33,448 bases of DNA. Origin: Promethearchaeota archaeon (GTDB taxonomy: Archaea > Asgardarchaeota > Lokiarchaeia > Sigyniarchaeales > SOKP01). The stretch is taken from NCBI GenBank assembly GCA_048940445.1, contig JBHLON010000034.1, positions 1-33,448 on the forward strand, written 5' to 3'. This document shows, piece after piece, positions 1 through 33,448 of this stretch. A program made the translations under genes and the position numbers. The notes below the pieces were generated by a model that saw nothing but the letters and a program-made list of their open reading frames with translations, did not search any database and had not been told where the DNA came from. Position 1 is the first letter of the stretch; every line of letters begins with the position of its first letter.

Positions 1-35
1 AATTTTTTCTTCAATTTTATTTTTATACCAAATTT

Positions 36-998
36 TTAAAAATCAGAATTTCCTAAATATTTTTTTAAATTTTCAAAATCATTTCCCGTTAGCGTATCCA
101 TGACACCTGAAAATACTTCATTAGTTTTATTGTGTGTGATTGCCATTAAAACAGATCCATTGCTCACTTCTCTAACAAGGATATAATTACTTTCACTTTC
201 ATATATGATTGTGGTCAGTTCTAAGGGAGTTACGGAAGTACTCATAAGTTCCATGATTTTAGTAAAAATTTGGTATATATTCGAATCAAGAGTTCCAATT
301 TCAAATTTCATAAATTGGAGAGGTTTTGTTTCGATTTTTCCTAGTGTAGAAGCAATAAGTAAACCATCTGGTTGATTGAACAAAAGATACTCTGAGAAAG
401 TATTAACCTTAAGTTGATCTAACAAATGTCTTATTTTTCCTAGTTTCTGTAAAGCAAGTGTATTTTTCTGGATCTCATAATCTAATATTTCTATTAAACG
501 GTGCTGAGCAGTTCCCTCTTTTACGGAGACAGGAGTGAAAGCCAACTTTACTTTTAAATCATCTGATACTCCTTTAATTAATAAATTATAGAGTTCATCT
601 TCTTTTGAATCTTGAAGATCAATTTTATTCAATAACGCATAAACTGTCTCTATTTGAGGGCTAAATTCAAAAATATAAGTCAGAAACTTATCAAAAATCT
701 CTTTTATACGAGGTTCAATAACAGTAGCTTCAGCCATAAATACTGCTGTAGTAACTTCGGAAAATATAAGTTCTCGCTGTGTTTCGGAAAAATATCTCTC
801 TATGTAGCGTTCTTGACCACCAGCGTCCCATACATTTAATTCCATTATTCCACGGAAGATGAAATTTTCTCTTGAGATACCTTTCGTTGGTTTAAGGTTC
901 AAAACTTTCATGAAATTGTATCCCAAACATGTAGTTCTCATTAAGCTTGTTTTACCTGCATTTTGAGGCCCGAAAAGGAGTATCTTAATCTTTATCAA
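36..998 (-). CDS. Rag/Gtr1-like small GTPase with C-terminal roadblock-type domain
   Basis: G1 GPQNAGKTS, G2 KPT, G3 WDAGGQ followed by YIERYFSETQRELIFSEV (resembles RagA/Gtr1 WDCGGQ..F.ENYF..QR..IF.NV), and G4 NKID. The C-terminal ~130 aa (EYLLFNQPDGLLIAS...YILVREV...LMAI) has a roadblock-like pattern. TTG start. Confidence 0.85.
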   Translation of the reverse strand: MIKIKILLFGPQNAGKTSLMRTTCLGYNFMKVLNLKPTKGISRENFIFRGIMELNVWDAGGQERYIERYFSETQRELIFSEVTTAVFMAEATVIEPRIKEIFDKFLTYIFEFSPQIETVYALLNKIDLQDSKEDELYNLLIKGVSDDLKVKLAFTPVSVKEGTAQHRLIEILDYEIQKNTLALQKLGKIRHLLDQLKVNTFSEYLLFNQPDGLLIASTLGKIETKPLQFMKFEIGTLDSNIYQIFTKIMELMSTSVTPLELTTIIYESESNYILVREVSNGSVLMAITHNKTNEVFSGVMDTLTGNDFENLKKYLGNSDF

Positions 999-1269
999 CT
1001 CGTATAGATAATTGGTTTACTTTAGTAAGATAAAATGTTATAAACTATCCTTCTGAAAGAGATGTTTTTTTTATAAAATTTACTTTATAATATATTTGTT
1101 ATAAATTATGATTTATTTAATTTTTTCTAATTATTATAAGATTAATTGAAAATTGATGAGAAGATTGTATTTGGACGATTCAATTAAATATCACTTTTAA
1201 TTACATTTATTAGTATAAACATTAATAATACTAAAAATGGATTTTAATTAAAAATCAAGGTAAAAATTA

Positions 1270-1797
1270 ATGGATTTAGAAAGATATATCAGAAATGTCC
1301 CTGATTGGCCTAAATCTGGGATTCAGTTTAAAGACGTTACAACATTATGTAAGGCTAATACTGCTTTCAAAGAATCATGTGATCGAATAATAAATCATTA
1401 TAAAGGCATGGGAATTGATAAAGTTGCAGCTATAGAAGCCAGGGGTTATGTTTGGGGGGGAGTTATCGCCTATCAATTAGATGCCGGTTTTGTTTTAATA
1501 AGAAAGCCAGGAAAATTACCTTATAAAACAATTAGTGAGACTTATGAGCTTGAATATGGCACAGACACTATTGAAATGCATATCGATGCTATTGAAAAAG
1601 GAGAAAAGGTTTTACTGTTTGATGACTTACTAGCAACAGGAGGTACAGCAAAAGCAGCGTGTAATTTGATCGAAAAATCTGGTGGGTCAGTAATAGGGAT
1701 TGCATTTATAATTGAGCTTACAGGAAGTTTACATGGTCGAGATTTAATCCAAGATTATGATATATTGTCTTTAATAAAAATACCAGTAGAAGAATAA
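1270..1797 (+). CDS. apt: Adenine phosphoribosyltransferase
   Basis: IRNVPDWPKSGIQFKDVT, AIEARG, RKPGKLP, YELEYG, and the PRPP-binding motif LLFDDLLATGGT. Confidence 0.97.
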   Translation: MDLERYIRNVPDWPKSGIQFKDVTTLCKANTAFKESCDRIINHYKGMGIDKVAAIEARGYVWGGVIAYQLDAGFVLIRKPGKLPYKTISETYELEYGTDTIEMHIDAIEKGEKVLLFDDLLATGGTAKAACNLIEKSGGSVIGIAFIIELTGSLHGRDLIQDYDILSLIKIPVEE

Positions 1798-1940
1798 TAT
1801 AAATTAAAATCATAAGCTCCTACTTTTTTAGATGAAAAACCACTCATTTTTTACCCGATATAATATAAGGCTGAAAATTTAAATAATTCTCACTACTTTA
1901 TACTCACAATATTAAATTCAATACATAAAAAGGTGTAGAT

Positions 1941-3041
1941 CTAACGAAAGAAAAAACTGAAAACATTAAGAAGACACCACTTTACGATACTCATGTTAAA
2001 TTTGGCGCAAGATTCGTTGAATTTGCTGGTTACTATATGCCAGTACAATTTGAGAGCATTATAAAAGAGCATAAAGCTGTCCGTTCAAATGCGGGTGTAT
2101 TTGATATCTCACATATGGGAGAATTTTTACTAGAAGGTAAGGATGTAATCCCATTTCTCCAATATATTATGATTAATGACTTAAACTTACTTGAGCCATC
2201 TAAAGGGCAATATTCAATCATGTGTTATGAAAATGGAACCGTTGTAGATGATTTAGTATATTATGAAGAAAATCCAGAAAAATTTAGAATGATTGTCAAT
2301 GCTGGGAATATAGAGAAGGATTTTGAATGGTTAAATAAGCATATAGGAACTCAGGACGTTAAAGTAACTAATCTCTCTAATCTACGTTGTCGATTGGCAT
2401 TTCAAGGGCCGAATTCAGATGAGCTCCTACACTCCTTAATCGATATAGATTTATCAAAAGTTAATCGATTTTACTTTGCTCATTGTAAATTAAAAAACAT
2501 CCCCATTTTTCTTGCTAGAACAGGATATACAGGAGAGAAGGGTGTTGAAATGTCGTTTAATAATGAATATGCAGAAGAGATCTGGAATATTTTACTCGAT
2601 ACAGGGGCTAGCCCGGTGGGTTTAGGTGCAAGAGATTCCCTAAGATTAGAAGCATGTTATTCACTTTATGGGCATGAAATAAGTGATACTATAACTCCAA
2701 TAGAGGCAGGACTTAATTGGCTTGTCAAACCCAAGCCAGGAATTGAATATATTGGTAAAGATCTTTTACTCCAACAAAAATCTCAAGGCACCGAAAGGAC
2801 CTTAGTAGGGCTAAACTTATTAGATCGTGGTATAATAAGAGAGGGTTATAAATTATTAATAGATAGTCAAGAAATTGGGTATGTGACTTCAGGAGGATTT
2901 TCACCAACTCTGGATAAAACTATTGGTTTAGGACTAGTGAAAATTACTTACAGCGAAGTTGGTACTGAACTGGAGATTGAAATTCGTGGAAAATTATTAA
3001 AAGGGGTAATTGTATCTATACCATTTTTTCGAAATATATAA
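1941..3041 (+). CDS. gcvT: Glycine cleavage system T protein (aminomethyltransferase); true start lies upstream of the called ATG at 2037 and is non-canonical, exact position uncertain
   Basis: FDISHMG, ARTGYTGEKGVE, GLGARDSLRLEA and GYVTSG motifs. The same frame upstream of 2037 reads IKKTPLYDTHVKFGARFVEFAGYY-MP, the conserved GcvT N-terminus, back to a TAA at 1926-1928. Confidence 0.95.
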   Translation, partial: LTKEKTENIKKTPLYDTHVKFGARFVEFAGYYMPVQFESIIKEHKAVRSNAGVFDISHMGEFLLEGKDVIPFLQYIMINDLNLLEPSKGQYSIMCYENGTVVDDLVYYEENPEKFRMIVNAGNIEKDFEWLNKHIGTQDVKVTNLSNLRCRLAFQGPNSDELLHSLIDIDLSKVNRFYFAHCKLKNIPIFLARTGYTGEKGVEMSFNNEYAEEIWNILLDTGASPVGLGARDSLRLEACYSLYGHEISDTITPIEAGLNWLVKPKPGIEYIGKDLLLQQKSQGTERTLVGLNLLDRGIIREGYKLLIDSQEIGYVTSGGFSPTLDKTIGLGLVKITYSEVGTELEIEIRGKLLKGVIVSIPFFRNI

Positions 3042-3050
3042 TATTAGGAC

Positions 3051-3455
3051 GTGAAAAGAATGGAATATGAATTTCCTGTTGATTTAAAGTATACTAAGAC
3101 TCATGAATGGGTCAAATTAGAAAATAAACAAGCTACTGTTGGAATTACAGACTATGCACAACATCAATTGGGGGATGTCGTCTTTATTGAGTTACCTGAT
3201 AAAGGTATTATCATTAAAAGAGAAGAAATAATCGGAGAGATCGAATCTGTTAAGGCTGTAGGAGATTTAATTATGCCTTTATCTGGAGAAATTTTAGCGA
3301 TAAATCAAAATCTAATTGAGAATCCTGAACTCCTCAATACTTCACCTTTTAAAGAAGGTTGGATAGTAAAAATAAAATATTCCATGTCTGATGAAATAAA
3401 CAATTTACTATCTGTTGATGAGTATAAAGCATTAGTTAAAAGTGAAGAGAAATAA
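3051..3455 (+). CDS. gcvH: Glycine cleavage system H protein (start GTG 3051 or ATG 3060)
   Basis: KYTKTHEWV, VGITDYAQHQLGDVVF, lipoyl-lysine motif EIESVKAV, and SPFKEGW. Confidence 0.97.
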   Translation: MKRMEYEFPVDLKYTKTHEWVKLENKQATVGITDYAQHQLGDVVFIELPDKGIIIKREEIIGEIESVKAVGDLIMPLSGEILAINQNLIENPELLNTSPFKEGWIVKIKYSMSDEINNLLSVDEYKALVKSEEK

Positions 3456-3510
3456 CTTTTTCTTATTCAAATAATTCATTTTTTTATTAAAATATAAGAG
3501 ACGTTAAATA

Positions 3511-4851
3511 ATGGATTTTATACCTCATAATGAAGATATCATTAAAGAAATGCTTAATACCATAGGAGTAAGTAGTTTAGATGATTTATTTCAAGATATC
3601 CCCATGGACTTGAAGATTAAAAAGTTAAATTTACCATCAGGTTTAGCAGAACCCGATTTATTGAGTCATTTAATAAACCTATCATCACAAAATAAGGTAT
3701 ATTCTAATAGCTTTTTGGGAGCAGGGTGTTATTACCATTATATTCCATCACTTGTTGACTTTGTGATTCAACGATCAGAATTCTATACTTCTTATACCCC
3801 CTATCAAGCTGAAGCAAGTCAAGGATTCTTGCAAGCCATTTACGAATACCAAACAATAATATCGAGATTGACTCAGATGGATATAGTTAATGCTAGCATG
3901 TATGACGGTTCAACTGCTCTGGCAGAGGCAGCGTTAATGGCTACAAATGTTAGTGGAAAAAGCTTAATTTTATTATTAGAAGGAATTCACCCCGAATATA
4001 TTGATGTAGTTAAAACATATTGCTGGGGACAAGGAATTGAATATAGAATCATTAAGGAAGAAAACTTAGAAAAGGAGATTACAGCGGATGTAGCAGCACT
4101 ATTATTTCAGAGTCCCAGCTTTTTTGGCGAAATTGAAGATATTAAGAAGTTGGTGGAAAAAGTGCGTAAAAAATCAGAGAAAGCTTTGGTTGTCCAACTG
4201 ATGACTGATCCTACCTGTTTGGGTATATTAAAATCACCTGGAGAATTAGATATCGATATATTTGTAGCTGAAGGTCAGAGTTTTGGCCTAGCTCCTTCTT
4301 TTGGAGGTCCTGGATTAGGTATTTTCGCAACTAAAGAAAAATTCATGCGAAAAGTACCTGGTAGGTTAGTTGGGAAAACAAAAGAAATACATGGAGAAAA
4401 AATTGGTTTTATATTAACTCTTCAGGCTCGTGAGCAACATATACGAAGAGAAAAAGCGACTTCAAATATTTGTACAAATCAAGCTTTATGTTCATTAGCA
4501 GCATTAATTTACCTTTTATCGTTAGGTAGAACAGGTTTAAAGGAAATTGCTCAACAAAACTTTCAAAAAGCTTACTTTCTTAAAAGCGAGATTGAAAAAA
4601 TACCTGGTTATGAGGTTCTAAATAAAAAATCTACATATAATGAATTCTTGTTGAAATGTCCAGACATTAAAGTGTTAATTAATAAATGTAAAAAGAGAGA
4701 TCTGCTTCCACCATTAGATCTATCAATATATTATCCAGAATTAAACAATACTGCGTTAGTTTGTGTTACAGAGGCCTGCTCTAGAGAAGCAATAAATAAA
4801 TTCATTGATGCAGCAAAAAAATGTAATGAAAAGAGAGAAGAGGTATTTTGA
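3511..4851 (+). CDS. gcvPA: Glycine dehydrogenase (decarboxylating) subunit 1
   Basis: FLGAGCYYHYIP, EFYTSYTPYQAEASQG, NASMYDGSTALAEA, LTLQAREQHIRREKATSNICTNQAL. Confidence 0.97.
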   Translation: MDFIPHNEDIIKEMLNTIGVSSLDDLFQDIPMDLKIKKLNLPSGLAEPDLLSHLINLSSQNKVYSNSFLGAGCYYHYIPSLVDFVIQRSEFYTSYTPYQAEASQGFLQAIYEYQTIISRLTQMDIVNASMYDGSTALAEAALMATNVSGKSLILLLEGIHPEYIDVVKTYCWGQGIEYRIIKEENLEKEITADVAALLFQSPSFFGEIEDIKKLVEKVRKKSEKALVVQLMTDPTCLGILKSPGELDIDIFVAEGQSFGLAPSFGGPGLGIFATKEKFMRKVPGRLVGKTKEIHGEKIGFILTLQAREQHIRREKATSNICTNQALCSLAALIYLLSLGRTGLKEIAQQNFQKAYFLKSEIEKIPGYEVLNKKSTYNEFLLKCPDIKVLINKCKKRDLLPPLDLSIYYPELNNTALVCVTEACSREAINKFIDAAKKCNEKREEVF

Positions 4852-4852
4852 A

Positions 4853-6289
4853 ATGAAGAGAGATGATATTTTAATTTTTGATATAAATGTAGAAAATCCT
4901 CATAAAAATTTCGTCCCTGAATTAGATATTGAAGAAATAGATATCAAGAAAATAATTCCGTTGAATTATCAAAGAACTGAATTGAATATCCCAGATATTC
5001 CTGAAATTGAAATAGTTAGACATTATATTAATTTAAGCCTTAAAAATTACGGAGTGGATAACGGGATTTATCCGTTAGGTTCTTGTACAATGAAATATAA
5101 TCCTAAAATTAATGAAATCGTGGCAAGATTACCTGGATTTTCTCAAATACACCCTCTTCAAAAAGAAAATCAAGGTGCACTAAAACTTTTAAATGAACTC
5201 TCAAATTTGCTCGGAGAGATCACAGGTATGAAAGGATTTACTTTACAGCCTGCTGCTGGTGCTCATGGTGAATTAACTGGGTTGTTGATTATAAAAAAAT
5301 ATTTTGAGAGTAAAAAGATTAAGAAAACCAAAATAATTGTACCTGATTCTGCTCATGGAACAAATCCTGCATCAGCGAAAATGGCAGGATTCTCAATTAT
5401 TGAACTAGAATCTAATAAGAATGGTGAAATACCATTAGATCAACTTAAATTTGCCATGCAAGAAGATGATGTGGCAGGAATTATGTTAACTAATCCAAAC
5501 ACTTTAGGGGTCTTTGATCGCCAAATTAAAGAAATAACAAAGATTGTGCATGAAAATGGAGGTCTTTGCTACTATGATGGAGCAAATCTAAATCCGATGT
5601 TAGGAATTTGCAGACCTAGAGATATGGGTTTTGATATTGTTCACCTAAATTTGCATAAGACGTTTTCAACTCCTCATGGAGGTGGTGGACCTGGGGCAGG
5701 ACCAGTTGGTGTAGTAGATAATCTAGTAAATTATTTGCCTGAACCATGTATTATAAAGACTAGTGAAGGAGTTATTTGTCAACTAGATAATGAAAACTCT
5801 ATAGGTAGAATAAAAGCATTTTGGGGGAATTTTAGTGTAATTATTAGAGCTTATAGCTATATTTTATCATTAGGAATGGAAGGTCTCAAACGGGTTGGTC
5901 AAATTTCAGTTTTAAATGCCAACTACTTAAGAGTTTTATTACAAGAAAAATATAAACTTCCTTATAACCGAATATGTCAACATGAATTTGTATTATCAGA
6001 TCAAGGTATTCCAAATGATGTGACAACGGAAGATATCGCTAAAAGAATTCTAGATTTTGGAATTTATGCTCCTACAGTGTACTTTCCTCTTATAATTAAT
6101 GGAGCTATAATGATTGAACCTACAGAGACAGAATCAAAAAGATCCCTTGATAATTTCGTCAAAATCATGTATAAAATAAATGAAGAAACATACAAAAATC
6201 CAGAATTAGTAAAAAGTTCACCACACAATACTCCTATTGGGCGTTTAGATGCAGTGATTGCGGCAAGAAAACCTGTATTGCACGATTAA
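4853..6289 (+). CDS. gcvPB: Glycine dehydrogenase (decarboxylating) subunit 2; probable start ATG 4853 just after the gcvPA stop
   Basis: YPLGSCTMKYNP, QPAAGAHGE, PDSAHGTNPASA, PLP-lysine motif HLNLHKTFSTPHGGGGPG, and MIEPTETES. Confidence 0.97.
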   Translation: MKRDDILIFDINVENPHKNFVPELDIEEIDIKKIIPLNYQRTELNIPDIPEIEIVRHYINLSLKNYGVDNGIYPLGSCTMKYNPKINEIVARLPGFSQIHPLQKENQGALKLLNELSNLLGEITGMKGFTLQPAAGAHGELTGLLIIKKYFESKKIKKTKIIVPDSAHGTNPASAKMAGFSIIELESNKNGEIPLDQLKFAMQEDDVAGIMLTNPNTLGVFDRQIKEITKIVHENGGLCYYDGANLNPMLGICRPRDMGFDIVHLNLHKTFSTPHGGGGPGAGPVGVVDNLVNYLPEPCIIKTSEGVICQLDNENSIGRIKAFWGNFSVIIRAYSYILSLGMEGLKRVGQISVLNANYLRVLLQEKYKLPYNRICQHEFVLSDQGIPNDVTTEDIAKRILDFGIYAPTVYFPLIINGAIMIEPTETESKRSLDNFVKIMYKINEETYKNPELVKSSPHNTPIGRLDAVIAARKPVLHD

Positions 6290-6310
6290 CTTTTTATATT
6301 TAAAAATATT

Positions 6311-7309
6311 TCAAACTTTCTCCAACTCTGGTGGAATATAACCATAGGTATTAAAGAATCTTTTCCTAATTTGATTAATATTGAAATTTTGAGTTTGAGC
6401 CCCACTAGTTTCAATAACAAAAGATCCTATTATAGAACCTAATCTACAAGCATCTAAAATGGTCATATTTAAAATTAATCCACTCAATATTCCTGCTCGA
6501 TAACCATCTCCCGCTCCAGTAGTATCTTCAATCTTTTCTGGAATTGCTATTGGAATATTCACTTTAAAAATCTTACCTCTATTATCTTTATAAATTAATT
6601 CTGAGCCTTCTGAACCTTTAGTAGTTATTATCGCGTTAACAAAGTCCATTATATGATCTTCATTCAATTCCGTTTTCTTTTTTATTTGCTCTATTTCATG
6701 TATATTTCCAATTATAATCACTGATTTTTTGATAGTATTAATCAACGTTTCTTTAGGGAAAAGAGGAGTCACCTGACCTGGATCTAAGATTGTGGGGATT
6801 TTTAAATCAAATAATTGCTCTGCAAAATTACTCATTGCTTCAACGCTCTGCGTAGAATTAATTGCATAAGCGAATTCTTCAGGATTCTCAATTTTTTCTC
6901 TTAATTTAATATCCTTACATTTTTCTAAAGCTCCTCCGTGGAATACAATCATTTGATTTGATTTAATGTCATTTACGATATAACAAGCAGCAGTAAATAA
7001 ATCATGATATTCATCAATAGAGAGTTCAATATTTTTAAATTGCATAATATGATTTTTGTATCCCAAACTCTCAAAATCTCTTCCTACTGATCCTACTAAT
7101 ATTACCTTCCCAATATTTAAGAGTCCTAAATTATAAGCAATATTCCCTGCAGTTCCACCAAAGTGTAAACTACGGCTATCAGCAGTAATGGTGCTTTGAT
7201 ATACTTCCTTTTCGTGATCAATTGATACGGCATTAATGAAATTTTCTTTAAAACTCATAATGTAATCAAATGCTAATGATCCAAGAATTAGAACTTTAGT
7301 TTTTGCCAT
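6311..7309 (-). CDS. PfkB/ribokinase-family kinase, probably a nucleoside (adenosine) kinase
   Basis: GSLAFDYIM, FGGTAGNIAYNL, DPGQ, ITTKGSEGS, and the PfkB signature DTTGAGDGYRAG. The N-terminus resembles prokaryotic adenosine/nucleoside kinases. Confidence 0.88.
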   Translation of the reverse strand: MAKTKVLILGSLAFDYIMSFKENFINAVSIDHEKEVYQSTITADSRSLHFGGTAGNIAYNLGLLNIGKVILVGSVGRDFESLGYKNHIMQFKNIELSIDEYHDLFTAACYIVNDIKSNQMIVFHGGALEKCKDIKLREKIENPEEFAYAINSTQSVEAMSNFAEQLFDLKIPTILDPGQVTPLFPKETLINTIKKSVIIIGNIHEIEQIKKKTELNEDHIMDFVNAIITTKGSEGSELIYKDNRGKIFKVNIPIAIPEKIEDTTGAGDGYRAGILSGLILNMTILDACRLGSIIGSFVIETSGAQTQNFNINQIRKRFFNTYGYIPPELEKV

Positions 7310-7475
7310 AAAATTTCAAATTTATAGGTAATAATATATATATTTAATGCATTCTATATTAAAATCTTATTTAGAATAAATAGGGATCCTTATTTTTTTT
7401 AAAGTAAATTATATTAAAATTAAAATTTTCAAATATATAATAATCTAAATTATAATCTCTAATTAATGATATAAT

Positions 7476-8225
7476 ATGGTTAAAATAGGAATTATTGGAG
7501 GTTCAGGATTAGATAATCCAGATATCTTAAAGGATGCTTGGGATTTAGAAGTTAATACCCCTTATGGCAAACCAAGCTCACCTTTAAAGCTTGGAAAAAT
7601 TCATGGTGTAGAAGTAGTTCTTTTAGCTAGGCATGGTAGAGAGCATACTATTCCTCCAACCCAAGTAAATTATAGAGCAAACATACAAGCATTAAAAGAT
7701 CAAGGTTGTACTCACATTTTAGCTACAACAGCATGTGGAAGTTTAAGAGAAGAGATTGGCAGAGGAGATTTTGTTATTATTGATCAATTTATTGATTTCA
7801 CTCGTTTGCGTAAAGTTAGTTTTTTTGAGGAATTTCCTCCCCATGAGCCTAAACATGTCACGATGGCTTATCCATATTCTGATGATCTAAGAAGGATTTT
7901 AATAAATACTGCTAAAGAATTAAATCTAAAATATCATGAAAAGGGGACAGTGGTGACAATTGAAGGACCCAGATTTTCCACTAGAGCAGAGTCAGAAATG
8001 TTTAGGATATGGGGTGCTGATGTTATAAATATGAGTATAGCTCCAGAAACAATTTTAGCAAATGAAGCAGGTATCCCTTATGCTGCTATCGCAATGTCTA
8101 CTGATTATGATTGTTGGAAAGATGATGAGACTCCTGTAACTTGGGAAGAAATCCTTGAGATTTTTGGTAGAAATGTGAATAATGTCATCTCCTTATTGAT
8201 TAATGCAATAAAGAAAATCAAGTAA
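7476..8225 (+). CDS. mtnP: S-methyl-5'-thioadenosine phosphorylase
   Basis: IGIIGGSG, TPYGKPS, LARHGREHTIPP, NYRANIQAL, ACGSLRE, IEGPRFSTRAES, NMS..PE..LA.EA, STDYDCW. Confidence 0.95.
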   Translation: MVKIGIIGGSGLDNPDILKDAWDLEVNTPYGKPSSPLKLGKIHGVEVVLLARHGREHTIPPTQVNYRANIQALKDQGCTHILATTACGSLREEIGRGDFVIIDQFIDFTRLRKVSFFEEFPPHEPKHVTMAYPYSDDLRRILINTAKELNLKYHEKGTVVTIEGPRFSTRAESEMFRIWGADVINMSIAPETILANEAGIPYAAIAMSTDYDCWKDDETPVTWEEILEIFGRNVNNVISLLINAIKKIK

Positions 8226-8382
8226 TCTCTCTTAATTAATTTTTTAACTTTTTGAACATTTTTAAATAAATCACTTTGAGTAATTCCTCTTGATTATAAA
8301 GAAAAAATTGATAACTCTTGTAAGTTTCAAATTAATATTACTATCGTTAATTTAATTAAGAACATAACAGTTAACAATACAA

Positions 8383-9684
8383 ATGGTAAAAATTTCATTT
8401 TTAGGAGGATGCAGAGAAGTAGGACGTTCTGCAATCGTAATTGAATCGGCTAATGGTGAACAATGTGTTTTAGATTATGGTGTAAGATTTACAGAAACTG
8501 AACGTTTACCATATGATTTAGATTTAAGTAATCTTAAAGCGATAGCATTAACCCATTGTCATATTGATCATTCTGGAGGTTTGCCTTACCTCTTTAAGAC
8601 ATTTAATGGTCCTCTTTTTACTAATCCACTAACATTAAGAATCACTGAGATTCTCTTGAAGGATATGATAAAGATCTCAAAATATCCATATCCTTTTGGA
8701 TATAGAGAAATAGAAAAATTAAGGCAAAATACTCATTTCTTAGAGAATGAAACTAGAAAAAAGATTGGAGAAGATTTCTATATTACTTTTTATAATGCGG
8801 GCCACATTCCTGGGAGCGTTTCAGTTTTAGTTGAAGTCGATAAAAAGAAACTACTTTATACTGGAGATATAAATTTGATCAATACTAACTTGATCTATCC
8901 AGCAGAAACTTCGATTAATACAAGAATCGATGCAATAATAACTGAATCAACTTACGCTTTAAAGGAACATCCTCCAAGAAATGAACTTGAAAAGAAATTT
9001 ATAGAAAAAATATTAAATGTGAATGAAAATGGAGGTCGAGTACTAATACCTGCCTTTGGGGTTGCTAGATCTCAAGAAATTCTACTCATTTTGAATAAAT
9101 ATAAATTAAGTAACCAAATTTATATGGATGGGCTAGCAAGGAAAGTTGGAGTGACATACTCCAACTTTCCATCAGCTTTTAGAAACTTTAGCTATTATAA
9201 AAAATCATTAAAGAAAGTTAAATTTGTATCGGAAAAAAATAGGAGAAAAATAGGAAAAAAATCAAGTTCAATCATAATTTCACCTTCTGGTATGTTGAAA
9301 GGTGGAGCTGCAATTGATTATCTCAAACAAATATTAGATGATCCTTATTCGGCGATATATTTGGTTGGATATCAAGTTGAAGGAACTCCTGGAAGAAAGT
9401 TATTAGATGAGAAAATTTTCGAGTATCAATATAATAATTTAAAAAATAATAAGTATAAAATAGTAAAAAAAGCAGACTGTATAATTGATTATTATGATTT
9501 CTCGAGTCATGCTGATGGGATTCATTTATTGAAATATCTTTATCAACAGAAATTTAATAATAACTCTAAATATGTTTTCTGTGTGCATGGAGACGATAAA
9601 GCAACAACCTCCTTTGCTAGAGACTTGGCTAATGAAGGCTTTAATTCAGTTGCTCCTGAAACAGGAGAAGTATATAAAGTTTAG
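8383..9684 (+). CDS. MBL-fold beta-CASP ribonuclease (aCPSF2-like, no KH domains)
   Basis: FLGGCREVGRS, THCHIDHSG (HxHxDH), AGHIPGS, YTGD, ESTY, IPAFGVARSQE, SGMLKGG, GYQVEGTPGR, FSSHAD, VHGD. Confidence 0.92.
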   Translation: MVKISFLGGCREVGRSAIVIESANGEQCVLDYGVRFTETERLPYDLDLSNLKAIALTHCHIDHSGGLPYLFKTFNGPLFTNPLTLRITEILLKDMIKISKYPYPFGYREIEKLRQNTHFLENETRKKIGEDFYITFYNAGHIPGSVSVLVEVDKKKLLYTGDINLINTNLIYPAETSINTRIDAIITESTYALKEHPPRNELEKKFIEKILNVNENGGRVLIPAFGVARSQEILLILNKYKLSNQIYMDGLARKVGVTYSNFPSAFRNFSYYKKSLKKVKFVSEKNRRKIGKKSSSIIISPSGMLKGGAAIDYLKQILDDPYSAIYLVGYQVEGTPGRKLLDEKIFEYQYNNLKNNKYKIVKKADCIIDYYDFSSHADGIHLLKYLYQQKFNNNSKYVFCVHGDDKATTSFARDLANEGFNSVAPETGEVYKV

Positions 9685-9692
9685 TTGCTAAC

Positions 9693-11204
9693 CTAAAATC
9701 CCAATTGTTTTTTTACAATAGTATTACAATTTTCTAAAAATTCATCTACTTTATTGAAGGGAATTTTAGTACCTGCAGCAAGTGGATGGCCTCCTCCAAG
9801 TGTGTCTATATTTGTCAATTTTAAGGCACTTCTTAAAACTTCTGATAAATTCAGGCCTTTCTCAAGCAGTTTTTGATTGGCTCTAGCCGAAACTTTATAC
9901 AGATCTTTTTCATTTATTTTTGCAAATCCAAATATTGGCTTTGAACTCTCTAATACTGTACTTTCCTCAAAAATTAGCATGGAACAAATCGTTCCAACTA
10001 TTCTATCGGAGATTATGTCTTCACCGAAAAAATATTGAATAAATTCTTTTTGTTGAATTTTATTTTTGTCATGAATCCATGATAAAGCTTTCAAAATTGA
10101 TTTTTTATATATATTTAAATTTTTTTGAGCTTCTTGAAATGCTTCTTTTCTATCCCCCATAGCGACAGCAATTCCTATTGAGCCATTATCTGTTCTTCCA
10201 CATGAATTCAGCAAATTTGAAAATTCATTCAAATCATTGAGTTCTGGTGCCTTAATATCATTCTTAAATACATACCTATTAATAATTAACTTGTTTATGA
10301 TATCATTTGGATTAAGGTTTAATTTAACTGAGATATATCTTATAATTGCAGATGTAACTTTTTGCTTTTCATTTTGATTTAATTCATTTAAGGATCGTAC
10401 ATTTCCATTTGTATTTTCCACTATAATTCCTAATCTTTGTAAAAAAATCAAGGTTTTGTTCGGATCACCCGTTAAACCCGGAATATTAAAATCTGAAGAA
10501 TAAGCGATAGCTTCATTCAAGGGTTTAATAGGAGAAAAATTTAAATCAGTTACCTCCTGGAGATGATTCATGTTTATAGCATCTTCAAGAATTATTTTAT
10601 TAATACCAATAAATGATTTTTTAGCTCCCTTGTTTTGTATATCTCCAGTAGCACCAACTAAAGCGATAGAAGAGAGATCTTTATTTTTTTCATTTAAGAT
10701 TTTGGCAAATATATAACATAAACCAGACCCAGAAATCTCCACACTACCATCTATATCATAAAAATAGGGATTTACATGCCAAGGGCTAGTCTTTTTATAA
10801 ATCTCATAGATTTGATTTTCACTTTTATCAGTAATATTCTGGGGGATGTGATGATCAATTATAATAAAAGGTTTTAAATGATTCTTAATATTAAATTGCT
10901 CAATTAATTCTAAATATTGACCACTTCCGAAATCACAAAATATAGGAAATATCCCTTCTTGTACAAGCTCTCTAATTTTTAATATTTCTTCTTTTTCTAA
11001 TTGCTTTAAAATGGAAATCTGAAAGCCTATTCTTTCTCTGTATAGTGCTTTACCCAATATTGCACCAGCTGATAAACCATCTGCATCTAAATGAGTAAAA
11101 ATATGGATGGATGAATTAATTTGATTTAATATTTCAAAAAAAAAATTTTTTGTATAGATCAATTCATTTTCTAATTTGGAAAATTTTGAAATCAAATCAT
11201 CCAT
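9693..11204 (-). CDS. RecJ/Cdc45-like DHH-family phosphoesterase with DHHA1 domain
   Basis: HLDADGLSAG, DFGSG, IIDHH, VNP..DGSVEISGSG, VGATGD, EFSNLLNSCGR, VSAR, GGGHPLAAG. Confidence 0.9.
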   Translation of the reverse strand: MDDLISKFSKLENELIYTKNFFFEILNQINSSIHIFTHLDADGLSAGAILGKALYRERIGFQISILKQLEKEEILKIRELVQEGIFPIFCDFGSGQYLELIEQFNIKNHLKPFIIIDHHIPQNITDKSENQIYEIYKKTSPWHVNPYFYDIDGSVEISGSGLCYIFAKILNEKNKDLSSIALVGATGDIQNKGAKKSFIGINKIILEDAINMNHLQEVTDLNFSPIKPLNEAIAYSSDFNIPGLTGDPNKTLIFLQRLGIIVENTNGNVRSLNELNQNEKQKVTSAIIRYISVKLNLNPNDIINKLIINRYVFKNDIKAPELNDLNEFSNLLNSCGRTDNGSIGIAVAMGDRKEAFQEAQKNLNIYKKSILKALSWIHDKNKIQQKEFIQYFFGEDIISDRIVGTICSMLIFEESTVLESSKPIFGFAKINEKDLYKVSARANQKLLEKGLNLSEVLRSALKLTNIDTLGGGHPLAAGTKIPFNKVDEFLENCNTIVKKQLGF

Positions 11205-11288
11205 TTTTATATAATTTTAATATGAACTTAATTTAATATATTAAAATAAGAAATTAATAATAAATACTCAATTAAAATTATTATTTAC

Positions 11289-12293
11289 TTGATGATAATG
11301 CATCATATCAAAATTAATACACTTGCATTAAAAATAGTAGAAAATATAATTCAAAATAAAGAATACTATAAAGCAGAAATTATCAAATTAGATAATGGAT
11401 CTATAGTATTAGATATGACCAAAGCATCGTGGTTAGGAGGAAAGTTAGTTGCTGAAATTTGTATGGGGGGACTTGGAACTCTGAATTTCACCTCATTTGA
11501 ATTAGGTGATCATTATTTACCTGCCGTAAATATTTATACTTCAGAACCTATAATTTCCTGCTTAGCTTCTCAATTAGCAGGATGGTCAGTCAAATTGAAG
11601 AAAGAAGTTGAAAAAAATGGAGAACTCAAGAAAAAAGTGGTTTTTCAATCATTGGGTTCAGGACCCGCTCGAGCAAAAGCTAAAACTGAGAAGATTTTTG
11701 AAGAAATAAATTACACAGATAATTCTGAATGTGCTATAATCTTTTTTGAGACGAGGAAATTGCCTAATGAGGAAGTCATGGCTATTATTTCTGAAAAATC
11801 TAATGTAAGTCCAGAAAATACTTATGCTGTTTGCGCACCTACAGCATGTTTAACAGGCTCGATTCAAGTAGCGGCTAGAATTGTAGAAACAGGGATTCAT
11901 AAGCTTCATGAAATACATTTTCCGTTAGAAGTGATTAAGGATGGTTTTGGAATAACTTCAATTGCCCCGATTGTTAATGATGATTTTGCTGCAATGGGCA
12001 CAACTAATGACTCAATAATTGCTGGGGGAAGAACATTTTATACTATTGAAGTTGATAAAGATAAGGAAGATGATTTATTCGATTTATTAAAACAAGCGCC
12101 TGCTAACCAATCCCCTAGCTATGGCAAACCTTTTAATGAAATATTTAAAGAAGCTAATTACGACTTCTATAAGATAGATCCTGGTTTGTTTGCCCCAGCT
12201 ACGTATACTATAAATAATATTAAAACTGGAACATCTCTCACTTTTGGTTCCTTAAACTATGAATTATTAAAAAAATCTTTTGGATTAAATTAA
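11289..12293 (+). CDS. mch: Methenyltetrahydromethanopterin cyclohydrolase (start may be ATG 11292 or 11298)
   Basis: EICMGGLG, SCLASQLAGW, LGSGPARA, APTACLTGSIQVAARIVETGIHKL, MGTTNDSIIAGG, YGKPF..IFKEANYDFYKIDPGLFAPA. Confidence 0.93.
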   Translation: MMIMHHIKINTLALKIVENIIQNKEYYKAEIIKLDNGSIVLDMTKASWLGGKLVAEICMGGLGTLNFTSFELGDHYLPAVNIYTSEPIISCLASQLAGWSVKLKKEVEKNGELKKKVVFQSLGSGPARAKAKTEKIFEEINYTDNSECAIIFFETRKLPNEEVMAIISEKSNVSPENTYAVCAPTACLTGSIQVAARIVETGIHKLHEIHFPLEVIKDGFGITSIAPIVNDDFAAMGTTNDSIIAGGRTFYTIEVDKDKEDDLFDLLKQAPANQSPSYGKPFNEIFKEANYDFYKIDPGLFAPATYTINNIKTGTSLTFGSLNYELLKKSFGLN

Positions 12294-12344
12294 AAATTAA
12301 ATCTCTTTTTTTTGTTTTACTTTAAATAATTAGAAAGTTATTAC

Positions 12345-13547
12345 TTAGAAATTTGTTAACTCCTCTTGATATTTTGATATTTCATCTAAAGGAATGTCTC
12401 TATCAAATTTGATCTCAGTTTGAATACCTAAATAAGCACAAGCAATTTTAGCAGCAGCTACAATTTCTGCTTTTTTAAGAGTAAGAGAATATTCATCAAC
12501 AGCTTGGATTTTTTCATCATAATTATTTCTTCCAGAATAATTTGATACAGAGTCATCAACATACATTCTTTCTTTAAAAGAAGACTGTTCATACTTCTTT
12601 TCATGCATTTGTAAGGCTCTTTCAGATTTCATTTTATATAGAAGAGAAGCCATCTTATCAGCGACTTTAAAAGGTAATTGATTTTTAATTATTAGCCTAA
12701 TAATATGATTAATATCAAAATAATTAAGAGTATCAAATTTTGCACGTAAATAATTCTTCAAATTTTCTGAATCTCTTTGACACTCTATTTCAGTCCAATC
12801 ATGTATCGCTAATTTTCTTCTGAAATATATTAATTCCCAGTCAATACCTAGTTCTTTTAGAAACTCTAATAATTTATCATCATTTTCTTTTCTAGATTCC
12901 AAAACAATGAATAACTGAAGCCCGTAATACTTATGCTCTTGTTGTAGAAAATAACCCCTTTGTTGCAAAGAGGCAAGAATGACTATTTTTAACGAATAAA
13001 TATTGTCTGAGACATTTTTTTTTCCACAACTCAAATATATAACGTTTCCTTCTTCACTGATATACTCACTGTCTAAGAACCCCAAAATGCTTTCATTATT
13101 TTCCTTAATAAAATCGCTCAAACCAGTTAAAGTAGGTTCTACATCATATCTTATTAAATCATTTTCTCTGATGGTAACATAGTCATTATAGCTGCTTCCA
13201 ATAGCCAGCTTAATTGAATATAAATCTATTTCTTTCTCTTCACCAAAAATATTTTTGTATGCCTTCATCAAAGGGAAAACTTCATCTTCCAAAATTTTGA
13301 GATCGGCAATAGAATTCTCATAAGGTTCTGGAGTCTCAGCCATCTTATTAAGAATTGGAGCTTCTGAGGCATCAACTTCAATTTCATAATCTTTTGCTAA
13401 ATTTCTCTTTATAATGCAAATAGACCTTTTCTTTTCATTATACATTGATAATGAAGTTGAATTGTCTATTACTGCCCTAAATTTTTCCTTTAATTTTCCC
13501 TCGGTACTCTCTGATTTAATTTTTCTCCTTCTCATGAGTTTTTCCAA
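12345..13547 (-). CDS. Hypothetical soluble protein (400 aa)
   Basis: Long ORF in AT-rich DNA with protein-like composition; no family motif recognised. Confidence 0.75.
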   Translation of the reverse strand: MEKLMRRRKIKSESTEGKLKEKFRAVIDNSTSLSMYNEKKRSICIIKRNLAKDYEIEVDASEAPILNKMAETPEPYENSIADLKILEDEVFPLMKAYKNIFGEEKEIDLYSIKLAIGSSYNDYVTIRENDLIRYDVEPTLTGLSDFIKENNESILGFLDSEYISEEGNVIYLSCGKKNVSDNIYSLKIVILASLQQRGYFLQQEHKYYGLQLFIVLESRKENDDKLLEFLKELGIDWELIYFRRKLAIHDWTEIECQRDSENLKNYLRAKFDTLNYFDINHIIRLIIKNQLPFKVADKMASLLYKMKSERALQMHEKKYEQSSFKERMYVDDSVSNYSGRNNYDEKIQAVDEYSLTLKKAEIVAAAKIACAYLGIQTEIKFDRDIPLDEISKYQEELTNF

Positions 13548-13723
13548 TTCTTTTTTCCTATGAATAAAAAAAAATTACATTCTTATAATCTTAACTATGA
13601 TTATTTTAATGATTCAATAGATTTTTATAATTTAATATGCATGGACAGAAGCAATTAAGTAAAAAGTAAAAAATATTACAATTAAAAGCACGAATTCATT
13701 AATTAATAGTACTTTTTTTTTAT

Positions 13724-13906
13724 TTATTTCTCTAATTCCTCTGTTAAGAAGTAATGATCACCTTTCTTATAATAGGTAATTGTTGTTCCAAAATTGTTAC
13801 GTACGACAAATTTATTTCCTTCAACGTCTAATATTTCTATCGAATATGCTAACCTTCTATCTTTTAAAATTTCCTCAACTATTTTTTTTTCTTCCTCCGA
13901 ATCCAT
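13724..13906 (-). CDS. Small hypothetical protein (60 aa)
   Basis: ATG start, does not overlap other genes, globular alpha/beta-like composition, followed by an A/T-rich terminator-like region. Confidence 0.7.
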   Translation of the reverse strand: MDSEEEKKIVEEILKDRRLAYSIEILDVEGNKFVVRNNFGTTITYYKKGDHYFLTEELEK

Positions 13907-14137
13907 AAAACGAAATAGTAAATCTTCAGAAAAAAATTTTTTTATTTTAACAATCTAATTTAAGAATTATTCTAGCCAATCTCTTAAATAAACGATTTTT
14001 GTAATGATATCATAAAATATGAAACGCTCGAATGAGATTTTATTAAAAAATTAATGAAATTTTATTAAATAGTTATCTTTTTTAATAAAAAAGTATCTAG
14101 ATAAATATAGATCTAAACTTATTTTAGGCTTTACTTT

Positions 14138-15388
14138 ATGGCAAAAAGCGCGTTAGACATTGGAATCTTTAGCGTGATGTATAGCCAAATAAATGGTACT
14201 GCCCATGCTGTAAGATTTTTAAGTGAAGCGTTAGCAAAGTTAGGCCATAACGTACATATCTTCGCACCAGGCATTAAAGATGGTTATAAAAAGCCAAAAA
14301 CGCTTTATTTCCATGATCTGGGAGGAGTTCAAATAGGACACAAAACAGAGTTTGTTTTAAGTGTTCCATTTCACAAAATATTTCTTTGCCAAGAGGATTA
14401 TTTAGATGTTGCTCATGTACATACACATGAAACAATAGGAGCCATGGCAATTAACTGGGCAAAATATCTGGGAATCCCTCTAATTGCGTCACACCATAGT
14501 CCTATGGCATTTTATACTGCTCAATATATCCCTATTTTTGGTAAATTTTTAGGTAAAAGTGATTTCATTTGGCGTTATGAACGACAAATGTTGGAAAAGT
14601 ATGACTTAACGCATGTCCCGACAAAAACAAAGAAAGATTTATTGCTTAATTATAGATTCAAAGAGCCAATTATTGCTTTATCAAATGGAATTCACGAATA
14701 TTACTTTCAAGAATTGAAGCAGAATGGAATACGAGAAAAATATAATCTAGAAAATAAAAAAGTAATGCTCTATGCTTCTAGATTATCTCCAGAAAAACAC
14801 CCAATAAGAGTAATAAAAACTTTCGTGAAAAAAATACATAAAGAGGTTCCTGACGCCCATTTACTTTTAGTTGGGAGCCCTGGACCATCAACGGATGCTG
14901 TCGAGAAAATAATAAAAAAGAAAAAATATAAAGATTGTATTTCATATGCTGGTCTAGTGCCCTTCGATGATCTATTAAAACTATATAATACTGCTGATCT
15001 AACCTGTCTCTGGTCTTGGATAGAAGCTGAAGGTCTTGTTTTAACTGAAGCTATGGCTCAAGGTACTCCGAGTGTAGGAGCTAATGCAACCGGCATAGCT
15101 AATGTAATTAGGCATGGAGTTACAGGTTATTTAGCGAATAATCTAGATCAATTTAGTGAATATGTAATTAAATTATTAAAAGATGATTCTCTCAGAGAGG
15201 ACTTTGGAAAGAATGCCAAGAAAGTTGCTCAAAACTATCGAATTGATAAAATAGCAAAAACTTGGATTGAACTTTATAAATTTGCTATCAATGAGTTATA
15301 TCCTCTACGTTATCATAGAGAAGAAAGACGGTATGGTGTGAATCTTGTTAAAGAATTCGTTAGGCACTTACCTAATGTCTACTTCTGA
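14138..15388 (+). CDS. Glycosyltransferase family 4 (GT-B)
   Basis: NGTAHAVRFLSEAL..GHNVHIFAP, HVHT, SNGI, ASRLSPEK, and the Ex7E motif EAEGLVLTEAMAQGTP. Confidence 0.92.
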   Translation: MAKSALDIGIFSVMYSQINGTAHAVRFLSEALAKLGHNVHIFAPGIKDGYKKPKTLYFHDLGGVQIGHKTEFVLSVPFHKIFLCQEDYLDVAHVHTHETIGAMAINWAKYLGIPLIASHHSPMAFYTAQYIPIFGKFLGKSDFIWRYERQMLEKYDLTHVPTKTKKDLLLNYRFKEPIIALSNGIHEYYFQELKQNGIREKYNLENKKVMLYASRLSPEKHPIRVIKTFVKKIHKEVPDAHLLLVGSPGPSTDAVEKIIKKKKYKDCISYAGLVPFDDLLKLYNTADLTCLWSWIEAEGLVLTEAMAQGTPSVGANATGIANVIRHGVTGYLANNLDQFSEYVIKLLKDDSLREDFGKNAKKVAQNYRIDKIAKTWIELYKFAINELYPLRYHREERRYGVNLVKEFVRHLPNVYF

Positions 15389-16075
15389 TTAAGCAGTGAA
15401 AGAATCCTTAATTTTTTCCAACTCAACTTTGCATTCCTTACAGAAGCAAGGACATTTTTTATCAACATCCCAAATATTTTTAGAAAAAGACATAATACAT
15501 AATTTATTTTCACAATGGTTAGGACCTAAAATAAAATGTCCGACTTCATGAATGACTTCTTTAATTATTCTTTTTTGGAGTCTCTCATTATAAGATCGTG
15601 AAGTAATATCCTGAGATTTTAAATTGTAACTAGAAACAATTGCAGAGTTAAGATATAAATGAGCTTCACCATATAAAAAGATTAAATTATTTTTAGAACT
15701 AGAATAAATTGGCACATCTGTTATACCGACTCCTATTTTAAAATTGTTTCTTAATTTTAATTCTGAAATTTTTTCATAAAAACAGGTAGTTGGATACACA
15801 TGAGCTTTTCTTAATTTTAGTATTTCCTTTACTTTAGTTTTTGAAATAAAATCATTCTCAATGACTTCCTTTTTAATTTTATAGAAATATTGATCAAAAT
15901 TAGTATTGATTTCTCGCTTTAATATCTCAAAAAAGTTATAACTCTCACTGTCAAAAAAAAAGACTCCCAGATCACATGGATATAGATGATTGTGAATGGA
16001 GTCTCTAATGTCACTGTTATAAACATCTGAATTGAGTTTTTGTGTTTTGCTTAAACATTTATGAAATTTTGACAT
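15389..16075 (-). CDS. Archaemetzincin-like Zn metalloprotease
   Basis: GITDVPIY....FLYGEA, RIIKEVIHEVGHFILGPNHC-x4-C-IM-SFS...VDKK...FCKEC: metzincin motif plus the archaemetzincin Cys4 zinc finger. Confidence 0.88.
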   Translation of the reverse strand: MSKFHKCLSKTQKLNSDVYNSDIRDSIHNHLYPCDLGVFFFDSESYNFFEILKREINTNFDQYFYKIKKEVIENDFISKTKVKEILKLRKAHVYPTTCFYEKISELKLRNNFKIGVGITDVPIYSSSKNNLIFLYGEAHLYLNSAIVSSYNLKSQDITSRSYNERLQKRIIKEVIHEVGHFILGPNHCENKLCIMSFSKNIWDVDKKCPCFCKECKVELEKIKDSFTA

Positions 16076-16190
16076 AATTTTAATAGATTTACCATTCTTT
16101 TTAAAAAAATTTACTATAAATAACAGATTTAAATTATTAATTATATTATATGTTTAAATAATTAATTCCTAGAAAACACATAAAATCAAT

Positions 16191-17252
16191 ATGTCAGATA
16201 ATCTTAAAAAATTACCGAATAACAATGAAAATACAGCTAATAATCAAAAAGAAACAGAACAACAAAATTCTGAAAAGGAAATAATACAAAAAGATTTTAT
16301 TCCGCACTTTTTACCAACTTATAGAATTAGTTCTAAATTTTACGCTTTCCCCATTATAGCTGTTGTAGTTTTTGCTGGTATATTATCTTATCTTTTTTAT
16401 ATGGTATATGGACAAATAGATGCAGGATATATTCCTGAAAGCCAATTTGGAGCTTTAGCAGGAATTCTAAATGGCATAATATTTACAGCTTTAGCAGCCG
16501 TTTCAGCATTCATAATAATTTTTCTTGTTAAAAAGCGAGGTATTGACGTTTTAAAGTACATTTTTGGAGCAAGTATAGGATTTCTGGGATTTTTCTTGTC
16601 TGTGATTTTTTTTTCTGTTATAATAGATACAATTTTATCATTTTTTCCCGAAACTGAATTTTTAGATTTTGTTGCTAATATTATAGGGATTATTATTCTA
16701 CCGATCATCATCGGAATTGGTATAATTTTTTTACTTTACAAATATTTCACTTCAAAATCTATTAATACCAAGAATATTATCGTTTTATATATGGGATTAT
16801 TAATCGGAGCTGCCATGGGAGTATTTATGCCTCTCTGGACTACTTTAGCTATCCTAATAGGAATTTCGATCTGGGACATGTTTGCTGTACTTTATAAAAG
16901 AGGGCCAATAAAAGAAATGATAGATTTAACCTCACAAGGAATGAATGAATCTGAATCAGTAATTAATCAAAATATTCAAGAGAAGATTGATAGTGGAGAA
17001 GCTGTATATGATACTTCTAAATTGGAAATAGGAATTGGAGATCTTGCATTTTATAGCATGCTCACATCAAGTGCACTCATTCAATCGAATAGTTTAATCG
17101 TAACGATTTTAACTGCTATAGCAATTTTAATAGGAACTGGTATAACAATTATGGGATTAAAACGGAATAAAGTTTTGCCTGGACTCCCCATTTCAATTTT
17201 CTTGGGTATTGCAACAATGCTACTTTCTTGGTATATAATCTCCATTATCTAA
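16191..17252 (+). CDS. Presenilin-family GxGD intramembrane aspartyl protease
   Basis: About 9 hydrophobic segments; catalytic ISIWDMFAVL..RGP (YD-equivalent) and IGIGDLAFYS (GxGD); PAL-like LPGLPISI. Confidence 0.92.
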   Translation: MSDNLKKLPNNNENTANNQKETEQQNSEKEIIQKDFIPHFLPTYRISSKFYAFPIIAVVVFAGILSYLFYMVYGQIDAGYIPESQFGALAGILNGIIFTALAAVSAFIIIFLVKKRGIDVLKYIFGASIGFLGFFLSVIFFSVIIDTILSFFPETEFLDFVANIIGIIILPIIIGIGIIFLLYKYFTSKSINTKNIIVLYMGLLIGAAMGVFMPLWTTLAILIGISIWDMFAVLYKRGPIKEMIDLTSQGMNESESVINQNIQEKIDSGEAVYDTSKLEIGIGDLAFYSMLTSSALIQSNSLIVTILTAIAILIGTGITIMGLKRNKVLPGLPISIFLGIATMLLSWYIISII

Positions 17253-17325
17253 ATAAATAGGTTTACTCGTTTCAATTATCAAAATTTTTAAAATATTTGT
17301 AACTTTTTCTATTAATTATCTAAAG

Positions 17326-18525
17326 GTGAACTTCACTTTGGTCAATATTGATAAGATTAAAACCTTTGCAGTTATAGGAGCAGGGACAATGGGTCGTGAA
17401 ATTGCCCAAGTAGCCTTGATGTCAGGACTATTCCGGAATGTTATACTAAATGATATTAATAAAAAAATCCTAGAAAATGCGGTGATTTTTATAGAATATG
17501 GAATAGAAAGAATGATACATAAAGGATTACCTAGTGAGAATGTAACTAAAGAATCATTAATGAAACCTCTTATTAAAGAAAGTGATCTCACTAAATCTAT
17601 TCAAGAGGCAGACTTCATTGTAGAAGCTATACCGGAAGTAATGGAATTAAAACAAGATTTATTTAGAGATTTAGGAAATCTTGCCCCCCATCACTCCATC
17701 TTAGCTACAAATACTTCGACGATGAGTATTACCAAAATAGCTGAAACTTCGAGTCGTCCCCAGCAGGTAGTAGGAATGCATTTCTTTATACCTATACCAG
17801 TACTTAGATTAATAGAAGTCATAAAAGGAGAAAAAACATCACAAGAGACGTTTGATATCGCGGTAGAGGTAGGAAAAAGAATGCCCGCTCTAAAAGGAAA
17901 AAGATATATAGCCAAAATAGAAAAAGAAAGTCCAGGATTTATTGTGAATCGTCTTACTATTGCATCAAGTCTTTTATTAAATTGGTTTTTAGATTTAGCA
18001 ACTGAAAAAAGAATTGCATATGAAAAAATTGATAATGATTTTGTAAGTCCCCCAGAATGGGGGCCATATGCAAAATGGGATTATTTAGGACTTGATGTGA
18101 TATGCGATAGTTTGAATTATTTTGCTAAAACACTTTCACCCGAATTTGCACCAGGAAAAACTCTTACAAATCTTATCAAAGAAGGACGCTTAGGAAAAAA
18201 AACTGGGAGTGGAATCTATGAATGGAGTGAGGGAAAACCAATCATTAAGATTAAAGAAAAAGCTAATTTAGGTAACCTAGAATCTTATTATGCTATTCAA
18301 TTAAATGAGGGGTGCAGGCTTTTAGAGGAAGGTATTGTATCTAACTATAAAGTTATCGATGATGCAATGCTAGCAGGAATGGATGTACCAGGACCTTTTG
18401 GACCAGGAAAGAAAAAATATGAGGAATGGACCAATATTCTTGAAATACTTTCAGACAAAACTGGATTAAGCTATATTAAACCTTGTAATTTAATGAAATC
18501 TGGGGGTTTTATAAAAATGAAGTAA
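17326..18525 (+). CDS. 3-hydroxyacyl-CoA dehydrogenase (NAD-binding domain plus duplicated C-terminal domain); probable start TTG 17338 after the GGTGA SD-like motif
   Basis: VIGAGTMG, EAIPE..ELKQ, ATNTST, GMHFF.P, PGFIVNR, GRLGKKTGSGIYEW, second C-terminal module NEGCRLLEEGIV...IDDAM. Confidence 0.92.
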   Translation: MNFTLVNIDKIKTFAVIGAGTMGREIAQVALMSGLFRNVILNDINKKILENAVIFIEYGIERMIHKGLPSENVTKESLMKPLIKESDLTKSIQEADFIVEAIPEVMELKQDLFRDLGNLAPHHSILATNTSTMSITKIAETSSRPQQVVGMHFFIPIPVLRLIEVIKGEKTSQETFDIAVEVGKRMPALKGKRYIAKIEKESPGFIVNRLTIASSLLLNWFLDLATEKRIAYEKIDNDFVSPPEWGPYAKWDYLGLDVICDSLNYFAKTLSPEFAPGKTLTNLIKEGRLGKKTGSGIYEWSEGKPIIKIKEKANLGNLESYYAIQLNEGCRLLEEGIVSNYKVIDDAMLAGMDVPGPFGPGKKKYEEWTNILEILSDKTGLSYIKPCNLMKSGGFIKMK

Positions 18526-18635
18526 TAATCTTCATTTTTTCTAGTCTCTAGCATTCTTCATAATATTAATATTGATATAGCAACCTTAATTTTTATTAAA
18601 CATAGATTAAAATATCTCATAGACTTTGAAAAAAG

Positions 18636-18932
18636 ATGTCTAAGAAAAACTCCTCACCGAAAACGGGATTAGAAAAGGTAATAGAATTTTTTAATAATGA
18701 GTTAGAAATCAACCATCCCATGGCTATCTCAGAAATAGTTGAAAAAACAGGATTCTCTTGGAGTTTCATTAAAAAAACACTAAAAAGTATGATAGGAAAT
18801 TATGATGGATTCAATTTCGAGAAGAGTGGTGGCACCTGGTTAATTTGGAAAGATAGAAAGCACATTATAAAAAAAACTGATGACACTTGTTCCCGTTATC
18901 TTTCAGATGATGCAAACAGAAATGAATGTTAA
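18636..18932 (+). CDS. Small winged helix-turn-helix protein (putative DNA-binding)
   Basis: KVIEFF...PMAISEIVEKTGFSWSFIKKTLKSM (HTH pattern) followed by the wing hairpin FEKSGGTWLIW. Confidence 0.65.
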   Translation: MSKKNSSPKTGLEKVIEFFNNELEINHPMAISEIVEKTGFSWSFIKKTLKSMIGNYDGFNFEKSGGTWLIWKDRKHIIKKTDDTCSRYLSDDANRNEC

Positions 18933-19069
18933 ATAGTTTTTCTCTTAACTAGGTTTTCTTAAATTTTAGGCTATCAAGTACAATTTCACTGTAAGCTAAA
19001 TAATAATAAAAATGGTTAAAAAGCGATAAAAAAAGTTTATATATTAATAAATCTACTTTTTTATGTATT

Positions 19070-19963
19070 ATGGAAAAGAACAAGGTTCCATCAAGTGATA
19101 ATTTTAGAATATTTCGAATCAGTTTAAATGAAAAATATCGATTCTATGTTTTTATAATTGCACTTTTTGGCTTACCAATCGGATTATTTAAAACTTCAGG
19201 GTATTGGGTGGTTTTAAATAATATAATTGAATATCTTCTTTCAGGATTTCCTTCCGGAATGGTTTACTTATTATCATATTTGTTTACAATTTTAATTGTT
19301 GTACTAATTCAGCTCGGAATAACACTTGTGTGCTTATACGTACTTATTAAAATACGTGGCTATCAAAAAAGGATCATTCCTTCGGAAGAGAAACAAAAGA
19401 TATGGACTTTTCACCTAGATGATGAAAAACGATTAATTTTATTGGCGACTTCTCTATTCGGGATTGTCATGTATAGTTTTTATTTTATGCAATGGGTTAA
19501 TACTCTTTATTATAATATACAATGCTTAGTTCTAGATAGTCCCTTTACAACCGCTAGTATACTACAAATAATCTTTAATTTGATTACCATTTCGATGGTC
19601 TTATCCTTCTCAATCTATACACTAATAAGATTAAAGAGATTTCAAATAACAGAAGAGAATTCCCCCAGAATGGTCTCGTTCACCTATCATGAGAAATATA
19701 TAAAGCTTATTTTCATTATAGCTCTAATAGGTATATTTGCCGCAATATTTGTTTACATTCTTGAGAATGTTGCTTATATTCCACTATACATGTCCTATAT
19801 TATTAGATATGATGGCTATGGACCACCTTATTATCTAATTCTATATTATAGTAATTTTGTTAGGCAATTCTCTATTGAAATTGGGAGAGGAATAATAATA
19901 TTCATTTTAAGCATACTAACTATTAAAAACGTATATACTTATCAGAAACAAATAAGGGTATAA
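19070..19963 (+). CDS. Hypothetical integral membrane protein with three internal repeats
   Basis: About 6 hydrophobic segments; the units EKx(4-5)(F/L)xx(A/S)L(F/I)G and (Y/L)(V/T)(L/I)...(Y/F)Q each occur three times. Confidence 0.75.
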   Translation: MEKNKVPSSDNFRIFRISLNEKYRFYVFIIALFGLPIGLFKTSGYWVVLNNIIEYLLSGFPSGMVYLLSYLFTILIVVLIQLGITLVCLYVLIKIRGYQKRIIPSEEKQKIWTFHLDDEKRLILLATSLFGIVMYSFYFMQWVNTLYYNIQCLVLDSPFTTASILQIIFNLITISMVLSFSIYTLIRLKRFQITEENSPRMVSFTYHEKYIKLIFIIALIGIFAAIFVYILENVAYIPLYMSYIIRYDGYGPPYYLILYYSNFVRQFSIEIGRGIIIFILSILTIKNVYTYQKQIRV

Positions 19964-20029
19964 ATTCTTCTATTTTTATTTCCAACCTCTAAAAGAGAAT
20001 AAAGAACAATGTTGATATTAACATCACTA

Positions 20030-20467
20030 TTACCAATCTTCTAATAAATACGTGAGATAATTGCTCTCAAATTCTTTTCCTGTATGAATCTTTCTAGTAT
20101 TATTAATTTCTAAGAAGAATTTGTGAAAAACTCTAACGTCATTTTCATATTTTTTATTTTCAATCTCAGGGAAGAGTTCAAGAAACCTATTAGACAAAAA
20201 TTCAAGTTCTTCTAATACTTTATTCCGATTTACATCTATTAATGAGATTCCAACAAATTGGGTTTCAGATTTTGATAAAAAAGTAATTCGAAATTTATGG
20301 CCTTCAATCTGATATAAGTCATCATTAAGAGATAGGTTATAAAAAGAGTTTAATGCTTCAATGAACCCTCCAAATAGAAGAGAATCCTTAATTAATCCCG
20401 AACATGTACTAAAAATGACTTTTCCTCCTTTCTTGAATACAAGGAAGTCTTTTAAATATTCAGCCAA
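20030..20467 (-). CDS. Longin-fold small protein (Asgard-type)
   Basis: FLVFKKGGKVIFS...DSLLFGGFIEALNSF...LYQI...ITF...FVGI...LEFLSNRFLELF...DVRVFHKF matches the longin/sigma-adaptin-like beta-beta-alpha-beta-beta-beta-alpha-alpha pattern. Confidence 0.7.
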   Translation of the reverse strand: MAEYLKDFLVFKKGGKVIFSTCSGLIKDSLLFGGFIEALNSFYNLSLNDDLYQIEGHKFRITFLSKSETQFVGISLIDVNRNKVLEELEFLSNRFLELFPEIENKKYENDVRVFHKFFLEINNTRKIHTGKEFESNYLTYLLEDW

Positions 20468-20550
20468 GATCTTACGCTCAATTCTTATTTTAACTGGATA
20501 TTAGATGCAAACATACTTATTTAAAATACGGTAATATTTTCATGTTATTC

Positions 20551-20633
20551 AAATAACTTTGGTGTGATCTCAGTATTCTATGGGGCATTCTGCGATGATC
20601 TACAATGAATGAAATTTCACACTAAATTTATTT
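20551..20633. repeat. Long imperfect inverted repeat / hairpin in the divergent intergenic region
   Basis: AAATAACTTTGGTGTGA (20551-20567) pairs with TCACACTAAATTTATTT (20617-20633) with one mismatch and one G-U; inner stem TGGGGCATT-CTGC-GATGATCTA. Confidence 0.6.
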
Positions 20634-20688
20634 GCAATCAACAATTTTTTATAATAACTAAAAAAAAGCATTTTTGTGAAATGATGAC

Positions 20689-21630
20689 ATGAAAATTGAA
20701 AAATCTAGTCAAGATCTCGAGAATGAAGTAATTTACGCAGGACTGTGCATACATTGCGGATCCTGTAATGCTTTTTGTCCACATATGGATTTCAATGAGA
20801 AAACTGGAGAAGCTTATGTGGTAGATGAATGTGCTGAAACTATAGGGCTTTGTTATAATGCATGTCCAAGGAGTTTTTTACCAGTTTCTGAAATTGAAGA
20901 AAAATTATTTGGCCAAAGGAGAGTTGATTTAGCAGTCGGAGTCTATAAAGATATTGTCCAAGTAAAATCGAAGACAAAAGATAATATTCTTTACAATTTA
21001 GTAGTAGCAGCATTTGAATCAGGAGTGGCAAAACATTTTGTCCTGAGTAATCCACAAAGTAAAAAGCCACCAGTAGCATTTCCTGTTGTGGTGGATAATC
21101 CTAAAGATGCTAGAAAATACATTCCGGAAAAAACAATGGATAACGCAGGACCTTTAATAACTGGCATTGGTAAGGCATATTTAGATAAGAAAAAGGAAAT
21201 TGGAATAATTGCTAATCCTTGCCATTTTCAAGGTTTAGCAAAAATTTTAACCTCAGATTTTAATACAGGAGCAGAACGTACTTCTTTAAGGATTGCGATG
21301 GCATGTTCCTCAGGAGGTATGACTGGTTGTAAATATTGTACTGATTTTTCTGGTGAATTTTCTGATATTTCATATAGCTCATGGGGGGCTCCTAAAGGAT
21401 CAGGAGAAGCACTTTTAATTATAAGAACAGATGTGGGTCAGAAAGTACTAGATACTGCAATTAAGAAAAAACTAATTGAAGTTACAAATAAAGAGCCGGA
21501 TTTAAGTGAAATGAAAAAGTTTCTTAATAATAAACGCAAAAAAAATCTCAAAACACTTATAGGTAAGGATTTAATTACTGCTCGATATTTGAAGCTTAAT
21601 CTTGATGAATTTAAAGATTTATTAGAATAA
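20689..21630 (+). CDS. Coenzyme F420 hydrogenase/dehydrogenase beta-subunit (FrhB/FdhB)-like Fe-S protein
   Basis: N-terminal ferredoxin EVIYAGLCIHCGSCNAFCP...C....GLCYNACPR; NPCH; GCKYCTDFSGEFSDISY..WGAPKG...LIIRT.VG. Confidence 0.82.
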   Translation: MKIEKSSQDLENEVIYAGLCIHCGSCNAFCPHMDFNEKTGEAYVVDECAETIGLCYNACPRSFLPVSEIEEKLFGQRRVDLAVGVYKDIVQVKSKTKDNILYNLVVAAFESGVAKHFVLSNPQSKKPPVAFPVVVDNPKDARKYIPEKTMDNAGPLITGIGKAYLDKKKEIGIIANPCHFQGLAKILTSDFNTGAERTSLRIAMACSSGGMTGCKYCTDFSGEFSDISYSSWGAPKGSGEALLIIRTDVGQKVLDTAIKKKLIEVTNKEPDLSEMKKFLNNKRKKNLKTLIGKDLITARYLKLNLDEFKDLLE

Positions 21631-21664
21631 GTTCTATGTAATCTATTTTTATTTTTTTTGATAT

Positions 21665-22225
21665 TTATATTCTTGATATTTTTTCGTACAAGTTCCTACT
21701 CATTATTTCGAAAATTTTTTCATTCTGATAGCCTGTTTTACTGGATGTTTCAAAAAAATATGGGATCATATACTGTTTCTGAAATTCTTTAGCCTCTTCA
21801 ACAGAAACAGTTCTTTTCAACTCTGCTAAATCTTGTTTACATCCAACTAAAATAAAAATGGGTTCTCCTGCATTCTGCTTAATGATTTCATACCATTCAG
21901 GTAAACTCTGAAAGCTAGAATATCTTGATATATCATAACATAATAAGCATCCCTTTGCTCCCCTTGAGTAATTTGGTAAGAAAAATCGGAATCTCTTTTC
22001 TCCAGCAAAATCCCAAACTTGAAGCTTTATTTTATTTTCATTGATATCTAATTCTTTTGTAGCCAGATCAGTTCCTATAGTAATCTTCATTGGAACAAAC
22101 CTACCTGTAATTAACCTCTGAATCATTGTACTTTTCCCAATCCCGCCATCCCCAACTACCACTACTTTAAAAAGGTATCTTCGATTCTGATCAGCTATTT
22201 GTGTCATACTTCTAGTTAAAAACAA
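21665..22225 (-). CDS. Rab-like small GTPase (probable start at the second Met, MTQIAD)
   Basis: FKVVVVGDGGIGKST (G1), TIGTD (G2), KLQVWDFAGE (G3), RFRFFLPNYSRGA (RabF-like), VGCKQDL (G4), FETSSK (G5); no C-terminal Cys. Confidence 0.92.
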   Translation of the reverse strand: MFLTRSMTQIADQNRRYLFKVVVVGDGGIGKSTMIQRLITGRFVPMKITIGTDLATKELDINENKIKLQVWDFAGEKRFRFFLPNYSRGAKGCLLCYDISRYSSFQSLPEWYEIIKQNAGEPIFILVGCKQDLAELKRTVSVEEAKEFQKQYMIPYFFETSSKTGYQNEKIFEIMSRNLYEKISRI

Positions 22226-22264
22226 AATTTTCTTAAAAATTATATGGATTTATAATATAAATTT

Positions 22265-23116
22265 TTATTCCATCGAAAGAGTAAACTCAAATTTTTTATT
22301 CAAATTTTTAAGGTTATTTATGATTTGCTGTTTTAGATCCTCGGGTACATCTTGTAATAACTTGTTTAAATTTTCCATTGAAAAATTGTTGACATCTTTA
22401 TAAATAATTATAAGTATGAAGGTAGTTACCAGAGGAGAAATGACAAAAATAAGGATTGACATCATTGTAATTTGTAATGGTCTAGAAGACTCTAAGCCTG
22501 TACCTGGCAAGAAAAAATTTATCCCTAGAACAGGATTATTCAGAATAACCAGAGAATTCAGGATATTCAATATATTTAGAGTGATAAACATGGCTAGGTT
22601 TATTATTAAGATTTGATTATATTTCTTTCTGTTTAAGAATGACACTGTAGTGCTTAAGTCTTCGCCCAAATCAATTTTACTATGTTTCCATATATCGATA
22701 ATTATCCAATAGAACCCAAATGAATAAATAAAAAGGAATAAAATATTGAAATATATATTATAATCATCTATTAATTGAGGATGATATAAAGATTCTGCTC
22801 CAATCCAAAATAAAAAGATTAGTTGTATTAGACAAGAAAATACAAGTCTATTAGCATGTCTTTTTTCTAAGCCAAATGGATTATATACAATTGAACTAGA
22901 TGCGGGTTTAATTCTCCATTTATTGGTACTAATTATCCTAAAGAAGATAGCATATGCAAAGGTAATAATTGGAAATAAGAACAAAAAAATATTTTCCCAA
23001 GATTGGGCTATTGTGAATAAAAATAAGATTACAAAAAGTACAATATCTCTTAACAAAATTTCATTAAATATTTCCCTTAACAGAAGATATGGCTTTTCAG
23101 AATTATCTTTAGTCAT
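22265..23116 (-). CDS. Hypothetical integral membrane protein (~6 TM)
   Basis: Multiple hydrophobic segments; lies 39 bp upstream of, and co-oriented with, the Rab-like gene. Confidence 0.75.
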   Translation of the reverse strand: MTKDNSEKPYLLLREIFNEILLRDIVLFVILFLFTIAQSWENIFLFLFPIITFAYAIFFRIISTNKWRIKPASSSIVYNPFGLEKRHANRLVFSCLIQLIFLFWIGAESLYHPQLIDDYNIYFNILFLFIYSFGFYWIIIDIWKHSKIDLGEDLSTTVSFLNRKKYNQILIINLAMFITLNILNILNSLVILNNPVLGINFFLPGTGLESSRPLQITMMSILIFVISPLVTTFILIIIYKDVNNFSMENLNKLLQDVPEDLKQQIINNLKNLNKKFEFTLSME

Positions 23117-23222
23117 TTTTTTTCTATAATCTTGTTAATAATTAAAATTTTATACTCCCTTTCCTAATATAAACTTTAAATTATAATATTATTAAAATAT
23201 GACGGATATTTCGGTGTTTTAA

Positions 23223-25193
23223 ATAAACTATTTTGATTTTTTTCCTTATGAAAATTTTAGACAAGAACAAGAAAATATAATAAAAAAAATTGAAAAGGCT
23301 TCAAAAGAGAAGAAAGTTATATTATTATCTGCTCCAAATGGAACAGGAAAAACAATAATTGCACTTAGTGCCTTATTGCCCCTCGCTTATGAAAGAGATT
23401 TGAAAATTGTCTATTTATGTAGGACACATGCTCAAAACAGTCGGATTATTAAGGAATTAAATAAAATTTCGAATTTATTAGAAAATTCTAAATTAAAGAA
23501 TAGGGTAAATGGGCTCTCAATTAGGGGACGAAATGAGATGTGTCTAAATAAAACTCTTATACAACTTAAATTGAACCCTAGAGAAGCCATGTCAGTTTGC
23601 AGGGATTTAAGGAAAAATGGAAATTGTGCTTACTATAATAATTTAATTAAAAAAAAAGATCAGATAGTTAATCTGAAATCAATCGCTCCAGAATTAATTC
23701 ACAAACCTGTAGATGCTGAAGAACTGATCGCTTTTTGTAAGCATAAGGTATTCTGTCCTTATTATTTAAGTAAATTTCTTTTAAAAGAAATGAATTTAGT
23801 TATTTGTAACTACCAATGGCTCTTTAATCCCTTTATTAGAGCTAATTTCTTAAAGTTTTTAGGTAAAGAAATTCAAGAGTGTATTGTAGTAATTGATGAG
23901 TGCCATAACTTGATTGATGTAGCTACTGAAATTAATTCTGAACAAATAAGTCCATACTTATTAAGATTGTGCCTAAGGGATTTGGAATTATATAACGCTC
24001 CTGTATCGCTCCAGAGTTTTGTTAACTTTTTACTAAGTCATTTAGAAAGAAAGTCAAAGAATATCAATAATAATGAAGAAGAAATCAACTCAAAAGGCTT
24101 TCTACAAAATCTTATTAAAAGTTTAGGTTTATCAAGTCTAAAACAGTTAGAAAACCTCATAAAGGATTTATATGATTTTGGAACCTCAATCCATGAACAA
24201 AGAATTGCTAATGGTGAATTTTCAAGAAATCATATTGGAACTTTAGCAGAATTTTGGATTAAGTGGTTTCAAACATATCTATTACCTAATTACTTTTTTT
24301 GTTATACAATGAGGGAGAAAAAAGGAAAAAAATTAGTCTTTTTAGAAATTGTTGCTCTAGATCCACGAGACATCACAATCCCCATTTTGAAAGAATGTTT
24401 TACTTGCCTCAACCTATCTGGAACGGTCAATCCATATGTTTTTACAAATTTAATAGGATTTAAAGAAAGTGGTAAGAAATATGAAGGAATTATTACGGAT
24501 TCCCCTTTCAGTAAAGACAATATTTGTGCTTTGATAATTGATGGAGTAAACACGCGTAAAGTCAGTAGAACCTCAGAAATGTATAAAAAAATGATAACTA
24601 AGATTGACGAGATATTAAGTTGCACCCCCGCTAATATTGGTATTTTTTGTGCATCATATAAAGTCCAACACGGGCTAATATCAAATGATCTGGAATATAT
24701 CATAAAAAAGAATAATAAGAGATTATTTATTGAATTATCTGGTCTATCTGCTTCTGAGAATCTACTTTTGATTAATAATTATAAATCAATGGCAGGAACC
24801 AGTAATGGTGCTGTTTTATTAGGTGTATGTGGAGGAAGAAATTCAGAAGGTGAAGATTATCCCGGAGACTTTATGAATTCTGTTATAATTGCAGGATTTC
24901 CTTATCATCTACCTTCTCCACGAGTTGATGCTAAAATAAAATATTATGATAAAGTATTTAATAAACAGGGTTGGAATTTTGCTTACCTTTATCCCGCTAT
25001 TCAAAGAGCAAATCAAGCTTCTGGACGTCCAATAAGAAAGTTAGACGATAAAGGAGCAATAATCTTTATGGATAGCCGATTCAAATCAAAACATAATTGG
25101 ATTTCAGAATGGATAAGGAAAGAATTAGAGATTGTCCCTGATAAACCTAATGCGATAAAGGAGAATTTATCTTCTTTTTGGAATGTGGTTTAA
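23223..25193 (+). CDS. xpd: XPD/Rad3-family Fe-S DNA helicase; N-terminus extends upstream of the called start at 23376
   Basis: The upstream in-frame sequence reads INYFDFFPYENFRQEQ (Q motif)...LLSAPNGTGKT (Walker A). Further motifs: RTHAQ, Fe-S Cys in GRNEMC..C..C...FCPYY, DECHN (motif II), LSGT, GRNSEGEDY, QASGRPIR...DKG. Confidence 0.93.
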   Translation: MNYFDFFPYENFRQEQENIIKKIEKASKEKKVILLSAPNGTGKTIIALSALLPLAYERDLKIVYLCRTHAQNSRIIKELNKISNLLENSKLKNRVNGLSIRGRNEMCLNKTLIQLKLNPREAMSVCRDLRKNGNCAYYNNLIKKKDQIVNLKSIAPELIHKPVDAEELIAFCKHKVFCPYYLSKFLLKEMNLVICNYQWLFNPFIRANFLKFLGKEIQECIVVIDECHNLIDVATEINSEQISPYLLRLCLRDLELYNAPVSLQSFVNFLLSHLERKSKNINNNEEEINSKGFLQNLIKSLGLSSLKQLENLIKDLYDFGTSIHEQRIANGEFSRNHIGTLAEFWIKWFQTYLLPNYFFCYTMREKKGKKLVFLEIVALDPRDITIPILKECFTCLNLSGTVNPYVFTNLIGFKESGKKYEGIITDSPFSKDNICALIIDGVNTRKVSRTSEMYKKMITKIDEILSCTPANIGIFCASYKVQHGLISNDLEYIIKKNNKRLFIELSGLSASENLLLINNYKSMAGTSNGAVLLGVCGGRNSEGEDYPGDFMNSVIIAGFPYHLPSPRVDAKIKYYDKVFNKQGWNFAYLYPAIQRANQASGRPIRKLDDKGAIIFMDSRFKSKHNWISEWIRKELEIVPDKPNAIKENLSSFWNVV

Positions 25194-26367
25194 ATTTCAA
25201 AAGTATAATTAAAGTAGATATGATTGGAAATATAATCATAAAATACATTGCAATGTAATAATCCGTATGATAAGCAAATATTAAAAATGAAAATAATAGT
25301 CCACCTGAAAAACTTCCAAAAGATACACTAGTATTAGCATAACCCATATACCTTCCTTTGTTATTCGGTGTGGTATTTTGAGCAATATATGTAATTGTTG
25401 CAGCCCAATGTAAAGAATAACTAAAAGATACTAATAGTTGAGATATTAAGAAACTCCAAAAATTAGTTGATGCAATGTAGCCAAAAATACTAATAGCACT
25501 TAATGTATATCCAATAATCATAAAAGACTTAACATTTTTAGTTGTTATTACTCTCCCTACTAATAACATCTGAAAGAATTGTAATAAGAAGTTGATACCG
25601 ATCAAAAATCCAGTTTCTGGATAACTTTTTAAAAGGCTCATCATAATCACTGCTAAAATTGGCATAATTGGTTTGATACTAAAATTTCTGAAAAATAATC
25701 CAAAAAAAACTGATTTAGATACTGTATTTTCTATATCAGAGCCATTGAAGATACGTTTAACATCTTCCTTCTTTTCTCGATCTTGATACATTTCTATAAT
25801 CATAGATCTATTCTCCTTTACAAAAAATACGGTTATTACACTTGGTATAGAGACAATAAATATAAATAAAAACAGGTTATCAATCCCAAAAAAATTAATA
25901 AAAATGCCCCCAAACTGAGCACCAACAAACCAGGCACCTACAATTATAGCATTATAATAAGAAATGAGTGTTTTATCGTCTTTTACTAACTCAGCATAAA
26001 GGGTGATAAATAAATTAGATGACGCCATGAAAAAGCCAAAAATAAATAGTAAAATTATTAATATTATTAGATTTTGCGTCATCAATAAGAATAAATAAGT
26101 AAAAGTCATGCCTATTGTTCCAATTACGATAAATATATATCGATTTTGAATCTTATCAGAAAAGAAACCATATAATGGAGGAAAAATAAAAGTAGTTAAA
26201 GGAAAAATTGTAATTATGAGTTGCGTTAATGGTTTCCCTGTATTCAAATCTAATAGTAAGTATTGAGGTACATAAGTAAAAACGATAATAGTTGCTGTAT
26301 TTATAAAAAAAATTGATAATAAAATGAAAATTATAGACTTTTTTGCTAAAATCAATTTCTGTACCAT
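25147..26367 (-). CDS. Major facilitator superfamily transporter
   Basis: About 12 TM segments; motif A-like YGFFSDKIQNR; NKGRYMGYANTSVSFGSFSGGLL. Confidence 0.88.
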   Translation of the reverse strand: MVQKLILAKKSIIFILLSIFFINTATIIVFTYVPQYLLLDLNTGKPLTQLIITIFPLTTFIFPPLYGFFSDKIQNRYIFIVIGTIGMTFTYLFLLMTQNLIILIILLFIFGFFMASSNLFITLYAELVKDDKTLISYYNAIIVGAWFVGAQFGGIFINFFGIDNLFLFIFIVSIPSVITVFFVKENRSMIIEMYQDREKKEDVKRIFNGSDIENTVSKSVFFGLFFRNFSIKPIMPILAVIMMSLLKSYPETGFLIGINFLLQFFQMLLVGRVITTKNVKSFMIIGYTLSAISIFGYIASTNFWSFLISQLLVSFSYSLHWAATITYIAQNTTPNNKGRYMGYANTSVSFGSFSGGLLFSFLIFAYHTDYYIAMYFMIIFPIISTLIILLKFKPHSKKKINSPLSH

Positions 26368-26440
26368 TACAAATTTACATATAAAAATTTCTAAGAACTT
26401 AATTAGTTTTTTAAAAAATTAGCTCCTTGAAAGTATTCTA

Positions 26441-28234
26441 TTAAGGGATTGTATGTAGCTCTTGAATTTCAGTGTACAATTCAATTAATTTCTTAGAAAC
26501 CATCTTCCATGTAAAATGATTTTTTACTCTATTTAGGCAATTTTCTCTGATTACACTAAAATAATTCGCATTCAGCAAAACTTGAGATTTTATGATCTCA
26601 TCGGGGATTGTATTTATTATTTTTAATGTCTCGTTATTATAACTCGTCCCCGTTTTTGAATCATTGACACTTAAAGCAACTTCAGCAGCCTTAAAGAGGG
26701 AAGTGGCTGCATTGCAAAATTGGGTCGAATTATCCTTTTCTATTAAGATACCGGTACCTATTTCGGGAAACAATCTCATATCTACTATTGTTTCTTGTAA
26801 CCCTCCGACTTTTGAGGCTATTATGGGGATTTTAGAAGCCATGGCTTCTAATGCCATTATTCCAAAAGGTTCCCAACGTGAGAGAGAAGCATACACATCT
26901 GCAGCTATATGAGCTAAATAAAATATATCAGAAGCGACTCCAAAAACTACTCTTATATTATTAGGGAATTTTTTAACATATTCAGCATAAAGTCTGATTT
27001 CATTAAGATTATAATCAGTTGGTAATACTAAAAATAAAAATTTTGCATTAGGAACTGATTCAATTATCCTTGGTATAGACATAAAAATAGTCTCAAATCC
27101 TTTTTGAGGTGAAATTCTACCAGTGGTAAGCATTAATGGACCAGATTCTGAAAATGCTTTAAGATTTCCATTTTTAAAGAAAGTTATTCCGTCATAAATC
27201 TCATTTATAGTATCTAAAACTTTTTGAGAACTAATGAAAGGACTCTCACTTAAATGTTGTATTTTATACTCAAGTAAATATTTCTTATAATCGTCTCTTT
27301 TAAGTTTTGTACCGAATGGTATGTTAAGTATATCGTAAATCTCATTACCTAGTCTTTGGTATACATCCTTTAATATAGTATCATAATCCCAATCGCAGCC
27401 ATCCCATACGAAATTAGATTTAAACTCTATTAAATCCTGACCGCAATTAGGAATTATGTCTGAGACTAAATATGATTTGCTAACGGTTGTGACCATATCA
27501 CAAACAATAGCGCCCACTTTTTCCACACTAGGGATAACGTCTATGGTTTTTACTAAAGAAAAAATGTCGATCATACTTATAGACTTAAATCCATCTGGTA
27601 GCCGTATTTCTATTGGTGTATTATCAATCCCACATGCTTTATAGAAATTTAAATCAAATTGAGGCCATGTTAATAAATGAATTGTAATTATAGAAGCAAT
27701 ATCTAAATAATTTTTAGTCAATACTTGTTTCATGCTAATATATGCTAAAACCGCATGGTAATCATGCAAATGAACTACATTAGGTAAGCTACCCCTTTCT
27801 TTATCAATTAAATATTCAATATAACACTTAATTCCTAGACTAAAAAAACAGATTTTTCCATTAATCGTATTAGGATTATAAATTGTCTTGTCATCTAAAA
27901 ATTGGGCTGTAAATGAATTTTCTCCAGATACAAGTATAATATTTACATTGTCTATTTTAAATTTATAAAATGAGATATAATAACTTGATTCTGGCTCCGC
28001 ATTTCTAAAAATAGATGGATCTATAAGACCAATACTTGAGAATGGTAACTTTTCATATTCAAAATTTTGCTTTAATCTCTCCAATTGTCCATGAGAAGGT
28101 AAAAATATTGTAACATCAAAAAGATCGGCTAAATGTTTAGCTTGATTTGCGGGTACTTCTCCTAAGCCACCAAATTTCACTATTCCGGCATATTCAAATG
28201 TAAAAATCCATACTTTTTTTTTCTCCCTAACCAA
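26441..28234 (-). CDS. glgA: Glycogen/starch synthase (GT5)
   Basis: FEYAGIVKFGGLGEV (KxGGL), HLHDYH, ITIHLL, TTVSKSY, GRISPQKG, SRWEPFGIMALEAM...KVGGL. Confidence 0.88.
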   Translation of the reverse strand: MVREKKKVWIFTFEYAGIVKFGGLGEVPANQAKHLADLFDVTIFLPSHGQLERLKQNFEYEKLPFSSIGLIDPSIFRNAEPESSYYISFYKFKIDNVNIILVSGENSFTAQFLDDKTIYNPNTINGKICFFSLGIKCYIEYLIDKERGSLPNVVHLHDYHAVLAYISMKQVLTKNYLDIASIITIHLLTWPQFDLNFYKACGIDNTPIEIRLPDGFKSISMIDIFSLVKTIDVIPSVEKVGAIVCDMVTTVSKSYLVSDIIPNCGQDLIEFKSNFVWDGCDWDYDTILKDVYQRLGNEIYDILNIPFGTKLKRDDYKKYLLEYKIQHLSESPFISSQKVLDTINEIYDGITFFKNGNLKAFSESGPLMLTTGRISPQKGFETIFMSIPRIIESVPNAKFLFLVLPTDYNLNEIRLYAEYVKKFPNNIRVVFGVASDIFYLAHIAADVYASLSRWEPFGIMALEAMASKIPIIASKVGGLQETIVDMRLFPEIGTGILIEKDNSTQFCNAATSLFKAAEVALSVNDSKTGTSYNNETLKIINTIPDEIIKSQVLLNANYFSVIRENCLNRVKNHFTWKMVSKKLIELYTEIQELHTIP

Positions 28235-28430
28235 GGTACAATAACTCTGTTTAATTAATTATAATTTTAGTTAGAAATGAGTTCTATTAAAACTTGATTA
28301 TGAATATTTTTTTCTAATATCAAATTGAGGCTATAGAGGCATAAATTTTTTATTTTTTTAAATATTCTAAAAATTAATTTTGCAATAATAGGTTATTATT
28401 TTGGTATTAAATAAATTAGAAATTCTAGGA

Positions 28431-28694
28431 ATGGAAGGAACAATCTCAAATTACAAGAGAGGTCGCCACAGAATACATCCTAAGCACTGTATAATAATTT
28501 TTCCAGATATAAAAACTAAAAATGAAGCAAATAAGTTAGTGGGAAGAACTTTAGTTTGGATTAGTCCTACTGGGAAAGAATTAAAAGGAGTAATAACACG
28601 TTCTCATGGTAATAACGGTGCAGTAAGAGTTCATTTTAAAAAAGCAGGAGTTCCAGGTCAAGCTCTTGGGACAAAAGTGAAGATTATACACTAA
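28431..28694 (+). CDS. rpl35ae: 50S ribosomal protein L35Ae (ATG 28431; an alternative TTG start lies at 28401)
   Basis: GTISNYKRGRH, EANKLVGR.L.W, GVITRSHGNNGAVRVHF...PGQALG. Confidence 0.93.
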   Translation: MEGTISNYKRGRHRIHPKHCIIIFPDIKTKNEANKLVGRTLVWISPTGKELKGVITRSHGNNGAVRVHFKKAGVPGQALGTKVKIIH

Positions 28695-28879
28695 TCGTAT
28701 TTTTTTCTATCACATCTAAAGATCTTGTTTAATCTTCACTAATTAATATTTCAAAAATAATATTATTTGAATATTATAAGTATATCATACTTATTTTAGT
28801 AGTATATTTTATCTACTATTTTTGATAAAGCGATCAAATATTGGTTTTTTAATAATTTAGATTAGGGTTAATCATTACA

Positions 28880-30994
28880 ATGTTAGACCAACACATACAA
28901 ATATGTCGTTTCTGTCAACGGAATGTAAAATTAGCTTATTATTGCGAAGATTGTGGTATTAGCTGTTGTAATGATTGTTTGCATGAAGAAAAATATGATT
29001 TCTATGTTTGTCAAGATTGTAATTCAAAAAATATTGAAATTTTGGATTCGGGTAAAAAGAAAGTATGTAAGAATTGTGAGAAAGAAAACATAAAATTAGT
29101 TAGTCAACAATTAAAATCCTGTCCTAAATGTCATTCTCATCAAATTATTAATATCTATGAAAAAAAGGAACAATTAGAAAAAAAATTCTTAGATTTAATC
29201 AAAGACGCGCGTAACTTTATAGAACCTCTAAGAGGTGGTCTCAATAGTTTATATACACTAAGACAGAAGATTGAAGCAGCAAGAGCTCCCCCGATTAGGT
29301 GTTTTCATTACCCAAATATGGAATCTGATATATTGTCATTATTTAAATTATATATTTATGCTAAAGAAAACTTATTAGAAAAAATCAGAATTCTTTTTCA
29401 TCATTTTTCCCTTAATAAAGAGTACTTCTTTAATATTTATGACCAACCAAATTCAAATGTAAAAATAATAGAAGGAATATTTGAAAATCTTAATACAAAT
29501 TTTCATTCTATTAATGAATTTATAACCAATAATATTGTAACTATTATTAATAGTATTGAACCTATTCAAAAAAATCTCTATTTCATTGAAAAAATAAACT
29601 CCCTTTTTGATTCATATAGAAAGTATTTAAATTTAGCAGAAGAAGAAAAACCTGTATATTCTATATTTGCTAAACTAACAAATGGATTAAATAGTCAAGA
29701 TAAATTTAAGAAAAAGAAAGGAATTTTATTTATAACTAATTTCGATTTGTCTTTTGTGCGAGTTTATGGGAAAATTAAAAAAAAGAGAAAAACTATCTTT
29801 AAAGCTCCCGTAAAAGATTTAATCAGGATCAAAATTCAAGGAAAGCTATTTAAAAAATTGTATGTAGAATTTGAGTATGGTCGATATGAATTTACTCTTC
29901 CCTCTAATTCCCTCACAAAAGTTATGGATTATATACTTCTAGCAAGAAATTTTGATGAATGTGTTATTTATGATGAAGAATCTGCGAAAAAGCTATATGA
30001 CATAGATATTGATTTTTCAGATATCATAAATTATATTGAAGAAGCAATTAATTCCTTTTTCAGTTTGAAATGTAAGTATAATAATATACAACACAGAGGC
30101 ATCTCTAATGACCAACAAAAAATCAATAATCCGTTTACTCAAAGCTTAAATTTTCCTGAAAGACAAATCCAATTTAATACAATTCCACTTCAAAATCCTC
30201 AGCAATTTGATACGGTTCAAAATTCTTCAATTTTCCCTCCAGGATTTTATAAAAATTATAATCCTAATCTACAACACCCATCGCTTTATCAAAATCCCTA
30301 TAATTATCAAAATTCTCAAATACATACTCCTGGAGATATTAAGTACTATGGTAATAACTTAAGATGGTATCTTCCACCGAATTATAATGAAAATGATTTT
30401 TTTCTGCAAAATTTTTATAATCCTAATCGTATACAAAATTATCGTCCAACAAAATATGATTCTCCCTATAATAGCTTTTTTGATAGTGAAGATAAAAATC
30501 TTTTAATGAGAAGACTAGGGCAAATGCAACGCCAAGATTTTCGAAATTTTGGCGATCTAAATAATCTTAAAAATGACATAGACAATGAACTGTTTATGCA
30601 ACTGAATGCTGAAAATCGTGAAAGAAATTCAATTCCAGTTTATCAAGAGTATGCAAAAAATCATTTATCAGACCTATTTAATTCAGATTATACTTTGTCT
30701 CAATCAGATTACAAACCAAGACAGCAAACATCCAAATATGAAAAATCAAAAAGAAAGAAAATGTTAGAATTAGAAAAAGAGAAATATGGCCTTGAAGAAA
30801 CATTGAAAACCTTAGATGCTAAATTCGATAAAGGGATCATTTCTGAAATAGATTATTTTAGAACATTTAAAAATCTGCAAAAAGATATTTACTTAATTGA
30901 TAGAAAAATCGAAAACTTAGAAGAAGAAATAAAAGAAAGTGAATATCTAAAAAGATCTAATAGAGAGTTTGATAAAAGAAGATACTTTAGTTAA
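28880..30994 (+). CDS. Multidomain ESCRT-I-like protein: Zn fingers, coiled coil, PH-like domain, low-complexity linker and C-terminal steadiness box (Vps23 core)
   Basis: Six Cys pairs at the N-terminus; PH-like segment at aa ~250-355; N/Q/P/Y-rich aa ~400-575. The C-terminal EKYGLEETLKTLDAKFDKGIISEIDYFRTFKNLQKDIYLI aligns by eye with the TSG101 SB. The gene is adjacent to Snf7. Confidence 0.7.
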   Translation: MLDQHIQICRFCQRNVKLAYYCEDCGISCCNDCLHEEKYDFYVCQDCNSKNIEILDSGKKKVCKNCEKENIKLVSQQLKSCPKCHSHQIINIYEKKEQLEKKFLDLIKDARNFIEPLRGGLNSLYTLRQKIEAARAPPIRCFHYPNMESDILSLFKLYIYAKENLLEKIRILFHHFSLNKEYFFNIYDQPNSNVKIIEGIFENLNTNFHSINEFITNNIVTIINSIEPIQKNLYFIEKINSLFDSYRKYLNLAEEEKPVYSIFAKLTNGLNSQDKFKKKKGILFITNFDLSFVRVYGKIKKKRKTIFKAPVKDLIRIKIQGKLFKKLYVEFEYGRYEFTLPSNSLTKVMDYILLARNFDECVIYDEESAKKLYDIDIDFSDIINYIEEAINSFFSLKCKYNNIQHRGISNDQQKINNPFTQSLNFPERQIQFNTIPLQNPQQFDTVQNSSIFPPGFYKNYNPNLQHPSLYQNPYNYQNSQIHTPGDIKYYGNNLRWYLPPNYNENDFFLQNFYNPNRIQNYRPTKYDSPYNSFFDSEDKNLLMRRLGQMQRQDFRNFGDLNNLKNDIDNELFMQLNAENRERNSIPVYQEYAKNHLSDLFNSDYTLSQSDYKPRQQTSKYEKSKRKKMLELEKEKYGLEETLKTLDAKFDKGIISEIDYFRTFKNLQKDIYLIDRKIENLEEEIKESEYLKRSNREFDKRRYFS

Positions 30995-31014
30995 ATAATT
31001 ACATATATAGTGTC

Positions 31015-31031
31015 TTTTTTTCAAAAAAAAA
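31015..31031. terminator. Probable bidirectional oligo-T terminator between the convergent ESCRT genes
   Basis: T7-C-A9 in the 37-bp gap gives a T-tract on each strand downstream of each stop codon. Confidence 0.5.
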
Positions 31032-31682
31032 TTATCCGCCTTCTAGTTCCTTCCTTAGCTTTTCTATTTCATCTTCTAGCTTCGCTTTAGTCTTAATCTC
31101 AGGTTCTTCTTCAATATCGAATTCAGAGATATACTGAAGATCATCGGCAGGTACTTCGGGCATTTGGCCTCCTTGTTCTAATAACATTTCAGTTTCAAGC
31201 TGATTCAATTCATCTGTAACATCAATTGCTAAATCAATTTCAGGGTCACCTGCCAAAATATCAGCAGATTCCTCTATTTCTGATACATAAGCCTCAGAAT
31301 CTTCTGCTATTTCTGCAATTTTCGTAGGAGAAGCCTTTGTAGCAATTGTTTCTAGTTCATCTCTAATTCCTCCCATTAAATCCCCAGTCATAGAAATCAT
31401 CTGACCTTCTTCAATGGCTTCAATTTGGCGTTCTATTTTAGCCCTAATATTGTTTGCACGATCAACTTTTTGTTGATATTGCTTATATTGAATTAAATAA
31501 TTTTTTGCCCTATCCCGTTCGCCTCTTTTTAATGCAATTTTTGCATTTTTTCTAGCAATTTCCGATCTTTGACTATAAGATTTATTTGCTAACGCAATTT
31601 TACGAATATGAGACTTGGCTTTTATTACTAACTCATCTTTTTCTTTACCTTTTCGAGGGAATAATTTTTTCTTAAGTCCCAC
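31032..31682 (-). CDS. ESCRT-III Snf7-family protein (Vps20/32/60 class)
   Basis: Basic N-terminal helical hairpin (AKIALKRGERDRAKNYL..YK.YQQKVDR...IERQIEAIE), acidic C-terminal half, DVTDELNQLE, MIM2-like MPEVP, and C-terminal helix LEDEIEKLRKEL. Confidence 0.9.
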   Translation of the reverse strand: MGLKKKLFPRKGKEKDELVIKAKSHIRKIALANKSYSQRSEIARKNAKIALKRGERDRAKNYLIQYKQYQQKVDRANNIRAKIERQIEAIEEGQMISMTGDLMGGIRDELETIATKASPTKIAEIAEDSEAYVSEIEESADILAGDPEIDLAIDVTDELNQLETEMLLEQGGQMPEVPADDLQYISEFDIEEEPEIKTKAKLEDEIEKLRKELEGG

Positions 31683-31833
31683 TTTCTATTTTCAACTCCA
31701 TTTAGAAGTTTATATTAATGTTATCTCTTTTATTATAAATATGATTTTTTTGACTTAAAAATTTATTAGAATATTATTATTATAAAATTTTTTAGCAATA
31801 AATCTTTCATAGTCCAGAATTTATCGGTGTTAT

Positions 31834-32943
31834 ATGAAAAAAATTATTTTAAATTTAGAACATAAAACAAATAATCTAAAAGAACTTATTCAAGAAGCTT
31901 TCAATCAAAATATTGTAAACTTTTTAATATCTAATGAAACCATAGAATATTTTGAAGGTATTGAACGTATAATCCGATATTCTGCATTTCCTGAAGATTT
32001 CTCTGAAAATGTTATTTTTAATTCTGTAAATAATCTCCAAAAATTCAAAGAAAGATATCACAATAAGAGAAGGATTGGTTTTTTTAAGGTTTTAAAGTCA
32101 AAAGAAGATGAAAATGAGATTCGTAACTTAATAGAACAAAAAATTCTTACCTTTATTATAATTGTAGCTACTGATTGGAAAGTTATTCCCTTTGAGAATT
32201 TAGTATCTATTAGTCAATCAAAAGATATTGAATTGATCGCATGCGTACAAAACCTTGAAGAAGCAGAATTATTGCTAAAAATACTTGAAATCGGTGTTGA
32301 TGGAATTTTATTTTCCCCTAAAAATGTTAATGATTTAAAAGCCTTAAAGAAATTGATAAATAGTAATGTTAAGCTAGATTTAAAGAAAGCACGAATTCTT
32401 AAAATTCAAGCACTCCCGGAGAGCGATAGAGTGTGTGTTGATACTACTTCACTCCTACAAAAAGGTGAGGGAATGCTTGTTGGGAGTACAGCCCAAGGAT
32501 TTGTGCTTATTCATTCAGAAACCATTGACACAAAATTTGTCAGAGCTAGACCATTTCGTGTTAATGCTGGTGATGTTTCATCGTATATTCTTGTTCCTGG
32601 GGATGATTTGAATTCATATCGTACCAAATATTTAAGTGAACTAAGAGGGGGAGATAAAGTTCTTATTGTTAATACTGAAGGACTAGGAAGAATAGTTTCT
32701 GTTGGGCGAGTCAAAATTGAAACACGTCCCATGTTAAGATTTGAATTAGAAACTATAATTAATAATGAGCAGATTTCTATAAGTTGCGTCTGTCAAAACG
32801 CAGAAACGATTAGATTAGTAAATTCAGAAGGGAACGCTATATCTGTAGTAGATATTAAAGTAGGAGATGAGATTTTAGTGCATCTTGGACCTAAAGCAAC
32901 ACATTTTGGTACAAAAATAAAAGAAAGGATTATAGAGAAGTAA
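31834..32943 (+). CDS. aroB': 3-dehydroquinate synthase II (archaeal type)
   Basis: DWKVIPFENL, LEIGVDG, DRVCVDTTSLL..GEGMLVGS, RPFRVNAG, YLSEL..GD, VGRVKIETRP, QNAETIRL; GGTG SD-like motif upstream. Confidence 0.94.
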   Translation: MKKIILNLEHKTNNLKELIQEAFNQNIVNFLISNETIEYFEGIERIIRYSAFPEDFSENVIFNSVNNLQKFKERYHNKRRIGFFKVLKSKEDENEIRNLIEQKILTFIIIVATDWKVIPFENLVSISQSKDIELIACVQNLEEAELLLKILEIGVDGILFSPKNVNDLKALKKLINSNVKLDLKKARILKIQALPESDRVCVDTTSLLQKGEGMLVGSTAQGFVLIHSETIDTKFVRARPFRVNAGDVSSYILVPGDDLNSYRTKYLSELRGGDKVLIVNTEGLGRIVSVGRVKIETRPMLRFELETIINNEQISISCVCQNAETIRLVNSEGNAISVVDIKVGDEILVHLGPKATHFGTKIKERIIEK

Positions 32944-32947
32944 TACT

Positions 32948-33403
32948 TTAATCTTGATAAATAGCCATCGTGTCTTTACTTTCTTCTAATTTAACAGTGA
33001 GTTTCTTATTTTTATAATGCTCCTTTATTTTCTCATAGATGTATTTGGCGAGTAATTCACTGGTAGTTGCTGGAATAGGTAAAAATACAACCTCTGAAAG
33101 AGGAAAAACATATCGTTTATTTAAAGCCTGAATTTCTAAAGAATCGAGATTTTTCTTCATTTTAAAATCTGAAGATTCATTTGGAATTAGAATGAAGTGA
33201 TCTAATTGTTTAACAACTTCTTTAATGATTTTCTTTAACTTAATAAAATCTTCAACAAAATAATTTTCATCTAATTCTGCTTCTAATTCAACAGACACAT
33301 AGTAATTATGACCGTGAAGTCTTGAGCATTTTAAAGGTTCTTTTAAAAAATGACAAGCACTAAATTTTATCCTATTTGAATTAATAATTACTTTATATCC
33401 CAT
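32948..33403 (-). CDS. queD: 6-carboxytetrahydropterin / 6-pyruvoyltetrahydropterin synthase
   Basis: FSACHFL...CSRLHGHNY, DF..LK....LDH, TTSELLAKYI, V.LEES. Confidence 0.92.
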   Translation of the reverse strand: MGYKVIINSNRIKFSACHFLKEPLKCSRLHGHNYYVSVELEAELDENYFVEDFIKLKKIIKEVVKQLDHFILIPNESSDFKMKKNLDSLEIQALNKRYVFPLSEVVFLPIPATTSELLAKYIYEKIKEHYKNKKLTVKLEESKDTMAIYQD

Positions 33404-33448
33404 GTAAGCTACTTTTAAAGATTATAATTTGAATTTTAAAGATTTGTA

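Follow-up and report, generated by a model that had tools for sequence, protein, structure and literature searches.

A steadiness-box protein with Zn-finger and PH-fold domains encoded convergently with an ESCRT-III gene in a Lokiarchaeial genome

What does an Asgard protein that ends like the ESCRT-I subunit Vps23 but lacks its UEV domain do beside an ESCRT-III gene? The question is raised by a locus in the window analysed here, a stretch of 33,448 nucleotides from a Promethearchaeota archaeon of the class Lokiarchaeia (assembly GCA_048940445.1, contig JBHLON010000034.1). A preliminary description of this DNA had reported a 704-aa ORF facing a Snf7 ORF at a distance of 37 bp, and had suggested that one polypeptide combines membrane or cargo recognition with an ESCRT-I core. 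Both ORFs are real and are placed as reported.

The gene pair and its family

The features of the locus are as follows.

28880..30994, + strand: Znr_CC_PH_SB gene, a 704-aa ORF, member of asCOG cog.011556
28898..29140, + strand: Zn module at the N-terminus (aa 7-87), carrying 12 invariant Cys
29153..29629, + strand: helical bundle or coiled-coil region, aa 92-250, helices in the AF2 model
29633..29959, + strand: PH-fold domain (aa 252-360) bearing a pair of conserved basic loops
30095..30724, + strand: disordered N/Q/Y/P-rich linker, aa 406-615 (~210 aa), pLDDT ~30
30734..30973, + strand: steadiness-box-type helical hairpin, aa 619-698, with helices at 619-650 and 656-698
30995..31031, no strand: convergent intergenic gap of 37 bp, containing T7-C-A9 at 31015-31031
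31032..31682, - strand: ESCRT-IIIB gene (Vps20/32/60-like, CHMP4-7), 216 aa, matching the Snf7 profile and PDB 9fn1_U

The 704-aa ORF has more than 255 full-length homologues at 50-93% identity, and its start, M1, is invariant in the alignment of close homologues (A1). Since the two genes are convergent, they are not co-transcribed. The T7-C-A9 element in the gap between them would present an oligo-T tract to transcripts from either strand and, because oligo-T tracts are used in archaeal termination, it is a putative terminator of both genes.

The protein is the Lokiarchaeial orthologue of a published Asgard family, Znr_CC_PH_SB, also written Znr_PH_CC_SB (asCOG cog.011556), which was defined by Makarova et al. 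(2024, mBio 15:e00335-24, PMC10936438) and interpreted there as probably a part of ESCRT-I, with a PH domain that binds membranes. In Table S2 of that study, the locus of Lokiarchaeum GC14_75 consists of L35Ae, Znr_CC_PH_SB, MetE, a Vps20-type ESCRT-III and DHQS. The window shares with it L35Ae, the Znr_CC_PH_SB gene, the Vps20-type ESCRT-III on the opposite strand and DHQS, and lacks the MetE-like gene, which GC14_75 and about half of the Lokiarchaeial loci carry between the pair. Orthology to the GC14_75 member (As_004-p_01543) was judged by conserved gene order alone; in both proteins the domains run Zn sites, helical region, PH and SB, and the greater length of the window orthologue, 704 aa against 650 aa, is no essential difference. 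The phylum is likewise that of the published family, and so is the proposed function, as a part of ESCRT-I whose PH domain associates with membranes. Every structural claim of the preliminary description held, but its idea, though correct, was not new: the 2024 literature already contained the family, the interpretation of its domains and the role proposed for it.

The C-terminal hairpin and the linker

From the N-terminus, the protein comprises a Zn module, a helical bundle, a PH fold, a disordered linker and a C-terminal hairpin. The C-terminal sequence that had been likened to the steadiness box of TSG101/Vps23 is found at aa 632-671, and the resemblance exceeds chance. Searching Pfam and NCBIfam with the single 704-aa sequence gave an empty result for NCBIfam and one Pfam match, Vps23_core at aa 625-671, which at 15.3 bits lies below the cut-off of 26.8; this model also has weak matches in six control bacterial genomes. 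A profile of the close homologues (A1) reached Vps23 in the PDB at E 1.8 only and was too shallow, so a diverse alignment was needed. We used 29 diverse family members (A2) against 177,635 PDB sequences, and the yeast Vps23 core then took ranks 1, 2 and 3 (2p22_A, E 4.5e-4), aligning with the hairpin over 57 residues without a gap. A profile of the hairpin alone (A3) placed 2f66_A first among natural proteins (E 3.4e-5), followed by VPS37B (E 2.6e-3); the designed repeat proteins (dTor) that topped this search were set aside as a repeat artefact, with no single passing stretch.

Structure points the same way. The AF2 model of aa 605-704 has a pLDDT of 84.7, and eight of its ten top Foldseek matches are ESCRT-I headpiece chains, superposed with an rmsd of 0.6-0.8 Å over 53-58 residues at weak E values of 0.13-0.33; for the Foldseek matches of the hairpin in general, E runs from 0.13 to 0.4. 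The hairpin HMM also matches the N-terminal hairpins of Asgard Vps28 (L103:7230-7469, 28.6 bits), with E 0.09 for the Vps28 of the same genome (on contig C61). The C-terminal hairpin is thus homologous to the headpiece hairpins of Vps23, Vps37 and Vps28. A wide VIA comparison was discarded as evidence, as it is non-specific, giving Z 9-10.6 to many hairpins, those of ESCRT-III and CdvA included.

A sub-threshold Vps23_core score on the single sequence is also what would be expected if the hairpin were just a tail for oligomerisation, of generic coiled-coil or SHOCT-like type, attached to an unrelated Zn/PH protein that stands next to Snf7 by inherited synteny. The PDB profile matches are, however, specific to ESCRT-I, and SHOCT (PF09851) has no match at E up to 1 on the window protein and does not figure in the top 25 families, ranked by frequency, of the 29 relatives. 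It is as a Vps23/VPS37-type steadiness box that the hairpin scores.

The likeness to Vps23/TSG101 (PDB 2F66, 2CAZ, 2P22, 6VME) consists of this C-terminal hairpin and of the long, flexible, low-complexity linker that precedes it in both proteins. The absence of a UEV, already noted in the preliminary description, was borne out: neither UEV nor UQ_con of Pfam matches the 704-aa protein, and its AF2 model consists of Zn hairpins, helices and the PH fold, with no alpha/beta UBC-like domain. Where Vps23 has its UEV, the window protein instead carries the Zn module, the helical bundle and the PH domain. The Vps23 stalk helix has no demonstrable counterpart; the residues that precede the hairpin are predicted to be disordered, and the quality of their profile alignment with the stalk of 2p22_A is low.

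The linker is rich in N (16%) and Q (10.5%), and both its length and its sequence vary across the Asgard phylum. It contains three conserved islands, at about aa 507-523, 540-548 and 594-600, and the motifs FF.QN....NR.QNY.P and NHLS.LF among them are at least 80% conserved in the Lokiarchaeial orthologues. The linker helix at aa 538-551 was inspected by eye as a possible MIM1-like motif, but it does not keep the register of the MIM1 consensus, and this reading was rejected.

The Zn module, the helical region and the PH fold

The Zn fingers proposed for the N-terminus are substantiated by 12 invariant Cys. Eight of them (C9, C12, C22, C25, C30, C33, C44, C47) have a B-box/RING-like spacing, and the other four (C63, C66, C81, C84) form a Zn ribbon. 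All 12 are invariant both in 38 close homologues and in 29 distant ones, down to 17% identity, and are enough for three predicted Zn sites. The AF2 model shows beta-hairpins here, with a pLDDT of ~80. The B-box label given earlier fares less well: zf-B_box (PF00643) matches 8 of the 29 relatives (best E 2.4e-5) and PGAP names several orthologues 'B-box zinc finger protein', but on the window protein itself this profile has no match at E up to 1, so that the label is weakly supported.

These Cys also bear on a different reading, in which the protein would be a regulatory or ubiquitin-handling Zn-finger protein of B-box/RING-like type, with ubiquitin or cargo recognition or an E3-like activity as its principal function and the PH domain and hairpin serving only to localise it. 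The eight-Cys spacing resembles B-box1 and RING, zf-B_box matches 8 and an ANCHR-like B-box 4 of the 29 relatives, a profile of the relatives finds weak PDB matches to the B-boxes of TRIM28, TRIM21 and MID1, to FYVE and to the RNF4 RING, and the genome encodes a ubiquitin system. Against this, all the Zn-module matches are sub-threshold or marginal, with none on the window protein, and Makarova et al. (PMC10936438) interpret it as a set of three simple Zn ribbons. We regard such a function as improbable.

The coiled coil of the preliminary description corresponds to the helical region at aa 92-250, where the AF2 model has helices at aa 92-113, 115-133, 147-184 and 191-250 with a pLDDT of ~90. 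A DH or BAR fold for this region was considered and rejected: the top Foldseek matches of the full model are DH-PH and BAR-PH modules with an rmsd of at least 20 Å, of which the PH part alone superposes, and the DH or BAR regions fit with an rmsd of 12-20 Å, so that the region is given no specific fold.

The PH-like domain, at about aa 250-360, proved to be a PH fold on structural grounds, with a VIA-align Z of 12-13.5 and an rmsd of 2.2-2.9 Å over 97-106 residues to the solved domains of TBC1D23, TAPP1, BTK, GRK2 and the MTMR2 GRAM-PH. Among the 29 relatives, the same region matches bPH_3 in 16, GRAM in 7 and the Vps36 GLUE (Vps36_ESCRT-II) in 4, the last weakly (best E 1.8e-4); relatives exceed the cut-off of bPH_3. 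The fold has two conserved basic loops, K275-K280 and K298-K304, and G281, G297 and K301 vary little or not at all. Together, the modelled fold and its basic loops suggest that the domain may bind lipids.

In combining a PH-fold domain with Zn fingers in one ESCRT protein, the architecture recalls the GLUE domain of the ESCRT-II subunit Vps36. It differs in that the Zn fingers are N-terminal rather than inserted in the PH domain, and in that the C-terminus is of the ESCRT-I type, the Pfam profile of the EAP30 winged-helix core having no match on the window protein. In one Asgard lineage (that of L090 and L108), an EAP30 domain stands in place of the hairpin, which fuses the Zn-CC-PH module to EAP30 in a Vps36-like architecture.

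The ESCRT-III neighbour and a probable role in the Asgard ESCRT pathway

The 216-aa neighbour matches Pfam Snf7 (PF03357) with E 3.8e-11 and 43.4 bits, above the cut-off of 27.3, and the Lokiarchaeal CHMP4-7 (PDB 9fn1_U) with E 2.6e-93 over residues 1-214, which identifies it on sequence evidence as an orthologue of that protein. Lokiarchaeal CHMP4-7 (KKK44605.1, PDB 9FN1) assembles into helical filaments and reshapes membranes (PMC11791191; Melnikov et al. 2025, EMBO J). The two come from different Lokiarchaeial genomes and are of the Vps20/32/60-like, self-polymerising ESCRT-IIIB type; no unusual feature was noticed in the neighbour.

The adjacency of the two genes is conserved across the Asgard phylum. 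The Znr_CC_PH_SB family is present in 172 of 201 sampled Asgard genomes, representing 24 of 27 families. A convergent ESCRT-III neighbour is found at 71 of 80 Lokiarchaeial loci; of the nine loci that lack one, seven lie on truncated contigs. It is also found at 15 of 20 loci of other Asgard families, and there Vps4, Vps25 and Vps22 often come immediately after. The typing of distant neighbours as ESCRT-IIIA or IIIB by phmmer score is crude and was not relied on. Within Lokiarchaeia, L35Ae and DHQS are equally syntenic, as a protein unrelated to ESCRT with an inherited Snf7 neighbour would lead one to expect. These housekeeping flanks were not seen at the loci of other Asgard families, and because they are lost outside Lokiarchaeia while ESCRT-III is kept, the pairing is not merely inherited local synteny. 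A role outside ESCRT is close to refuted.

The conserved chromosomal partner of the gene is ESCRT-III and not Vps28, and a direct link to ESCRT-III accounts for this pairing no less well than a role in ESCRT-I does. In crenarchaea, such a link is provided by CdvA, a membrane-binding recruiter of ESCRT-III whose helical hairpin resembles the steadiness box, with an HHpred similarity between the two (PMC10936438). By analogy, the PH domain would bind the membrane and the protein would itself recruit or nucleate CHMP4-7, bypassing ESCRT-I and ESCRT-II, with the hairpin mediating self-assembly or contacting ESCRT-III. The model of the hairpin can be superposed on ESCRT-III hairpins and on that of the S. 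islandicus CdvA filament (9s9g_A; VIA Z 10.3, rmsd 2.2 Å over 84 residues), and some relatives have weak matches to Pfam CdvA. However, these Z values lie inside the range of generic helical hairpins, the sequence profiles choose Vps23 and VPS37B over CdvA or ESCRT-III, and neither an E3B-type nor a MIM-type peptide was identified in the 704-aa protein. CdvA itself contains a PRC barrel together with an E3B peptide, lacks a Zn module and a PH domain, and shows marginal sequence similarity, and the convergent arrangement offers no co-transcription with the ESCRT-III gene. Direct recruitment is, on this evidence, rather unlikely, though it deserves more weight than a ubiquitin-handling function.

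The source genome contains other ESCRT genes, namely Vps28, which is encoded elsewhere (C61:52519-53178), Vps4, Vps22 and a second ESCRT-III gene, together with ubiquitin-like genes and E2/UEV-like genes, the latter detected with the UQ_con profile; the UEV profile of Pfam had zero matches in this genome and equally zero in the control, and is therefore uninformative. The preliminary description had envisaged a route to ESCRT-III independent of ubiquitin and UEV. A steadiness box without a UEV is indeed present, but, with Vps28, E2/UEV-like and ubiquitin-like genes in the genome, the protein would add to the ubiquitin route rather than replace it. As ubiquitin and E2/UEV genes coexist in the genome, it is plausible to regard the protein as one of several adaptors that bear a steadiness box.

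The best explanation, which we consider probable, is that this Znr_CC_PH_SB orthologue serves the Asgard ESCRT pathway as a membrane-proximal adaptor. Its PH domain, and possibly its Zn module, would bind acidic membrane lipids or cargo; the hairpin would dock the protein together with Vps28 into an ESCRT-I-like three-hairpin headpiece; and this headpiece would lead, by way of Vps22/Vps25, to CHMP4-7, the polymerising ESCRT-IIIB subunit whose convergent gene lies 37 bp downstream. A second steadiness box in the headpiece might come from another copy of the protein or from the 454-aa proteins encoded at C27:664-2025 and C100:30466-31827. More tentatively, the Zn-CC-PH unit might be an ancient, portable membrane- or cargo-targeting head that was joined either to ESCRT-I, through the steadiness box, or to ESCRT-II, through EAP30. 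It would then correspond, in archaea, to the Vps36 GLUE module and might be its forerunner, and its convergent pairing with ESCRT-III throughout the phylum would single it out as the primary factor that selects sites for ESCRT-III assembly in Asgard cells.

The window contributes one more orthologue of Znr_CC_PH_SB. To the published account we add, modestly, an independent statistical and structural confirmation of the steadiness box and the PH fold, a count that extends the ESCRT-III pairing across the Asgard phylum, and the EAP30-ending variant that ties the Zn-CC-PH module to ESCRT-II. Asgard ESCRT components bear on the origin of the eukaryotic membrane-remodelling machinery, and the Znr_CC_PH_SB protein plausibly explains how the Asgard ESCRT machinery locates membranes when neither ESCRT-0 nor a Vps36 GLUE domain is available.

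The convergent gene pair and its neighbours

The window has a G+C content of ~29% and carries the 704-aa Znr_CC_PH_SB gene and the 216-aa ESCRT-III gene as convergent ORFs 37 bp apart, an arrangement noted in the preliminary description and borne out by the window sequence. The region is organized as follows:

26441-28234 (-), glycosyltransferase, glycogen-synthase-like
28401-28694 (+), ribosomal protein L35Ae
28880..30994 (+), 704-aa Znr_CC_PH_SB ORF
31032..31682 (-), 216-aa Snf7/ESCRT-III ORF (Pfam PF03357)
31834-32943 (+), 3-dehydroquinate synthase II (DHQS)
32948-33403 (-), PTPS-family gene

The convergent gap contains T7-C-A9 at 31015-31031, which gives either strand an oligo-T tract shortly after the stop codon, and both transcripts would carry one. 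To judge from its sequence, this element may plausibly serve both genes as a bidirectional archaeal terminator. The Snf7 identity proposed for the convergent gene holds, as its product matches PF03357 with 43.4 bits (Pfam cut-off 27.3) and aligns end to end with PDB 9fn1_U, annotated 'Vps20/32/60-like protein' (E 2.6e-93). That chain is CHMP4-7 of Lokiarchaeum GC14_75, a membrane-remodelling protein that assembles by itself into helical filaments (PMC11791191). Gene order in the window is that published for Lokiarchaeum GC14_75 (Makarova et al., Table S2), namely L35Ae (+), cog.011556 Znr_CC_PH_SB (+), MetE (+), Vps20-family ESCRT-III (-) and 3-dehydroquinate synthase (+), except that MetE is absent from the window.

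Domain architecture and the C-terminal hairpin

On the single 704-aa sequence, Pfam returned only a sub-threshold Vps23_core match (15.3 bits, aa 625-671). More than 255 homologues of 650-715 aa from Lokiarchaeial MAGs are conserved over their full length at 50-93% identity, and at the 50% cluster level a further search gives 132 representatives, with identity down to ~20%. An AF2 model with 38 homologues as input (mean pLDDT 66, bimodal) delineated these regions:

aa 1-91, Zn-hairpin strands
aa 92-250, helical bundle
aa 260-356, seven-strand sandwich and C-terminal helix
aa 366-405, two additional helices
aa 406-615 (window 30095-30724), disordered linker
helices 619-650 and 656-698, C-terminal hairpin (pLDDT ~90)

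Twelve cysteines, eight in B-box/RING-like spacing and four forming a ribbon, are invariant in homologues even at 17-27% identity, consistent with the N-terminal Zn fingers described previously. A ubiquitin-handling role of the B-box/RING type, which this spacing recalls, seems improbable to us. The sandwich adopts a PH fold (Z 12-13.5, rmsd 2.2-2.9 Å over ~100 residues), matching the PH domains of TBC1D23, TAPP1, BTK and GRK2 and the GRAM-PH domains of MTMR2 and Lam6. Across 29 diverse relatives, the same region matched bPH_3 in 16 (several above cut-off), GRAM in 7 and Vps36 GLUE in 4, so that the PH-like domain first proposed from sequence is also recovered. Its basic loops, K275-K280 and K298-K304, lie beside conserved glycines, suggesting that the domain may bind acidic lipids. 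The linker is rich in N, Q, Y and P (N 16%, Q 10.5%) and unalignable across the phylum; within Lokiarchaeial orthologues, it contains three conserved islands, FF.QN....NR.QNY.P (~aa 507-523), KN.L..KLEQ in a short predicted helix (~aa 540-548) and NHLS(D/E)LF (~aa 594-600), which are candidate short linear binding motifs.

So far as sequence and fold show, the C-terminal hairpin is a steadiness box (SB) of the Vps23 type, as had been suggested. A profile of the 29 diverse members placed the yeast Vps23 core at ranks 1-3 in the PDB (2p22_A, E 4.5e-4; 2f66_A, 5e-3; 2caz_A, 9e-3), followed by TSG101 and VPS37B, with 57 residues of the hairpin aligned to yeast Vps23 without a gap. The hairpin-only profile gave 2f66_A (E 3.4e-5), 2caz_A (1.5e-4), 2p22_A (2.6e-4) and VPS37B (2.6e-3); two designed repeat proteins listed above Vps23 in this search, neither with any single passing stretch, were rejected. 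Pfam gave no SHOCT signal in the 704-aa protein, and SHOCT was not one of the 25 commonest families in the 29 relatives. When an AF2 model of aa 605-704 (pLDDT 84.7) was compared with 350,542 chains using Foldseek, ESCRT-I headpiece chains made up 8 of the 10 best matches (rmsd 0.6-0.8 Å), with E-values of just 0.13-0.33 because the hairpin is short. Geometry alone is unspecific, giving Z 9-10.6 to numerous hairpins, those of ESCRT-III and CdvA among them. The family hairpin HMM also matched Asgard Vps28 at its N-terminal hairpin (28.6 bits at locus L103; E 0.09 for the 220-aa Vps28 of the window's own genome, C61:52519-53178 -) and, in the window's genome, two 454-aa proteins at their C-termini (C27:664-2025 (+) and C100:30466-31827 (-); E 7.8e-4 and 0.01). 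On these matches, the SB looks like a docking module reused in this genome.

Pairing with ESCRT genes across Asgard archaea

The family was found in 172 of 201 sampled Asgard genomes and 24 of 27 families. Adjacency to ESCRT-III, whose conservation had been set as a test, was observed in 71 of 80 Lokiarchaeial loci, with the ESCRT-III gene downstream and convergent; the gap is 13-156 bp in 35 of these, one gene intervenes in the other 36, and in 7 of the remaining 9 loci the contig ends too soon. Where checked, the intervening gene is MetE-like, as at L039:8017-9081 (+), which encodes a cobalamin-independent methionine-synthase-like protein (Meth_synt_2, E 8.9e-11). The Lokiarchaeial block also retains L35Ae and DHQS, and inherited synteny alone could therefore explain the pairing there. 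In a comparison set of 20 loci drawn from the other families of the phylum, neither L35Ae nor DHQS is retained, yet ESCRT-III lies directly downstream and convergent in 15 (gap -4 to 636 bp), many of these loci running straight on into Vps4, Vps25 and Vps22. The pairing is therefore phylum-wide, although these genomes are related by descent and the locus counts are not independent trials. A protein outside ESCRT altogether, whose neighbourhood would owe nothing to function, is very improbable. The partner conserved on the chromosome is ESCRT-III, not Vps28, as would suit a CdvA-like protein recruiting ESCRT-III directly; with the hairpin profiles ranking the Vps23 core first, we regard this reading, the main alternative to an ESCRT-I adaptor, as rather unlikely.

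Three loci of one Asgard family (L089, L105 and L106) have the orthologue right beside their principal ESCRT cluster, in the order Vps22, Vps25, Vps4, ESCRT-III and then the convergent Znr gene, with gaps of 0-163 bp; by crude typing, their ESCRT-III scores nearer the ESCRT-IIIA paralogue of the window's genome than CHMP4-7. In one lineage with no ESCRT-III gene beside it, the orthologue is followed directly by a gene for a small GTPase of the Arf family (L099:7327-7890 (+); PF00025, E 1.2e-9). The complete Lokiarchaeial block (glycosyltransferase, L35Ae, Znr_CC_PH_SB gene, ESCRT-III, DHQS; 56-83% protein identity) also occurs on DATKTW010000152.1, labelled 'Candidatus Nanopelagicaceae bacterium', a contig for which either the binning or the label is probably wrong. 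The Lokiarchaeial gene order is also present in several JBHL* MAGs that bear the labels Odin-, Thor-, Hod- or Hermodarchaeota.

In one Asgard family, the positional orthologue P0214 (L090:8401-10206 (+), L108:8026-9843 (+)) retains the Zn-CC-PH head and still faces a convergent ESCRT-III gene, with an EAP30/Vps22-36 domain replacing the hairpin (PF04157, E 1.8e-11, above cut-off). Against Vps36 GLUE, the PH region of P0214 reaches 22.0 bits (cut-off 24.1), and both loci carry a separate SB protein of 265-277 aa beside Vps28 and Vps22 (L090:1316-1552 and L108:890-1126, both -). By its domain matches, P0214 is Vps36-like in architecture; full-length Vps36 homologues were reported absent in Asgard archaea (Hatano et al. 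2022, PMC9192718).

A possible place in the ESCRT pathway

Makarova et al. described the Znr_CC_PH_SB family as 'a likely ESCRT-I component' with a PH domain that 'is expected to be membrane associated'. The preliminary observation is confirmed and its interpretation supported; with the family and the Table S2 locus published, both are already in print. The value of the present analysis rests on independent confirmation, on the count of ESCRT-III pairings across the phylum and on the lead offered by the EAP30 variant.

We consider it likely, though by no means certain, that the 704-aa protein is a membrane-proximal adaptor acting via its SB in a Vps28-containing headpiece. Binding to membrane or cargo would fall to the PH domain and perhaps to the Zn module as well; the long flexible tether would link them to the SB hairpin, which would join the headpiece, and this in turn would lead via Vps22/Vps25 to CHMP4-7. 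Asgard SB proteins interact with Vps28, and ESCRT-I contacts Vps22, in a study covering other families than Znr_CC_PH_SB (Hatano et al. 2022, PMC9192718). The window's genome (3.64 Mb, 93% complete) has, outside the window, the usual ESCRT block on contig C101 (ESCRT-IIIA, Vps4, Vps25-like and Vps22), the Vps28 on C61 and a Vps28_C fusion on C119, along with five E2/UEV-like and four ubiquitin-like matches. Given these last genes, the alternative, UEV-independent recruitment route first proposed stands as a supplement and fails as a replacement: Znr_CC_PH_SB would add to the ubiquitin-linked route and replace nothing.
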